A stretch of 64,000 nt of DNA from an uncultured Acidobacteriota bacterium (GCA_963702425.1 CAVPCQ010000019.1:112704-176703), one strand, 5' to 3'. Shown: positions 1 through 64,000, counted from the first letter of the stretch. Notes: generated by a model from the sequence alone, not told the origin. Program-made: numbers and translations.

Positions 1-1
1 A

Positions 2-1090
2 TGGCTCGGCCGGGAGGGCTACCGGGCGGCGGATCTCGACGATCTCCACCGGCACATGAGTGGGACGGTGACGCTGCCCCCGAAGTCGGTCGTACTCACG
101 TTCGACGACGGATACCTCGACAACTGGGTCCATGCAGCCCCCCTTCTCGAGCAGCACGGCTTTCGCGGGACGGTCTTCGTCAATCCCGAGTTCGTCGATC
201 CGCGGGACGTCGTGCGACCCACGCTCCGCGACGTGCGCGAGGGTCGATCGCGATTGGAGGATCTCGAGAGCCGGGGGTTCCTCTCGTGGGAAGAGCTCAA
301 GCGGCTGACGGCGTCCCGGGTCCTGCTGGCCGAGTCCCACCTTCTCACACACACCTGGTATCCGGTCGGGGCGGAGGTCGTGGACTTCCACCGACCTGGA
401 GATGGCCAGTACTGGCTGGACTGGAACGCCGCGCCCGAGCGCAAGCCGTTCTACCTACTCGATCCCGACGCGAGCCGGGTGCCGTGGGGTGTTCCGATCT
501 ACGAGCACAGGAAATCGATGGAGGCGCGCTGCTACCACCCCGACCCCGAAGAGGCCAGTGTTCTTGCCGAGCACGTCGCCTCGCGAGGCGGCCCGGACTT
601 CTTCGCGGGGAGCGGTTGGCGGGAGGAACTTCGCCGCCGCCTCATGGCGTACCGGGAGACGGCGGGGGTCCGCGGCCGCGCCGAGTCGGATGACGAGAGG
701 CGGACCCGGCTGCTGGCCGAGGTCGTGGACTCGAAGCGGATCCTGGAAGAGCGGCTCGGGCGCCCGATCCGGCACCTCTGCTGGCCGGGTGGCGGCTACG
801 ACGAGATGGCGCGCGAGGCCGCCGATGCGCATTACCTGACGACCACCCTCCGCTCACACGAGGGGCCGGAGCGCCGCAACCGCCCCGGCGAGGACCCGCG
901 GAGGATCCGGCGCTGGGGCGCGCCGGACGACGAGCGCGGGGATACGGTCCACTGGTACGGCGGCCGCTACCTGGTGAGATATCTCGACGAGTTTCGGGGT
1001 GTGCCATTCGCGCGGACGCGGCGACAGGTCATCAAGGCGACCTCGCTCGCCCGGCGGGCGCTCGGCATGCGGCCGCCGCGAGGACGTTGA
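2..1090 (+). CDS. Polysaccharide deacetylase (NodB/CE4), 5' truncated by window edge
   Basis: VVLTFDDGY, SH..TH and LCWPGG motifs; frame is open from base 2 (WLGREGYRAADLDDL...), so the real start lies upstream. Confidence 0.85.
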   Translation, partial: WLGREGYRAADLDDLHRHMSGTVTLPPKSVVLTFDDGYLDNWVHAAPLLEQHGFRGTVFVNPEFVDPRDVVRPTLRDVREGRSRLEDLESRGFLSWEELKRLTASRVLLAESHLLTHTWYPVGAEVVDFHRPGDGQYWLDWNAAPERKPFYLLDPDASRVPWGVPIYEHRKSMEARCYHPDPEEASVLAEHVASRGGPDFFAGSGWREELRRRLMAYRETAGVRGRAESDDERRTRLLAEVVDSKRILEERLGRPIRHLCWPGGGYDEMAREAADAHYLTTTLRSHEGPERRNRPGEDPRRIRRWGAPDDERGDTVHWYGGRYLVRYLDEFRGVPFARTRRQVIKATSLARRALGMRPPRGR

Positions 1091-1126
1091 GCGGGGTCAC
1101 GGTCCGGCGCCCACGGAGGGAACGCG

Positions 1127-2632
1127 GTGCTGAAAAACGTAGGAGCGACCTGGGGCAAAGTCCTCGTCAGCATCCTGCTGTCGTACATCCTCACGCCCTT
1201 CATCATCTCGACGCTCGGCCAGGAGCGCTATGGGGCCTGGGTCTTGATCAACTCGATCATGGGGTATCTGGCGATCCTCGCGCTGGGAGTCCCCGCGGCG
1301 TCGGTACGCTACCTCTCGGAGGCGCTGGCCCGGAAGGATCTCGAGGACTTCAACCGGACATCAGGGGCTTGCGGAGGACTGTACGTTGTCCTTGGCGGCG
1401 CGGCGCTCGTTGCGACACTCCCGCTGTTCCTCTTTTTCACGACATACGATCTGGACGCCGCGGTGCGGGCCGACGCGTACCTTGCTTTTGTGCTCGTTGG
1501 CGCAGCGAGCGCCGTAGGATTCTACGCGCTGTTGCCTGCAGGGATCCTGAGCGCCAAGAGCGCATTCGTGGCGCTGAGCGGCATCCAGGTCTTCACCCAG
1601 GTTCTCCGTTTCGCGGTGACGATCGTCGGGCTTCGGATGGAGGCGTCGATCGCCCTGCTCGCAGCAATTCAAGTCGGTCTTGCGTTCGTTGAGTTCATCG
1701 TGTCGGCTATGTACTTGAGGCGCACGTATCCCGAGATTCGACTCGGCCGGCCGAGGTTCGACCCCGGGCGAATTCGGAAGATTTTCTCCTTCAGTGTCTA
1801 CGTGCTGCTCCTGAGCCTCGGGCTCCGGCTTCACTTCCAGACCGACGCGATCGTGATCGGCGGCCTCCTCGACGTCCGTGAAATCCCCTACTTCGATGTC
1901 GCGAACAGCCTGCTTCTGTATCTGATGGAGTTTGTCGTTGCCATTGGCGCCGTGTTGATGCCGGCCGCTTCGCGGCACGGCACTCTCGGCGAATGGAACG
2001 TGCTGCGGGACCTCTACTTCAAGTGGGCGAAGATCGCGGTTTCCCTGACGTGCGTCGCGGCGCTCTATCTCATGGTCTTCGGTCCGGCGTTCATCGGAAG
2101 ATGGATCGGTCCTTCCTTCACTGAACCCGCGGGGCTCGTGCTGCGGATCCTGGTCGTGGCAAACCTGCTGTTCCTCCCGGCCCGTGGCGTTGCGATCCCG
2201 CTTCTCCTGGGGATCGGCCAGGCGCGGGTGGCCATGTTCTCGTTTGCCGGTTTCGCCATCCTGAACCTCGTCGCCAGCCTGGCGCTGGCACGCCCGCTCG
2301 GGCTCGCCGGGGTGGCTATCGGCACGGCGGTGCCGATCGCGCTGTTCGCGGTTCATGTGCTCGCCTACGCGGCCCGGAAGGTGCAGGCGCGGGTCGGCTC
2401 CTTCTTCCTCTACGTTTTCGGCAGGAACCTGCTCGCGCTCGGGGCAGGGCTCCTGATACTGCGAGCGTCCCAGGTGTGGTTCGACATGAGCGGCTATCCG
2501 GGGCTCGTAGCGGCGGGGTTCTTCACCGTTGGCCTTGCGGCCGTACTCTGGGTCGGGTTCGTGCACCGTCGCGACCCGCACCTCGATCTGTTCGCAGAGG
2601 TTCGCGCGAGGCTTGGGCGAGGTGCCGCATGA
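1127..2632 (+). CDS. Oligosaccharide flippase (Wzx/MOP family)
   Basis: About 500 aa polytopic membrane protein; TPFIISTLGQERYGAW and QTDAIVIG motifs; EPS context. Confidence 0.85.
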   Translation: MLKNVGATWGKVLVSILLSYILTPFIISTLGQERYGAWVLINSIMGYLAILALGVPAASVRYLSEALARKDLEDFNRTSGACGGLYVVLGGAALVATLPLFLFFTTYDLDAAVRADAYLAFVLVGAASAVGFYALLPAGILSAKSAFVALSGIQVFTQVLRFAVTIVGLRMEASIALLAAIQVGLAFVEFIVSAMYLRRTYPEIRLGRPRFDPGRIRKIFSFSVYVLLLSLGLRLHFQTDAIVIGGLLDVREIPYFDVANSLLLYLMEFVVAIGAVLMPAASRHGTLGEWNVLRDLYFKWAKIAVSLTCVAALYLMVFGPAFIGRWIGPSFTEPAGLVLRILVVANLLFLPARGVAIPLLLGIGQARVAMFSFAGFAILNLVASLALARPLGLAGVAIGTAVPIALFAVHVLAYAARKVQARVGSFFLYVFGRNLLALGAGLLILRASQVWFDMSGYPGLVAAGFFTVGLAAVLWVGFVHRRDPHLDLFAEVRARLGRGAA

Positions 2633-3810
2633 CGGCGAGCTTGCTGCTGATTGCCTGGTTCCTCGTGGGGGGCGCCCTGGCCGCCGCGGCGGCGGAGATC
2701 GTATGCCGGGCCGTCCTGCGCGCTCGCCATCGGCGCTTCGTGTACATTCCGCGGTGGCGCGTTCAAGTCGAACTGAACCCAGATTACCACCCCGCACTGA
2801 ACGGCACCGTGATGTTCGAGACGAATCGGTTCGGGCAGCGCGGCGACGATCCGCCGGCTGGCGACGGCATCTTCCGAGTCTTGGCGTCGGGTGGTAGCGC
2901 AGTCGAGTGCTTCCTTCTCGATGGCCCCCGTTCTTGGCCGGCCGTTCTGGAGTCGGTCCTGTCGGAGCGCGAGGCTTGCGCGCTGCTCCACGCGCGCTGC
3001 GTTCACGTTGCCAACATCGGGCGCTCCGGGATCGACACGGAGAAACTCGCGGAAGTCTTTGAGTCGGGCACTTTTCCGGCAGATCGGTACGATATCGTCC
3101 TAATCATGACCGGCGCGGCGGACGTTCTCCGGTGGCTCGCCGCGGGCGCGGCCGCGGATCCGCCCGTCCCACAGCCATCGCTCGACGAGGTGTTCCACTG
3201 GCGAAGCGACTCGCTGTACGGGTGGAGGCCTTCGAGCGCCGCGTCAGTCAAGGTGGCGAAGATGCTCGTGCGCGCGTTCGTGCGTCCCGTCGAAACCCGC
3301 CGGGATGGCGGAGGCTGGATGATCGCGGCGCGTGCCTCTCGGGTAGCCACGACGAGTTTCATCGAGGACGTTCCGGATCCGGCGCCGATGTACCGTCACT
3401 ACGAGGAGGCGCTCGGGCGGGCGATCCGAGCGGCAGCACGGAGGGCCGACCGTGTCCTGGTCGTCGAACAAGCGTGGTTTGACCGGAATCCCACTCCGGA
3501 GGAGGCGCTCCAACTCTGGAACCCCGCCCTCGGGGCTCCGTGGAAGGACGGTGGCAAGGCGTTCTATTCCCATGACCTCGCGATGCGCCTCATGCGCGGA
3601 TTGACGGATGCGACGCGGCGGACGGCTGAGGCCTGCGGGGTCGAGTTCATGGATTTGCGGCCTCACGTGCCTGGCAACCGCGAAACCTTCTACGACATGT
3701 TCCACTACACGAACGAGGGGGCGGCTATCGTCGGCCGAGCAGTTGCGGATCGGATACTCGAGATCAGCAGCCGATACGAATCCGCTTCCCGCGTGGATGA
3801 GCGTGCATGA
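2629..3810 (+). CDS. SGNH/GDSL hydrolase with N-terminal TM anchor
   Basis: GGSAVEC block I, NIGRSG block II, FYDMFHY block V; ATGA overlap with the flippase stop. Confidence 0.75.
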   Translation: MTASLLLIAWFLVGGALAAAAAEIVCRAVLRARHRRFVYIPRWRVQVELNPDYHPALNGTVMFETNRFGQRGDDPPAGDGIFRVLASGGSAVECFLLDGPRSWPAVLESVLSEREACALLHARCVHVANIGRSGIDTEKLAEVFESGTFPADRYDIVLIMTGAADVLRWLAAGAAADPPVPQPSLDEVFHWRSDSLYGWRPSSAASVKVAKMLVRAFVRPVETRRDGGGWMIAARASRVATTSFIEDVPDPAPMYRHYEEALGRAIRAAARRADRVLVVEQAWFDRNPTPEEALQLWNPALGAPWKDGGKAFYSHDLAMRLMRGLTDATRRTAEACGVEFMDLRPHVPGNRETFYDMFHYTNEGAAIVGRAVADRILEISSRYESASRVDERA

Positions 3811-4811
3811 GAGTACTGGTCGTCGAGAACCTGTGGGATAGCGAGCCCATCTGGTGGCTGCGCCACATCGTCACCGAGGCCCGCGACTGCGAGCTCGATG
3901 TGCTCAAACTCTCCGAAGAACGCCCACTGCGCGCTGCTCTCCCGATCATGCGCCTCTGGATCTCAGTCCTCCGGGATTACGACGCGGTGGTCACCCAGCA
4001 GGACGGATACTCGACCCTCGCCCTTGCGTTCCTTCGTCGCTTTGCGCTCCGCCGCGACTGCCGCCACTACGTCAACGAGTTTATTACTCGCGAGCCCGAG
4101 TCGTCGCTCTACTCCAGGCTCAAGTACGCCTTCCTCCGCTTCGCAATGCACTCTGTGCAGGGAGTGTTTTGCTGTTCCCGTCGAGAAACGACTCTCTACC
4201 CCCGAATCCTCGGGATGGATCCCTCGCGCTTCCACTTCGCGCCGCTCGCCACGGACCCCGCCTTCCTCGAGCAACCGGAGCAGGATCCGGGCGACTACCT
4301 CATCGCAGCGGGGAGGACCGGCCGAGACTACGCGACCTTGATCGACGCAGTGCGTGGGCTTCCTATTGGCGTCGTGCTCGTGGCTGCGCCGGGAAACCTC
4401 CACTCGATCACGATCCCGGAGAACGTCAGCGTCCGCACGAACATCCCGCTCCGCGACCTGCTCGCCCTAACGGCTCGGGCGAGATTCGCGGTCCTGCCCC
4501 TTCAGGATCGTCCGGTCTCCATCGGGCAGAGCGTTCTCCTTCAGGCCATGTCGCTCGGCAAGGCGACGATCGCGACCAGGACCACCGGAACCGAGGACTA
4601 CCTCCGGGACGGCGTCACCGGTTTCCTGGTCCCGCCTCGGGACTCGGCGGCCATGCGGAGCGCCATCGAGCGACTTGCCGGGGATCAGGCACTTGCGGAC
4701 CGCATGGGAGAGGCGGCGCGGCGGGAGGTGCGTTTGCGCCACCACCCGAGGATCCAGGCGACCCGGATTGCCTCGGTAGTCCGGCGGGACGGGGGGTCTC
4801 GCCCACCGTAA
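3807..4811 (+). CDS. GT4 glycosyltransferase
   Basis: AAGRTGRDY, LLQAMSLGKATIAT, DGVTGFLVPP; its TAA stop is supplied by the adjoining IS66 end. Confidence 0.85.
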   Translation: MRVLVVENLWDSEPIWWLRHIVTEARDCELDVLKLSEERPLRAALPIMRLWISVLRDYDAVVTQQDGYSTLALAFLRRFALRRDCRHYVNEFITREPESSLYSRLKYAFLRFAMHSVQGVFCCSRRETTLYPRILGMDPSRFHFAPLATDPAFLEQPEQDPGDYLIAAGRTGRDYATLIDAVRGLPIGVVLVAAPGNLHSITIPENVSVRTNIPLRDLLALTARARFAVLPLQDRPVSIGQSVLLQAMSLGKATIATRTTGTEDYLRDGVTGFLVPPRDSAAMRSAIERLAGDQALADRMGEAARREVRLRHHPRIQATRIASVVRRDGGSRPP

Positions 4812-5278
4812 GCGGTCCGGGAGCGGCGTTCTTCCCCTCGGCGTGACGGTCGTCTACGAATAGCCCCGCGCCCGGCGATCGGGCGGGCCGTGAAGACGGC
4901 GAGGAGCGGGGCGTGTCGGTTCTCGAGACAGGCGTGTGCGGCGGAGCGAGCGGGACTGGGCGGCGATCCTGCGGCGGTACGAAGCGAGCGGGTTGGGTTC
5001 GCGGGCGTTCTGCCGGCAGGAAGGGGTGGCGGCGAGCAGCTTCCAGCGCTGGCGCCAGCGACTCCGCGGCCAGCGAGCGGTGCGTCGTCGCGCTCGGTTC
5101 GTGGAGCTGGTGCCGCCGCCGGCACCGGAGACGGCCGTGGCCAGGCCCGGCAGTTCCGGCTGGTCCCTGGAGCTGGAGCTCCCCGGCGGCGTCATCGTCC
5201 GTTGGGGGGGGAGCCGATGTTCCTGTCGTCGGCACCGCCGCGGATCCTGGCCTACCGCGAGCCGGTGGACATGCGCAA
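4808..5278 (+). mobile_element. IS66 (type A) left end, tnpA and truncated tnpB
   Basis: GTAAGCG terminus; tnpA from 4936 (WAAILRRYEASGLGSRAFCRQEGV...LELELPGG); tnpB MFLSSAPPRILAYREPVDMR cut at 5278; same end recurs at 7945 and 18347. Confidence 0.85.
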
Positions 5279-5360
5279 TTATGCCGGGCACATCGTTATG
5301 CGGAGTCCAGTGGTGGCATCGCGTCGCGTGCAAGGCGTTGAGGAGTGAGTCGCATAGGGT
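5279..5360. mobile_element. Probable RIT-element end remnant
   Basis: TTATGCCG...GTTATGCGGAG...CGCATA resembles the TTATG-repeat ends of RIT elements; begins exactly where tnpB breaks. Confidence 0.5.
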
Positions 5361-5877
5361 TATCCTGAGGGACACCGTTGGTAGGGGGTCGCCTGCAACC
5401 GCTGGACTCACTCGGATCGCATCGCGGCGTTCTGGACAATCTCCAGCGCCGTCCCACCGTATTTGACGTTGTTCGCGGCCAGGATTCGCAAGGCTTGGCT
5501 CCTGGTTGTAGCATCGAGTCAGGGTGGGCCATGCTTCCGCCGCCTCCGAGTGTCCTCGCAACAACAAGGAGGACCGATCTTGGCCGGCCACAGCAAGCCC
5601 CCCCGAGGACGCGCGCCCGTCGTGCTTTCCACTCCGTCGTCGTCGCTTCGCTCCTGCGCCTCCGCAGAGAGAACGATCAACAACCCAGAACTAGGAACGT
5701 CTTCGCGCTGCCCTCGGAGACAACTTGAAGCAGCGACGCTGTACCCCAAGTTTCAGCCAACATGCCATGAAGTCGTAACATCGACACTCCATGGCAGCGT
5801 GGAGCGATCGACCGAGCTGCGTTGACCCGGCAGCGGTCCGCTCGTCGCCGGGTCCGGCCGCAAGAAGGGGGAGAGGT

Positions 5878-7682
5878 ATGAAGCGCCTCACCCAGGTCCT
5901 GATGTCGCTGGCAGTCGCCGGCCTCATTCTCTACGCTCTCCTGCGCCACTTCGACATCCAGCAGACAATCGCATCGATCCGCACGGCACAGCCGCAGATG
6001 CTGGTGCTAGGTTTCGCTCTGATGATGTTTTCCTATCTCCTCCGTGGAGCGCGGTGGCCAATCTGGGAACGCAGCCTGACTTTCTGGGACTCGTTGCGAG
6101 TAATCCTGATTGGGTTCATGGGCAACAACATCCTGCCTGCCCGCCTAGGTGAAATCCTGCGGGCGCACTGCGCGGCGGCCAAGACCAGTGACGATCATGG
6201 GCGCACGGCCATTCTCGCGTCCATCACGGCCGAGCGGCTCCTCGACGGGCTGATCCTGGCCTTTTCTAGTCTCGTCGGGCTTGCGCTCGTACCTGTCGAC
6301 CGTCGGCTTCAGTGGGTACTGCTCGTGGTGTCGGCAGCGTTCGCAGCACTCACCTCGGGGCTCATCTTGGGCATCAAGTTCCACGAGCGCATTCGGTCTT
6401 TCGTCGCCGTCGTGAACCACCGGTTCCCAGGCCACATGACCGCCTTCGCGATGGAGAAATCGACATACTTCCTGGAAGGCCTCCTCCCGCTGGGAATGAC
6501 GTCGCGCATGATCACTGCCATTGGTGCCACCGTGATCATCTGGAGCGTTGAGCTTGGCTCCTACTATTTCATTGGCGTGGCTGTCTGGAATGACATGAAC
6601 CTGAGGACCGCCCTCCTCTTCCTGGTCGTCGTCAACTTCGCATCGCTCGTACCGTTCACGATGGGTGGTATCGGAACGATCGAGGCCGCTGCGACGGCGT
6701 TCCTGATTAGTTCGGGAGTTCCTCGTTACCTTGCCCTCGCGATGGTGCTGCTGCAGCACGCGGGGCAGTACTTTTTCACGACGATTGCCGGGGGTCTGCT
6801 TTACCTGACTGGCGGCTTCTACCGTATACCGCTCACTCAGCCCAAGGCCTTCGCAGCCCCGATCAGACGACCGAGCGAGCCGGCACCTTCCTGTGTTGTG
6901 GAAGAAGCGCGCTCGGATCTACGCCGGCTCAGCACCGCAGCGCAGCTGAACCGGCACCTCTCAGCGAGATCCTGCTCTCGATCGTTATCCCGGCGTACAA
7001 CGAGCAGGCCCGCCTGCCTCGCACCGTACTTGAGACAGTTCTTTGGTGCACAACGCACAATGTCGACTTTGAACTAATCATCGCTGACGACGGCAGCCGC
7101 GACGCGACGCTAGAGCTGGCACGGTTGTTCGAGGAGGGCGACGTCCGAATCCGGGCCCTCGCCTGCCCACATCTCGGGAAGGGCGCCACCGTGCGCATGG
7201 GGATGCTCAATGCCAAAGGCCGATTTGTGCTGTTCATGGATGCGGACGGGGCCACACCGCTGGACGAGATACCGAAGCTGTTGGCGGCCCTCGGCCAGAG
7301 ACATGACATAGCGATCGGCTCGAGGGTCGTCCAGCATCCCGGCGAGACTGAAGTCAGGGCTGCGCTGCACCGGCGCTTGATCGGGCGTGTTTTCGCGTTC
7401 TTCGTCAATGTCTTCGCCATCGGCGGCATCGCGGACACGCAGTGCGGTTTCAAGATGTTCCGCCACGAGGCGGCGATCGCGGGCTTCTCCCGCCAGAAGC
7501 TGGCGGGCTTTGCCTTTGACGTCGAGATTCTGTTCATCGCGCGGCAGCTGTCACTGTCGATCATCGAGATCCCTGTGAACTGGGTCGCGCAACCGGGTTC
7601 CAAGGTCAGTCTCGTCAGGGACTCGATTAGAATGTTGCTAGAGATCAGTCGCATTCGGTGGTTACACCGAAACATCCGTTAG
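5878..7682 (+). pseudogene. LPG-synthase-TM (flippase-like) domain fused to Dol-P-Glc synthase-like GT2, frameshifted near 6950
   Basis: GFMGNNILPARLGEILR and PFTMGGIGTIE in one frame; LSIVIPAYNEQARL, DDGSRD, FMDADG, DTQCGFK in another frame lacking its own start. Confidence 0.75.
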
Positions 7683-7799
7683 CCGGAATGCCGGAGTCCT
7701 GACCTACGCAGGATCATTTCTGCAACACCGGAGCCTCGAAGTGGAGCCGGAGGTCCGTTCGCGGGTAGATCGGCGCGTCGTCGTTGACGAAGGTGTGAG

Positions 7800-7944
7800 G
7801 CGGAACGAGATCTCGTCGACGCCGATGACGTAGAGGTTCTCCAGGCGCTGGGGATCGAGGCGCTCCTGGACGATCCGCGTCACGATCGTGCCGACGGTCC
7901 GCCAGTCGATGCCCATCAGCAGCCGCACCGCCGTTCGGTCCACC
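7800..7944 (-). pseudogene. ISL3-family transposase fragment
   Basis: IDWRTVGTIVTRIV...LYVIGVDEISFR. Confidence 0.65.
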
Positions 7945-8001
7945 GTAAGCGGTCCGGGAGCGGCGTTCTTCCCCTCGGCGTGACGGTCGTCTACGAATAG
8001 C
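7945..8001 (+). mobile_element. IS66 type A left-end fragment
   Basis: 57 bp identical to 4808-4864. Confidence 0.85.
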
Positions 8002-8322
8002 TGGCAGTTCCGGCGATCGTGATCACGCGATCCGGGATCGTAATCACTGATTCCGCTGATGGTGATCACGCGTCGGAGCGAAGCGACGGTCGGTTCGTTC
8101 TGGTTTCGCCTCCTGTCAAGGCTCGGCAGATTCTAACGCGGGATCCCGATCGGTTGAAGGCTGGGTGGCAGCAGGGCCTGTGGGGCCTGTGGGCGGCGCG
8201 GCCGTTCGCGCTGTCCAAGGGGCGGTGGGAAACGCGGCGTCATGCGTTTTCCAGGGCCCCGCCAGGATCCGTAGGCCGTCGCGCGTCAGCGCGAGTTCGG
8301 AGCGCAGCGACGATCATCGGGT
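8002..8322 (-). mobile_element. IS21-family right end
   Basis: TGGCAGTTCCGGCGATCGTGATCAC terminus with GATCAC repeats; reverse-complement homolog of 25612-25930, which follows an istB. Confidence 0.75.
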
Positions 8323-8402
8323 TGTGGAGCGTCACTCTGGGGTCCGGAAGTGAAGGGGCGACGTTTCGGACTGTGCTGCTGAAGAGAGCCGTGGCGGGCT
8401 AA

Positions 8403-9695
8403 GGGCTTGTAACGAAATTAGGTGACTAGTTGTGATCTCCCGCGAGGAAGGATACTGTAGTTCCAGTCGCCGTGGAATTGTTTCTGGCTTCAGGTTGATC
8501 GCGCCCATCTGTGCCGCCGTCGGCTTGACTGCTTTGGGATACGTTCTGACAGTGTCCAGTACACATCGTACCTTGAGTCCGGTCGCCGTGGTTCGGGTGG
8601 CCGCGATGTGGTTGACGACTGCCGCATGGGTGAGCAATGGCTGGCCGCGCCAGTTTTCTGTGATGAACGAGAACAGCCGGTGCTCGATTTTGTTCCATTT
8701 GCTCGTGCCCGGAGGAAGATGGCAGACCGAAATCATCAGTCCCGTCTGTCGGGCCAACTGCTGGAGCCCCCATTTCCAAAGTCGGATGCGGGGGCCGTTG
8801 CTGCCGCCGCCGTCGGCGGTGATGAGCAGTGACGGGGCACGCTGGTAATGCTGACGACCCAACTCGCCCCACCAGCGACGGATGGTCGCCGCCACGAAGG
8901 CGGCGGTATCGTGGTCCACCCCCACGCTGACCCAGCCCTGATTGCGACCAAGTCAAACACGCCGTAGGGGATGGCCTCGCCGGTCCGGGCTCCAGGAAGT
9001 CATGGACCGGCAGTACCGGAGATCCTTGCGGTCGCCAGTTTTGGCCCGGATTCTTGAAACCGTCCACCAGTTCTTTCTTTTTCGTGTCCACTGAGATGAC
9101 CGGTTGGCCGTGCTTCAACTGGGGCTTCTCACGCGGGTTGATGTGCTCGAACTGAGCGTCTCGGTCGGGGTGGGCTGGCCCCCTCATAGCGTCTTCCGGT
9201 TGGCCTGCAGGCTGTAGTCCAGATCGTGTTCAAGCCCCGCCACCAACGTATGGCTGACTTCGAACCCCTGCCCGTTCAACTCACCGGCCAAATGGCGCGT
9301 ACTCTTGCTCGTCCACCGCAACGGAGACTCGGGATCCCGCGTGTTACTGGCTCGACCAACTCTTCCAACGCCGCCGCCAGCCCGGGCACCACAATGGTCA
9401 TCCGTTTTCGGCCCGCACCAGGACGGCGCACCCGGTCGGCGGGCAACGGCTTCTTCTGGGTCAGCTCTTCCAGCCCGCGAACAATTGTGTTGCGCGCAAG
9501 GCCGGTCGCGCGGGCGACAACGGCAATACCCCCACGCCCAAGCGCTTGCGCCTCCGCACCAGCCCACAACCGGCGATGGCGCTCGTCCATCGAAGGCAGC
9601 AAAGCGCGATACTTCGCGCGAATTCCTTGTTCGACTTCCATGAAACCAAAATCCCAGAGACTGGCCTTATGGTCAAGTTATATCTTTACGAGCCC
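8403..9695 (-). mobile_element. ISAzo13-family IS, transposase frameshifted
   Basis: PVISVDTKKKELV, LLITADGGGSNG, PPGTSKWNKIEHRLFS spread over several frames; IRs GGGCTTGTAACGA / GGGCTCGTAAAGA; TAA direct repeats at 8400-8402 and 9696-9698. Confidence 0.9.
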
Positions 9696-9772
9696 TAAGC
9701 TGCGCGTCGCGTTTTCCGGCACGCAGGTTAGCCCGCCACGGAGGAGCGTGGCGATCGAGGGTCAGTCTCGTT

Positions 9773-10561
9773 TTGCGGCGCGATGCCCCTCGAGCGCCAC
9801 CACCCAGCGTCAGTTTACTCGACCTCGAGCTCGGGGACTATTGCGTCGCGATCGAGCGCCGCGGCTGGGAGGTGGCGGGGCTGATCGCGGAGTCCGGGGT
9901 GTGCTGTCCCCGTTGCGGGTCGTCTCCGGGGTGCACGCGGGCTCATGCGTGGCGCCACCGCGGTCCGGTGCGCGACTTGGCCGCCCATCGGGTGTTCGCG
10001 GACGTCCCGGTGCTGCGGGTGATGTTCTGTACCGGGGCCACGATCTCGTTGATGCCGGCGGCGTTGTGGCGTGGGCGAAGCACGATCGCCTCGGTCGTGG
10101 CCGCGGCCGGGCAACTGCTGGCCCACGGACTCGAGCGCGGCCACGACTGGGTGCGCGTTCAGATCCCCGGCGGGCCTGGCGTCTCGCGCAGCACGCTCGG
10201 TCGGTGGCGTGAGGCGGTCGTGCCGCGCGTGTCGGCCGCGGCGCTGGCGCTCGTCGCGCTGCCGCCAGGGGCCGATGGGCAGTCCTGCGCGGAGCCGGTG
10301 GAGAGGATGGCGCGGCTCGCGGCCGCGCTGACGCCGCGCGTGCTGGCCGGCTTCCGAGCCCGCTTCGGCCGGGCGGTGCTCGACCTGGCGCGCCCCCTCG
10401 CGCGGCGCGAGGTCCACGACGCCAGCGCTACCGATCCCGGGTCGTCTCGCTCCGGCCCCGCCACCCGCAACGGGCGGACCCCGTCTTCCGCGCGGCGCAA
10501 GGTCCCGCTCGCGCCCCCGGGGACCGCCCCGGGACGGGCGCGCGAAGGAGACGACGGATGA
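9773..10561 (+). CDS. Zn-finger/HTH transposon-associated protein (DUF6431-like)
   Basis: CPRCG...H...VPVLRVMFC..TISLMP and SRSTLGRW HTH-like segment; ATGA-coupled to the transposase; true start may be GTG 9748 with a frameshift. Confidence 0.55.
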   Translation: MRRDAPRAPPPSVSLLDLELGDYCVAIERRGWEVAGLIAESGVCCPRCGSSPGCTRAHAWRHRGPVRDLAAHRVFADVPVLRVMFCTGATISLMPAALWRGRSTIASVVAAAGQLLAHGLERGHDWVRVQIPGGPGVSRSTLGRWREAVVPRVSAAALALVALPPGADGQSCAEPVERMARLAAALTPRVLAGFRARFGRAVLDLARPLARREVHDASATDPGSSRSGPATRNGRTPSSARRKVPLAPPGTAPGRAREGDDG

Positions 10562-11385
10562 TTGAAGACAAGTCCCGGCCCCCACGACCCGGCGCCCGTG
10601 ATTGGGCGGTGTTTCGGTACGGACTGATCAGCGAGGCCCTGCGTCCGCTCGCCGGTCAGCCGGTCTCCGAGCTGCTGGCGCGGCGGGCGGCGCAGCAGCA
10701 CGCCCTGCCCGACGGCATGCTGCGCCGCTTCAGCGCCGCGACCCTGCGCAGCTGGCTGATCCGCTACCAGCGCGAAGGGCTCGACGGCCTGTTGCCGCGC
10801 AGCCGCGCCGACAAAGGCACCTTCCGCAAGATCGACGACGATCTCGGCGAGCTGATCGCCCGGCACCGCGTCCAGCACCGGCAGCTCTCGGTCAAGCTCT
10901 TCTAGCAGGTGTTGCATCAGGACGACGTCCTGCCCGCCGGCAAGCGGGTCTGCGAGGCCACCCTGCGCCGCTTCCTCCGACTGCGCGGGCTCGACCGCCC
11001 GGTGCGCGGGATCGACAAGGCCCGGGCCAAGTACGAGATGCCCCACCCCAACGACCTCTGGATCGGTGACTTCATGCACGGCCCGTTGGTCGGTACGGGA
11101 TCGTCGAAGCGCAAGGCGATCCTCTGCGGGATCATCGACGATCACTCCCGCGTCCTCGTCGGCGGCCGCTTCGCGCTCGGCGAAGAGACCGCCGACCTGC
11201 TCCACACGCTGCGCGACGCCCTGGCCACCTTTGGGGTGTGCAAGCGCTTCTACTGTGATTCTGTGCCGCGGCACAGAATCACAGTTCTGTGCCCTGGCCC
11301 GTTATGTGGCGTGGCCACGCGCAATGCGGCGTCGTGATCGCCTGGCCATCGATTCCGCGTGGCCACCGCCACATAACGGGGCTCG

Positions 11386-12399
11386 TCAAAGGGCGTCGAG
11401 CCAGTCGAGCAGAGCCGCGTCGCTATTCCATGACTTCTTGCCTTGTGACTTCTGCATGGCCACTGGCGGTGCGCAGGAAGCGAGTGCTGCCTCCTTGATT
11501 CGCGCGGTGATTTCCGCGTAGCGGTTGGTCGTTTCGAGGCGAGCATGACCAAGCCACGCACGGATGACGTTGATCTCGACGCCTGCCTCGAGCAGGTGAA
11601 CGGCGGTCGTGTGACGGAAGACATGCGGGGTGACGCGCCGCCCGCGTCGGCGGGAATCGGCATCGAACGCGGCAGCATGCCTTCGAACGACCTTGTGAAT
11701 ACCGAAGCGCGTAAGCGGGCCGCCGACGGTGGACCGAAACACCGGGTCATCGGGGGCGGCGTTGCCGCCCGTTTCGTCGAGGAGCGCGTGCAGTGCGGTA
11801 GCCGTTTCCTGCCACAGTGGGCATGTACGCCACTTGTCACCCTTGCCGTGCAGCCGCACACGGTACGGACCATCGAGGTCGAGGTTACCGACGCGCAGGT
11901 CGGCGACCTCCTGTGCCCGTGCCCCGGTGTTGTAGAGGAAGAGCAGCAGCGTGCGGTCGCGTGCGGCCGTGCGCGGCCCGAGCGGCCATCGATCGAACAG
12001 CAGCTCGACGTCGCGCTGCTCGAGATGGAACGTTTCGGGCGGCGCAACGCGCTTGCCGGGGATGCGCATCACCTGCTCGGCGACGGGCAGCATCTCTGGC
12101 ACCCGCCCCCCGATGTAGTTGAAGAATGAGTGCAGGATCGCGAGCCGCTGGTTGCGCGTGCGGGGGTGGTTATGCCGGTCCTGCTCGAGCGCGTCGAGAA
12201 AGTGCAGGACGCTGTCGGCCGTGAGCGTTTCGAGCGGCAGCCGCGCGATGCTGTCCCTGGCTCCTTGGGCAACGGAGCATAGGTAGAGGCGGATGCCGTC
12301 GCGATAGCTGGCGATCGATGAGGGACGAAGACCCCGTGTCGAACGCAGGTGGTCGAGGAAGTACGACCGGACGAGTTGGCCGAGCGTGAGGGTGCTCAT
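11386..12399 (-). CDS. Tyrosine recombinase RitC
   Basis: TRNQRLAILHSFF, LYNTGARAQE, GKGDKWR, PHVFRHT, LGHARLETTNRY. Confidence 0.9.
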   Translation of the reverse strand: MSTLTLGQLVRSYFLDHLRSTRGLRPSSIASYRDGIRLYLCSVAQGARDSIARLPLETLTADSVLHFLDALEQDRHNHPRTRNQRLAILHSFFNYIGGRVPEMLPVAEQVMRIPGKRVAPPETFHLEQRDVELLFDRWPLGPRTAARDRTLLLFLYNTGARAQEVADLRVGNLDLDGPYRVRLHGKGDKWRTCPLWQETATALHALLDETGGNAAPDDPVFRSTVGGPLTRFGIHKVVRRHAAAFDADSRRRGRRVTPHVFRHTTAVHLLEAGVEINVIRAWLGHARLETTNRYAEITARIKEAALASCAPPVAMQKSQGKKSWNSDAALLDWLDAL

Positions 12400-13361
12400 C
12401 GTAAACGCCCGATGGCGGAGGAGGCTTCGAAGCGCCGACCGCCACGTAGAGCAGATCAGGGGTGATCGTGAGGTAGACCGCGGTGGACTCGGGTCTTGCG
12501 TGGCCCATGAAGGTCGAAAGCTGCAGCAGGCGTGCTCCGGGATCGGCGCCGGAACGGTACCAGCGGAGTAGCGTATTCACGGCGAACGAATGACGCAGAT
12601 CGTGGACCCGCGGTGCCGCCAGCGACTCCAGGCCCAACTGCGGCACGATCTGCCGAAACACCCGACCGATCGTCTGTCGTCTCAACCGCGCGGTCGACCA
12701 CACCGTCAGGAGCGGGGCATCGTCGACGAGTCCGCCATCGATGTTGCGGCGGCGCGCAAGGTAGGACGTGAGCGCCTCATGCAATCGCGGACCGAAAGGG
12801 ACCAACCGATCCTTCCCGAACTTGGTGTTGCGCACGACGAGAAGCCGACGCCGCGGATCGAAGTCCGACACATCGAAGCGACAGACCTCGCCGACGCGCA
12901 GCCCGAGGCCGTAAAGCAAGGCGAAGGCGAGATGGAAGCTCTGTCCGCGGAGACGCGTGCCGGGCAGATCGGGGAGCGCGGCCGCGAGTTGCAACAGCCG
13001 ACTTGCGTGCTCCGGACCGAACAAGACGGCATGCCGCCGGACCCTCGCGTCGCGGCAGCACCCGCAACGGCGAGTGCTCCAGGGTGCCTCGCGCGACGAG
13101 CCACTCGAAGAAGCGGCGCAGGACGCCGACGAGGTGGTTGAAGCTTCGAGGATGATGGCGTGGCCGCGAGCAGAGGAAGGCCTCGACGATCGTGGGCGTG
13201 ACCTCCGAGAGCGAGTGAACGCCCGCGGCAGACAAGCAGCGATCGAACAGGGCGAGCGCCGCGGCCTCGGTGTCGAAGCGTCGCCCGAGCGCACGCCGGT
13301 GCGCGACGAAGCGAGCGGCTTCGCCCGCCACCGGACCGGACGAGCCTTCGGCGGGCCTCAT
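12396..13361 (-). pseudogene. Tyrosine recombinase RitB, frameshifted (near 13040 and near the 3' end)
   Basis: LYGLGLRVGE, TKFGKDRLVP, HDLRHSFAV, LSTFMGH..PESTAVYL; N-terminus in another frame. Confidence 0.85.
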
Positions 13362-14617
13362 AGGAGGTCCTCGATGTCGCCGAGCGCGACCTCGCGCAGG
13401 TCTTCGACAGCCGCCTTGGCGTAGATCCGCGTCGAGGATGTCTGGCGGTGGCCAAGGAAGTCACCGACCACCTGGAGTGTGAATCCGGCGTCCACCAACC
13501 GTTGTGCGCACGTGTGCCGCAGCGTGTGCGACCCAGCGTGCCGCACCTCCACGCCCGCCCGTTTCAGCACTCGGGTCGCGCGGGAAGAAACGATCTGGTG
13601 CGTGACAGCGACACGCGGGGCCCGCGCGGAGAGGAAGACGTGACGCGCGATCGTCTGCGGTCGTCCGCGCCGGATGTAGTCGATCAATGCATCGGCGACA
13701 TCGGCTCGCAACGGATACGCCGCGGCGTGGCCCGCCTTGCGTGAGCGCACATGCAATGTAGCAGTCCGCCAATCCAGGTCGTCGAGCGTCAGAGCGGCGA
13801 CTTCGCTGGCCCGCAGCCCATATACAGCGAGCAGCAGCAACATCGCGAGATCCCGGCGCCCCAGAGCCGATCGGGTGTCGATCGACCGCAGCGTCCGCGC
13901 GAGGTCCTCGGTGCTGATCGACCGGGGAACGCCGGAGAGAGCGTACCGGAGTGGCCCGTCAACGGTCGCAGCGAGGTCCCGAGCGATGACTCGCTCGCGG
14001 AACAGGTAGCGAAGGAACGAGCGCAGGGCGGAGCAGGTCGGGCCGAGAGAATTCGCTGCGACCGTCGATCTGCGCTCCTCGATGAACAGGTCCAGGATCG
14101 CGGGCGTGAGTCCGGAGGCATCGCCGACACCACGGCCGCCGATGAAGCGCTCGAAGAACGACAACTGCGTTGCGTAGCCAGCGACTGTCGCAGGCGCCAA
14201 TCCCCGCTCGTGCCGCAGATGTCGCTCGAAACCGGGTGCCCAACGCGACAGCGGGAACTCATCCGGCATGTCCGCAACTCCGTCCGACCGAACGACTCGA
14301 AGGAAGTGCCCGACGACGCTGCGGATCTCGGCAAGGTAGCGGCTGCGTGGCACGGAAGCAGCGTGTGACCTCGATCGCCGCCGCCAACACGCCTCGGCAA
14401 ATGGCTGAAGGAGCTTTTCCAAACCACCGATCTCCGCGACGTGCCTTCTGTGGGCAAAGTCCCCCAACCGAACGAGCAACGGCACCCGACGGTGAATGCA
14501 CCGCGGGCTGTACTGGTGCGCGTCAAGCCAGCCCACGTACGTCTCGACGGCATTCTTGAGCCACGAAGCCTCGATGCGATCGATGGTTTCGGGTAGGGCG
14601 AAGAATCGGTCGAGCAT
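13358..14617 (-). CDS. Tyrosine recombinase RitA
   Basis: RRDLAMLLLLAVYGLRASE, HTLRHTCA, LGHRQTSSTRIYAK; ATG at 14617. Confidence 0.9.
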   Translation of the reverse strand: MLDRFFALPETIDRIEASWLKNAVETYVGWLDAHQYSPRCIHRRVPLLVRLGDFAHRRHVAEIGGLEKLLQPFAEACWRRRSRSHAASVPRSRYLAEIRSVVGHFLRVVRSDGVADMPDEFPLSRWAPGFERHLRHERGLAPATVAGYATQLSFFERFIGGRGVGDASGLTPAILDLFIEERRSTVAANSLGPTCSALRSFLRYLFRERVIARDLAATVDGPLRYALSGVPRSISTEDLARTLRSIDTRSALGRRDLAMLLLLAVYGLRASEVAALTLDDLDWRTATLHVRSRKAGHAAAYPLRADVADALIDYIRRGRPQTIARHVFLSARAPRVAVTHQIVSSRATRVLKRAGVEVRHAGSHTLRHTCAQRLVDAGFTLQVVGDFLGHRQTSSTRIYAKAAVEDLREVALGDIEDLL

Positions 14618-15379
14618 GGTCCGTCTCCTTTTCCCCGATGCGCGGGGAGGCGGGCCATGCTCACTCTGCTGGTCCCCGTTATGTGGCGGTGGCCACGCGG
14701 AATCGATGGCCAGGCGATCACGACGCCGCATTGCGCGTGGCCACGCCACATAACGGGCCAGGGCACAGAACTGTGACAACGGCCCGGCCTTTTCCTCCCA
14801 GTACCTGGCCGAGACCTGTGCCCGGATCGGCGTCACGCTGCTGCACTCCGAGCCCTACGACGCCCCCTCGCGCGGCAAGATCGAGCGCTTCTTCCGCACC
14901 GTCCGCCTGCGCTTCCTGCCGCTCGTCACCGACGACGAGCTCGTCGGGCTCGAGACACTCCAGGAGCGCTTCGAGCGCTGGCTGCGCGACGACTACCACT
15001 TCAAGCGCCACAACGGCATCGGCATGAAGCCGATCGACCGCTATCTCGCCGGCGCCCAGGAAACCCTCGTCGAGCGCCTCGCCCCCGAAGAACTCGACCA
15101 CGCCTTCATGGGACGCCTCGTCCGCGTCGTCCGCAACGACGCCACCGTCAAGATCGACGGCACCTTCTACGAGGTCCCGCCCGACTTCATCGGCGCCCGC
15201 GCCGACCTGCGCTTTCCCGTCGGACGGCCCGACGAGCTCTTCCTCTACCAGGACGACCGCCCGGTCGGACCGATCAAGCCGGTCGATCCGGCCCACAACG
15301 CACGCTTCCACGCCCCGCCGGTCAGCGTCTCCTACGCCGACCTCGCGCGCCGCCGGCAGGAAGCAGACGGGGAGCGGCC

Positions 15380-16174
15380 ATGATCGAAGCCCGCTTCGGC
15401 CTCAAACGCCGCCCCTTCGACAAGCAGATCGCGACCCGCGACCTCTATCCCTGGCCCGGACTCGACGAACTCGCCGCCCGCTTCGAGATGATCAAGCAGG
15501 CCCGCGGCATCATGCTCGTCACCGGCGAGCCCGGCACCGGCAAGACCGTCGCCCTGCGCCGCTTCGTCGACTCCCTCAACCACGAGCACTACAAGGTCGC
15601 CTACCTCCCGCTGTCCACCGTCACCAACCTCGACTTCTACGTCCAGCTCAATCGCGCCCTCGGGGGACAGGACGTCCGCGGCAAGAGCCTGCTCTTCGAA
15701 GAAATCCAGAAAGGGGTCGCCCAGCTCGCCGCCCAGGGCAAGATCCCCGTCGTCGCCCTCGACGAGGCCGATCTGCTCCGCTCCCCGCTCTTCGACGAGC
15801 TGCGCATCCTGCTCAACTTCGAGATGGACTCCAAGGACCCCCTCATCACCGTCCTCGCCGGGCAGCCCCAGCTCCTGGCCAAGCTCGCCCTCCGCGTCCA
15901 TCTCCCTTTCCGCCAGCGCGTCGCCATGCGCTACCGCATGCCCCCGCTCGACGAACACCACACCAAGGGCTACGTCGAACACCACCTGCGCCTCGCCGGC
16001 CGCAAACAACGGCTCTTCACCGACGAAGCCACCCTCCAACTCTTCGTCCAGTCCGGCGGCGTCCCGCGCGCGATCAACAACCTCGCCCTCACCGCCCTGT
16101 ACAACGCCGCGGCCCAGAGCAAGGACCTCGTCGAACTCGACGACGTCGTCGCCGCCGCCAAGGAGATCGCCTGA
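15380..16174 (+). CDS. ExeA-like AAA+ ATPase (transposition ATPase)
   Basis: Walker A GEPGTGKT, Walker B ALDEAD, LAGQPQL, SGGVPRAIN; ATGA-coupled to the transposase. Confidence 0.9.
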   Translation: MIEARFGLKRRPFDKQIATRDLYPWPGLDELAARFEMIKQARGIMLVTGEPGTGKTVALRRFVDSLNHEHYKVAYLPLSTVTNLDFYVQLNRALGGQDVRGKSLLFEEIQKGVAQLAAQGKIPVVALDEADLLRSPLFDELRILLNFEMDSKDPLITVLAGQPQLLAKLALRVHLPFRQRVAMRYRMPPLDEHHTKGYVEHHLRLAGRKQRLFTDEATLQLFVQSGGVPRAINNLALTALYNAAAQSKDLVELDDVVAAAKEIA

Positions 16175-16437
16175 TGACCGTCCACGGACTCCCCGACGAT
16201 GACGAGCGCGATCGGATCCTGAGCTACCTCGCCGAGCGCCTCCCCGGCTACCCCTTCGACGAACACGTCGACGGACCCTTCGTCGACGAGCTGCTCGACG
16301 ACTTCCCGCTGCTCGACATCCTCGAGCAGATCAAACGCTTCCGCTGGTACCACGCCAACCAGAGCCTCGCCCTCGCCCGCAATCCGCGCGGCGCCCTCCG
16401 TCGCTGGATCGGACGCACCTACGCCCAGACCGTCTGA
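16174..16437 (+). CDS. Small conserved hypothetical protein (87 aa), possibly DnaT-like helical domain
   Basis: TGATG coupling to the ATPase; three homologs in the window (16174, 17499, 24523). Confidence 0.75.
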   Translation: MTVHGLPDDDERDRILSYLAERLPGYPFDEHVDGPFVDELLDDFPLLDILEQIKRFRWYHANQSLALARNPRGALRRWIGRTYAQTV

Positions 16438-16462
16438 CCGCTCGCACCAGCCTCGCGGCTTC

Positions 16463-16500
16463 AGGCCAGCGTGACGGATCCTCGATCGTCACGCTGGCCT
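16463..16500 (+). terminator. 14-bp perfect stem-loop after the small ORF
   Basis: AGGCCAGCGTGACG / CGTCACGCTGGCCT with a 10-nt loop, followed by CTTCTT; conserved in the second copy. Confidence 0.55.
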
Positions 16501-16658
16501 CTTCTTCCTGGCGTCCCCGCAATCCGCAGCAAAGACGGAAGCCACGCTGCGCTGCCTGCACGCAGCAAGCCGGCCGTCACACTGCAATGCATGCCATCCA
16601 ACAATCTGTCTCGCAGACCTGCAGGCCATCCGGCGGCAGCAGAATGTGACGGGTTACA

Positions 16659-17823
16659 CTCCGCCCGCATGCGCTCGACAGCTACGACACGCTGCAGCCG
16701 GAAGGGACCGATGACGACCCGCGCTGACGACGGTCTGCTGGCCCGCGCCCGGCGTCTCGGGCTGTACGGCCTGCTCGCCCGCTGGGACGAGGTCCAGGGG
16801 CAGGACTGGCTCCCCGGCCTGCTCGGCGCCGAAGAACACGAGCGCCGGCGCCGCGGCTTCGAACGCCGGCTGCGCCGGGCCTGGCTGACCCGCTTCAAGC
16901 CCATGGCCGACTTCGACTGGGACTGGCCCAAGAAGATCGACCGGGAGCAGGTCGAGGAGCTCTTCGCCTGCGCTTCCTCGACGAGGCCGCCAACGTGGTC
17001 TTCTGTGGCCCCAACGGGGTCGGGAAGATCATGATCGCCAAGAACCTCGCCCACCAGGCCGCCCTCGCGCCGGTCACACCGTCCGCTTCATCACCGCCAG
17101 CGACACTGCTCAACGACCTCGCCGCCCAGGACGGACCCGGCGCGCTCAAGCGTCGCTTCGTCGCTACGCCCGCCCGCGTCTGCTCGGCATTGACGAGCTC
17201 GGCTACCTGGCCTACGACAACCGCACGCCGACCTGCTCTTCGAGGTCGTCAGCCGGCGCTACGGCCAGGCCTCGACGATCGTGACGACCAACAAGACCTT
17301 CGCGAATCGAACCAGGTCTTTCCCAACGCAGCCTGCGTCGTCACCCTGGTCGACCGCCTCGTCCACAACTCCGAGATCGTGCCGATCGAGGGCCAGCCGT
17401 ATCGGCTGAAGGAGGCCCAGGAGAAGGCGGCCGCACGGGCCCGTGAGCGCGCCCATCGCAAGTCCGCCCCCGCCCCAAACGCTGAAGGAGGATCCGCTGT
17501 GGCTCACGTACCACTCCCCGACGAAACCGCTACCGCGGTCCTCGACTACCTCGCGCAGAACCTGCCCGGCTACCCCTCGACCCCGAGGTCGATACGGCCT
17601 TCGTCGATGAACTCCTCGACGACTTCGCCGACCTCGATGTGCTCGAGCAGCTCAAACGCTTCCGCTGGTACTACGACAACCGGCCGCTCGCGAACATCCG
17701 CAACCCCCGCGGCGCGATCCGCGCCTGGATCCGCCGCGCCCAGCGCTGATCCCCGCCGCCAACGCCGATGGCGGGCTCACGCGCCAACAGCCAGAACGCC
17801 GCGCTTCCTGACAGCCGGCAACA
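16659..17823 (+). mobile_element. IS21-family 3' part: istA tail, frameshifted istB, small ORF, right end
   Basis: LRPHALDSYDTL istA-like tail; istB from 16711 with FKPMADFDWDWPKKIDR, GPNGVGK, DELGYL, DRLVHNSEIVPIEG; terminus ...GACAGCCGGCAACA. Confidence 0.8.
17499..17749 (+). pseudogene. Homolog of the 87-aa small ORF (1-nt deletion near 17577)
   Basis: AAGGAGG RBS and GTG start; corrected translation ...LPGYPFDPEVDTAFVDELLDDFADLDVLEQLKRFRWYYDNRPLANIRNPRGAIRAWIRRAQR. Confidence 0.8.
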
Positions 17824-17846
17824 CACGTCACAGTGTCCACCTGATC

Positions 17847-18084
17847 AAGGTGTCGGCGGCCGTCCGAGCGGCGGGACCCGGCGCCCGCCGGAGGCGTCGC
17901 TCCCACCAGCGCAGCGTCCAGACCGGCACCCCAGAGCGCCGCGACAACTCCGCCCAACTCCAGCCCCCGCGCTCGCGGCGCGACAACCATGACCTCATCC
18001 GCTCCGGATCTTGGCGTCGTCTCATGACCGCCACGATCCCTCATGGCGCGCGTCAGCGGAAGACGGGCATCACACGACGGTTAC
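17847..18084 (-). mobile_element. IS66 (type B) left end and truncated tnpA
   Basis: GTAACCGTCG terminus; near-identical to 26132-26369. Confidence 0.8.
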
Positions 18085-18245
18085 CAGTGATCACGATGCC
18101 CGGAATCCCTGATCGCGATCCCGGAATCCCTGATCAGGATCCCGGAATCCGCGATCACGATGCCCGGAATTGGTGATCACGATCCCGGAATCCCTGATTA
18201 CGATGCCCCGGAACGAGCGATCACGCGATGGTCCGGCAACCGCCA
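18085..18245 (-). repeat. IS21-family end with tandem 21-22 bp subterminal repeats
   Basis: About six or seven GATCACGAT(G)CCCGGAATCCCT-like units ending in ...CCGGCAACCGCCA, like the ends at 8002 and 25930. Confidence 0.75.
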
Positions 18246-18347
18246 CCGCTCCTCGCCGTCTTCACGGCCCGCCCGATCGCCGGGCGCGGGGCTATTCGTA
18301 GACGACCGTCACGCCGAGGGGAAGAACGTCGCTCCCGGACCGCTTAC
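18246..18347 (-). mobile_element. IS66 type A left-end fragment
   Basis: Reverse complement of 4808-4909 with one mismatch. Confidence 0.85.
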
Positions 18348-18598
18348 GCACCTCGCCAGTTCAACCTGGCATTCGACGTCGCGGCGGTGCGGAGCATGAC
18401 ACCGGAGGATCGGGCGCGGGCGGTCAGGTTGACCCCTACACCTACCTGGTCGACGTATTGCAGCGGGTCGACAGCCACCCAGCGAGCGACGTGGCCGCCT
18501 TGACCCCGCGGCTGTGGAAGGAGCAGTTCGCCGCGGCCCCCCGGCGGGGCTGAGCATTTCGACCCGGCTGTCCACTACGCCGTTCGCTGACCGCTTAC
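18348..18598 (+). mobile_element. IS66 tnpC C-terminal remnant and right end
   Basis: VDPYTYLVDVLQRVDSHPASDVAALTPRLWK; ends ...GACCGCTTAC. Confidence 0.75.
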
Positions 18599-18698
18599 GC
18601 TACTGCGACGGTAGGAGACGTTGCCGTCGCCCAAGCAGAGAATCAGCAACTGGCAAGTCGCGGTCATCCGCACCCCTTCCGGCCACCTGCAGGTGCGA

Positions 18699-20295
18699 TC
18701 AGGGCTTGACGTCGGTCCGCTCTGTACCATGTACGTCAGCCGGAGGATCGCCGGCTCCCCCTCCCGAACCAAACGCGGAGCACTGTGCATTGAAGCCACA
18801 GCCGATCTGGGTGCTGTCGCTGGGCCCGGAGTAGGCGCCCACGTATGAGGGGTAGCCGCCTCCCCGCCCACCGCTCATCGCCGGGGACCCGGCCCTCGGC
18901 TTGAATCTGTGATTGGCGGGATCCTCTAGCTGAGGGTCGACACGTCGCGAGTTCGATTCGTCCTTCAATCCTGCTCCGCAATGCGATAGCATGTGGTTCT
19001 GCCAGGATGCCCATGTTGAGAAGTCATTCGGCCCATTCTGCCAGCGGACCGCAGTGTCAGCGGCGGGCCAGTACAGGTTGTAGTCGAATACTACGAACCG
19101 GGCGCACCAATCGTCGTTGCCCCAATTGTTGTCGATGTAGTTCCAGCCGACAGGAGGATCACCCAGGAATAGGTTGTTGAAAAGCTCGTTTCCGGATCCG
19201 GCCGGAGAATCCTGGCGGTAGTCCCACGAACTCGTGTTGGGCGAGTAGATCGTGTTGTTGTACACCTTGTCGTTGGCCAGGGGCCCCACATCGCCGTGGA
19301 GAATGCCACCCGCGTCGTCCACGATATTGTGGTGGATTTCGTTCCCGGTCCCCTCGCTCTTGTTGTGGCCGAACTTGCCCTCTCCGCCCCGCGCCAGATT
19401 GTAGCGGAACACGCCTTCCCTGTTCGGGCCCTTAAAGTAGAAAGTGTAGGTCGATTGCTCGGAACTCGGGAGAAAGCTGTTGGACCAGATGAAATCGTTG
19501 CGCTCGATGAGCGCGCCCCGAGTCGAGTAGAGGTGGATTCCGTCGGGATGCTCGTGACGACCGTTGTAGAAATAGGAGTTCGGGTATTCCCCGAATCCAG
19601 CGTAGTTGTAGGGACCGCCGTTCTGGCAGGTGTTGTCAACGACGAACATGTTTTCTCGAATGACCAGCCCGTCCACATAACCTTCTCCGACCGACCACTG
19701 GGTTATCAAGTTGGCGTCGTTGAAGGTCCCGAGCGCGGACGGACAGATGAACTTCACTCTTTCAATGATGATCCCATCGCAGCCGTTCTGGCCGTTGGCC
19801 CCCGGTCTTCCGGTGGCCCACTCGATGTTGATCCTGCCGTGTACTTCAAGGTCCGAGATCGTGATGAACTGGGTGGGCACCGCATCCAGACCGTTGATCG
19901 TGATGGCATCGTGCAAGAAGCTGTCTGGGATGATACGGGCTAACTCGCCGGGAGCGCTCCTGGTAAGTGATCCGCTGACTATCGGACCAGCCTCCAACCT
20001 TGGGCTCGAATCCGTACCGGTTGCCTGCGGGACCGCGGTAGTTGCCACCCTTGGCGTAGCACACGTGATTCCCAGCACCGCTGGCGCGCGCAGCCTGTCC
20101 ACACCGGTTGAAGGTGGCGCAGGCGTCGGTCGTTGCGTTCGTGCACCCTCTGGCATCATCTCCGGTGGGCGAGATGTAGAAGTCGCGAGCCCAACCCATC
20201 CCGGGGACTGCGGTCACGAACAGAAGCACTGCCAGGATCCTGCAACCCTTCGATCGGCCGATGGCTGCCGTCATGCCGAACACCGTACTCCCCAC
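18699..20295 (-). CDS. Secreted right-handed beta-helix protein (pectin lyase-like fold), apparent frameshift near 19950
   Basis: Signal peptide and DFYISPTGDD...CATFNR in frame 19846-20295; HPDGIHLY, VYNNTIY, FDYNLYW, DPQLED...SPA in frame 18699-20159. Confidence 0.75.
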
Positions 20296-20327
20296 GATGG
20301 CCTCCCATCATCCCAGGGTGAAATGAA

Positions 20328-20343
20328 AGCAATAATGATGCCA
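20328..20343 (-). promoter_or_regulatory. Sigma-54 (-24/-12) promoter for the beta-helix gene
   Basis: TGGCATCATTATTGCT on the minus strand (GG-N10-GC); GGGAGG RBS and GTG start just downstream. Confidence 0.65.
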
Positions 20344-20708
20344 GCATTATGTACCGCCCTGCATGGCTCGTCCAGCGCCAAGGAAATCGAAGCACTCTTA
20401 CGATCTCGTACCCATGAACGCGGTTTCGTGCTGGATCGCGCGAGAGATCCGGGAGGGCCAGGCGGCGCCCAGACGGTATCGCTACCGGCAAGTGCGAGGC
20501 CACGAGCCCAGTTCCTCCCCGTTCTCCGGATACCTCAGGGCGCGACGAGGGGGCAACCCGTGGTGGACGAACTCCAGGACCATCACCGCCAGTCTGGCGA
20601 CGACTACGCTTTCACGCACGGCGGCCTCCTCGGCCAACTCGCTCCCCCACCGTGACACCGTGTCCGGCCGGCGAGCCGCAAGAGAACGCAACGATCAGGA
20701 CGAGACCC

Positions 20709-22391
20709 TCATTCTTCGGCGCCCTCAAAGCAGAGCTTCTCCGACATCTTGGCATCCGTCGCGGAGGGCGGCCCGGCGGGAGAATCGGCCCATTCTGCGT
20801 CAGGCTGGGCCTCGTAGAAGGTGTACTGTCCCACGCGCCACGAGGACAGTCTCGTCCATCGGCGGAACACCTCGACGGCCTCGGAAGGGGTGGTGGGCAC
20901 CTCCCGGAGGCTCCAGTCGATGCCGCCCGGAGTCGGTTCCCCCAGCAGGTCGGAGAGCACGCAAACCTTTCCTCCTCGCGCACGGGTGGCGGCCACAATC
21001 CGGAGCTTCGGTAGCCAGGATTCGCGACCGAACGTCTGTGCCTCCCGGGACACGTTGAACAGGCGGATGCCGCTGAAGTAGAGAGTCGGCGCCCAGACGT
21101 CCGCATGAAGTGCTGCCCACCCACGATCAGGAGCGAACCTCTCGGGTTCCGTTTCAAAGCCTCGCGTCCCAGGGTAGTCCGGAGGCCGCCCTCGCGGGCG
21201 AGGATCGGAACGAGTCCCGTGCCCACGTTGGTAATCCCTAACGCCACGAGTGCCACTGCAGGTAGCGCAAGATTGCGCGTGTGGCTCTTCCACGCAGCCT
21301 GGATGCCTGCAACTAAGAGCAGGGAGATAAGCGGGAGGCTAGGCGCGAACCTCTCGATGTCCGAACCCTGATAGGACGCCGCAAAGAGGGCGTTGAATAG
21401 AACGGCGGGGGCGGCGCAGGCCGAGAACCGGACCAGGGCATCTCCCTCCGGGACAGGGACTGTACGATCCCGAAGCCTGCGAAGAGGACCCCCACACCCA
21501 GAAGCGTCGCCCAGCACAGTCCCCAGATGAGTATCGGCCCGTCGACGAGTTGCGGGTCATTCAGGATCAGGCCCTTGGCGCTGGTGCCGAACTCCCCGAG
21601 ATGCAGGAATGCGGCAATGAACCCGAAAACGGCACGAAAGACGCCCACCACACTAAGAGCCGGGGCGACCCCGTGGCTGCTCGACCACAACCATGTCGCG
21701 AACCCCGAGATGGTAGTCGCGGGCTGAGAGACGACGTATCCAACAGAGGCCAGGGCGCCGATCGACCCAGTCGTGAGCCCTCCCAGTAGGGCAGAGCGCA
21801 CGAGCCTCCGCCATACAGAACCTTCGGAGAAGACGAACGCGCAGATGACCAGGCTCGGGAGCAGCAGGGGCGCCGTCCCCAGGTTCCCCATGAAAGGGTC
21901 ATCAGGCCCGCACTGGCAAGCCCCAGCCCCCAGGACCACGGACGTCCTTCCGGATGGGCCAGTGCCGAGATGGCAGCCAACGCCAGGGCCGGCCCGGTGC
22001 TGTATGGGGTTCCCGATCCGCCATACCAGAGAGCGAACTGCGACAGGGCAACGATCGCCGCCGCCGGGAGGCCCGCCCGGTCCAGGCCGAAGCGGGCGGC
22101 GGTCCTGTACGTCACGCCGACGAGGAGCACGGTACCGACGGAGCTCATCACCCGCAGGAGTAGGATGGGATCGACGTCGCACCCCGCGGCCCGTAGTACC
22201 CGGAACAGGATGTGGCCGGATGCTTGCCACAGCAGATGGCCGGAGTCCACGCGGCCGGCGGTGATGTCCCATGCGTACCATGGCGCGTCGCTGTACCAGT
22301 AGGGGTTGAGCACGTAGAAGGCCGCTGCTAACACGACGGCGAGGATCGAAAAGCGCCAAGCTCTCCCTCCCATTGCGGCACCCTCCTTCAT
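20709..22391 (-). pseudogene. Polytopic membrane protein, possibly GT-C fold, multiply frameshifted
   Basis: YWYSDAPWYA...DSGHLLW followed by TM helices spread over at least four ORF fragments. Confidence 0.5.
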
Positions 22392-22859
22392 CTTGCGGGA
22401 ACCTGTGGCGAAGCGGTCGCCGCAACCGTGCGGCGTCCCACAACTCGCGACACTCGCTCCTCCTCAGGGCACCGACCGTGATGCACGTTGGGGGCACCAG
22501 AAGCAGGAGAAGTCCCGGCCGCACCTCGGGGCCCCAGCCCTCGGCCACCGGTACGGCCATCGAGCCGGCGAAACCCACGGCGGCCGACGCCCCCATCGGC
22601 CCGCCCGGGCCGCCGCTCTACATTTCGACGCGCTACTCACCTTCGGCCTCCCACCACTTCTGCGCGGCCAGAGCCGCAGAGGGGACGGCGCGCTCACGGG
22701 CGGATGAGTCATCGAACATGCCCTTCTCCCGCGTTCGGAGGATACGGCGAATCCTCGACAGGGAGAACCTGATCCGACTTTCGGCGGACCCTGTAGTCAG
22801 CGGTACTCGGCGGATCCGTCCCGATTGCGGTGGAAAAAGGAAAGTGGCGTAACCTCCTG

Positions 22860-23945
22860 CTAGTGTGGTGATTCATTCTTGGCTTTACAACGAGCGATCT
22901 TGCGTAGGATGCTTGCCGCCGACGCGGTCCAGATGAATGGCTTGGGGTCGCGGTTATTGTGCCTGATGAAGTCGTTGATCGCGCGAACCAGCGAGGGCAC
23001 GTTCCTGAACGTCCCGCGGCGGATGCGTTTGCGTGTGATCTCCGCGAACCAGCGTTCGACGAGGTTGAGCCACGACGAGCTGGTCGGGATGAAGTGAAGG
23101 TGGAAGCGCGGATGCTGTGCGAGCCACGCGCGAACGACCGGGTGCTTGTGCGTTCCGTAGTTATCGAGGACGAGGTGCAGTTCCCGGCGTCGCGGCGTCG
23201 AGCGGTCGATTTCCTGAAGGAAACTGAGGAAGTCCGCGTGCTTGTGGGCTGGCTTGCAGCTCCCGATGACGTTCCCGTCGAGGACATTGAGCGCGGCGAA
23301 CAGTGTTGTGGTTCCATGACGCACGTAGTCGTGCGTCCGGGTCGTCGGCCGACCCGACATCATTGGCAGAGCGGGCTGGGTGCGATCGAGAGCTTGGACC
23401 TGGCTTTTTTCGTCCACACACAGGACGAGCGCCTTGTCCGGGGGGTCCAGATAGAGGCCGACGACATCGCGCAGCTTCTCGATGAACGCGGGATCGCGGC
23501 TCAGCTTGAACGTCTTCACCCGATGCGGCTGCAGGCCATGCGACTGCCAGATGCGGACTACCGTCGATTGACTCACGCGTTGCGCCTTGGCCATCGCGCG
23601 CGTACTCCAGTGCGTCGCGTCCTTGGGCACCGTCTGAAGCGTCGCCGTCACGATCGCGTCGACTTTCCGCGCACCGATGGGCCGCAGTCCTCCTCCCCGG
23701 CGCGGTTCGTCCTTCAGCAGTCCTCGAACTCCACTCGCTGCGAAGCGCTGCCGCCAGCGAAACACCGTGGGTCGGGACACACCCAACCGTTTCGCGAGGG
23801 CGTTGTTCGACTCCCCCGCGGCCGCCCCGAGCGCGATCGCGGCGCGCACGGCGATTCGCTGCTGTGTCCGGCCATTGTTCACCATGGCCTCCAGCAATGC
23901 ACGCTCGCCGCGGGGTACCTTCAGAGATTCCGCTGGGCTCCACAT
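22860..23945 (-). CDS. IS630 transposase (intact)
   Basis: LCVDEKSQVQAL, HDYVRHGT, VLDNYGTHK, SSSWLNLVERWF. Confidence 0.95.
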   Translation of the reverse strand: MWSPAESLKVPRGERALLEAMVNNGRTQQRIAVRAAIALGAAAGESNNALAKRLGVSRPTVFRWRQRFAASGVRGLLKDEPRRGGGLRPIGARKVDAIVTATLQTVPKDATHWSTRAMAKAQRVSQSTVVRIWQSHGLQPHRVKTFKLSRDPAFIEKLRDVVGLYLDPPDKALVLCVDEKSQVQALDRTQPALPMMSGRPTTRTHDYVRHGTTTLFAALNVLDGNVIGSCKPAHKHADFLSFLQEIDRSTPRRRELHLVLDNYGTHKHPVVRAWLAQHPRFHLHFIPTSSSWLNLVERWFAEITRKRIRRGTFRNVPSLVRAINDFIRHNNRDPKPFIWTASAASILRKIARCKAKNESPH

Positions 23946-24004
23946 GCCGCGATGGTACTAGCCCACCCGGCTTATTGCAACCTCAAGAATGACTCATTAC
24001 ACTA
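22861..24004 (-). mobile_element. IS630-family IS
   Basis: IRs TAGTGTGGTGATTCATTCTT / AAGAATGACTCATTACACTA with TA at both ends. Confidence 0.92.
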
Positions 24005-24074
24005 GCGAAGCAGTTCGCCCGAGAAGGGCGAGGAGGGTTGCGCCATTAAGGACGGTATCACGACTGAGGCGGAG

Positions 24075-24288
24075 GTGGTGTCGTTCCGCCGGAACCTGCG
24101 GCAGCTGGTGAAGGATCGGATCCGGGAGGCGATCGAGGTCGCCCTGGACGAAGAGCTGGGCGAGGCACTGGGGGCGCCGAAGTCGGGCCGAACGGCCAGC
24201 CGACGGGGCTACCGGCACGGCACGGAAGAGCGGCTGGTGACCACGGAAGCGGGCAGCCGGACGCTGCGCGTGCCGCGGGGTCGGATGC
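24075..24288 (+). pseudogene. IS256-family transposase N-terminal fragment
   Basis: IEVALDEELGEALG...RRGYRHG...TEAG..TLRVPRGR, cut by the TGT end at 24289. Confidence 0.7.
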
Positions 24289-25295
24289 TGTAACCCGTCA
24301 CATTCTGCTGCGGCCGGATGGCCTGCAGGTCTGCGCGACAGATTGTTGGATGGCATGCCTTGCAGCGTGACCGCCGGCTTGCGGCTTGCAAGCAGCGCAG
24401 CGTGATCTTCAGCGTTGCGGCGGATTCGGGCGCTCGCAGCGGGCGGCGGCGGAAAGAGAAGGCCAGCGTGACGATCGAGGATCCGTCACGCTGGCCTGAA
24501 GCCGCGAGGCTGGTGCGAGCGGTCAGACGGTCTGGGCGTAGGTGCGTCCGATCCAGCGACGGAGGGCGCCGCGCGGATTGCGGGCGAGAGCGAGGCTCTG
24601 GTTGGCGTGGTACCAGCGGAAGCGTTTGATCTGCTCGAGGAGGTCGAGCAGCGGGAAGTCGTCGAGCAACTCGTCGACGAAGGGTCCATCGACGTGTTCG
24701 TCGAAGGGGTAGCCGGGGAGGCGCTCGGCGAGGTAGCTCAGGATGCGTTCGCGCTCGTCATCGTCGGGGAGTTCGTGGACGGTCATCAGGCGATCTCCTT
24801 GGCGGCGGCGACGACGTCGTCGAGTTCGACGAGGTCCTTGCTCTGGGCCGCGGCGTTGTACAGGGCGGTGAGGGCGAGGTTGTTGATCGCGCGCGGGACG
24901 CCGCCGGACTGGACGAAGAGTTGGAGGGTGGCTTCGTCGGTGAAGAGCCGTTGTTTGCGGCCGGCGAGGCGCAGGTGGTGTTCGATGTAGCCCTTGGTGT
25001 GGTGTTCGTCGAGCGGGGGCATGCGGTAGCGCATGGCGACGCGCTGCCGGAAAGGGAGGTGGACGCGGAGGGCGAGCTTGGCCAGGAGCTGGGGCTGCCC
25101 GGCGAGGACGGTGATGAGGGGGTCCTTGGAGTCCATCTCGAAGTTGAGCAGGATGCGCAGCTCGTCGAAGAGCGGGGAGCGGAGCAGATCGGCCTCGTCG
25201 AGGACGACGACGGGGATCTTGCCCTGGGCGGCGAGCTGGGCGACTCCTTTCTGGATTTCGTCGAAGAGCAGGCTCTTGCCGCGGACGTCCTGTCC
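24289..25295 (-). mobile_element. Second, partial copy of the four-gene transposon (ATPase 3' part, small ORF, right end)
   Basis: Reverse-complement match to about 15664-16658, with substitutions and a diverged stretch in the end region. Confidence 0.9.
24523..24786 (-). CDS. 87-aa small ORF, second copy
   Basis: MTVHELPDDDERERILSYLAERLPGYPF...RRWIGRTYAQTV. Confidence 0.75.
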   Translation of the reverse strand: MTVHELPDDDERERILSYLAERLPGYPFDEHVDGPFVDELLDDFPLLDLLEQIKRFRWYHANQSLALARNPRGALRRWIGRTYAQTV

Positions 25296-25930
25296 GCCGC
25301 GGCGACGGCTCGTCCGGGCGCCTGCTCGCCCGGCTCGCCAAGCTCGATCTGCTGGTGATCGACGACTGGCTGCTCTCGCCGCTCCAGGACGCCGAGCGCC
25401 GCGACCTGCTCGAGGTGATCGAGGACCGTGCCGAGCGCGGCTCGACACTCCTAGCCGGCCAGCTCCCGGTCAAGGCCTGGCACGAGGTGATCGGCGAAGC
25501 GATGCTCGCCGAGGCGATCCTCGACCGCCTCGTCAACCGCGCGCACAAGATCGATCTCAAAGGACCCTCGCAACGCGAGATCCGCAGTCCCCTCCGCGGT
25601 GGAGACAAGGCCCGATGACCGTCGCTTCGCTCCGACCCCGCGCTCACGCGCGCTGGCCTGTGGATCCTGGCGGGGCCGTGGAAAACGCATGACACCGCGT
25701 TTCCCACCGCCCCTTGGACGGCGCGAACCACCGCGCCGCCCACAGGCCCCACAGGCCCTGCTGCTGCCCTCGCTTCAACCGACCGAAATCCCGCGTTAGA
25801 ATCGCCCGAGCTTCGACAGGAGGCGAAACCAGAACGAACCGACCGTCGCTTCGCTCCGACGCGTGCTCACGATCAACGGAATGGGTGATCACGATCCCGG
25901 ATCAGGCGCTCACGATCGCCGGAACCGCCA
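25296..25930 (+). mobile_element. IS21 istB C-terminal fragment and right end
   Basis: LAKLDLLVIDDWLL...EAILDRLVNRAHKIDLKGPS; ends ...CCGGAACCGCCA. Confidence 0.85.
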
Positions 25931-25934
25931 ATAA

Positions 25935-26369
25935 TTGCGGAAGTCCACGGCCCGGCAGCACAGGAACACCCGGTGCCGCCCCCCGAGACTCAGCATCCGG
26001 CGTCGAGCACCTGGAGCAGCCGAGCGAGATGCTCCTCGTCGAAGCCGCACGGCACTGTCACGCGGCGGCCGGAGCGCGTCACGACCTCGAACGGTGTCGT
26101 GCCCGGCGGCGTCACGATTTCCACCGCGGCGAAGGTGTCGGCGGCCATCCGAGTGCCGGGACCCGGCGCCCGCCGGAGGCGTCGCTGCCACCAGCGCAGC
26201 GTCCAGACCGGCACCCCAGAGCGGCGCGACAACTCCGCCCAACTCCAGCCCCCGCGCTCGCGGCGCGACAACCATGACCTCATCCGCTCCGGATCTTGGC
26301 GTCGTCTCATGACGGCCACGATCCCTCAGGGCGCGCGTCAGGGAAAGACGGGCATCACACGACGGTTAC
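25935..26369 (-). mobile_element. IS66 type B left end, tnpA (25990-26319) and truncated tnpB
   Basis: GTAACC terminus; tnpA ends RRVTVPCGFDEEHLARLLQVL; tnpB MLSLGGRHRVFLCCRAVDFR. Confidence 0.85.
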
Positions 26370-26625
26370 GGTCTGATGGTGGCAGGCGGGAGTCGCCTGG
26401 AAGCACGCGGCCGTCGCGTGGTCTCCCTCAGAGCGCCCCGTTGCCCCCTGCTTTCAGACGACACTCGCGACCGAGTCGGAAAAAGTTGCCCACAGGACAT
26501 CTCGCCCGGTGGGTCAAGTCGGCCCGACGCCGGTGCGGGGGGCGTCCTACGGCGCAGGCTCCTAGCCGGCAGAAGCAAGTGTCGTAGCGCAGGGCTGATC
26601 TCAAGCGCCGCCGTCACTCATCCAC

Positions 26626-27975
26626 TTACCGTCGTTCCATTTCGTTGATAACGAATCGATGCTTGCCCGCCGTCGTGCGCTCGATCGCTGGTACCGCACG
26701 GAGCGTCAGGTGCACACCTGGGCCGGTCAGCGCTGATAGTCGCGGTTGCAACTCGACGGCCAAGGCGTCGAGGCGCTCGCGGACCCCCGTCTCTTGGGCC
26801 GGTACGATGAGCAGGTCGATCTGGTCGGGTCTCGACTGCCGGAACTGGAAGTGACGAATCCAATCCTGACCATACAGCAGGCGTACGAAAAAAGTCGGGA
26901 AGATCTTACGTCCGTCGGGCGCGCGGAAAAAGTCGCCTTGGCGGCCGACGCCCATCTCCATCAGGGGGTAGCCGCGCCCGCAAGGGCAGCGGCCCGATTT
27001 CGCGGCGCCGAGATCGCCCAGGTCGTAGCGAAGCAGCGGCTGTGCCGGGTTGTGCAGCGGCGTCACCACGATGTGCCGCGCGCTGCTCTCACCCTCGGGA
27101 TCTCCGACGAACTCCACCCGATTGAGGCCTGAGAACACATGCATGTTTCCTGCAGGACACTCGCAGGAGACACCAGGCGCTTCGCGACAGCCGTATTGAT
27201 CGAAAACCGGACAACCGAAGGCCCGGGAAATGACAGCCCGGAACTCGGGCAGCAGAGGTTCTGCGGAGCAGTAGACCCCTTTGAGTCCCGTTGGCTTCAG
27301 GCCGCGCGCCAGCACCCAGCGCGCGAAATCGGCCGCGACGGAAGCGTAGGCGTAGACGACCGTGGGACGGAAGCGCTCCATTGTCTGCCACCACGATTCG
27401 ATCGCGCGATCGTCGTATGCGTAGACCGGGAGGTTGACCTGACCGCGGAGCCTTCGCTGCCAGGCACGCCAGCCGCCGGTACCAGGGACGTAGTTGCCTT
27501 GGCCGCCCCACAGGCCGAGACAGACCTCGCCCTGCCTCCAGCCACACCACGTGAAGCAGTGGATCAGGAACGCTTCAGCGACATCGAAGAGCAGGTCCGA
27601 AACCAGGAAGTTGACAGGCTGTCCCGTCGATCCACCACTAGACATCTTGCGAGCCGCCGTGGAGGATTCATTCTCCGGCTTGAGATCATCAAAACAGCTG
27701 CGCAAGGTCTCGCGCGTCAGCACGGGCAGTCTCTCCCAGTCGGTGGGGAAGTGCATCGTACGCGGATCGAGACCGAGCTCACGGAAGAGGTGCCTGTAGT
27801 AGGGCACTTCGACCGCCGCGTAGCTGGCGACGCGCCGTGCCAGCTCGTCGCCGTAGGTGGATAACTGGTCCTCCGGCCACCATTGGTGCGTCTCCAGGTT
27901 CGCGACCAGGCGAGCGACCCGGGGTTGCCTCCACCGGAAGACCATGGTCGACAGCTGTTCGAAGCTGTGACTCAT
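26626..27975 (-). CDS. Phenylacetate-CoA ligase/CapK-like adenylating enzyme
   Basis: SSGGSTGQP, DQYGCRE, PLLRYDLGD, GKHRFVI. Confidence 0.85.
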   Translation of the reverse strand: MSHSFEQLSTMVFRWRQPRVARLVANLETHQWWPEDQLSTYGDELARRVASYAAVEVPYYRHLFRELGLDPRTMHFPTDWERLPVLTRETLRSCFDDLKPENESSTAARKMSSGGSTGQPVNFLVSDLLFDVAEAFLIHCFTWCGWRQGEVCLGLWGGQGNYVPGTGGWRAWQRRLRGQVNLPVYAYDDRAIESWWQTMERFRPTVVYAYASVAADFARWVLARGLKPTGLKGVYCSAEPLLPEFRAVISRAFGCPVFDQYGCREAPGVSCECPAGNMHVFSGLNRVEFVGDPEGESSARHIVVTPLHNPAQPLLRYDLGDLGAAKSGRCPCGRGYPLMEMGVGRQGDFFRAPDGRKIFPTFFVRLLYGQDWIRHFQFRQSRPDQIDLLIVPAQETGVRERLDALAVELQPRLSALTGPGVHLTLRAVPAIERTTAGKHRFVINEMERR

Positions 27976-29153
27976 CTCATCGACTCCCGGCCCTGCGCGG
28001 CGCCAGACGTTCCCCGCTCGTACAGCTCCTCGTAGCGGCGGACAACCTGGTCGAGCGCAAACCCCTCCAGCACCGAATTCCGCGCATGGCGTGAAAGCCG
28101 TGCGCGAAGCTCCCCGTCGTCGAGCAGACGCGCCAAAGCGGCGGCAAGCGCCGGAGGATCCCCCGGAGGAACCAGCAGACCGTCTTCGCCATCGCGGACG
28201 ACCTCTGAGATCGCTCCGACCCGGGTGGCCGCGACCGGCAGCCCCGAAGCCATCGCTTCGAGGACGACGATCGGCAGTCCCTCTCGCCGCGAGGACAGCA
28301 CGAAGACATCCGCGGCGCGCAGCAGCTCAGGCACGTCGGTGCGACTGCCACAGAATGCCACGCAATCCGACAGGCCGCGACCGGCCGCTTCGCGCGCCAG
28401 AACCTCACGCAGTTCCCCGTCACCGACCAAGAGCAGATCGACCGCGCGGCCCGCGGAGCGTAGAAGCGCCAACGCGGAGAACAACGAGGGGTAGTCCTTC
28501 GCTTCCACGAGCCTTCCCACGCTGATCAGACGTCCTCCGGCGGGACGCCCTGCTGCCCCGGACGACCCACGCGAGCCCCCGTCGGCCGGGTGGAACACCG
28601 ACGTATCCACACCGTTCGGGATGACCCGGACAGCTTTCGTCGGCACCCGCAGCTCGCGGACGAAGTACTCTTTCAGCTCGTGCGAAACCGTGACCAGAAA
28701 GTCGGCGTGGCGCGCGGCATGACGACAACCGTCCTGCAATCGCAACGAACGGGAGATCGAGTACTTTGCGTGCTCCGTGCATCCCACGATCGGAATGCGA
28801 GCCCAGCGAGCCGCGCGCCAGATGTAGGTGTAGAGGGGGATGTGGTGGATGTGAAGAACGTCCAGACGGAGCCAGCGCAGGCGCGCCGCGAGATAGAGTG
28901 GGTTCGCGAACCGGCGCACGCCGCAGTTGTGCAGCTGGTAGAAACGCAGTGAGCGTTGTGTGAGGTAGTCCGGTAGCGGCCCAGGCCCCGGGAACATCAT
29001 CAGAATGCAGGACTCGAACCGAGACCGATCGAGGCGCCGGCAGATCTCGGCCGCGGCCGTTTCGGAGCCCCCCAGATTCTCGCTGTATACAAGGTGAGCC
29101 ACCCGACATTTCCGGCGCGGCGGGCCAATTGCATTCGGGTCCGCAGACATCAC
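27972..29153 (-). CDS. GT4 glycosyltransferase
   Basis: VIPNGVD, VGRLVEAKD, SRREGLPIVVLEAMASG. Confidence 0.9.
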   Translation of the reverse strand: MMSADPNAIGPPRRKCRVAHLVYSENLGGSETAAAEICRRLDRSRFESCILMMFPGPGPLPDYLTQRSLRFYQLHNCGVRRFANPLYLAARLRWLRLDVLHIHHIPLYTYIWRAARWARIPIVGCTEHAKYSISRSLRLQDGCRHAARHADFLVTVSHELKEYFVRELRVPTKAVRVIPNGVDTSVFHPADGGSRGSSGAAGRPAGGRLISVGRLVEAKDYPSLFSALALLRSAGRAVDLLLVGDGELREVLAREAAGRGLSDCVAFCGSRTDVPELLRAADVFVLSSRREGLPIVVLEAMASGLPVAATRVGAISEVVRDGEDGLLVPPGDPPALAAALARLLDDGELRARLSRHARNSVLEGFALDQVVRRYEELYERGTSGAAQGRESMR

Positions 29154-29196
29154 TCCGTCCGTCTGTCCAGCGCGAGTATCTCCTCGCCGAACCGTT

Positions 29197-29850
29197 TCAG
29201 CTCGGCGTCCCCGGCGGTGGAGAGCCGGGTCCAGCGCTCTCCCTCGCGGCGACCGACGGGGCCGCGTCGAGCGAGACCTTGCGGGCCGGGTTGCCCATCA
29301 CGGTGATGTCATCCACCACGGGACGCTGCACCACGCTCCCGGCGCCGACGGTGCAGTTGCAGCCCACATCGGCCATGATCACCGCATCCTGCCCGATCCA
29401 TGAGTTCCGGCCGATCCGGATCGTTTCGAACTGCTCGCCGACCTCATTGCCCCGCGAACGCTGCTCGGGGCGACCGTGCTGGTACTTGCCGGAGAGCACC
29501 GAGACACGGGCACCGAAGAGCACATCCTGCCCGATCTGGGAGTAGCCGATTATGGAAAACGCGCCGACCACGGTCCTCGGGCCAATCGACACGTTGCGAT
29601 GGGCCAGCATGGTGCCGAAGTTCAGCACCGCGTCCGGCGACACGTCGACGCAGCTGGACCAATAGTATGCCGCACGGAGGTAGACACCGAGGGGCGTCGG
29701 CACGAGACAGAGCAACTCCTTGCATGCGCCGAAAACCCGTTCTGTCTCGGGACCCAGCACGAGCTTCTCGATCCAGGTCAGCAGAACCAGCGGTGACAAG
29801 ATCGACCAAGCCAGGCCGAACAGGATCCGCTTCGAGATAGTCCGCAACAC
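29197..29850 (-). CDS. Hexapeptide-repeat (LbH) acyltransferase
   Basis: IRIGRNSWIG, VGAGSVV, VMGNPAR; start uncertain. Confidence 0.8.
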   Translation of the reverse strand: MLRTISKRILFGLAWSILSPLVLLTWIEKLVLGPETERVFGACKELLCLVPTPLGVYLRAAYYWSSCVDVSPDAVLNFGTMLAHRNVSIGPRTVVGAFSIIGYSQIGQDVLFGARVSVLSGKYQHGRPEQRSRGNEVGEQFETIRIGRNSWIGQDAVIMADVGCNCTVGAGSVVQRPVVDDITVMGNPARKVSLDAAPSVAARESAGPGSPPPGTPS

Positions 29851-29884
29851 TAGATCGAGCCTCCTGGACCGCGGCAAGCGCCTG

Positions 29885-30796
29885 TCATGATTGCGGCCCG
29901 GGAGAGCCGGCACGCAAAGTCGCGGCCAGGAATCGCACGAACTGCGGGGCGATGATCCGGCGGCCCCGCTCGTCGAGGTGGGCCCCATCGCCCGTGTAGG
30001 CCGGGGAGAGGGCGATCACCGTCCGCCCCTTTGCGGACGTTGATTCGAGCACGCCGTCAGGACCGGTGGCCTCGATTTTGGCCAGATCGAAAAGCGGTTC
30101 GCGGCCGTCGTACTCCCGCCTGAGGAGATCGTTGTAGGCTTCCCGCTGGACGTTGAAGTCCTGCGTCGTCGGCCGGCCGAGAGCGCGCTTGGCGGCGGTG
30201 CGCCACCAGGGCTCGCGGGACTCAAGCGGCACCGTGACATGGAACAAGCGCAGATTGGGATACCGGCTCCGGAGATCCGAGGCCATCTCTCTGTAGCGCC
30301 GGAACAACGCCTCGACATCGGTGTCCGGCCTGAAGTCAGCGTAACAGAGCTTCAGGCCGGCCAGCTCGAAGGCCGAAGCCCGCCCCGCATCAAGCCGGTG
30401 AGCGAAGTCAGCCATCTTGCCTGCCGGATCACCGTTGCGACCGACCGTGAAGTGGTAGACGCCCGCGGCCGCGCTCGGAGCCGACGGCTCCAGGCCGATC
30501 AGCGCAGGCGGAGCCTGCGAGGTCGGTCGAATCTCCTCGATTCCGCGGAGAATGTTGCTCCCCACCGACTGGTGTCCGAACAAGACTCGCCGGCCGGCGA
30601 GATCCTCCCAGATCGCAGTCGGGAGGGCCTCGGTCGCCTCCGCGTGTCCATCAGTACGCACAGCGGTCCCCTTATCGCAACCTGCAGTCAGCGCTACCGC
30701 AAGCAGCATCAGGAAGCTCAGACACGTGGCGCCCGCGCCAGTGCGCCCGCACGCGACCGCAGCGGAGAATGCTGGGGTACGAGAACGTCTCTCCAT
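29885..30796 (-). CDS. Putative lipoprotein with SGNH-like fold
   Basis: LTAGC lipobox; FGHQSVGSNI, KLCYAD, DGAHL. Confidence 0.6.
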   Translation of the reverse strand: MERRSRTPAFSAAVACGRTGAGATCLSFLMLLAVALTAGCDKGTAVRTDGHAEATEALPTAIWEDLAGRRVLFGHQSVGSNILRGIEEIRPTSQAPPALIGLEPSAPSAAAGVYHFTVGRNGDPAGKMADFAHRLDAGRASAFELAGLKLCYADFRPDTDVEALFRRYREMASDLRSRYPNLRLFHVTVPLESREPWWRTAAKRALGRPTTQDFNVQREAYNDLLRREYDGREPLFDLAKIEATGPDGVLESTSAKGRTVIALSPAYTGDGAHLDERGRRIIAPQFVRFLAATLRAGSPGPQS

Positions 30797-30826
30797 AGTC
30801 TGGCGATCCTACCTGCCGGAACGCGA

Positions 30827-31645
30827 TCACACAAGCCGGGGTGGTGGCTCGGCCACGGACCGGGTGAGGATGCGCTCGAACAACGCGTCGGTCGCCGACA
30901 CGTCGTCGTGCACTCCGATCCGCGGAAGCAGCGCGGGGAATGAGGCTGGCCCCCACCATCCTCCTCCGACGGTGACGCTGGCGGGGAAGATCCGCTGCGC
31001 CAAGTCGACGGCCGCTCGGTTGATGCGACCGAGCGGGTAGGCGAAGAACTCGCAGGGTCGCCCGGTCCATGACTCCACCGCTTCGCGCGACAGCAGCATC
31101 TCCTGCTCGGCCTGGGCAACGTCGACGAGGTCCAGCTTGGCGTGCGACACAGTGTGCGCCCCGAACTCGATGCCGTCGCGGGCCAGCGCACGCACGTCGT
31201 CTACTCGCAGGAACTCACCACGCCGGTTCGTCCCTTCCAGTGTCCAGTCGCGTACCAGGAAGATCGTGGCACGGACACCGTGCTCCTCGAGGACCGGCCA
31301 GGCAAGCGTGAGATTGTCGCGCCATCCGTCATCGAAGGTCAGGACGACCACAGGCGGATCTTCCGGTGCCGGGGGAGCGGTGCGCAATTCACCCAAGGTG
31401 ACGACCTTCCAACGTCGAGTGAGCCAGGCCACCTGGCGGGAGAAGGAAGACTGCCGAACGAACATCCCGGGGTAGATTCCCTCGCATGAAGCGTCGTCAG
31501 CGAGAATGCGGTGGTACATGAGTATCGCCGCTCGACCGCGCTGGCGGGCCAGGACGCGGCCGTTGGCTCCACTGGCATGCGACCAGGAAGCCGCCGCCCG
31601 GCGGGCGAGGCGGTGAAAGCGGTCGCGCAGTGCCGGACGATTCAC
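30827..31645 (-). CDS. Polysaccharide deacetylase
   Basis: ILMYHRI, LTFDDGWRDN, GAHTVSH, FAYPLG; GTGA overlap with the upstream gene. Confidence 0.9.
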   Translation of the reverse strand: MNRPALRDRFHRLARRAAASWSHASGANGRVLARQRGRAAILMYHRILADDASCEGIYPGMFVRQSSFSRQVAWLTRRWKVVTLGELRTAPPAPEDPPVVVLTFDDGWRDNLTLAWPVLEEHGVRATIFLVRDWTLEGTNRRGEFLRVDDVRALARDGIEFGAHTVSHAKLDLVDVAQAEQEMLLSREAVESWTGRPCEFFAYPLGRINRAAVDLAQRIFPASVTVGGGWWGPASFPALLPRIGVHDDVSATDALFERILTRSVAEPPPRLV

Positions 31646-32811
31646 CGCCGGGACTCCGTGGCCGCGCGCTCGACGGCTCGCCCGACCCGCTCCAACTCCA
31701 CCGCCGTCAGCGTCGGGTAGACGGGCAACGTCAGCAGCCTGGCCGCCACCGACTCGGCGCCAGGAAAGCCGTCGCTGTGATTGACGAAGTGCGGGCGCAG
31801 AGCGGGAATCTGGCAGATCGTTCCCGGGTACATCGCCGACGCAGCGACACCCTGACGGTGCAGCGCCTTCAGCGCGACGTCCCGACTCTGCCGATCGGGC
31901 GCCAACACCGGAAACCGCAACGGCCCGGGGGCGCGCGCCGGTGCGGGGACGACCCAACCGCGGCACCCGGCCACCCGCGCGGCGAGCGCGGAGGCCGCGA
32001 TCGTGCGCCGCGCGATCCAAGAGGAAAGCTGCGGGAAGCAGCGGCTACCCAGTTCGCGTTGCCAGGTCCAGAACGGTCGCGACATGTCAAACGCCGGCTG
32101 ATACACCGTGGCGCCGAGTCCCAGAAAGGGCAGTGCCTCGGGGAGCCGGTAGAGCGCCGGACGGGCGAGCATCGCCGTCACCGCCAGGGCCAGGGCATCC
32201 GACCAGCCGCCCCGCCGACTGCGAGGTGTGGTTACCTCCCACTCCGCGGGGTGGACCAGAGCACCTCCTCCGCCCAGCGGGAGTGGCTTGCCCCGCCCGA
32301 ACGACCAGAGGCGGGCGCTGATCGCCGGTACGGGCGCGGCGTCGGGCCAAGCCTGAGCGGCATCCTCGATGATCGGCGCTCTTGGATCGGATGCCGCAAG
32401 GCGGGCCGCAAGTGCAGGCAACTCGGGGTCCGGCGCGAAGAGATGGACCAGCAGAATCCCGGCCGCCCTGGAGAGATCGAGCCCTTCGAGGTGCCGGGCG
32501 CTCATCGCGAGTGTCTGTGGATCGATGTCGTACGCTCGCACCTTCAGGCCTGCTCGCACGACAGCGGCGGGGACGCTCCAACAGGTGTAGGCCGGGACCA
32601 CGACCTCCGTTCGGCCTTCCCGTCGCAGTGCATGAAGCGCGGCGGCGAGCGCGGCACGACCGCTGCCGAATAGAGCGACTGCGCTGTTCGCCGTGCCACG
32701 AGCCAGTTCATCCGTCCAATCGGGACGCGATCCCGCACCTGTCGCTATCGCGCTCGTGGCGACCTGCGCGGGCCCGAAGGGAAGGGCGTTGGGGGGGATC
32801 AGCCGGATCAT
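31642..32811 (-). CDS. DegT/DnrJ/EryC1/StrS aminotransferase family
   Basis: SGRAAL, PAYTCWSV, IIEDAAQA, SFGRGKPL, RLLTLP. Confidence 0.85.
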   Translation of the reverse strand: MIRLIPPNALPFGPAQVATSAIATGAGSRPDWTDELARGTANSAVALFGSGRAALAAALHALRREGRTEVVVPAYTCWSVPAAVVRAGLKVRAYDIDPQTLAMSARHLEGLDLSRAAGILLVHLFAPDPELPALAARLAASDPRAPIIEDAAQAWPDAAPVPAISARLWSFGRGKPLPLGGGGALVHPAEWEVTTPRSRRGGWSDALALAVTAMLARPALYRLPEALPFLGLGATVYQPAFDMSRPFWTWQRELGSRCFPQLSSWIARRTIAASALAARVAGCRGWVVPAPARAPGPLRFPVLAPDRQSRDVALKALHRQGVAASAMYPGTICQIPALRPHFVNHSDGFPGAESVAARLLTLPVYPTLTAVELERVGRAVERAATESRR

Positions 32812-34157
32812 GAAGCTCGCGGTGTCGCCGTGGGCGCCGGCGGCGGTTGGTCGTTCTTCGCTGAGAGGCCTTCCACGCTGGCCAGCAGGGCGATGAGGAT
32901 CCACAGCATGGGGTAGTACAGCGTGGAAATGAAGGCTCCGGCCACCAGTACGGCGAAGATCCCCGCCAGACACGCCGTCGCGAGCAATGCGGGCTGCATC
33001 CCGGCAATCTCTCGGGCGGCCCTCCGGCGCAAGCGGGCCGCCGCGCGCACACACGATGCGATCAGCCCCGAGAAGAGAAGCGTACCGACCACCCCCTGCT
33101 CGGACAGAAGGGTGAAGAACAGGGAATGCGCGGCGCGGCCCCACATGTGCTCGCCCCGGGCCTTTCGCATGACGTCCTCGTACAGCGGAGCCTGGATGCC
33201 GTAGTTGCGGGTACCGACGCCGGTGACCGGGTGGTCGAGGAACATCCGCCACGCCAGACCCCACGAATAGAGCCTCGCGTCCCCGGTATCTCCTTCCTGA
33301 TCTGCTGTCTCAATCGAGCGAATCTCCGTCCAGTACTGTTCGGGGGCGGCGAACCACAGCGCGAGGGCGGCGGCGCCGACAGCCAACGCAATTCTCCCCC
33401 GGTGGGGACCTGTCACCAGCATGAACACACCGAGCGCCGCCAGTCCAACGAAGCCGCCGCGCGAGAGGGAGGAGACCACTGCAGCCAGCAGCAGCCCGAT
33501 CGATCCTACCAAGAGCAGGCGGACGAGCGGACGGCGGTGCGTCCCAATCAGATAGATGGCGACTCCCATCGCAGCGTTGAAGGCCAGGGCCAAGTCATTC
33601 TCGTCCTCCATCCAGGCACCGAGACCCCTACCTTGATGCAACACGGCATAGATGGCCATCGGCACGTGCAGGAACACGTAGGTTGTCAGCAACAGCCGTA
33701 CTCCCGCCAAGTCCATCGGAAGAACGGCCAGCGGAATGATGCAGCCGACCGTCATGATCGCGAAATCCTCGAAACCCCAGAACGCAAACGCGCGGTTCAG
33801 CGCCCACGGAACGTTCCATGCCATCACACCGACCAGCGCCAACATGTACCACATCTGTCGCGGAAGCGGTCTCTTGCCGCCCAACAGGACCGCACCCGCT
33901 CCCCACAGGGCGGCGAGCACGCCCAGCCTCAACGCGCCCAGGGCGGGGACCCAAGCCATTGGCCTTCCGAGTTCGACCGTCAGGTAGTAGAGGCAAGGCG
34001 CCAACCTGCCGATCCCGGTGGAGGTGTCCGAGCCTGATTTCGGGAACCGCGGACTCTGCGTCGGACCGGCAGCTCCCGCGCCCCCCGCGTGACGCGCTTC
34101 TGATGGTTGAGATGCTCGCACGAACGGGGTCCGCGTCACCGTGCGGTCGGGGACCAC
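32808..34157 (-). CDS. O-antigen ligase/Wzy-like polymerase
   Basis: DENDLAL, SRGGFVGL, HPVTGVG, AHSLFFTLLSEQG; start uncertain. Confidence 0.8.
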   Translation of the reverse strand: MVPDRTVTRTPFVRASQPSEARHAGGAGAAGPTQSPRFPKSGSDTSTGIGRLAPCLYYLTVELGRPMAWVPALGALRLGVLAALWGAGAVLLGGKRPLPRQMWYMLALVGVMAWNVPWALNRAFAFWGFEDFAIMTVGCIIPLAVLPMDLAGVRLLLTTYVFLHVPMAIYAVLHQGRGLGAWMEDENDLALAFNAAMGVAIYLIGTHRRPLVRLLLVGSIGLLLAAVVSSLSRGGFVGLAALGVFMLVTGPHRGRIALAVGAAALALWFAAPEQYWTEIRSIETADQEGDTGDARLYSWGLAWRMFLDHPVTGVGTRNYGIQAPLYEDVMRKARGEHMWGRAAHSLFFTLLSEQGVVGTLLFSGLIASCVRAAARLRRRAAREIAGMQPALLATACLAGIFAVLVAGAFISTLYYPMLWILIALLASVEGLSAKNDQPPPAPTATPRAS

Positions 34158-35278
34158 GCCACTACGCGCTCACCGCGCAGAAAGCGGTACCACGCCACGA
34201 TGATCGATAGGTTGACCATGACGAAATAGTACCAGGCTCGGCCCAGGGGCAGGCGCTGCAACGTAGGCAGCGCGGGAGTGGCGAGCGCCAGCGTGTAGGC
34301 GGCAAGCTGCGTCAAGAACAGTGCGAGAAACCAGGCCGACCCTGCCGCAAGCCAGGCCGACGTCGCCAGGAACAGCAGCATCGCCCATGGAACGGTCCAG
34401 CGCGCGAGCTTGTGCGAAAAAAGCTGCCAAGCGAAGAGACCGTAGCGAAACACATTGAGCAAATCAACCGCAGAGAAGAACGCGGTCAAGCCGCGTACCA
34501 CGGTGCGGACCTTGCGCTCGAATTCGGAGCCGCGGGCCGACAGATCCGTGTAGCAGCCGACCGCCTCCTCGTCGATCACGGCGCGCAGTCCGGATCGTAC
34601 CGAAGCGAACACGGTGCAGAAGTCGCTCGGCAGGCGGTCGGAAAAGCCGTGACATGCGCTTCGTCGCGCTGCGAAGAAGGACCCGCTCAGCCCGACCAGA
34701 GATCCGGCGGCGGACTCCAGCCGGCGCAGCAACATTTCGTAGCGCACATAAAGCCCCTCTGCCGCGGGCCGGCCTAGCGGGTCGATCAAGCGGTCGGTGG
34801 AGCTGACGCAACCGACCTCCGGGTCGGCGAAGCTGCGGACGATCGTGGCAAGCCCGTGCCGTTCAAGCACGGTGCTGACATCGGTGAACACGAGGACCTC
34901 TCCCGAAGCACGCGTGAGGGCCTGCAGCTGGGCCATCTCCTTGCCCCCACGCGAGGAGAGCCGGACCAGCAGCACGCCGGCGGCAGCGAACTCCTCCTCG
35001 ACGATCTGGGCGGTCCCATCCGTAGACGCGTCGTCCGCGACCAGAATCTCGAGTCGGTCGCGTGGGTAGTGTTGTTCGAGCAGATTACCGAGTTTCTGCC
35101 GAAGCTGCGCGGCCCCATTGTGCACTGCCACGATGACGCTCAGCCGCGGAAAGATATCGGCGCGCTGCGGCCTTCTTTGGCGCATGCTGGTCAGCAGCCA
35201 GAGCACCAACGGGTATCCGGCATAGGCGTAGCCGATCCACAACGCCGCCAGTGCCAGTAGCGCAATGCCCGTTCGCAT
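34136..35278 (-). CDS. GT2 glycosyltransferase (CESA-like)
   Basis: YAGYP, DDASTDGT, GGKEMA, EFERKVRTV, SHKLARW. Confidence 0.9.
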   Translation of the reverse strand: MRTGIALLALAALWIGYAYAGYPLVLWLLTSMRQRRPQRADIFPRLSVIVAVHNGAAQLRQKLGNLLEQHYPRDRLEILVADDASTDGTAQIVEEEFAAAGVLLVRLSSRGGKEMAQLQALTRASGEVLVFTDVSTVLERHGLATIVRSFADPEVGCVSSTDRLIDPLGRPAAEGLYVRYEMLLRRLESAAGSLVGLSGSFFAARRSACHGFSDRLPSDFCTVFASVRSGLRAVIDEEAVGCYTDLSARGSEFERKVRTVVRGLTAFFSAVDLLNVFRYGLFAWQLFSHKLARWTVPWAMLLFLATSAWLAAGSAWFLALFLTQLAAYTLALATPALPTLQRLPLGRAWYYFVMVNLSIIVAWYRFLRGERVVAWSPTAR

Positions 35279-35366
35279 CACCCCACCGATCTCGGCATCG
35301 GCCGGCCGAGCGCGGAATCGTGTTGGCGACGCGGAGGACCCGGGGCCGGCGCGTTCCGCCCGGTGC

Positions 35367-36194
35367 TCAATCACCCTCCTGCGCCCGACTACGGTAGTAA
35401 TCTCCGTATCTGCTGTCCGCGAGGGTCGAACCATCGACCAGGTTGGGTCGAACGTCGTTGAGCACCGTCCCAATCAGCGGCAGCCCTTCCAGCGCCGTGA
35501 GGGCTTCCTCGAACAATGAGCGAGGGGTATGTTCCGAGCGTACTACCAACAGGATGGCGTCGGCCACAGCGCCCAGCAGAATCGCATCCTGAAACGGCAT
35601 CAACGGAGGGGTGTCGATCACGATCTGGTCGAAGGTCCTGCGCAACTCATCAATCATCTCCCGCATCTGTTGTCCGCCGAAGTGGATGGTGGGGTCCGCC
35701 AGTGGGGATCCGGCACCGAGCACGGCAAGAGTGGAATCCGGGAGCGTCACCCAAGCCTGGCCGAGCGGCAGCCCGGCCGACAGAACGTCAGCGAGACCGA
35801 CGCTGAGCGGAGGAACGGTCCAGCGGGTGGGGCCCGGCTTGCGCAGGTCCGCGTCGATCAGCAGCGTTCGAGTTCCCAGCTTCATTGAGCAGGCCAAAGC
35901 GAGATTGAGCGCAACCAGCGACTTCCCGTCACCGCTCGTCGGGCTCGTGACCATGACGACGGCGCGCGATGACGCCCCTCCCAGCCCGATGATCGACCGC
36001 AAGCGGCGGAACTGCTCCGCCGCCGGCGACGCCGGCCCCGCCTCGACAGCGATAGAAACACCCTTGCGAAGACGATGGCCCGGTGGCGTCGGCGGCGTTT
36101 CAGATCCACGGCGCTCGCGCGGACTAGCCGTCGACTCCACGCCGGAGCCGGGGTCGGGATGCGGTGAGTCTCGGTCCGACAGCATGGCAGGCAC
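35367..36194 (-). CDS. CpsD/CapB bacterial tyrosine kinase
   Basis: AEQFRRLR, GDGKS, LIDADLR, VIDTPP, C-terminal YGDYY cluster. Confidence 0.9.
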   Translation of the reverse strand: MPAMLSDRDSPHPDPGSGVESTASPRERRGSETPPTPPGHRLRKGVSIAVEAGPASPAAEQFRRLRSIIGLGGASSRAVVMVTSPTSGDGKSLVALNLALACSMKLGTRTLLIDADLRKPGPTRWTVPPLSVGLADVLSAGLPLGQAWVTLPDSTLAVLGAGSPLADPTIHFGGQQMREMIDELRRTFDQIVIDTPPLMPFQDAILLGAVADAILLVVRSEHTPRSLFEEALTALEGLPLIGTVLNDVRPNLVDGSTLADSRYGDYYRSRAQEGD

Positions 36195-36198
36195 ACTC

Positions 36199-37719
36199 TC
36201 AGCGCGGGAAAAGGACCACGGCGGCGGCGAATAGGAGCGCGGAGACGAGGGAGGCTGTCAGGTTCCAGAGGTAGCGGCGCAACCGCCGGGCCCGCATCTC
36301 GGGGGTCATGATCCGTCCGATCACCACGAGCACCGGGACGGGTGCCAAGAGCCGGAGGCCGGTCCGCGAGAAGATCTTCGGGGCCAGGAGGGCCGAAAAG
36401 ACGATCGGCGCGACCATCAGCGCACACCCTGTTGCGACCCCGAGCAGCAAGACGATCTGCGGCACCGGTCTGATCGGACGCAGCGGCGGGACGGCCCTCT
36501 CCATGACCTGGAACTGCTCACCCAGGCGGACTTCCTCGACCTTCTCCGAGCCCCGGGCCGATTCGAGCATGCCTTGATAATACTTGAACTTTTCCTTCAG
36601 CACGTCGTAGCCCTTGGTCAGCTCGGCGAGCTGCTGTTCCACGTTTGGCGTATTCTCGATGCGCCGCTGGTACAGCGCGATGTCCGCGCGAATCCGTGAC
36701 CTATCCTCAGTCAGGCGTGCGATCTCACGCTCCGCGGACCGAAGTTGAGCTGTGAGTGAAGCGCCGACGCCGCTTGTTGCAGCGGAGTCGCTTGGGGCCG
36801 CGTCGCCGGCTGCAGCGATCGAATCCTGCAACTCGGCGATCTGGCGTTGGTGGGCGCGGACGGCCGGGTGCGCGTCAGAATAGCGAGACCGCAGCGCGTC
36901 CAACTCGGTGCGTAGACGGGCCAGCTGTGCAGCAGGCGATTCCGCTGTGCCGGAGCCCGCCGGAACAGCGGGCGCTTCCGCCAGTGCCCGAAGCTGCGCC
37001 GCCAGCAGATCCCGGCGATCCACCGCCTGAGCCAACTCACGCTCGTTGTTCTCGAGTCCGTTCTGGCGGCCCTCCAGGAGTCGGATGTTCGCTTCCATCT
37101 GATCAACGGAATCGTAGAGGTGCCGACCTTTGAACTCGGCGATCGTCTGCTCTTGCCGCTCCAATTCCGCGCGGGTCTCGTCGGCCAGGGACACCATGAC
37201 CGAAGTGGTCGTGCGCGCTGCGGCGGAGCGCGCACGCAGGTTCTCCTCGATGAATAGCTCGCCGAGCGTGTTGACAAGCCGGGCGGTTCGCTCGGGATCG
37301 CTGTCACGGTAGGTCAGGGCGAACACGCCGGTGCCGCGCTGGGCGTCGAAACGGATGATCTCCGCCGTCAGCCGTCCACGGATCTCGTCGAAGAGCTCCA
37401 GCCGCTCTGCTTCTTCCGCAGACTTGCCGAATACATCCGCCGCGAGCCGGACCAGATAAGGGCGGCTGAGTACCGCCTCTCGTAGCGAGGCGAGCCGCAT
37501 GCCCATGTCGTCGGTGACCTGGCTTCGGACCATTTGAAGCGGGATCTGGGATGGGGCCACGAAGATCGTGGTCGTCGCCTCGTAAGTCTTGGGGGAAACC
37601 CGCAGCAGTGCCGTAGCACCGAGCAGGCCGATCGCTGCACCGAAGACCAGCGTCCACCAGGACACCAGGATTCGATCGGCGATCTCGAGGATTGGCGCCA
37701 GTTTGGGCGTGACCATCAT
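36199..37719 (-). CDS. Polysaccharide chain-length determinant (Wzz/GumC family)
   Basis: PKTYEATTTIFV, YSDAHPAV, coiled coil, C-terminal TM helices. Confidence 0.85.
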   Translation of the reverse strand: MMVTPKLAPILEIADRILVSWWTLVFGAAIGLLGATALLRVSPKTYEATTTIFVAPSQIPLQMVRSQVTDDMGMRLASLREAVLSRPYLVRLAADVFGKSAEEAERLELFDEIRGRLTAEIIRFDAQRGTGVFALTYRDSDPERTARLVNTLGELFIEENLRARSAAARTTTSVMVSLADETRAELERQEQTIAEFKGRHLYDSVDQMEANIRLLEGRQNGLENNERELAQAVDRRDLLAAQLRALAEAPAVPAGSGTAESPAAQLARLRTELDALRSRYSDAHPAVRAHQRQIAELQDSIAAAGDAAPSDSAATSGVGASLTAQLRSAEREIARLTEDRSRIRADIALYQRRIENTPNVEQQLAELTKGYDVLKEKFKYYQGMLESARGSEKVEEVRLGEQFQVMERAVPPLRPIRPVPQIVLLLGVATGCALMVAPIVFSALLAPKIFSRTGLRLLAPVPVLVVIGRIMTPEMRARRLRRYLWNLTASLVSALLFAAAVVLFPR

Positions 37720-37997
37720 GCGTGGGACTTCGCTTCTCCTCGACCCTTTGGTGGCCGGTCCGGCGCTTCGTACAATAGGGCAAACTACCGGCGCGGGCCA
37801 GCGCATGCGGCCGGAAGGCGCAGTGGGGGGCGGCCCGGCGAACGCCCGTCTCACCGGCTCCGGAATGGCGACCCAGCGCCGCGGGACAGCAGCCCTGCCG
37901 AGGATCGCTCCGAGCAGGCGCGAATCACGCGGTACGCGACGACTGAGAGGGCCCGCGAGGCGGTGTACAATGCCATTCGCGCTCTTCACCGCGCCGC

Positions 37998-39065
37998 ATG
38001 GAATCCGGCACTGAGAGCAGGAGGATTGACGTGGCCGTCGTAGTCAGCGAGGCCACTAACGTCGACGCCGAAGCCTGGGATGCATTTGTCGCGGTAGCCC
38101 TCCGGGCCACCTCCTACCAGCGCTGGGCGTGGCAACGCATCTATAAGAACGAGTTCGGGCTCGAGGCGTACTACCTGATCGCGAGGGAGGAGGGGGCCAT
38201 CTGCGGCATCCTGCCCTTGGTTCGGCAGTCGAATCCGGTGCAAGGACCCTACCTGGTATCGCTCCCCTTCGTGAATTACGCCGGGTTACTGGCCAGCGGA
38301 CCGGCATCGACTCCGGCGTTGCTGGCGTACGCAGAGGGGCTCGGGCGCGCGATCGGTGCCCGCCATACGGAGCTTCGGCCGATGCCCGGCGCCGACCTGA
38401 AGTTGCCGCACACCCTGCGGAAGGTCCGCGCCAGCCTGGTTCTGCCCACTCGCCCCGACGAACTCTGGAAGCAGCTCGGTTCCAAGCTGCGTTCCCAGAT
38501 CAAGCGGCCGCAGAAGGAGGGGATGACGGTGGAAGAGGGGGGTGTCGAGCTGCTGGACGATTTCTATCGCGTTCTGTCCGTGAAATGGCGCGACCTTGGC
38601 TCCCCCCTCTTTCACAAGGGGTTCTTCGATGCCCTGCTCAGGACCTTCGGCGGCGAAAACCGCATCTTCGTTGTGCGTTATAGGGGCACCGCCGTCGCTG
38701 CCGGTTGGCTGAACTGCTTCCGGTCGACCTCTGAGATGATGTGGGCGGGTACCCTGCCTCGCTACGACCGGCTGAGCCCAAACATGCTCCTCTATTGGAA
38801 GGCGCTGGCCAGTTCGATCGAGCGGGGCGACGCGATCTTCGATTTCGGACGGTCGACTGCTGACAGCGGGACCCACCGTTTCAAGATGCAATGGGGCTCG
38901 GTTTCGGAGCCGTTGCCATGGTATTACCTTGCAGCCGGCGTCGCATCCGTCGCTGGGACCACGGAAGGCCGAGCGGCGGCCTTGCTCCGCCGGGCTTGGA
39001 AACGCCTACCCCTTTCGATCACGCAGTCGCTGGGTCCTCATCTAGCACGAAGGCTGCCGCTATGA
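37998..39065 (+). CDS. FemAB-related GNAT protein (XrtA/PEP-CTERM-associated type)
   Basis: LVSLPFVNYAG, SPNMLLYW, FDFGRS...FKMQWG. Confidence 0.85.
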   Translation: MESGTESRRIDVAVVVSEATNVDAEAWDAFVAVALRATSYQRWAWQRIYKNEFGLEAYYLIAREEGAICGILPLVRQSNPVQGPYLVSLPFVNYAGLLASGPASTPALLAYAEGLGRAIGARHTELRPMPGADLKLPHTLRKVRASLVLPTRPDELWKQLGSKLRSQIKRPQKEGMTVEEGGVELLDDFYRVLSVKWRDLGSPLFHKGFFDALLRTFGGENRIFVVRYRGTAVAAGWLNCFRSTSEMMWAGTLPRYDRLSPNMLLYWKALASSIERGDAIFDFGRSTADSGTHRFKMQWGSVSEPLPWYYLAAGVASVAGTTEGRAAALLRRAWKRLPLSITQSLGPHLARRLPL

Positions 39066-39144
39066 AGCGGGGACGCAGTGATCGCGTCCGCGATGAACGG
39101 TGCAGACGCCACTTCCGGGACCCAGTCCCGACGGAGAGGAGTTG

Positions 39145-40314
39145 ATGTCCTCACCGGTCTCTCGCCGCCGCGGGCCGTTGCGCGTGCTTCACTTGCGGGA
39201 CACGGACCGCTTGTGCGGGCCGGGCAAGACGATCCGGGAGACAGTGAGACTCAACAGCGATGTCGACGTCTCCTACGAGGTGGCCGCATTCGGTGCCGCA
39301 GATCAGAACCCGTTCCTTCGGGCGATGGCACCCTATTGCCCAGTGTTCGGACTCCCCGATGGCGCCGCGGGCATGGTCCGAGGGATCGTCGAAGTGGCGA
39401 GGCACATCCGCAGGGAGAACATCGCGTTGATCCACGCGCACGAGTTCCGAACCGACGTGCTTTCAGTCTTGGTGGGAGCGCTGACTCGGGTCCCTGTTGT
39501 CACCACGTTGCACGGTTTCATTCCGATCGATCCCAAGCGAGCGCTGTATCGCCAACTGAACCTCCTCTTGATGCGCCGCATGAGGGCCGTGTTTGCCGTT
39601 TCCAGGGCCATGGAGCGTGAGTTGGTCCAGCGCGGCTTGAACCCCGCTCGGATCAAGCTGGTGCGGAACTGCATTGCGCTGGAGTCGTATCCTGCCGGGT
39701 ACCGCTCGCACGCCTTGCGTGGTCTGCCTGGGCTGGCGGAACCGGCGCTGCTCGTCGGTCACGTCGGGCGTATGAGCGCGGAGAAGGGACAACGCGAACT
39801 CGCCAAGGTGTTCCCACAGGTACTGGCGCAACTGCCCCACGCGCGGTTGATCTTCGTGGGGGATGGTCCGGATGTCGACCTCGTGCGCGAACTGGCCGCC
39901 CGGGGCGCCGCGGCCGAGGCGATCCGCCTCCTCGGTTACCGCAACGACATCAAGGAGATCTTCGGCGACCTCGACCTGCTCGTGCTCAACTCGACCACCG
40001 AAGGCCTTCCGAACGTTGTCCTCGAGGCCATGGCCCTCGGCGTGCCGGTCGTGGCCACGTCGGTCGGTGGAACCCCCGAGTTGATCCAAGACGGCGCCAC
40101 GGGCTGGCTCGTCCCTGTCCACGATTCGCTCAGCCTGGTGGAGGCGATCGTCCACGCCCTCTCGGACCGCCAGGAGGCCCGCCAGCGTGCCGCGCGCGGG
40201 CGCCGAACGGTTGAGTCGGAGTTCGACATGCCGGTCCTGATTCGACGCACCCACGAGATCTACCGCGAGCTGCTGGGCAGGAATGGAGGGGAAGATGGCC
40301 GCACGCCACAATAG
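39145..40314 (+). CDS. GT4 glycosyltransferase
   Basis: VGRMSAEKG, EGLPNVVLEAMALG. Confidence 0.9.
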   Translation: MSSPVSRRRGPLRVLHLRDTDRLCGPGKTIRETVRLNSDVDVSYEVAAFGAADQNPFLRAMAPYCPVFGLPDGAAGMVRGIVEVARHIRRENIALIHAHEFRTDVLSVLVGALTRVPVVTTLHGFIPIDPKRALYRQLNLLLMRRMRAVFAVSRAMERELVQRGLNPARIKLVRNCIALESYPAGYRSHALRGLPGLAEPALLVGHVGRMSAEKGQRELAKVFPQVLAQLPHARLIFVGDGPDVDLVRELAARGAAAEAIRLLGYRNDIKEIFGDLDLLVLNSTTEGLPNVVLEAMALGVPVVATSVGGTPELIQDGATGWLVPVHDSLSLVEAIVHALSDRQEARQRAARGRRTVESEFDMPVLIRRTHEIYRELLGRNGGEDGRTPQ

Positions 40315-40530
40315 CTGGTTTGTCCGTCGATTCTCGGTTCCTCCAATCCCCTCAGCGCAACCGCTCAGGGCTGGCTCCCGAGCAGCGGCGCGCCCGGGAA
40401 CTCTGCCGTATTGTCCACGAAGTCACCCGGGCGGAACGGGAACGACGACGGGCCGGTCCGGCAATCGGACGCCAGGTATTGTGACCGTGCCCTTCAAGTA
40501 CCTGGCGCTAGGGTGAGGGGGTCGGGGCGC

Positions 40531-41925
40531 ATGTCGTTGCGCGACAGAGTGTTTGAAGCAAGCCCGCACTCGATTCGCGTGCTCGGGTTCAACGCCTATG
40601 CGGTGCGACTGCGCTGGCAGCGAGAACGCGGCCCCCTGCGCCAGCGCATCGACCAACTCGAGGCAGTGGATCGCCTCGGCCGTTCCCTGGTCGCCTCCTA
40701 TCAACTCGAGCAGCTCAACGCGCTCCTGAGCTGGGCCCGCGAACGTGTGCCCTACTATCGTGAGAGTCCGGAGTATTCGACGCTCCCCGCTTTGTCGAGC
40801 CTCGACGACCTGGATCGGTTACCCAAGTTGCAGCGGCGCGTCATTCAGTCGCAGCAGCACCGCTTGCATGCCGAGAGGACGAGCCTGCACCACGGGCACA
40901 CGAGTGGAACGACGGGCAGCCCACTCCAGCTTGTCTACGATCTGCCCCAGCGCGTGTGGAACCGCGCCGCTGAAAAGATCGTACGGATACGGGCCGGCCT
41001 CTCTCCCGCTGACCGTGTCGCCGTGGTCTGGGGACGTCGCCTGATCGCAGCGGACCGGACAACCGCTCCGTTCTGGATCCCGAACTGGGCTGATCACGAG
41101 CTCTGGCTCTCGGCGTTCCACATCTCGCCGAAGACGGCGTCGGTCTACTTCGATGCCATCGCGAGATTCCGCAGCTCTGCGTTGGAGACCTATCCGTCGA
41201 TCGCGTACCTGCTGGCCTGCCTGGCGCGCGATCAGAAGATCCGCGTTCGGATTCCTCGCGTATTGACCACCTCAGAGACGCTCTTTCCCTTTCAACGGGC
41301 GCTGATCGAAGAGGTCTTCGGGGCCGAGGTGTTCGACTACTACGGCTGCGCAGAGCGCGTCGCGTTCGCGGTGGAGTGCCGGCGCCACGATGGACTGCAC
41401 CTTCTCGAGGGCTATGGCTACGTTGAGCCGACTGTTTCCGGGCAGCGGGAGGGAGGCAAGCCGCTGGTGGCCACTGGCCTGACGAATCGCGGCATGCCGC
41501 TCCTGCGCTACGAGATGCACGACGTGACCGAGGTCCTGGAGGAGCCCTGCCCTTGCGGGCTTGCCAGCCGTCGGCTGGCCCCGGTGACGACCAAGCGAGA
41601 AGACGCGCTCGTCACACCCGATGGACGTCTTGTCAGCTCCTCCGTTCTGACACACCCGTTCAAGCCGCTGGTGGGTGTCCGACGATCGCAGATCGAGCAG
41701 GAAGCGCTGGACCGTGTCGTGGTCCGGCTGGAGACGACGACGGGATTCGACGAACGTCAGTCTCAGGGCTTGCTCGCAGAGCTGCAGGAGCGTCTGGGGG
41801 TGGGCGTCGCGATCAGCATTGTGACGGTCGACGAGATTGCCCAGGAATCGAGTGGCAAGTTCCGCTGGGTGATCAGCCGTGTGAAGGGACCGCACCAGAT
41901 CGGAGAGCTGGGAGGACGATCGTGA
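40531..41925 (+). CDS. Phenylacetate-CoA ligase/CapK-like adenylating enzyme
   Basis: TSGTTGSP, YYGCAE, MPLLRY, SGKFRWVIS. Confidence 0.85.
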   Translation: MSLRDRVFEASPHSIRVLGFNAYAVRLRWQRERGPLRQRIDQLEAVDRLGRSLVASYQLEQLNALLSWARERVPYYRESPEYSTLPALSSLDDLDRLPKLQRRVIQSQQHRLHAERTSLHHGHTSGTTGSPLQLVYDLPQRVWNRAAEKIVRIRAGLSPADRVAVVWGRRLIAADRTTAPFWIPNWADHELWLSAFHISPKTASVYFDAIARFRSSALETYPSIAYLLACLARDQKIRVRIPRVLTTSETLFPFQRALIEEVFGAEVFDYYGCAERVAFAVECRRHDGLHLLEGYGYVEPTVSGQREGGKPLVATGLTNRGMPLLRYEMHDVTEVLEEPCPCGLASRRLAPVTTKREDALVTPDGRLVSSSVLTHPFKPLVGVRRSQIEQEALDRVVVRLETTTGFDERQSQGLLAELQERLGVGVAISIVTVDEIAQESSGKFRWVISRVKGPHQIGELGGRS

Positions 41926-41950
41926 TTCGCCGGCGCGGCGTCGAGCGTCC

Positions 41951-43180
41951 GTGATGAAGCTCCTGTGGGTAGGACACTTCCTGCCCTGGCCGCTCCGGGG
42001 CGGCTCGAACATCCGCTCGTATCACCTGATTCGCGAGGCCGCTCGAGGAGCCGAGGTCTCCCTACTGAGTTTCAATCAGCGGGATCTTCTCGGCGATGAG
42101 CAGTGCGTCCGGGAGGCCGAGCGTGCGCTCCTGGAACATTGTGTTCGGGTAAAGTCCCTTCCCATCCCGGCGGAAGCAGGCCGGCTGCACCGCGAGCGGG
42201 TCGCACTCCGGAGCCTGTTGCGCGGCGCCTACGATGAGGTGTGGTTCTCCTCCTTCGCAATGCGCCAGGCGATCGCGGACGAATGGCACCGGTTCGCTCC
42301 CGACGTCGTGCACTTCGACACGGTTGGCTTGGCGCAGTATGCGGAGACAGTCCCCGGTCCGGGCCGAGTACTGAACCACCACAACGTGGAATCCCACATG
42401 ATGCGCCGGCGCGCGGAACAGGAGCGCCGGGGCCCGCGTAAAGTGTTCATGGCTCTGCAGGCGCGCCGTCTGGCGGACCTGGAACGGCGCGTGGCCCCGT
42501 GGTTGGCCGCGCACCTCGTGGTCTCGGACCTCGACCGCGAGCGGCTGGCAGCGGTCATTCCCGCCGCACGCTCCTTCGTAATCCCCAACGGCGTCGACCT
42601 GGAGTACTTTGCCCCGGTCCCGCCCACACGCACGTGTCGTCCCGAATCGACGATCTTCGTCGGGGGGCTCAACTGGTACCCGAACCTCAAGGCGGCGCGC
42701 TGGTTTCTGGATCAGGTCTTCCCTCGCGTCGTCGAGTCGCATCCCGCGGCCACATTCACGCTCATCGGCCGGGATCCACCGGGGGACTTGCAGCAGCGCG
42801 CCGCGCGAGACTCGCGCGTCCGCGTGCTGGGTGAGGTGGAGGATATCAGGACGCACGTGCGCGATTGCGCGGTGTACGTTTGCCCGATCCACGACGGCGG
42901 TGGCACTCGGCTGAAGATCCTCGACACGCTGGCCCAGGCGATGCCGTTGGTCGCGACCCGCATGGCGGTCGAAGGGGTCGGCGTGGAAGACGGTGTCCAC
43001 GCCGTACTGGCGGACGATGCCGCGGGCTTCGCCTCCGCAGTGAGCCGGTTGTTTCGCGAACCCGCGCAGGGAGCGGCGCTGGGTCGTGCCGGGCGCGAAC
43101 TCGTGTCCCGTGATTTCAGCTGGGACAGGATCGGCCGTGATCTGCGAGCGGTCTACGCCGCGGCGGCTGGGAGGGGTTGA
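41951..43180 (+). CDS. GT4 glycosyltransferase
   Basis: HHNVES, IPNGVD, GGGTRLKIL. Confidence 0.9.
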   Translation: MMKLLWVGHFLPWPLRGGSNIRSYHLIREAARGAEVSLLSFNQRDLLGDEQCVREAERALLEHCVRVKSLPIPAEAGRLHRERVALRSLLRGAYDEVWFSSFAMRQAIADEWHRFAPDVVHFDTVGLAQYAETVPGPGRVLNHHNVESHMMRRRAEQERRGPRKVFMALQARRLADLERRVAPWLAAHLVVSDLDRERLAAVIPAARSFVIPNGVDLEYFAPVPPTRTCRPESTIFVGGLNWYPNLKAARWFLDQVFPRVVESHPAATFTLIGRDPPGDLQQRAARDSRVRVLGEVEDIRTHVRDCAVYVCPIHDGGGTRLKILDTLAQAMPLVATRMAVEGVGVEDGVHAVLADDAAGFASAVSRLFREPAQGAALGRAGRELVSRDFSWDRIGRDLRAVYAAAAGRG

Positions 43181-43185
43181 GCGCA

Positions 43186-45066
43186 ATGTGTGGACTCGTC
43201 GCCTGGTTGCGGAGGAATCATCCCCAAGCGGTTGAGCGGGACGTGCTGGAACGAGCCACCGCGCTGCTGGCCCACCGAGGGCCGGATGACTCGGGAATCC
43301 TGGTGGATGGCGAGGCGGGCCTTGGGCACCGCAGACTCTCCGTAATCGACCTGGCAGGAGGCCATCAGCCGATGGTCGGCCCCTCCGGCAGGACCTGGAT
43401 CGCGTACAACGGAGAGGTTTTCAACTTCCGAGAGCTGCGCGGTGAGCTCGAGGGACGCGGAGTGCGATTCAGCACCTCGTCGGATACCGAGGTGCTGATC
43501 GGGTTATACGAGGAATTCGGCGTCGAGTTCGTGCAGCGGCTCAACGGGATGTTCGCCGCAGCGATCTGGGATCAGCGCGACCGCTCGCTCGTGTTGATTC
43601 GAGACCGCCTGGGGGTCAAGCCGCTCTACGTGTGGGAGAGTCCCGACGGCGTCGTCGCCGCCTCGGAGATCAAGGCGATCCTGGCTTTTCCGGGCGCTCC
43701 CCGCCAGCTCGAACCCGAATCCCTGGCCGAATTCGTGCGATTTCGTCAACTGAGCGGTGGTCGGACGATGTTTGCCGGCGTCCGGGCGATGGAACCGGGG
43801 ACCGTTGAGGTCTTTCGCCGGGACGCTCACCGGGTCACGCGCTACTGGACCCTGCCACGCCCGGAACCAGCGAGGGCGCCACGCGACCCGCGCGCTGTGG
43901 CGGAGGAGCTGCGAGCACTATTGACCGACGCAGTCCGGTTGCGCCTGGTAGCCGATGTCCCGCTGGGCTCATTCAACAGCGGTGGATTGGATTCGAGCCT
44001 GGTGACCTCGCTGATGGCTCGCGAGGTCAGCGAACCAGTGCGCACCTTCGCCGTAGGCTTCGAGGATCCAGCCTGGGACGAGCGACCTCACGCGCGCCGC
44101 CTGGCGGACGGGCTCAACGTGCTGCACGAGGAGGTGGTTGCCGATGCGGCGGGGTTCGCCCGCGAGCTGCCGTCCAGCATCTGGCACCACGACGAGCCGC
44201 TCAATCACGCGAACTCGGTGCTGATCCGGCGCTTGAGTTGGTACGCTCGCCAGAAAGTGACAGTGGTCCTGACCGGCGAGGGGGCGGACGAGTTCTTCTC
44301 CGGCTATCCCCGGTACCGCCTGCTCAAAGCGCTGGGGACGCTGCGCCGCTGCGGGGCGTGGCCCGAGGCGTTGCTGGCGCCGATGCTGCGGCCTCTGCGC
44401 CAGCGCAAGGCACAGATGATCGCCGGGGTACTTGGGCAGCCGGACGACGTCCTTATTGCAGAGAATGCCGGATATGTCCTGAACCGCGATCTGATCGGGC
44501 TCTGCAACGGCGAGCCGCTTGCTGCGCGTCTGGCCCTGGTGCCGAGGGACGAGGACTTGCTCTGGCGTCTGATGGCCTTCGAGTCCGTCACGTACCTGCA
44601 CAACGTGCTCGAACGTATGGACAAGATGTCGATGGCCCATGGCCTCGAAGCGCGCGTGCCATTCCTCGACTACCGCATTGTCGAGTTCGCCGCACGCTTG
44701 CCGTCAAATGTGCGCGCCCCGGGCTTGCAACGAAAGGCGTTGGTCAAGGCCGCGGCGCGCGGCCTGGTGCCAGACGACATCATCGACCGGCCCAAGTCCG
44801 GGTTCGGAGTGCCTCTCGCGCAGTGGATGCGCCAGGACTCTGCCCTGGGCTGCTACCTCGACATGCTGCTCGAAGCGAGAACGTCGCAGCGGGGGTGGTG
44901 GGATAACCTGCGGCTGCAACGGCTGGTGAAGGAGCACCGCGACGGTGCCGATCACAGCGAGCTACTGTGGGGAATCACGAACTGCGAGCTGTGGGCGCGG
45001 AAATTGTTGGATCAGTCCGATCCGGGCGGCGGTGGCGCAGTCGACCTGGGCCCGGGAACCCGTTGA
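43186..45066 (+). CDS. asnB: Asparagine synthase (glutamine-hydrolysing), EPS amidotransferase type
   Basis: MCG start, HRGPD, RRLSVID, YNGEVFN, SGGLDSS, GEGADE, EARVPFLD. Confidence 0.9.
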   Translation: MCGLVAWLRRNHPQAVERDVLERATALLAHRGPDDSGILVDGEAGLGHRRLSVIDLAGGHQPMVGPSGRTWIAYNGEVFNFRELRGELEGRGVRFSTSSDTEVLIGLYEEFGVEFVQRLNGMFAAAIWDQRDRSLVLIRDRLGVKPLYVWESPDGVVAASEIKAILAFPGAPRQLEPESLAEFVRFRQLSGGRTMFAGVRAMEPGTVEVFRRDAHRVTRYWTLPRPEPARAPRDPRAVAEELRALLTDAVRLRLVADVPLGSFNSGGLDSSLVTSLMAREVSEPVRTFAVGFEDPAWDERPHARRLADGLNVLHEEVVADAAGFARELPSSIWHHDEPLNHANSVLIRRLSWYARQKVTVVLTGEGADEFFSGYPRYRLLKALGTLRRCGAWPEALLAPMLRPLRQRKAQMIAGVLGQPDDVLIAENAGYVLNRDLIGLCNGEPLAARLALVPRDEDLLWRLMAFESVTYLHNVLERMDKMSMAHGLEARVPFLDYRIVEFAARLPSNVRAPGLQRKALVKAAARGLVPDDIIDRPKSGFGVPLAQWMRQDSALGCYLDMLLEARTSQRGWWDNLRLQRLVKEHRDGADHSELLWGITNCELWARKLLDQSDPGGGGAVDLGPGTR

Positions 45067-45290
45067 GACGAGGTCCGCGGACGCGGGGTGATCCGACCAT
45101 TGGCCCGTTTCCCCTCCGGCGTGAGTCGAACGGCCCGGCAGGCTCAACGACACGACGCGGGCGCTCTTCTTGCCCTGCGACCGCCGCGGGACGATCCGCG
45201 AGATCGCGCGCGCGAGGATCGAGCGATTCAAGGTCACGGAACACCAGGCGCACGGCGACGCGCGGGCCACGCTGTCGAAGTCGGCCGCTC

Positions 45291-46535
45291 TCAGGATCGC
45301 CACGCCCAGCCCAGCGCGCCGAGGCGTTCGCGCCAGCGGGTCACCTTCGCCCCGTCCCATCCCAGCAGGAGCACCGTCGTTACGAACAGCGCGGCCAGCG
45401 CTTTCGCGCGCAGAAGTGCCCGCTCTGCTTCGCCACGCACCGCCGCGTCCGCACCGAACTCGCGCAGCACCCGGCGGACCAGGAACGCCGCGCCCCCTCC
45501 GGGGGGATCGATCAGGCAAAGGTGCGAAACGTGCTCGAGCGGCCACCACGGTTCGTCCTCGAGGGGCAGGGAAGCGCCCAGGCTCAGGGCGTGGTCGGCC
45601 AGGCGGCGCCGGAGGGCCGTACGCGGCCAGGGGGACCGGGGGGGCGAGGGAGGGACTGCGGTGCCCCAGAGCGACGCGGAAAGCCCCAGCACGTGCCTGA
45701 GGAATCCGCGGGCCCCCGCCTGGTCGGCGACCGCAGCCAGGCGGCAGTCGCCGCCGCCGTCGTTGGCACAGCCGGCCCCCGCCGCCATCCGAGATCGGGC
45801 CACGTCGGACAGGTCACGGATCGCCTGCCCCGGTCCTTGACAGGCGTGCCAGGCGAGGTACACCACCTCGTCGTCCGCGGGCGGGAGCAGAACGGTCCCC
45901 GCGCGGATTTCCGCGCTCCGGGCCTCGCGCCACCAGCGCTCGACGTCGAACCGCACGGGGGAGTCGCCCGGCGTGACCTCCCAATGCAACTCGATCATCC
46001 GGCCCACCCGCCGCTCCGGGTGGATCCACGACGCGTGGAACGGCTCGAACGGCATACGTCTGCCGGAGGTGAGCCGGAACCCCGCTTCGGCGAGCACGCG
46101 CTCGGCCGCCGGCTGATCCGCTCGTCGCACCAGCAGGTCGATGTCCCGGGCCGCGCGCAGCCACGGCAGGCGGTAGAACCGCTCCGCCAGCGCAAGCCCC
46201 TTCAACGCGATCACCGGGATCCCGTGGCGGCGGAATCCGTCAAGCACCTGACCGGCGACGACGACCTGCGTCAGGCAATTCGTCTGGGCGTCCGCAACGA
46301 GCGCCTCGAATGCCTCGCGATCGCGCGCCGGCACGATCTCCTGCGGTGCGCGCTCGAGCACGAATTCCGCAACGATCGGCGCGGCGCGGTGAAGTGACGC
46401 GACCGTGCGCAGCCGCGTCCAGTCGATGCCGGAGAAGTCGGCCGGGCCGAGTGGCCCTGCGTCGCGGTGCGGATCGCACGCCATGGCGACGAGATGGAGC
46501 TCGGGGGCGGCCACGTGATTCGATGAGCGCTTCAT
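45291..46535 (-). CDS. Nucleotidyltransferase family protein (NTP_transf_5-like)
   Basis: ALKGLAL...RAARDIDLLV, IELHW. Confidence 0.8.
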   Translation of the reverse strand: MKRSSNHVAAPELHLVAMACDPHRDAGPLGPADFSGIDWTRLRTVASLHRAAPIVAEFVLERAPQEIVPARDREAFEALVADAQTNCLTQVVVAGQVLDGFRRHGIPVIALKGLALAERFYRLPWLRAARDIDLLVRRADQPAAERVLAEAGFRLTSGRRMPFEPFHASWIHPERRVGRMIELHWEVTPGDSPVRFDVERWWREARSAEIRAGTVLLPPADDEVVYLAWHACQGPGQAIRDLSDVARSRMAAGAGCANDGGGDCRLAAVADQAGARGFLRHVLGLSASLWGTAVPPSPPRSPWPRTALRRRLADHALSLGASLPLEDEPWWPLEHVSHLCLIDPPGGGAAFLVRRVLREFGADAAVRGEAERALLRAKALAALFVTTVLLLGWDGAKVTRWRERLGALGWAWRS

Positions 46536-47606
46536 GGCGCTGGAAGCCTAGCATTGCGCCGGCCGCAGGCGGGCCGCAGCGTTTCGTGCCCGCGCCTCGA
46601 GAGCCTCCACGGCGAGCGCCCGTCGTCGGGCCGAGAGTGCTGCAGCTCGTCGGCGACGGGCGGGCCCGCGATGCGGCGAAAGCGCTGCTCGAGCAGCCGA
46701 CAAGACAGCGAGCACCGCAGTTCAGGACCGGCTCCACTGCCGCACTCCAGGACCAGGACTCCGTGCGTGCTCGGGGAACCACATCACGATCACTCGGGCT
46801 GACCTGATTGGGGGGAAGGGCATGCGCACCGCCGCGATCCGGAACGGGGCCTGTGACCTCTGGTCGCTTCAGCCTGCGCAGCGCCGGGCGTCTTTTCCGC
46901 CGCGTTGGCGAGTTGGCGAGCGTCGGCGCCGCTTCACGACCCGGAGGCGGTTCACCTGCGGGATCTCTCGCCGGGCTGGAGGGACGACTCTTGCAAGGCG
47001 CCCGCCGCTGGATCACTGGGGGCCTCCTGTTCCGGAGCGATCGTCCCGGGCGAGCCGCCCCGGCCGGCCAGGCGGATTGGGGAGGGCATCCCTGCGGTCA
47101 CCGCGCGGCATGGGCCGACCTTTTCGCTGCGCTTTCGTCAGTCAGCGCTCCGAGCCGGGGCCAGTGCCTCGCGTCCCATCGCTCCCGGGTGTCCTCTTCC
47201 GGACACCCGGGGAATGTGCCGGATAAAGGCTGATAAGCCGGAACGATTCCGGATTTTTGAGTCTTCTTTCGGTTGAGAATCTGAAGAATCGGCGTATAGT
47301 CCCCAGCTAGGAACGCGCGTCTCTTGACCTTCCGGGGACTCAGAGACCGGTTCCGATGGGACGGGAAAAGAGCCTCGCATCCGGCGCCTTGGAGAAATAC
47401 GGGCGTTGGGAAAACGTCGGCGGCTGGCCACGAAGGAAAACCGACGACGTCCGCGATGCAGGGGCCGGGGTTTCACCGGAATAGACGTGCCAACCCTATG
47501 GGGGGGTGGAGCGGCTGGGGCCGCTCCCGCCGAAGCGCTTCGCTTGGCGAACCGTCGAAGACAGACGGTGCCTCCTCGACGACGCCCGACGCCGTATGGG
47601 GTGACG

Positions 47607-48617
47607 ATGAGCGCAACGCGCGAGACGGTTTCGACCGACAGGCCTAGTGTCGTTGTAATTGGTGATGGAGCCAAGGCGCGCCAGTGCGCGCACGCGCTCA
47701 TCAATCATGGGCGAGGACGGTTCCGGCTCGCCGGCGTGGTCAGGCCCGCGGATGCGGAGCGGTTCTTCTTCCCCCCCCCGGCGGACCACCCGGATGTCGA
47801 GCGCGATCTCCGCGGCAAGGGTGATGTCGCGCTGAAGCGGCTGCCGGCGCGGGTCGTCGTGGCCCTCGACGATCGTCGCGGGAGCATGCCGGTCCACAAG
47901 CTCATCGACCTGCGCTTCCGCGGGGTCGAAGTTCAGGACGTGGCGACGTTCCTCGAGGAGTTGACGGGGAAGATCCCGGTCCTTTCGATCCACCCCGCCG
48001 ACCTGGCCTACGGGCCGGGCTTCCGTCTGTCGCGGGCCAAGACCATCGCGAAGGTCGGGGGCGAGTACCTGCTCGCGATCGCCATGTGCGCGTTCGCGCT
48101 GCCGATCATCGCGTTGGCGGCTCTGGGCGTCCTGATCGAAACCGGGCGTCCGATCTTCTACACTCAGGAGCGAGTCGGCCTGCGCGGCCGGATCTTCCGC
48201 GTGATCAAACTCCGTACCATGGTGAAGGACGCCGAGAAGAACGGCCCGCAGTTCTCCCGCTCGGACGACGCCCGGATCACCCGGTTCGGACGCTTTCTGC
48301 GCCAGTCTCGCATCGACGAGCTGCCCCAGCTGATCAACGTGCTGAAGGGAGAAATGGCGCTGGTCGGCCCGCGTCCGGAACGGCCGATCTTCGTGGAGCA
48401 GTACCACGAGTTGACGCCCTACTTCGTCTTCCGCCACTCCGTCCGTCCCGGCGTCACCGGCTGGGCACAGGTGTGCTACGGCTACACCGCCGGAAACGAT
48501 GAGGCGCTCGAGAAGCTCTCCTACGACCTCTACTACATCAAGAACTTCTCGCCTTGGCTCGACTTCCGCATCCTGGTGAAGACCGTTCGAACCGTACTCG
48601 GAATGGAGGGCCTATGA
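47607..48617 (+). CDS. Priming sugar (phosphoglycosyl) transferase
   Basis: FYTQERVG, KLRTM, RIDELPQLINVLKGEMALVGPRPE, PGVTGWAQV, YDLYYIKN. Confidence 0.92.
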   Translation: MSATRETVSTDRPSVVVIGDGAKARQCAHALINHGRGRFRLAGVVRPADAERFFFPPPADHPDVERDLRGKGDVALKRLPARVVVALDDRRGSMPVHKLIDLRFRGVEVQDVATFLEELTGKIPVLSIHPADLAYGPGFRLSRAKTIAKVGGEYLLAIAMCAFALPIIALAALGVLIETGRPIFYTQERVGLRGRIFRVIKLRTMVKDAEKNGPQFSRSDDARITRFGRFLRQSRIDELPQLINVLKGEMALVGPRPERPIFVEQYHELTPYFVFRHSVRPGVTGWAQVCYGYTAGNDEALEKLSYDLYYIKNFSPWLDFRILVKTVRTVLGMEGL

Positions 48618-49588
48618 GCTCCGTTCCCCGAGCGCTGCAGGGCGGCCCGGCGCTCGTCAGGGCCGAGCCTGCTGAGGCCCAACTCTACGCCGCACCGTCA
48701 CCGCCGATCGTCTTCACCGTTGACGTCGAGGACTACTTTCAGGTCGCGGCGTTCCGGTCGATCGTGCGCCCCGAGGACTGGGCGTACTACCCGTCGCGTG
48801 TCGAAGACAACGTCTCGCGGCTGCTCGATCTCTGCGACGAGCACGGCGTCCGTGGCACGTGGTTCGTGCTCGGCTGGGAAGCGACGCAGCGCCCGCAGAT
48901 GGTGCGCCGCATCGTCGACCGGGGACATGAGGTCGGCTGCCATTCGTACTGGCACCGACCGGTCTTCGAACTGACGCCGCGGGTCTTCCGCGACGACACT
49001 CTGCTGGCCAAGGACGCGATCGAGCAGGCCAGCGGCACCGAGGTCACGGGGTACCGCGCACCGTCCTTCTCCATTCGCCGCGACAGCTGGTGGGCGCTGG
49101 GGATCCTGGCGGAACTGGGGTTCCGGTACGACTCGAGCGTCTTCCCCGTCCTGCACCCGCACTACGGCATCCCGGATGCCCCACCGCACCCGTACGCGAT
49201 ACGGACGAGGACGGGGCTCCTTTGGGAACTCCCGCCGGCGACCGCTCCCGCGTTCGGACGCCGCTGGCCGGTGGCGGGCGGGGCGTACATGCGACAGCTT
49301 CCCGCGGCGTTCTGCCGGTGGGGGGTGGCGCACCTTCGCCAACGGGAGGGGCACGCGGCCGTCCTGTACGTGCATCCCTGGGAGATCGATCCCGATCAGC
49401 CGCGGCTCCGAGCGGGGTGGGTGACGCGTTCGCGGCACTACAGAAACCTCGGCGGCATGATGTCGAGGCTGACAGCGATCCTCGCGAAGGGCCCCTTCGA
49501 AACGGCGTCGGAGAGGATCCAGTCGCTGCACCGGGCCCCGGAGCTCACGTGGGGCGAAGGGACGGTGCCGGTCCGCAGCATCGCCTAG
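48614..49588 (+). CDS. Polysaccharide deacetylase, XrtA-associated (DUF3473) type
   Basis: TVDVEDYFQV, GYRAPSFS, YVHPWEIDPDQPR. Confidence 0.9.
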   Translation: MSSVPRALQGGPALVRAEPAEAQLYAAPSPPIVFTVDVEDYFQVAAFRSIVRPEDWAYYPSRVEDNVSRLLDLCDEHGVRGTWFVLGWEATQRPQMVRRIVDRGHEVGCHSYWHRPVFELTPRVFRDDTLLAKDAIEQASGTEVTGYRAPSFSIRRDSWWALGILAELGFRYDSSVFPVLHPHYGIPDAPPHPYAIRTRTGLLWELPPATAPAFGRRWPVAGGAYMRQLPAAFCRWGVAHLRQREGHAAVLYVHPWEIDPDQPRLRAGWVTRSRHYRNLGGMMSRLTAILAKGPFETASERIQSLHRAPELTWGEGTVPVRSIA

Positions 49589-49655
49589 CGAGCCACTTGC
49601 CCGGCCCGGAGGGGCGAGCACTCCTCGCGAGGCCGCGGCGGAACGTCGCAGCCGG

Positions 49656-50864
49656 CTACCCCCTCCGCAGCGCCGCCAGTAGCCAGGTGATCCCGATCCA
49701 CTGTCCGATCGCCGTCCCGATCGTCGCCATCACGCTGACCAGCAGCACGCGCAGGAAGCGGTTGCGGTAGATCCCGCGCAGCGACTTGAAGTCCTCGCGC
49801 ACCGTCTCGCAGTCGGCCACGGTCGGCTTGCGCAGCCAGGCCTCGACCAGCCCGAGCAGCATCCCCGAGGCGAGCGTCGGGTTGAGCGCCGCCGCCGGGC
49901 CCAACACCAGGCCCGACAGCGCGGTCAAGATGCGCGAGCCGCCGAGCAGCGAGAAGACCGTCGTGCCGACCGCGACCGGCACGCCCCAGGCCGTGACCAG
50001 CTCCATCAGGCCCTGGCCGGAGTGCTCGCGGTACCCGAACGCGAACGCCCCGAGGATCAGCGCCGGGATCGCCCACTTCACGACCGTCATCCAGCGCGAC
50101 GGCGGCGGGATCGTCGAGAGCGCGGCGAAGTCGACCGGTTGCCCGAGACGCGCGACCATTCCGGCAACGTGCGCCGCGCCGACGACGGCGACGACCGTCT
50201 CGCCCGGCGCCTCGGCGGCGCGGCCGGCGAGCCACGCGTCGCGCTCGTCGATCAGCGGCTCCTTGATCTGCGGCAGCTCCTCGGCGAACTCCTTCATCAT
50301 CGTCGAGAGCGCCTCGCCGCGCCGCAGCTCCTCGAGCTGTTCCTCCGTGATCTCCTCGTGCTTGAAGAACCCCTCGATCAGCGCGCCCAGCAGCTTGGCG
50401 CGATCCCAGAGCGACAGTCGGCCCCAGACCCGCTTGAGCGTCACCTGGATGTCGCGGTCGGCGAGCACCAGCTTCGCGCCGGTCTCCTTCGCGGCGTTCA
50501 CGGCGGCGAGCAGCTCGGCTCCCGGCTTGACGCCGAAGCGCTCGCCCAGCTTCGCCTGCCAAGTGGAGAGCGCGAGCGAGGCCAGCAGGAACGGGACCTT
50601 CCCCTGCCGGATGACCTGGAAGATGTCGAGCTTCTTCCAGCGCTCCTCGTCGGTCATCGCGGCCAGGCGGTTCTCGTCCAGCTCGACCGCGACCGAGTCG
50701 GGCCGGACACGCTCGATCACCTCGCGCACCTCGCGCACGCTCTCCGGGGAGACGTGCGCGGTGCCGACGATGTGGATCGTCTTGCCGCCCGAGCGGACGG
50801 TCGTCACCGACTCCGGCAGCGGCGGATCGAACGGCGAGGGCCGCTCGGTGCGGAGGTCGGTCAA
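49656..50864 (-). CDS. TraB/PrgY family protein
   Basis: IVGTAHVS, VAVELD, DRDIQVTL, LIDERD, VVGAAH; TTG start inferred. Confidence 0.88.
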   Translation of the reverse strand: MTDLRTERPSPFDPPLPESVTTVRSGGKTIHIVGTAHVSPESVREVREVIERVRPDSVAVELDENRLAAMTDEERWKKLDIFQVIRQGKVPFLLASLALSTWQAKLGERFGVKPGAELLAAVNAAKETGAKLVLADRDIQVTLKRVWGRLSLWDRAKLLGALIEGFFKHEEITEEQLEELRRGEALSTMMKEFAEELPQIKEPLIDERDAWLAGRAAEAPGETVVAVVGAAHVAGMVARLGQPVDFAALSTIPPPSRWMTVVKWAIPALILGAFAFGYREHSGQGLMELVTAWGVPVAVGTTVFSLLGGSRILTALSGLVLGPAAALNPTLASGMLLGLVEAWLRKPTVADCETVREDFKSLRGIYRNRFLRVLLVSVMATIGTAIGQWIGITWLLAALRRG

Positions 50865-50875
50865 GACGGCGGCGC

Positions 50876-51739
50876 CTACTTGGGGAACAGGAGCTGGAGC
50901 TGGATCCGAAGCTGCCAGTCGGCCGCCGGCACGTTGTCCGGCTTGACGACGTTGTAGTAGGCGTCGACCGACGCGTTCATCGCCTGCTTGCCGGCGTGGA
51001 AGATCTTCCCGACGCCGCCGCCGATCGGGACGGTCCAGCGGTCGTCGCTCGAGGCCTCCCAGTTGGCGGTGTTGATCGGGGCCGTCGTGACGTACCACCC
51101 CTTTGCGAAGTTGTAGTTGATGAAGTACTGCAGCAGCATCGCGTTGACGTCGGCGCGGTTCGAACTGCCGGCGTATGACCACTGGTTGTTGATCAGCGCG
51201 CCGACGACCCAGTGCCCCGGCATCGTCAGGACGACGAAGGCCGGGCCGGCGCTCCATTTCCCCGAGCCCAGCACGTCGTCGGTGGCGGTCGGAAAGGTGA
51301 AGGTCGGACCGACGCCCCAGATCACCTTGCCCGACTTGGCCGGCGAGAAGTAGAGGGTCTCGTTGAGGTCCCCCAGCCCGAAGGCCCCGTTGACGTTGAC
51401 GTCCTCGACGACGCCCGGCGACACCGTGACCGGCAGCGTCAGGTCGGGCTGGTAGACCACCGGCAGGATCGTCCGGGTGATCAGGTTCCAGTCCGGCGCG
51501 ATGCGGAACGGCCAGACCGGCTGGATGTTGAGGATGTTCTGGACGTCGTCGTCCGGGCCGTAGTCGAAGTTGGTGTTGTTCTGGAACGGGAGGCTGATCA
51601 TGTCGGCGACCGGGTTCTGTGCCGCCTTGGCCAGCTCCTCGGTCGACTTCTGCGCCTGCGCCTGCGCGGGCGTGCCGGCGAGACCGGCCGCGAGCGCGAA
51701 GGCCGATGCCAGGATCGCTGCGTTTCGTCCAGTCAGCAT
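50876..51739 (-). CDS. Outer-membrane beta-barrel (MetA-pathway/neuromedin U-like family)
   Basis: Signal peptide, ELAKAAQNPVADMISLPFQNN, C-terminal LQLLFPK. Confidence 0.75.
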   Translation of the reverse strand: MLTGRNAAILASAFALAAGLAGTPAQAQAQKSTEELAKAAQNPVADMISLPFQNNTNFDYGPDDDVQNILNIQPVWPFRIAPDWNLITRTILPVVYQPDLTLPVTVSPGVVEDVNVNGAFGLGDLNETLYFSPAKSGKVIWGVGPTFTFPTATDDVLGSGKWSAGPAFVVLTMPGHWVVGALINNQWSYAGSSNRADVNAMLLQYFINYNFAKGWYVTTAPINTANWEASSDDRWTVPIGGGVGKIFHAGKQAMNASVDAYYNVVKPDNVPAADWQLRIQLQLLFPK

Positions 51740-51863
51740 TGAGACCCCCTCGAGGCGTGCCGGACACGGCCGCCCCCGGATTGGTGTCGAGCGGGGAATG
51801 ATAGACGGGCGGGGGCGCAACCCGCCACGGGCGGTGGGCGTCTCCGGCCGGGCCGCAGCGCGC

Positions 51864-52706
51864 CTACACCGCCGCCGCGACCGAGTCCTCGAGCGTGATC
51901 TCGAGTTCCGCCAGCACGACCTCGGTCGCCCCCAGCTGATGCGCCTCGGCGGTGGCCGACAACACGATCGACGGGTCGTGCGCGATCCCGATCCCCAGCC
52001 GGTGGCAGGCCTCATTGGCCAGCCGGACGATCAAGAGCGGCGTGTTCGCCGGGTCGATCTCCTCGGTGTGGTGGTCGCGCACGATGACGCGGTAGACCTC
52101 TGGGAGGTTCCACTCCTCGAGCAGCCGGTGGCCCTGGTCGGTGTGGGCGGTCAGCAGCAGCTCGTGCAGCAGCTCCGACGGCAGTTCGAGCTTCCCCTTG
52201 GCCTCGGCCTGCATCTCGTCCAGCACGCGGGCCAGGAAGAGCATCCCGACGTCGTGGATCAGACCGCCGACGAAGACCTCCTCCTCGAGGGAGCGGTGAC
52301 CCAGCTTGTGCGCCAGCCAGCGCGACGAGAGCGCGCAGGCCGAGGCGTGCGACCAGAGCGTCTGCATCAGCTCGGCGATCTGCGGATTCCGGGCGGTATA
52401 GCGGCTGCGCTCGGACGCCAGCAGCACGAGCTGGGCGACCTGCTTCAGGCCCAGCCGGACGATCGCCGCGCGCACGGTCGTGATCTGCGCGAGGCCGCCG
52501 AAGAACGGCGAGTTTGCGGCGCGCAGCACCTCGGCCGCCAGCGCCTGGTCCGACTGGATCAGCCGCTCGACCTCGGCGACCTCGAAGTCGTCGCCCTTGG
52601 CGATCGACTGGATCTTGATCGCCACGTCGTTGAAGACGGGAAGCTTGAGGTCGTTCTTGGTGGCGAACTCGGTCACTTGACGGAGCAGCGGGAGTTCCTG
52701 GCTCAT
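51864..52706 (-). CDS. HDOD domain protein
   Basis: DQALAAEVLRAANS, GLIHDVG, WNLP..DHH; ATGA-coupled to the GspE gene. Confidence 0.9.
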   Translation of the reverse strand: MSQELPLLRQVTEFATKNDLKLPVFNDVAIKIQSIAKGDDFEVAEVERLIQSDQALAAEVLRAANSPFFGGLAQITTVRAAIVRLGLKQVAQLVLLASERSRYTARNPQIAELMQTLWSHASACALSSRWLAHKLGHRSLEEEVFVGGLIHDVGMLFLARVLDEMQAEAKGKLELPSELLHELLLTAHTDQGHRLLEEWNLPEVYRVIVRDHHTEEIDPANTPLLIVRLANEACHRLGIGIAHDPSIVLSATAEAHQLGATEVVLAELEITLEDSVAAAV

Positions 52707-54640
52707 TCGGCGATCCCCAGGAGGCGGCGAAGCTCGGCCACGGGGCGCGGCTTCGCGAGGCGCGGAAGGTGGTGGATGATCTCTTCGTACGACGTCAACC
52801 CCTGGGCGGCCTTCACGATCCCGTCCTCGAGCAGCGTCACCAGGCCGCTGGTCTCGGTGCTGACGCGGCGGATCTCGTAGGAGGTCTTGCGCGCCAGCAC
52901 CGCTTCCTTGACCGGCTCGTTCAGGACCAGCAGCTCGAAGACCGCGACGCGGCCGCGGTAGCCGAGGTGCCGGCAGGCCGGGCAGCCGGCGCCGAGCTTG
53001 AAGCTCACCCCCTTGATGTCGCGCGGCTCGTACCCCAGCCGGCGCAGCTCGTGCGGCGACAGCACGCGGTCCTCGGCGCACTTGGTGCAGACCCGCCGGA
53101 CCAGCCGCTGGGCGACCACGCTGACCACCGTCGAGGAGATCAGGAAGGCCTCGATGTTCATGTTCAGCAGGCGCAGCAGGCCGCCGATCGAATCCTCGGT
53201 GTGGAACGTCGTCAGCACCTTGTGCCCGGTCAGCGCGGCCTGGATCGCCGTCTCGGCCGAGAACTGGTCGCGGATCTCGCCGATCACGATGATGTCGGGA
53301 TCCTGCCGGACGATGTGCTTGAGCGTCTCCTCGTAGGAGACGCTGATCTTGGGGTTGATCGAGCACTGCGAGATCCCGTCGATCACGTACTCGACCGGGT
53401 CCTCGGCCGTGATGATGCTGGTCTTGGCGTCGTTGAGGTGGTTGACCGACGCGTAGAGCGTCGTCGTCTTCCCCGAGCCGGTCGGCCCGGTGATGATCAC
53501 GACGCCCGACGGCGCGTCGAGTGCGTCCTCGACGAACCGCTGGAGCATCCTCGGCGCCATCCCGACGTCTTTGATCTCGAGCAGCGTCTCGCGGTTGTTC
53601 AAGAGGCGCAGGACCGTCTTCTCGCCGTGAATCGTGACGTAGAACGAGGCCCGGATGTCGATCGCGCCGTTGCCGGTCTCGTAGAGGATGCGGCCGTCCT
53701 GGTGGCGGCGGCGTTCCGCGATGTCGGCCCCGGCGAGGATCTTGATCCGGCTGGTCAGGGACGAGGCCATCTCGAGCGGGATGTCCTTGTAGGGGACGAG
53801 GGTTCCGTCGCGCCGCATCCGGATCCGCAGCCGGTCCTTCATCGGCTCGAAGTGGATGTCGCTGGCGCGCTCCTTGATCGCGTCCTGGAGGATCGACTGT
53901 GCGGCCGCGACGATGACGTTCTCGGTGGCGCTGACCGCGGGGGCCGGCGCGTCGGCCTGCTCGAGGCGGGTGATCGCGGTCTCGATCGCCTTCCGGCTGG
54001 CCAGGCCGAAGCTGATGTTCTCGCCGAAGATCCGCTTGGCGGCGGCGATGTGGTTCGGCTCGAGCGGGTTCGCGAAGGCGATCAGCACCGAACCGTCGGT
54101 GGTCGAGATCGGCAGAAACTCGTGCGTCTTGTAGACGCGCGTCGGCGCCATCTTGGCCAGTTTCTTGTCGGCGATGCACTCGGATGACGGGATATGCGTG
54201 TAGCCCAGCTGGTAGGCGAGCACGCTGAACAGCTCGGTCTCGGAGATGAGGTGGTTGTCCACCAGCACCTCGCCGAGCCGCGCGCCGGGCTTCTCCTTCT
54301 GGATCGCGAGTGCCGTCTTGAGGTCGGCCTCGGAGACGTAGCCCAGCTCGACCAGCAGGTCGCCCAACTTGATCGAGACCCGGTTGGCCTGGAGCGTCTT
54401 CCGGATCTGTTCATCCGTGACGTAGTTCAGCTCTTCCATCACCTGCAGGAGCGGCTTCGGCGACGGCAGCTTGGCGTGGACGCGCTGGGCGTAGCGCAGC
54501 TGCTCCGGCGTCAGGAGCCCCCCGGCAAGGAGTAGCTCGGCGATCGCCGTGCCGGCCGACGACGGGACGGGGCCGGTGGGTTCGGGTGGCTGCGTTTTCG
54601 GCTCGGCGGCCTTGGTCGGGCGTTCTTCGACCTCGATCAT
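52703..54640 (-). CDS. GspE/PilB secretion ATPase with MshEN-like N-terminal motifs
   Basis: KLGDLLV, RLGEVLV; ASDIHFEP, GPTGSGKTTT, EDPVE, RQDPDII, CTKC/CPAC. Confidence 0.9.
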   Translation of the reverse strand: MIEVEERPTKAAEPKTQPPEPTGPVPSSAGTAIAELLLAGGLLTPEQLRYAQRVHAKLPSPKPLLQVMEELNYVTDEQIRKTLQANRVSIKLGDLLVELGYVSEADLKTALAIQKEKPGARLGEVLVDNHLISETELFSVLAYQLGYTHIPSSECIADKKLAKMAPTRVYKTHEFLPISTTDGSVLIAFANPLEPNHIAAAKRIFGENISFGLASRKAIETAITRLEQADAPAPAVSATENVIVAAAQSILQDAIKERASDIHFEPMKDRLRIRMRRDGTLVPYKDIPLEMASSLTSRIKILAGADIAERRRHQDGRILYETGNGAIDIRASFYVTIHGEKTVLRLLNNRETLLEIKDVGMAPRMLQRFVEDALDAPSGVVIITGPTGSGKTTTLYASVNHLNDAKTSIITAEDPVEYVIDGISQCSINPKISVSYEETLKHIVRQDPDIIVIGEIRDQFSAETAIQAALTGHKVLTTFHTEDSIGGLLRLLNMNIEAFLISSTVVSVVAQRLVRRVCTKCAEDRVLSPHELRRLGYEPRDIKGVSFKLGAGCPACRHLGYRGRVAVFELLVLNEPVKEAVLARKTSYEIRRVSTETSGLVTLLEDGIVKAAQGLTSYEEIIHHLPRLAKPRPVAELRRLLGIAE

Positions 54641-54737
54641 GACGCTCCCCGGGGGCCCGCCGCCGGCCGGAACCGACCGGACCGGAGCGAACGGGTTCCC
54701 TCCGGGACACTCGTCGGCCGGGGCGGGGGGGACTTGA

Positions 54738-54830
54738 GGGGGATCGCAGGGGCCGGCCTGCGTGCCGGCCCGAACGACGCGCGGGGGGGGGGGTGCGGGC
54801 CGGCACGGAGGCCGGCCCCTACGATCCCCC
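54738..54830. repeat. Inverted GTAG-family REP doublet (REPIN-like)
   Basis: GCAGGGGCCGGCCTGCGTGCCGGCCC (54746-54771) facing GGGCCGGCACGGAGGCCGGCCCCTAC (54797-54822). Confidence 0.75.
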
Positions 54831-54862
54831 GGCCGCGCGACGTCGCGTCCCGGCCCGATGTC

Positions 54863-56947
54863 CTACCAGACGGCGCAGGTCTTCTCCGGGTGCATCGGGG
54901 TTCCGGCCTTGCACTGGAACGCCGCCGAGAACTCCGGCAGGTGCGAGACCGGCGCGTTGACCCGGAACTTCGGCGGTGAGTGCGGGTCGACCGTGGCCAG
55001 CACGCGCTCGATCTCCGGCGTCTGCAGCGAGCACCAGGTCTGGGCGAACCCGACGAAGAACAGCTGGTCGTCGGTCAGCCCCGGAACGGCCGGCGTCTCG
55101 GACGGGTTCTTCCTGGCCCACTCCCGATACGCTCGGTATGAGTACTTGATCCCGCCGAAGTCGGCGATGTTCTCGCCCAGGGTCAGCTCGCCGTTGAGCT
55201 TCACGCCGGGCTGGACCTCGAACGTCCCGTACAGGTCCTTGATGCACGCCGCCTGCTTCTCGAACTTCTCGCTGACGGCCGGCTCCCACCACTCCTTGAG
55301 CTGGCCGTCCGGCGCGAACTTGCGCCCCTCGTCGTCGTAGCCGTGCGTCAGCTCGTGCCCGACGACCATCCCGATCCCGCCGAAGTTCATCGCCATCGGG
55401 TACGACTGGTCGAAGAACGGCGGCTGCAGGATGCCGGCGGGGAAGACCATCTCGTTCCAGAGCGGGTTGTAGTAGGCGTTGACGGTGGGCGAGGACATCC
55501 CCCACTCGGAGCGGTCGACCGGTTTGCCGATCTTGTCGGCCTGGCGCCGGAACTCGAACACGTCGGCCCGCTGGGCGTTGCCGAAGAAGTCGCCGGCCTT
55601 CACCTCGAGCTTGCCGTAATCGATCCACTTGTCGGGGTAGCCGACCTTGTTGACCAGCGTCGCCAGCTTGCCGGCGGCGCGCTTCTGCGTCGCCTCGTCC
55701 ATCCACGAGAGGTTTCCGAGGCCGACTCCGAACGACTCCTCGACGGCCTGGATCATCTCCTTCGCGGTCTTCTTGCTCGAGCCCGGGAACTGCCTGTCGA
55801 CGAACAGCCTGCCGACGATCTCCGGCATCGCGCCGTCGGTGGCTATGACGCAGCGCTTCCAGCGGGCCTGCAGCTCCTTCTGGCCGGCCAGCGTCTTACC
55901 GTAGAAGTCGAAGTTCTGGTCGACGAAGGCCTTGGGAAGGCGTGAGGCCGAACCACGCAGCAGGTTCCAGCGCAGGTAGCTCTGGAGCGTGGCCGGCGGG
56001 GTGGTAGCGGCCACCTTGGCCAGCCCCTCGAAGAACTCCGGCGTCGCGACGTTGACGTCCTTGGGGGCCGAGAGCGTCGCCGCAGCCAGGAAGTCGTTCC
56101 ACGGCAGGCCCGGCGTCATCTTCTGCAGGCCGGCCATGTCGCTCTTGTTGTAGAGCTTCTCGACATCACGCATCGCGGCGCGCTCGCGCGAGAACTTCGC
56201 CAGCTCCGTCTCGAAGGCGACGACCGACTTCGCGGCCGCGGCTGCGACCTCGGGCTTGTCGCCCATCAGTTCGAACATCTTCGTGACGTTCTGCTCGTAC
56301 CCGGTGCGCATCGTCTTGCTGCGCTCGTCGTCCTTCACATAGTAGTCACGGTCCGGAAGGCCCAGGCCGCCCTGGATCAGCATCGCCATGTTGACGTTGG
56401 GGTTCTTGAAGTCGGGCTCGACACCCAGCCCGAACAGCGGGCCGTAGGTCAGCGCCTGCATCTTCCCGGCGACCGTCATCAGCGACGCGCCGTCCTTGAC
56501 CGTCGCGATCTCCTCGAGCATCGGCTCGAGCGGCTTGACCCCCAGCTCCTCGATCTTCGCCTCGTCCATGCAGGAGGCGTAGAACGCGCCGGCCTTCTTC
56601 TCCTCGTCGCTCTTCGCGCCCTTCGCCGCCTGCTCGAGGATCTCCTTCAGGACGAGCCGGTTGCGCTCCGCGATCTCGGCGAAACCGCGACCCCAGCGCG
56701 ACTGGTCGGCGGGGAGCTTGGTCGAATCGAGCCAACCGCCGCAGGCGTAGCGGTAGAAGTCGGTGCAGGGGTCGGCCTTGGCGTCCATCGCGGCCAGGAC
56801 CGTCCGGGCGGCGGGGGAGGGGGCGGCGGCGGTCGCCGTGGGAGCGGGCGACGGCGACGGCTGGGCGGCCGTTTCGGCCAGAGCGGCCGGGGCGAGCAGG
56901 AGCGCGACGAAGAGCATCGGGACGAGAAGCGGGCGACGGCGGTTCAT
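54863..56947 (-). CDS. M13 family metallopeptidase
   Basis: DPCTDFYRYACGGW, VNAYY, HELTH, GENIAD. Confidence 0.95.
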   Translation of the reverse strand: MNRRRPLLVPMLFVALLLAPAALAETAAQPSPSPAPTATAAAPSPAARTVLAAMDAKADPCTDFYRYACGGWLDSTKLPADQSRWGRGFAEIAERNRLVLKEILEQAAKGAKSDEEKKAGAFYASCMDEAKIEELGVKPLEPMLEEIATVKDGASLMTVAGKMQALTYGPLFGLGVEPDFKNPNVNMAMLIQGGLGLPDRDYYVKDDERSKTMRTGYEQNVTKMFELMGDKPEVAAAAAKSVVAFETELAKFSRERAAMRDVEKLYNKSDMAGLQKMTPGLPWNDFLAAATLSAPKDVNVATPEFFEGLAKVAATTPPATLQSYLRWNLLRGSASRLPKAFVDQNFDFYGKTLAGQKELQARWKRCVIATDGAMPEIVGRLFVDRQFPGSSKKTAKEMIQAVEESFGVGLGNLSWMDEATQKRAAGKLATLVNKVGYPDKWIDYGKLEVKAGDFFGNAQRADVFEFRRQADKIGKPVDRSEWGMSSPTVNAYYNPLWNEMVFPAGILQPPFFDQSYPMAMNFGGIGMVVGHELTHGYDDEGRKFAPDGQLKEWWEPAVSEKFEKQAACIKDLYGTFEVQPGVKLNGELTLGENIADFGGIKYSYRAYREWARKNPSETPAVPGLTDDQLFFVGFAQTWCSLQTPEIERVLATVDPHSPPKFRVNAPVSHLPEFSAAFQCKAGTPMHPEKTCAVW

Positions 56948-57076
56948 GAGCTGGGTTCCTCCGCGGGAATGAGGCGCCAAGACTGTCGCCTGCCGGCGGT
57001 TTTCGCAAAAGTGCCGACCGGCCGGGCGGTCGGGCCGGGGCGACGAGCGGCTGTCCGCGGACGGCCGCGCGAGTGC

Positions 57077-57198
57077 GGGCCGGCACGGAGGCCGGCCCCT
57101 ACGGTGGTGGGCCGGCACGGAGGCCGGCCCCTGCGGTCGTGGGTCGGCACGGAGGCCGGCCCCGGCGGTCGTGGGCCGGCACGGAGGCCGGCCCCTAC
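57077..57198 (-). repeat. Four tandem GTAG-family REP units, 32-bp period
   Basis: Units start at 57077, 57109, 57141, 57173; reverse complement GTAGGGGCCGGCCTCCGTGCCGGCCC. Confidence 0.8.
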
Positions 57199-58076
57199 AG
57201 GTCGTCGAGCGACCGCGGCCAGTCCTTGCCCAGCAGGCGCGAGAGGGCGCGGTCGGCGAGCACCTGCCCACCGGTCTGGCAGCGCGCGCAGTAGTTGCAC
57301 TCGCTTTCGGCCCGCACGATCCGCTGGACCGGGGCGCCGCAGTCGGGACACGGCTGCCTGAATCGTCCGTGCACCGCCATCCCGTCACGGAACGCCGTCA
57401 CCTTCTCGGGCCACCCGTCGCCGGTTTCCGCGACCAGCCGGTCCCGCCACCCGCGCAGCACGGCCTGCGACGCCTCATGCAGCCGCGCGACCTCGGGCCC
57501 GGACAGGTTCTGGGTCAACTGGAGCGGCGAGAGGCGGGCCCGGTGCAGGATCTCGTCGGAGTAGGCGTTGCCGATCCCGGCGAAGAGCCGCGGATCGGTC
57601 AGCGCGCGCTTGAGGGTGTGATTCTCGCGCGCGAGCGCCGCAGCGAACGCCTCGAGCCCGGCGGCCAGCGGCTCGATCCCGCCGCGATCCAGCGCCGCCA
57701 GCGCGTCGCGGCCCCGGACCAGGTGGAGCGAGGCGCGCCGCTTCGACCCGGCCTCGGTGATCACGAGGGTCCCCGCGTCGAAGTCGACGGCGGCCAACCC
57801 GAGCTTTCCCGGGACCGGCGCCCCGGGAGGGCGCCAGCGTAGCCGGCCGGCGATCATCAGGTGGAGCACCGCAAACAGCTCCCCCTCGCACCCGAACACG
57901 ATCCGCTTTCCCAGCCGCTCGAGTCCGGTGACCCGCTTCCCGGCGAACTCCTCCGGGCGGGGATCCACGGTCCGCAGGAGAAACGGACTGGTAAGTCGCC
58001 ACCGGAGGAGCCGTGTGCCGTGGATCCGGCGCCGCAGGCAGGAGAGATAGAGTTCGAGGTCTGGCAGTTCGGGCAC
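57195..58076 (-). CDS. Fpg/Nei family DNA glycosylase
   Basis: PELPD N-terminus, HLMIAG, GIGNAYSDEIL, CPDC...CARCQ zinc finger. Confidence 0.92.
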   Translation of the reverse strand: MPELPDLELYLSCLRRRIHGTRLLRWRLTSPFLLRTVDPRPEEFAGKRVTGLERLGKRIVFGCEGELFAVLHLMIAGRLRWRPPGAPVPGKLGLAAVDFDAGTLVITEAGSKRRASLHLVRGRDALAALDRGGIEPLAAGLEAFAAALARENHTLKRALTDPRLFAGIGNAYSDEILHRARLSPLQLTQNLSGPEVARLHEASQAVLRGWRDRLVAETGDGWPEKVTAFRDGMAVHGRFRQPCPDCGAPVQRIVRAESECNYCARCQTGGQVLADRALSRLLGKDWPRSLDDL

Positions 58077-58155
58077 ATGCGGATTATCTCTGCGCCTGGT
58101 GCAACTCCCCGGGCAGGTTGTGCGTTGTAAAGGTGCCTGGAGAGCAACTGATCGG

Positions 58156-58491
58156 ATGTCCACGGAGGACCCCATGAGCGCCACCCCGACGATCGCCTTC
58201 CGCCCGCCCGCCGTCGCCGGCACGCCGTCGGCCGGCCGGCCGGCCTTGCTGGCGCCGGGAGCCTGGCTGGAGTCCCGCGCCGCCTGCCCGCCGCCCCTCC
58301 TGACGCGCCTGCGCACGGTCCTCAGCGGGCTCGGCACGGAATCCTGCCCGACGCTGCGTCCCGATCTCCGCCGACCCGGGCTGTATGACCTGTGCCTCGA
58401 CGGCTGGGCGATCTGCCTCCTCGTCTACCCGGGCGGGCGCGGCGCGCGGGTCCTGGCCGCCGTCCCCCTGGGTGGCCGCCGCGGAGACTGA
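58156..58491 (+). CDS. Hypothetical protein
   Basis: Open frame with GGAGG before ATG 58174; no recognised motif. Confidence 0.4.
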   Translation: MSTEDPMSATPTIAFRPPAVAGTPSAGRPALLAPGAWLESRAACPPPLLTRLRTVLSGLGTESCPTLRPDLRRPGLYDLCLDGWAICLLVYPGGRGARVLAAVPLGGRRGD

Positions 58492-58594
58492 CTCGCACCT
58501 GAGGGTTGTCACCGGGGCCGGACGGACACACAATCCCTGCTCGGCGAGGGCCTCACCGAGCCCGCTGCCACTCGCCCCCCGGAGGACGATCCGT

Positions 58595-58990
58595 ATGGTT
58601 TCCAGCAAGGTTCTGGCCGGGCGACTCGCGCTTGTCGCGGGCGCCTTCCTCATGTGTGCCGCGTGGCCGGCGGCGGCGAGTGCCGAAGAGTGCCTGGAGG
58701 GCTGTCGCCAGCAGGTGTGCGCAGACCGCGAGGCCTGCGAGGATCTGCTCGAGCAGCAGCGTGCCGAAGCCGACCGCCGGGCGCAGGAGTGCGCGCAGAG
58801 CTTCCCGGCGCAGTCGGCCGGTTACCGCGCCTGCATGAAGCGGGCCTCGAGCACGCGGACGAAGACCAGCGCGGAGTACAGGCGCTGCATCAATCTGGCC
58901 AACACCGCGGGGGGCGCGTGCGCGCGCGCGTGCGTCCCGTCGCCCAGCAAGCCGATCCCGGTGCCGGGGCCCATCCAGATCTGCCCGTAG
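58595..58990 (+). CDS. Small secreted cysteine-rich protein
   Basis: GGAGGA RBS; signal peptide ending AASA; 10 Cys in the mature part. Confidence 0.7.
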   Translation: MVSSKVLAGRLALVAGAFLMCAAWPAAASAEECLEGCRQQVCADREACEDLLEQQRAEADRRAQECAQSFPAQSAGYRACMKRASSTRTKTSAEYRRCINLANTAGGACARACVPSPSKPIPVPGPIQICP

Positions 58991-59154
58991 CGGCCCCAGG
59001 GGCGTGCCGGCCCGTTCCGGGCCGGGAACCCATCCGCGAGCGGGGCCGCGTTCCGGCTCCGCTCGCACCTTTTCTACCCCCCGCATTGCCTCCCCGCGCC
59101 TTTGGGGCGAGACTCCCGCGTTCGCCCGGCCGCCTGCCGGGTCCCGGAGACCGC

Positions 59155-60261
59155 ATGAGATCGTCGACTCGCGCCCCGTTTGCCCTCGTATTCCTCGCCC
59201 TCGCGGCGCTCCTTGCGATGTCCTGCAAGGGCGGCGCCGAGAAGGCTCCTGCCGCCGAGACGCCGGCCAAGCCCGCGGCCGGGGCCAAGGTCCCGGTCGG
59301 CCCGACGACGATCGTTGCGGTCGTCAACGGCGAGAACATCACGCTCGCCGACGTCGACAAGGAGGCCTCCACCCAGCTCCGCCAGCTCCGCCGCCAGGCG
59401 GCTGAGCAGGAACAGCTCCTGCGCCAGGGAGCGCTCGAGGCGATGGTCGCCAAGCGGCTCGTCGAGGCCGAGGCCAAGAAGCGCGGGATCGCCGAGGAGG
59501 AGCTGCTCCGGGTCGAGATCGAGCAGAAGACCCCGGCACCGACCGAAATCGAGATGCGCGAGTTCTACGCCAACAACCAGGCCCGGATGCCCGGCACGTT
59601 CGACCAGGTCAAGGGTCAGCTGGGTCCCTACCTGCAGAACCAGAAGGCGCAGAAGAGACTGGTCGAGTACATCGGGCAGCTGCGCAGCGCGTCCCAGGTC
59701 ACGCTATCGCTGCCCCAGCCCGAGCTGCCGCGGGTGGAGGTGGCCGCCACCGGACCCGCCCGCGGCCCCGCCAGCGCGCCGGTCACGATGGTCGTCTTCT
59801 CCGACTTCGAGTGCCCCTACTGCGCGAAGAGCAAGCCGGTGATCGACCAGGTCGCCAGCACCTACGGCGACAAGGTCCGGATCGTCTTCCGCGACTACCC
59901 GCTGCCGTTCCACGCCCGGGCGCCGAAGGCTGCCGAGGCCGGGCACTGCGCCGACGCCCAGGGGAAGTTCTGGCTGTTCCACGACTACCTGTTCGAGCAC
60001 CAGGACAAGCTCGAAGTCTCCGACCTGAAGGCCGCGGCGCTCGCGGTCGGCCTCGACGGCGCGGCGTTCGACGCCTGCCTCGACGGCGGCAAGATGGCGG
60101 AGGCGGTCCAGAAGAATGCCGAGGCCGGCAAGGAGGCCGGGATCAGCGGCACGCCGGCGTTCTTCGTCAACGGCGTGGCGCTCGACGGCGCCCAGCCGTT
60201 CGAGGCCTTCCAGAAGGTCATCGACGCGGAACTGGCGGGGACAGCAACCGTAAGCCGGTAA
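59155..60261 (+). CDS. DsbA-family thioredoxin lipoprotein with SurA-like N-terminal domain
   Basis: LAMSC lipobox, VAVVNGENIT, FSDFECPYC, GTPAFFVNG. Confidence 0.88.
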   Translation: MRSSTRAPFALVFLALAALLAMSCKGGAEKAPAAETPAKPAAGAKVPVGPTTIVAVVNGENITLADVDKEASTQLRQLRRQAAEQEQLLRQGALEAMVAKRLVEAEAKKRGIAEEELLRVEIEQKTPAPTEIEMREFYANNQARMPGTFDQVKGQLGPYLQNQKAQKRLVEYIGQLRSASQVTLSLPQPELPRVEVAATGPARGPASAPVTMVVFSDFECPYCAKSKPVIDQVASTYGDKVRIVFRDYPLPFHARAPKAAEAGHCADAQGKFWLFHDYLFEHQDKLEVSDLKAAALAVGLDGAAFDACLDGGKMAEAVQKNAEAGKEAGISGTPAFFVNGVALDGAQPFEAFQKVIDAELAGTATVSR

Positions 60262-60344
60262 GCCGGTCGAATCGGGGACAGCAACCGTAAGTCGGTAAGT
60301 CGGGCACTCGCCGCCGACTTACCGACTTACGGTTGCTGTCCCCG
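60236..60344. repeat. 31-bp repeat triplet (two direct, one inverted)
   Basis: CGGGGACAGCAACCGTAAGYCGGTAAGYCGG at 60236 and 60273, inverted at 60314-60344. Confidence 0.85.
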
Positions 60345-60696
60345 TTCCGCGCTCGCGCACGAGAACTTGCGCGGAAGCCCGCGTCTTCTGCGCGCGTGCA
60401 TCACCACTCTGCCCTTCCCCCATTCTTACCTTGATCGTCGCATTACTCATGCAGCGCTCATTGGCACCGGCGGGGGTGAGGGGCGGAACTGACTCGGGAC
60501 TGCAGGCGTGTCAGCGCCCGCCGCGGCGCCGACTGGGTGGCGCCGCGCTCTCTGCGGGTCGGGGGCGGTCGGGACCCTGTTGCGGAGCCATCAAACTGGG
60601 CGCCTCGCGGATGTTTGCTCCCCGGCGGCGTCCCGGTGGCGCGATCGCTGTGAGACACGAGGCCTCCCGGAGCGTCACTTCACGCAGGAGGTCCCC

Positions 60697-63516
60697 ATGG
60701 TAGGTCGCCGTCTCGCCGTTCTCCTGCTGTTCCCGCTCCTCGCTCTCTTCCCGCCTGCCCGGTCGCAGGACGCCGAGCCTGCTGCCCCGGACGAGACGAC
60801 CCTGTCCGGCACGCAGGACATCTGCGACGGACGGGACAACAACCTCGACGGACAACTCGACGAGGGCTGCGACGCGATCTGTGACAACGCGCGGCTGGGC
60901 TCAACGACGGCGAACCAGTTCACGATCGACGCTGCCGACTCCACGGCGCCGGACATCGCGTTCGCCGGAAACCAGTTCGGGATCGCGTGGATCGACACTC
61001 GAATCGGCTACCCGCAGTTGTGCTTCGCTCGCATGGATCGGAACGGGGCCAAGCTCGGCGCGGACTGGTGCAGTTTCGGGAGCAACGTGACCGGGGTCTC
61101 GATCGGCTGGTCCGGATCCAACTTCCTGGTGGCGGTCGTCGACGCCGGATCGCTGTACTCCGTCCGCTTTGCTCCCAGTGGCGGCTACCAGGGCTACACG
61201 AAGCTCACTTCGAGCGCGACCGCGACCGGGCTGCTCCCGTCGGGGCTGGCCTGGGTAGGCACCCAGTACGTCGTCGTGTGGTCGGACAACCGCAGCGGTG
61301 CGGATCACGTTCGCCTGGCGCAACTGAGCGAGCCCGGCGCGCGCCTCACCGATATCCAGGTCGATTCCGCGTCCGGAACGACCGCGAACGGACCGTCGGT
61401 CACGGCGGGGCAGTGGGGCGCTGCCCCGCCGTACAGCAGTGGCTATGGCGTCGCCTGGCAACAGGGGGACGGCCAGATCTACTTCGCGCGGGTCACCACG
61501 ACGCCCGGCAGGGTCGGAACCGACCTGCTCGTCAGCGCAGGGACGCACGGGAACGGAGGCCCGGTCGTCGCCTGGACGGGCGGCGAGTACGGGATCGCGT
61601 TCAGCACGAACGGGGCAAATCCTCCGATGTACTCGCCCCGAATCGACTTCACCCGCGTCGGCCCGGCCGGAACCGTGATCGCCGGTCCGACGCGCCTCGG
61701 AACCGGCACCAGCACCGGTGGTCCTTCGCTGTCTTGGACTGGCGCCGAGTACCTCCTCTCCTGGAACAGAGACCTGTGCGTCACGGGGTCGTGCAGGGCC
61801 TACATGGCGCGGATGAGCGCGGCGGGTGAGCTAATCGGCGGCTCGTACACCCTCAACAGCAGCGGCGCTTCTGCGAGGACCTCCGTGGTCTGGTCGGGGT
61901 CCGATGTCGCCGTGACGTGGTACGCGAACGGGACCGGGAACAACGAGATCTACACCGATCGGCTGCTCTGCTGCGACGACGCGGACGGCGACCTCTACAA
62001 GGAGTGCGAGAACGATTGGAATGACGCCACGGCCACCGTCTTCCCCGGCGCGTCAGAGACCTGCAACGACGTCGACGACGACTGTGACAGCGCGGTGGAC
62101 GAGGTCTGCGACACCTCATGCGAGGACCCGCGCGGGGCTCCCGCGCTGCGCGTGTCGGTCGCGAACGCGCGAAGTCGTGGGCCGTCGCTGTTGGCCTGGA
62201 GCGGGAGCGGCTACGCGGTGGCGTGGTGCGACGAATCGTGCAACTTCCAACGGCTCGACGCGGCGGGACAGCCCGTCGGCACGACCGCAACAGTGTCCGG
62301 AGCTGAGGAGGTTCGCAGCCTGACCTGGACCGGCAACTGCTGGGGGCTCGCGTACAGGACCGCGTCGGGCGGTGGGCTGATCCGCTTCGACGCCAACGGG
62401 AACGCGCTCTCGCAGCTCTCGGCCGTGAACAGCGAGTACGTCTGGACGGGCAGCGAGTACGGCGGCGCCTACCGGTTCTACGTCGGACCCTCCTACGAGT
62501 GGCGCCTCAACCGGCTCGACGCTTCCGGGACTCAACTCGGCACCCCGATGACGATCGCGGCCGAGTCGCGCTTCGCGTGGAACGGCGCAGGGTATGGCAT
62601 CGTCTACTCCGGCTCCGATCTCACCTTCCGGACGATCGACCCGTTCGGCCTGAACCCGTCGTCGACGACGGTGGTGAGCGCCGGCACCTACGGCACGGAT
62701 CCGGACATCGTCTGGACGGGTGCCGAGTACGGCGTGACGTGGAGCACCCAGCCCCCGGCTAATCCGAACGGCGACATCCGTTTCCGTCGCCTCGACGCCG
62801 GGGGAAACCCGATCGGCAGCGAGCTCGCGATCAACAACTGGACCGGTCACTCCTGGTTCCCGCACATCGTCTGGACCGGTGGCGAGTACGGGATCGCGTG
62901 GCAAGACGACACCGGCGGCGGGAACGTGGTCTTCCTCGCACGGGTCAGCGCGGCCGGGGCCCTGCTCGGTGTGAAGGCGATCTCGGGGCAGGGCTACGAG
63001 GACTCGAATGGCCCAACGCTGGTATGGACCGGACACGAGTACGCGGTGGCGTACATGCATCTCAAGTACAGCGCCCCCGGCGTGCCCGACGGCGAGTGGG
63101 AAACGTGGTTCCAGCGGGTGCCGTGCTTCGGGAACGACGCCGACGGGGACGGCGCCCTCGGGCGCGACGACTGCAACGACCTCGACGCCTCGGTCTGGGC
63201 GCGGCCCAGCGAGGTGCTTGCGCTGACGCTACCGGCCGGCACGACCACCCTGAATTGGTCCGCGCCCGCCTCGCGCGGGGCTACGTCGGTGGTCTACGAC
63301 ACGCTTCGGTCGATCCACCGGGACAACTTCGTCACCGGCGTCGTCTGCATCGAGTCCAACGACGGGTCGAACACGACGGCAACGGATACGACGAAGCCGA
63401 CGGCAGGGGGGTGCTTCTTCTACCTCGTCCGGGCCGAGAACGGGTGCCCCGCGGGCCAGGGGCCGCTCGGCTACCGGTCAGACGGGTACGAGATCGGGGG
63501 GAGGGGCTGCCCGTAG
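60697..63516 (+). CDS. Large secreted protein with MopE-like metal-binding motifs and WTG repeat domains
   Basis: Signal peptide; ICDGRDNNLDGQLDEG and ETCNDVDDDCDSAVDE; repeated WTGxEY; C-terminal YLVRAENGC...GRGCP. Confidence 0.8.
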   Translation: MVGRRLAVLLLFPLLALFPPARSQDAEPAAPDETTLSGTQDICDGRDNNLDGQLDEGCDAICDNARLGSTTANQFTIDAADSTAPDIAFAGNQFGIAWIDTRIGYPQLCFARMDRNGAKLGADWCSFGSNVTGVSIGWSGSNFLVAVVDAGSLYSVRFAPSGGYQGYTKLTSSATATGLLPSGLAWVGTQYVVVWSDNRSGADHVRLAQLSEPGARLTDIQVDSASGTTANGPSVTAGQWGAAPPYSSGYGVAWQQGDGQIYFARVTTTPGRVGTDLLVSAGTHGNGGPVVAWTGGEYGIAFSTNGANPPMYSPRIDFTRVGPAGTVIAGPTRLGTGTSTGGPSLSWTGAEYLLSWNRDLCVTGSCRAYMARMSAAGELIGGSYTLNSSGASARTSVVWSGSDVAVTWYANGTGNNEIYTDRLLCCDDADGDLYKECENDWNDATATVFPGASETCNDVDDDCDSAVDEVCDTSCEDPRGAPALRVSVANARSRGPSLLAWSGSGYAVAWCDESCNFQRLDAAGQPVGTTATVSGAEEVRSLTWTGNCWGLAYRTASGGGLIRFDANGNALSQLSAVNSEYVWTGSEYGGAYRFYVGPSYEWRLNRLDASGTQLGTPMTIAAESRFAWNGAGYGIVYSGSDLTFRTIDPFGLNPSSTTVVSAGTYGTDPDIVWTGAEYGVTWSTQPPANPNGDIRFRRLDAGGNPIGSELAINNWTGHSWFPHIVWTGGEYGIAWQDDTGGGNVVFLARVSAAGALLGVKAISGQGYEDSNGPTLVWTGHEYAVAYMHLKYSAPGVPDGEWETWFQRVPCFGNDADGDGALGRDDCNDLDASVWARPSEVLALTLPAGTTTLNWSAPASRGATSVVYDTLRSIHRDNFVTGVVCIESNDGSNTTATDTTKPTAGGCFFYLVRAENGCPAGQGPLGYRSDGYEIGGRGCP

Positions 63517-64000
63517 AAGAGGCCCGGGGGCACCTCGCGGGTGGGGGCCGCGAGGCGCCCTCCGGGCAAGAACGTCGACTGCGTCACGGGTGCAGCAAGC
63601 AAACGACTTTGAAGCGGCGAGTGATCGCGTTTTCGTCATCGGCAGAGGACATCGAGCGAGTCCGCGGGACGGCACGACTCGTGGAGCAGAGCTTCAGCAA
63701 GGAGGATCTCACGACGAGCGCCCTGCAATGGGAACGCACGGGCAGACGGCGGCCTGAGTCGGCATCGAGCCGAGTGCTCGCCTCAGGCCGCGCGGATCAG
63801 CGAGACGACGGGAAGGTGCGCTCGCCCTTCCAGGTACTGCACCTCGAGCGCGAGCCGCACGCCGGGCCTCCCACGGGCCGGCGCATGGGGCAGGGCACAG
63901 CGTGCGTTGCGCGGCCATCGCGTCCGGGGCTCGAAACGCGGGCGGCCGACAGGCCGTTCGAAGCGGGGACCGCAACCCCGGGCCAGCAGGTCGGGCGCCC

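Follow-up and report, generated by a model that had tools for sequence, protein, structure and literature searches.

The segment between positions 8323 and 16658 of the window (the whole stretch of 64,000 nucleotides from an uncultured Acidobacteriota bacterium that was analysed here) is very probably a decayed copy of an autonomous transposon of the Tn6049 type, about 3.5 kb long, with a mechanism that we picture by analogy. Subtraction of two later inserts leaves 3522 bp (81+1559+1882) carrying four overlapping genes on the same strand: ORF1, with a Zn-ribbon and an HTH-like helix, a DDE transposase, an ExeA/MuB-like AAA_22 ATPase and the 87-aa ORF4. A sequence-only reading had proposed a translationally coupled four-gene TGT...ACA transposon of about 3.52 kb once the ISAzo13 and RIT inserts were set aside; the unit is real, and its gene junctions (ATGA, ATGA and TGATG) are exactly as proposed.

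Limits, inserts and lesions of the window copy

The region is organised as follows (window coordinates).

8323–8335, plus strand: left terminal inverted repeat TGTGGAGCGTCAC; IS21 homology of the flank runs up to 8322
8389–8399, plus strand: subterminal inverted repeat, arm 1, CCGTGGCGGGC; pairs with arm 2 at 9731–9741
8404–9694, minus strand: ISAzo13-family IS, later insert; frameshifted transposase (Pfam DDE_Tnp_ISAZ013, 5.9e-54)
9731–9741, plus strand: subterminal inverted repeat, arm 2, GCCCGCCACGG; GGAGG comes next
9773–10561, plus strand: ORF1, Zn-ribbon and HTH-like; start codon uncertain
10558–11258, plus strand: transposase, N-terminal 233 codons; HTH and first catalytic Asp (Pfam HTH_32 and rve; NCBIfam IS481 model)
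about 11259–14776, minus strand: 3518-bp later insert with three tyrosine recombinase genes (Pfam Phage_integrase)
14777–15383, plus strand: transposase, C-terminal 201 codons; catalytic Glu (GKIERF) and Mu-type C-terminal domain (Pfam rve_3, Mu-transpos_C_2)
15380–16174, plus strand: AAA+ ATPase, 264 aa; Walker A GEPGTGKT, Walker B LDEAD (Pfam AAA_22, 4.5e-24)
16174–16437, plus strand: ORF4, 87 aa, type A; 49–50% identical to its counterparts in L008 and the G386 cousin
16465–16499, plus strand: 13-bp perfect stem-loop, GGCCAGCGTGACG ... CGTCACGCTGGCC, 3' of ORF4
16646–16658, plus strand: right terminal inverted repeat GTGACGGGTTACA; shares its last base with copy 2
24289–25302, minus strand: truncated second copy, 95% identical; ATPase residues 91–264, ORF4 and right end

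Both ends lie where the sequence-only reading had placed them. On the left, where it had relied on the loss of homology to the IS21 flank, positions 8002 to 8322 are 97% identical to four other copies of the IS21 element in the genome, homology stops there, and the element begins at 8323 with a tip that agrees with the family consensus TGTARCCYGYCAC from eight related loci. On the right, where it had relied on the slightly diverged second copy ending at 24289, the two copies share their last base, 16658, and metagenome contigs of runs X1 and X2 likewise stop at this position. At its internal boundary the second copy is fused to an IS21 copy, at position 634 of the latter. No target duplication is present at the flanks of copy 1 (CGGGT versus CTCCG).

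Two further palindromic features have counterparts in related elements. In eight relatives the arms of the subterminal repeat pair in 86% of cells, against 28–40% with the partner slid; three pairs are altered on both sides, and a T>G / A>C double change is common to the window and L008. A 16-bp perfect hairpin occupies in L004 the position equivalent to that of the stem-loop following ORF4.

The ISAzo13-type insert is flanked by the duplication CTAAG (8399–8403 and 9695–9699), and a 78% identical copy of it is held by contig C32. The ends of the three-recombinase insert are 103-bp perfect inverted repeats, and its boundary is ambiguous by 6–7 nt (CTGTGA). Contigs without this insert were found in three of the four runs compared, from three studies, and the insert-free joint (11251 -> 14770) omits exactly 3518 bases, with 7 letters ambiguous. 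The insert splits the transposase codon for the second catalytic Asp (FYCD|NG), and an in-frame TAG, which the sequence-only reading had not mentioned, lies within the transposase gene at 10906–10908. The window copy is dead, because its left end and the codon for its second catalytic Asp are both interrupted and the transposase reading frame is stopped at 10906.

Intact relatives and cousins

An intact relative with 12-bp perfect tips is carried by L001, a metagenome contig of 3664 bp, and two 100% identical copies of 3489 bp (L004 and L005) are found in one MAG. L004 disrupts a DUF433 gene and is bordered by the 5-bp target duplication ATCCG. It is the only one of the five copies of the window's lineage with both flanks that shows a duplication (none for L005, L001, L008 and the window); L001 and L008 are short metagenome contigs with possibly chimeric flanks, and the flank of L001 amounts to only 4 bases. 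At least 339 close transposase homologues were obtained at E<=0.001 from 8000 candidates scored, the majority on contigs about 3.5 kb long, and the best 120 of these 339 are 63–100% identical.

Cousin elements have 35–40% transposase identity to the window's lineage. The genome of the G386 cousin contains 13 copies, nine of which have perfect 4–5 bp duplications; these copies are recent because 12 of them are 99.8–100% identical, and such cousins have been active recently. Duplications of 6 bp border two of the three copies of the G231 cousin. Across copies, whole units measure 3451–3522 bp and are bounded by inverted tips and duplications.

Predicted functions of the four genes

ORF1 has a Zn-ribbon motif (CPRCG...C...H) and an HTH-like 'SRSTLGRW' helix. 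The window protein matches no Pfam family even at E<=10, none of the 28 members of the ORF1 family matches DUF6431 (PF20020), and a search of 1.84 billion proteins returned only 32 cluster representatives. ORF1 is nevertheless shown to be a divergent DUF6431 protein by a chain of profile–profile comparisons that passes by the cousins: it aligns with the ORF1 proteins of the cousin elements with an hhalign probability of 96.8% (E 2.4e-10), and these in turn with a Geobacillus DUF6431 alignment at 98.1% and with the ORF1 of G231, which scores 38 bits to PF20020, at 97.3%. The figure for a reversed decoy was 0.6%, and the window-lineage profile compared directly with the Geobacillus alignment gave a weak 3%. 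The comparison with DUF6431 that the sequence-only reading had suggested was therefore the right one, by way of this chain (96.8%, then 97–98%). In each of the 17 genome loci compared, ORF1 precedes the transposase gene. Its candidacy as a TniQ-like protein was rejected, with an hhalign probability of 0.1% to TniQ of R751.

The catalytic residues of the transposase are D171, D234 and E270 in the intact homologue from L001. This protein scores 177 bits to the NCBIfam IS481 model (NF033577), under the curated cut-off of 224 bits; the pieces of the window transposase score 31, 48 and 49 bits, and a Geobacillus cousin reaches 255 bits. The model covers the transposase to about residue 322 of 435. 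The catalytic core is thus closer to IS481 than to Mu, and only the C-terminal domain is of the Mu type. The description 'Mu-like DDE transposase' accordingly stands for the C-terminal domain and falls for the core.

The ATPase scores 133 bits to the ExeA-like NCBIfam model pepcterm_ATPase, below its cut-off of 324, and its nearest solved structure is MuB (8xvb), at a weak E of 0.0039. ORF4 has no match in Pfam. Its position is variable, being filled by two types of ORF4 and, in G231, by an AAA_25 gene, and we infer that ORF4 is a small exchangeable accessory gene.

Comparison with known elements

The novelty implied by the sequence-only reading fails as to architecture, by the refuting condition that this reading itself had set, because Tn6049 of Cupriavidus metallidurans shares the four-gene layout, with the same kinds of genes, order, overlaps and kind of tips. 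According to passages of PMC2864759 and PMC4739549, Tn6049 is present in 12 copies in C. metallidurans CH34 and also in the Pseudomonas aeruginosa plasmid pHS87a; it is about 3.5 kb long (3517 bp in pMOL28), with 12-bp imperfect TGT...ACA tips and duplications of 4–5 bp. In pMOL28 the printed tips were found twice versus 0.03 expected, with the 5-bp duplication TATGG. The Tn6049 genes lie on one strand and overlap by 4 bp: a small Zn-ribbon ORF carrying the helix 'TLKRWRQ' comes first, a DDE transposase related to IS481 second, an AAA_22 ATPase of the 'gspA'/ExeA-like type third and an ORF of 90 aa last. Gene order and overlaps are common to the window, L001, L004, G386 and Tn6049.

By BLASTP the L001 and Tn6049 proteins are 28% identical for the transposase (E 2e-33) and 26% for the ATPase (E 1e-13), and the window ATPase is 28% identical to that of Tn6049 (E 4e-17). 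The ORF1 profile of the window's lineage aligns with Tn6049 ORF1 at an hhalign probability of 5% (E 0.007), the Zn motif and 'TL.RW' helix falling in register, and ORF4 has no BLASTP match to the fourth gene of Tn6049. The two differ in tips, which are unlike beyond TGT, and in host phylum. From these comparisons the window element appears to be a distant relative within the already named, barely studied Tn6049 kind; no publication on the mechanism of Tn6049 was found in the literature searched. The same gene order is seen in the trios DUF6431 – 'IS481 family'/DDE – AAA/ExeA of Geobacillus pGeo12a, Rhodococcus jostii RHA1 pRHL3, Kitasatospora and others, whose transposases are 34–35% and ATPases 35–40% identical, and whose first gene is of the same family by the profile chain, the Geobacillus protein having CxxC as second Zn motif where the window's lineage has C-G. 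These trios are known from automatic annotation only, and the literature searched yielded no paper describing them as a transposon family.

Other systems are more distant. Against L001, BLASTP E values for transposase and ATPase, respectively, are 2e-14 and 4e-04 for Tn552, 0.004 and 1e-08 for Mu, 0.006 and 1.7 for Tn402, and 3.2 and 2.7 for IS21. Tn552 and the ISBli29/ISArsp9/ISArsp14 group (ISNCY in ISfinder) also combine a DDE transposase, an ATP-binding protein and TGT tips (passages of PMC6305408), but differ by a resolvase and cargo, by having no DUF6431 gene and by printed duplications of 7–10 bp. Membership in this group was rejected, the unit having no resolvase and homology being weaker than to Tn6049, in a comparison made with the pMW2 transposase reading frame of only 276 aa. 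Among the 121 plasmid records matched by a tblastn search with the ATPase, the ten commonest genera did not include Staphylococcus.

Mu (MuA/MuB) and Tn7/Tn5053 (TnsB/TniA, TnsC/TniB) likewise associate a DDE transposase with a Mu-type C-terminal domain and an AAA+ target-DNA protein, TGT...ACA ends and a 5-bp duplication, but the catalytic core of the window element is nearer to IS481. Tn7/Tn5053 (Tn402) was rejected, as the sequence-only reading had argued for Tn7, on the comparisons with TniQ and TniB, the lack of a Pfam TniB match and the absence of TnsA and resolvase from the unit. Its verdict on IS21 was also correct: that family shares the two-protein DDE and AAA+ arrangement, overlapping genes and, in IstA, Mu-transpos_C_2, but has no ORF1, no IstB_IS21 is found among the 19 Pfam matches of the ATPase, and the IstA and IstB that gave the E values above are the genome's own. 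IS481 provides the best-scoring curated transposase model, TGT tips and short duplications, and the duplications of G386 are often CTAG-like, which is the target printed for the IS481-type ISRe46 in a passage of PMC6794481. IS481 elements consist of a single gene without an AAA+ partner, and membership in this family was rejected on the score of L001, under the cut-off, and on the four coupled genes that include an AAA+ ATPase.

Possible mode of transposition

By analogy with these systems, the transposase, combining an IS481-clade DD(35)E core, an N-terminal HTH and a Mu-type C-terminal domain, would bind the tips and expose 3'-OH CA ends. MuA and TnsB contact their ATPases via their C-termini. 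The ExeA/MuB-like ATPase, with ATP, would bind target DNA and recruit the transpososome via the C-terminus of the transposase, like MuB, TnsC and TniB, and staggered strand transfer would give the 4–6 bp duplication. ORF1, co-produced with the transposase, may act as a DNA-binding third subunit, most likely as an end-binding factor or autoregulator on the conserved left-end inverted repeat and less likely as an adaptor linking target DNA and the ATPase. Phage genes, TnsA, TniQ and resolvase are all absent from the unit; as it has neither a resolvase nor a TnsA-like nuclease, the pathway could run by copy-out/paste-in, the mode supposed for IS3/IS481, or by cut-and-paste, or it could be replicative.

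Another role for ORF1, which we consider rather unlikely though it is the best of the alternatives, is that of a target selector bridging mobile-element targets, or the DNA structures of such elements, to the AAA+ ATPase, like TniQ/TnsD, in a family that hunts transposons and islands. The three visible ends are next to other IS genes, as the sequence-only reading had remarked: the left flank consists of the last codons of an IS21 istB, the right flank lies directly upstream of a degenerate IstB domain, and that of copy 2 is the N-terminal part of an IS256-type gene (Transposase_mut, 2.5e-08). In the window's lineage, transposase genes occupy five of the seven gene-identifiable flanks (IS21 twice, IS256, IS5/DUF772 and IS66), the other five flanks having no Pfam match; four of ten ORFs abutting G386 copies, recent as these are, code for transposases (IS3 OrfA, IS66, IS4/5 and IS21 IstA-like), and a passage of PMC2864759 has Tn6049 'often associated with genomic islands'. 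ORF1, moreover, invariably comes first and is coupled to the transposase. Against such a selector stand the hhalign result with TniQ, the duplicated target sequences, which vary between copies, the five of ten G386 flanks that are ordinary genes (sigma factor, Maf, nucleotidyltransferase, transporter and peptidase) and the location of L004 in a DUF433 gene. As raw flank counts with no null model, these figures are suggestive of a bias towards insertion in other mobile elements; insertions are, however, tolerated in regions rich in IS, elements commonly hop locally, and metagenome contigs that are short and bounded by repeats give a biased sample.

It is improbable that the DDE gene alone moves an IS481-type IS with ORF1, the ATPase and ORF4 as passengers, for example as a regulatory or addiction module. 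The NCBI label of the Geobacillus and Tn6049 transposases is 'IS481 family', IS481 members with cargo are known (in a passage of PMC6794481), and ORF4 is exchangeable, as described above. But the order of ORF1, transposase and ATPase and the 4-bp overlaps are kept from 80% down to 28% transposase identity and across the phylum of the window, Pseudomonadota, Actinomycetota, Bacillota and MAGs of the Eisenbacteria type, the transposase bears a Mu-type C-terminal domain (Pfam Mu-transpos_C and Mu-transpos_C_2), and MuB is the nearest solved relative of the ATPase. An autonomous Tn6049-type transposon is likewise preferred to a piece of a transposable prophage like Mu or of some larger transposon of the Tn7/Tn5053 type, which is very improbable: a DDE transposase with a Mu C-terminal domain beside an AAA+ gene and TGT/ACA tips would be compatible with those elements too, but the unit is devoid of their genes, the E values to MuA and TniA are only 0.004 and 0.006, and many copies are whole units with inverted tips and duplications.

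Structure of the element in the window

The host genome (5.1 Mb, 42 contigs, about 67% G+C) carries the window on contig C19. The features of the element, in window coordinates, are as follows:

From 8323: left tip, TGTGGAGCGTCAC, placed at the end of the stretch (8002-8322) that is 97% identical to four other copies of an IS21 element
8389-8399 and 9731-9741: arms of the left-end inverted repeat (5146-5203 in L004, a relative from a metagenome-assembled genome)
8404-9694: ISAzo13-family insertion sequence, a later insertion (Pfam DDE_Tnp_ISAZ013, 5.9e-54)
9773-10561, same strand as the other three genes: ORF1
10558-11258 and 14777-15383, same strand: DDE transposase, in two pieces
11259-14776: 3518-bp element, also a later insertion; three tyrosine-recombinase genes on the minus strand, perfect inverted repeats of 103 bp
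15380-16174, same strand: AAA+ ATPase
16174-16437, same strand: ORF4
16658, last base: right tip; a truncated second copy (copy 2, 24289-25302), on the minus strand and 95% identical, stops at the same base

The gene junctions (ATGA, ATGA and TGATG) are those given by the sequence-only reading, whose placement of the left end by the stop of IS21 homology and of the right end by the end of copy 2 also held. Subtraction of both inserts leaves 3522 bp, against its estimate of about 3.52 kb. The ISAzo13-family insert is surrounded by a CTAAG duplication (8399-8403 and 9695-9699), and the left-end pieces join at 8403/9700 once it is removed. The recombinase insert splits the codon for the second catalytic aspartate of the transposase (FYCD/NG), and six to seven bases (CTGTGA) are common to both of its junctions. 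The transposase also contains an in-frame TAG at 10906-10908, so that two insertions and a stop codon have left this copy dead. An alternative genetic code is needless to account for the TAG, since it is a single stop and the two insertions disrupt the gene as well. Copy 2 is not a simple deletion of copy 1, because its IS21 joint is at position 634 and copy 1 interrupts the same insertion sequence at 321.

Catalytic core and relationship to Tn6049

Pfam domains HTH_32/HTH_28, rve, rve_3 and Mu-transpos_C_2 were found in the transposase pieces of the window, for which the best curated model is NCBIfam IS481. An intact four-gene copy is present in L001, a metagenome contig of 3664 bp, between 12-bp perfect tips (TGTAGCCTGCCA). 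Its transposase (435 aa) scores 177 bits against the IS481 model, under the cut-off of 224, and 85, 57 and 50 bits against IS3, ISNCY_2 and IS21, respectively; the catalytic triad D171, D234, E270 has DD(35)E spacing. The ATPase of the window belongs to AAA_22 (Pfam, 4.5e-24), matches neither IstB nor TniB, and reaches 133 bits with the ExeA-like pepcterm_ATPase model, far under the cut-off of 324. Its closest solved structure is MuB (8xvb, E 0.0039).

A search of plasmids with the ATPase led to Cupriavidus metallidurans. On pMOL28, Tn6049 is a block coding for a 181-aa 'transposase', a 479-aa 'IS481 family transposase', a 277-aa AAA ATPase and a 90-aa hypothetical protein, with 4-bp overlaps between genes; there are 12 copies in strain CH34. 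The bounds of the block, 1753 and 5269 of the extracted locus, coincide with the tips printed in PMC4739549, found twice against 0.03 expected by chance, and TATGG occurs on either side. According to that article the inverted repeats are imperfect and 12 bp long and the duplication measures 4 bp; Tn6049 is also described in PMC2864759. Known systems rank as follows.

Similarity of known systems to L001, in rank order (E values)
Tn6049: transposase 28% identical, E 2e-33; ATPase 26%, E 1e-13
Tn552: transposase 2e-14; ATPase 4e-04
Mu: transposase 0.004; ATPase 1e-08
Tn402: transposase 0.006; ATPase 1.7
IS21: transposase 3.2; ATPase 2.7

In the first Tn6049 protein a Zn-ribbon and a 'TLKRWRQ' helix occupy places matching those of ORF1, but profile comparison (5%) does not demonstrate homology. 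Against the novelty implied by the sequence-only reading, Tn6049 is an already described element with the same four genes, alike in architecture but no close sequence match. The window element belongs, as a distant and wrecked member, to the Tn6049 kind and does not represent a new one.

The first gene encodes a divergent DUF6431 protein

Neither ORF1 nor ORF4 has a Pfam or NCBIfam match even at E<=10, and at E<=10 Pfam matched none of 28 ORF1 family members; the sole match of the ORF1 profile among solved structures was a TetR chain (E 0.39). ORF1 is rare: a word-indexed search returned 6 proteins and a full HMMER search of 1.84 billion representatives 32, and alignment scans gave no relative in a first scan of genome contigs and one locus in metagenomes. 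The motif of the window lineage is C-x2-C-G-x3-C-A-x2-H ... R-V-x-F-C-x-G-x-T-x-S-L-x-P-A-x-L-W-R-G-R, followed by S-x-R-T-L-R-R-W.

Direct comparison of the ORF1 profile with Geobacillus DUF6431 by hhalign was weak (6% with the single protein, 3% with the alignment), with the motifs lining up. The ORF1s of three cousin elements bridge the two: they match the window-lineage profile at 96.8% (E 2.4e-10, 177 columns), the Geobacillus DUF6431 alignment at 98.1% (E 9e-14) and the ORF1 of G231, a genome with another cousin element, at 97.3%, against 0.6% for a reversed decoy. The G231 protein scores 38 bits with PF20020 (gathering score 26.6) and one of the three cousin ORF1s 28.4 bits. Through this profile-profile chain, ORF1 is assigned as a divergent DUF6431 protein. 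The DUF6431 comparison suggested by the sequence-only reading is borne out by way of the cousins, and ORF1 bears no likeness to TniQ of R751 (0.1%).

P0006, one of the ORF1 homologues, is only 45% identical overall to the window ORF1, yet its last ~40 residues are identical to the tail of that protein (within window 10400-10561), a pattern suggestive of diverged elements having recombined where ORF1 meets the transposase.

Relatives and cousin elements

The transposase is common, with at least 339 proteins at E<=0.001 among 8000 candidates scored. The best 120 of the 339 are 63-100% identical to L001 and come from contigs of mostly about 2-4.7 kb, lengths to be expected of a repeat that breaks assemblies. 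Scanning one genome per species yielded 17 loci in metagenome-assembled genomes labelled Eisenbacteria/Eiseniibacteriota, Krumholzibacteriia, Acidobacteria and Anaerolineae, all 17 with an ORF1 reading frame directly upstream of the transposase. L004 and L005, the sole two copies in their genome, are 100% identical over 3489 bp each, and L004 sits within a DUF433 gene with ATCCG on either side. The family tip consensus is TGTARCCYGYCAC. A duplication was found in one of five copies with both flanks, namely L004, and in none of L005, L001, L008 and the window, L001 and L008 being short contigs and L001 having only 4 flanking bases. Among 400 other sampled genomes of the window's phylum, 11 hold a transposase relative, all at 30-42% identity, and the one same-genus genome searched has none. 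On these sequence comparisons the element probably reached its host horizontally.

The genome G386, from the window's phylum, carries 13 copies of a 3451-bp cousin with the same four genes (transposase 40%, ATPase 42% and ORF4 50% identical). Twelve of them are 99.8-100% identical, and the cousin is evidently active now. Perfect duplications measure 5 bp in five copies and 4 bp in four; two of the remaining four copies match at 4/5 positions by eye and two have no duplication. Among these loci (L050-L053, L075-L083), L051 is itself broken by a 1.25-kb insert, and L052 and L081 have an identical left flank. In G231 a 4457-bp version with tips TGTAACGCGTCAC has 6-bp duplications in two of the three copies with both flanks, and an AAA_25 gene replaces the small ORF4. 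On Geobacillus pGeo12a the annotation gives DUF6431 for the first gene of the trio, 'IS481 family transposase' (255 bits) for the second and AAA ATPase for the third; the DUF6431-DDE-ATPase trio was also found in plasmid records of Rhodococcus jostii RHA1 and Kitasatospora.

Tn6049, the Bacillota and Actinomycetota trios and the sediment lineage appear to form one cross-phylum group with DUF6431 as first gene, undescribed in the literature searched: Tn6049 papers aside, the searches yielded no treatment of the DUF6431-DDE-ATPase unit as a transposon family. The window copy, being a wreck, is itself of little weight, and what it points to is more useful. Tn6049, named but known only from genome descriptions, falls within a large group of small transposons that spans phyla and in which an IS481-type catalytic core is combined with a MuB-like ATPase and a DUF6431 protein, and DUF6431 gains a context as the first gene of these transposons.

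Occurrence in public reads

Words of 31 letters sampled from 9705-11258 occur in 20 of 24 listed runs; these come from 14 studies, on metagenomes of caves, sediment, freshwater sediment and soil, and in nineteen DNA runs the shares are 0.23-0.50. Contig alignment to the element stretch covered four runs, and the habitats of the others are unconfirmed. In three of the four (X1, X2 and X5, from three different studies), contigs join 11251 straight to 14770, skipping 3518 bases with 7 ambiguous letters, which indicates that the same element lineage occurs in nature without the recombinase insert; one aligned run could stem from the very sample that yielded the window, in which case it would not be independent. 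None of 15 joints listed of 77 skips the ISAzo13 insert, which is no evidence either way. Contigs end at 16658 in X1 and X2.

Target sites

Of 12 flanks in the window lineage, five are transposase genes (IS21 twice, IS256, IS5/DUF772 and IS66), two are other genes (an abutting DUF433 gene and, at a distance of about 475 bp, LysE) and five have no Pfam match. The 10 reading frames abutting seven G386 copies comprise four transposase genes, five ordinary genes and one without match. Judged without a null model, the transposase-gene flanks exceed what the density of insertion sequences would predict, which is suggestive of a targeting of other mobile elements. The youth of the G386 copies speaks for such targeting; against it, the duplicated sequences vary, and tolerated landing sites, local hopping or assembly bias could all give the same pattern. 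A broader proposal, tentative and on balance unlikely, would make the trio of DUF6431 protein, IS481-derived DDE transposase and ExeA/MuB-like ATPase seen in Tn6049 and related elements a fourth lineage of AAA+-assisted DDE transposons, widespread and unstudied, alongside Mu, Tn7/Tn5053/Tn552 and IS21; its DUF6431 protein would be an obligatory third subunit that directs insertion to other mobile elements. G386, with its 12 near-identical copies, and Tn6049 of CH34 offer compact elements, evidently active, on which one could examine how different DDE lineages came to recruit AAA+ target-capture proteins and whether other mobile DNA is preferred.

Proposed mechanism

The transposase would bind the tips through its HTH and expose CA-3'OH ends. 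By analogy with MuB, TnsC and TniB, the ATPase may coat target DNA with ATP and recruit the transpososome via the Mu-type C-terminal part of the transposase, and strand transfer staggered by 4-6 bp would give the observed duplications. With neither a resolvase nor a TnsA-type nuclease in the unit, the candidate pathways are copy-out/paste-in (the one supposed for IS3/IS481), cut-and-paste and replicative transposition; copies without duplications (L005 and two to four G386 copies) would fit intramolecular events or inter-copy recombination.

ORF1 would be produced in step with the transposase. A putative end-binding or autoregulatory role is favoured, with a TniQ-like adaptor role as the alternative, against which the low score with TniQ of R751 speaks. 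The left end contains a conserved inverted repeat, which lies between the tip and ORF1 and reads CCGTTGCGGGC, about 37 nt, GCCCGCAACGG, then GGAGG. Across 8 relatives the arms pair in 86% of cells, a share that falls to 28-40% with the partner slid, and compensatory changes have altered three pairs on both sides. The repeat may serve as an operator or form an RNA hairpin. A search of L004 for subterminal transposase-binding repeats gave nothing convincing besides the tips and one hairpin. The ISAzo13 insert of the window landed directly after the first arm.

The fourth gene and the surrounding elements

A tblastn search of plasmids gave no match to ORF4. A paralogue at window 17513-17740 (66% identical over 56 aa, 76% at the DNA level) adjoins, downstream, a degenerate, frameshifted IS21-type istB (16660-17500), so that one family of small genes is found after transposon ATPases of two different kinds. 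Only three places matched in the host genome by tblastn, and its intact IS21 copies have no such paralogue. Another ORF4 type is found at L001 3019-3303, L003 4263-, L004 8138-8410 and L006 3171-; like the fourth gene of Tn6049 (4810-5082 of the pMOL28 locus), it ends in an acidic stretch with an aromatic last residue (for example ...DDADF, ...EEIEF, ...EDDLPF, ...ADNDF), an end that may resemble the C-terminal tip of SSB.

The IS21 element of the host genome measures 2.84 kb (istA 521 aa, istB about 250 aa), with full copies on C17 (82059-84894), C23 and C40 and a partial one on C36. In the window (8002-8322, 18075-18245, 25297-25930) its two ends are 10 kb apart and the interior has been replaced, and the whole 8-26 kb region is filled with the remains of IS21, ISAzo13, IS630, IS256 and recombinase-trio elements nested in one another. 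The IS21 mosaic holding the element (8002-18245) is bracketed by segments of 58-108 bp (7940-8001 and 18241-18348), which share 98-100% identity both with each other, inverted, and with a third copy near 4803-4913 (4803-4864 and 4807-4913).
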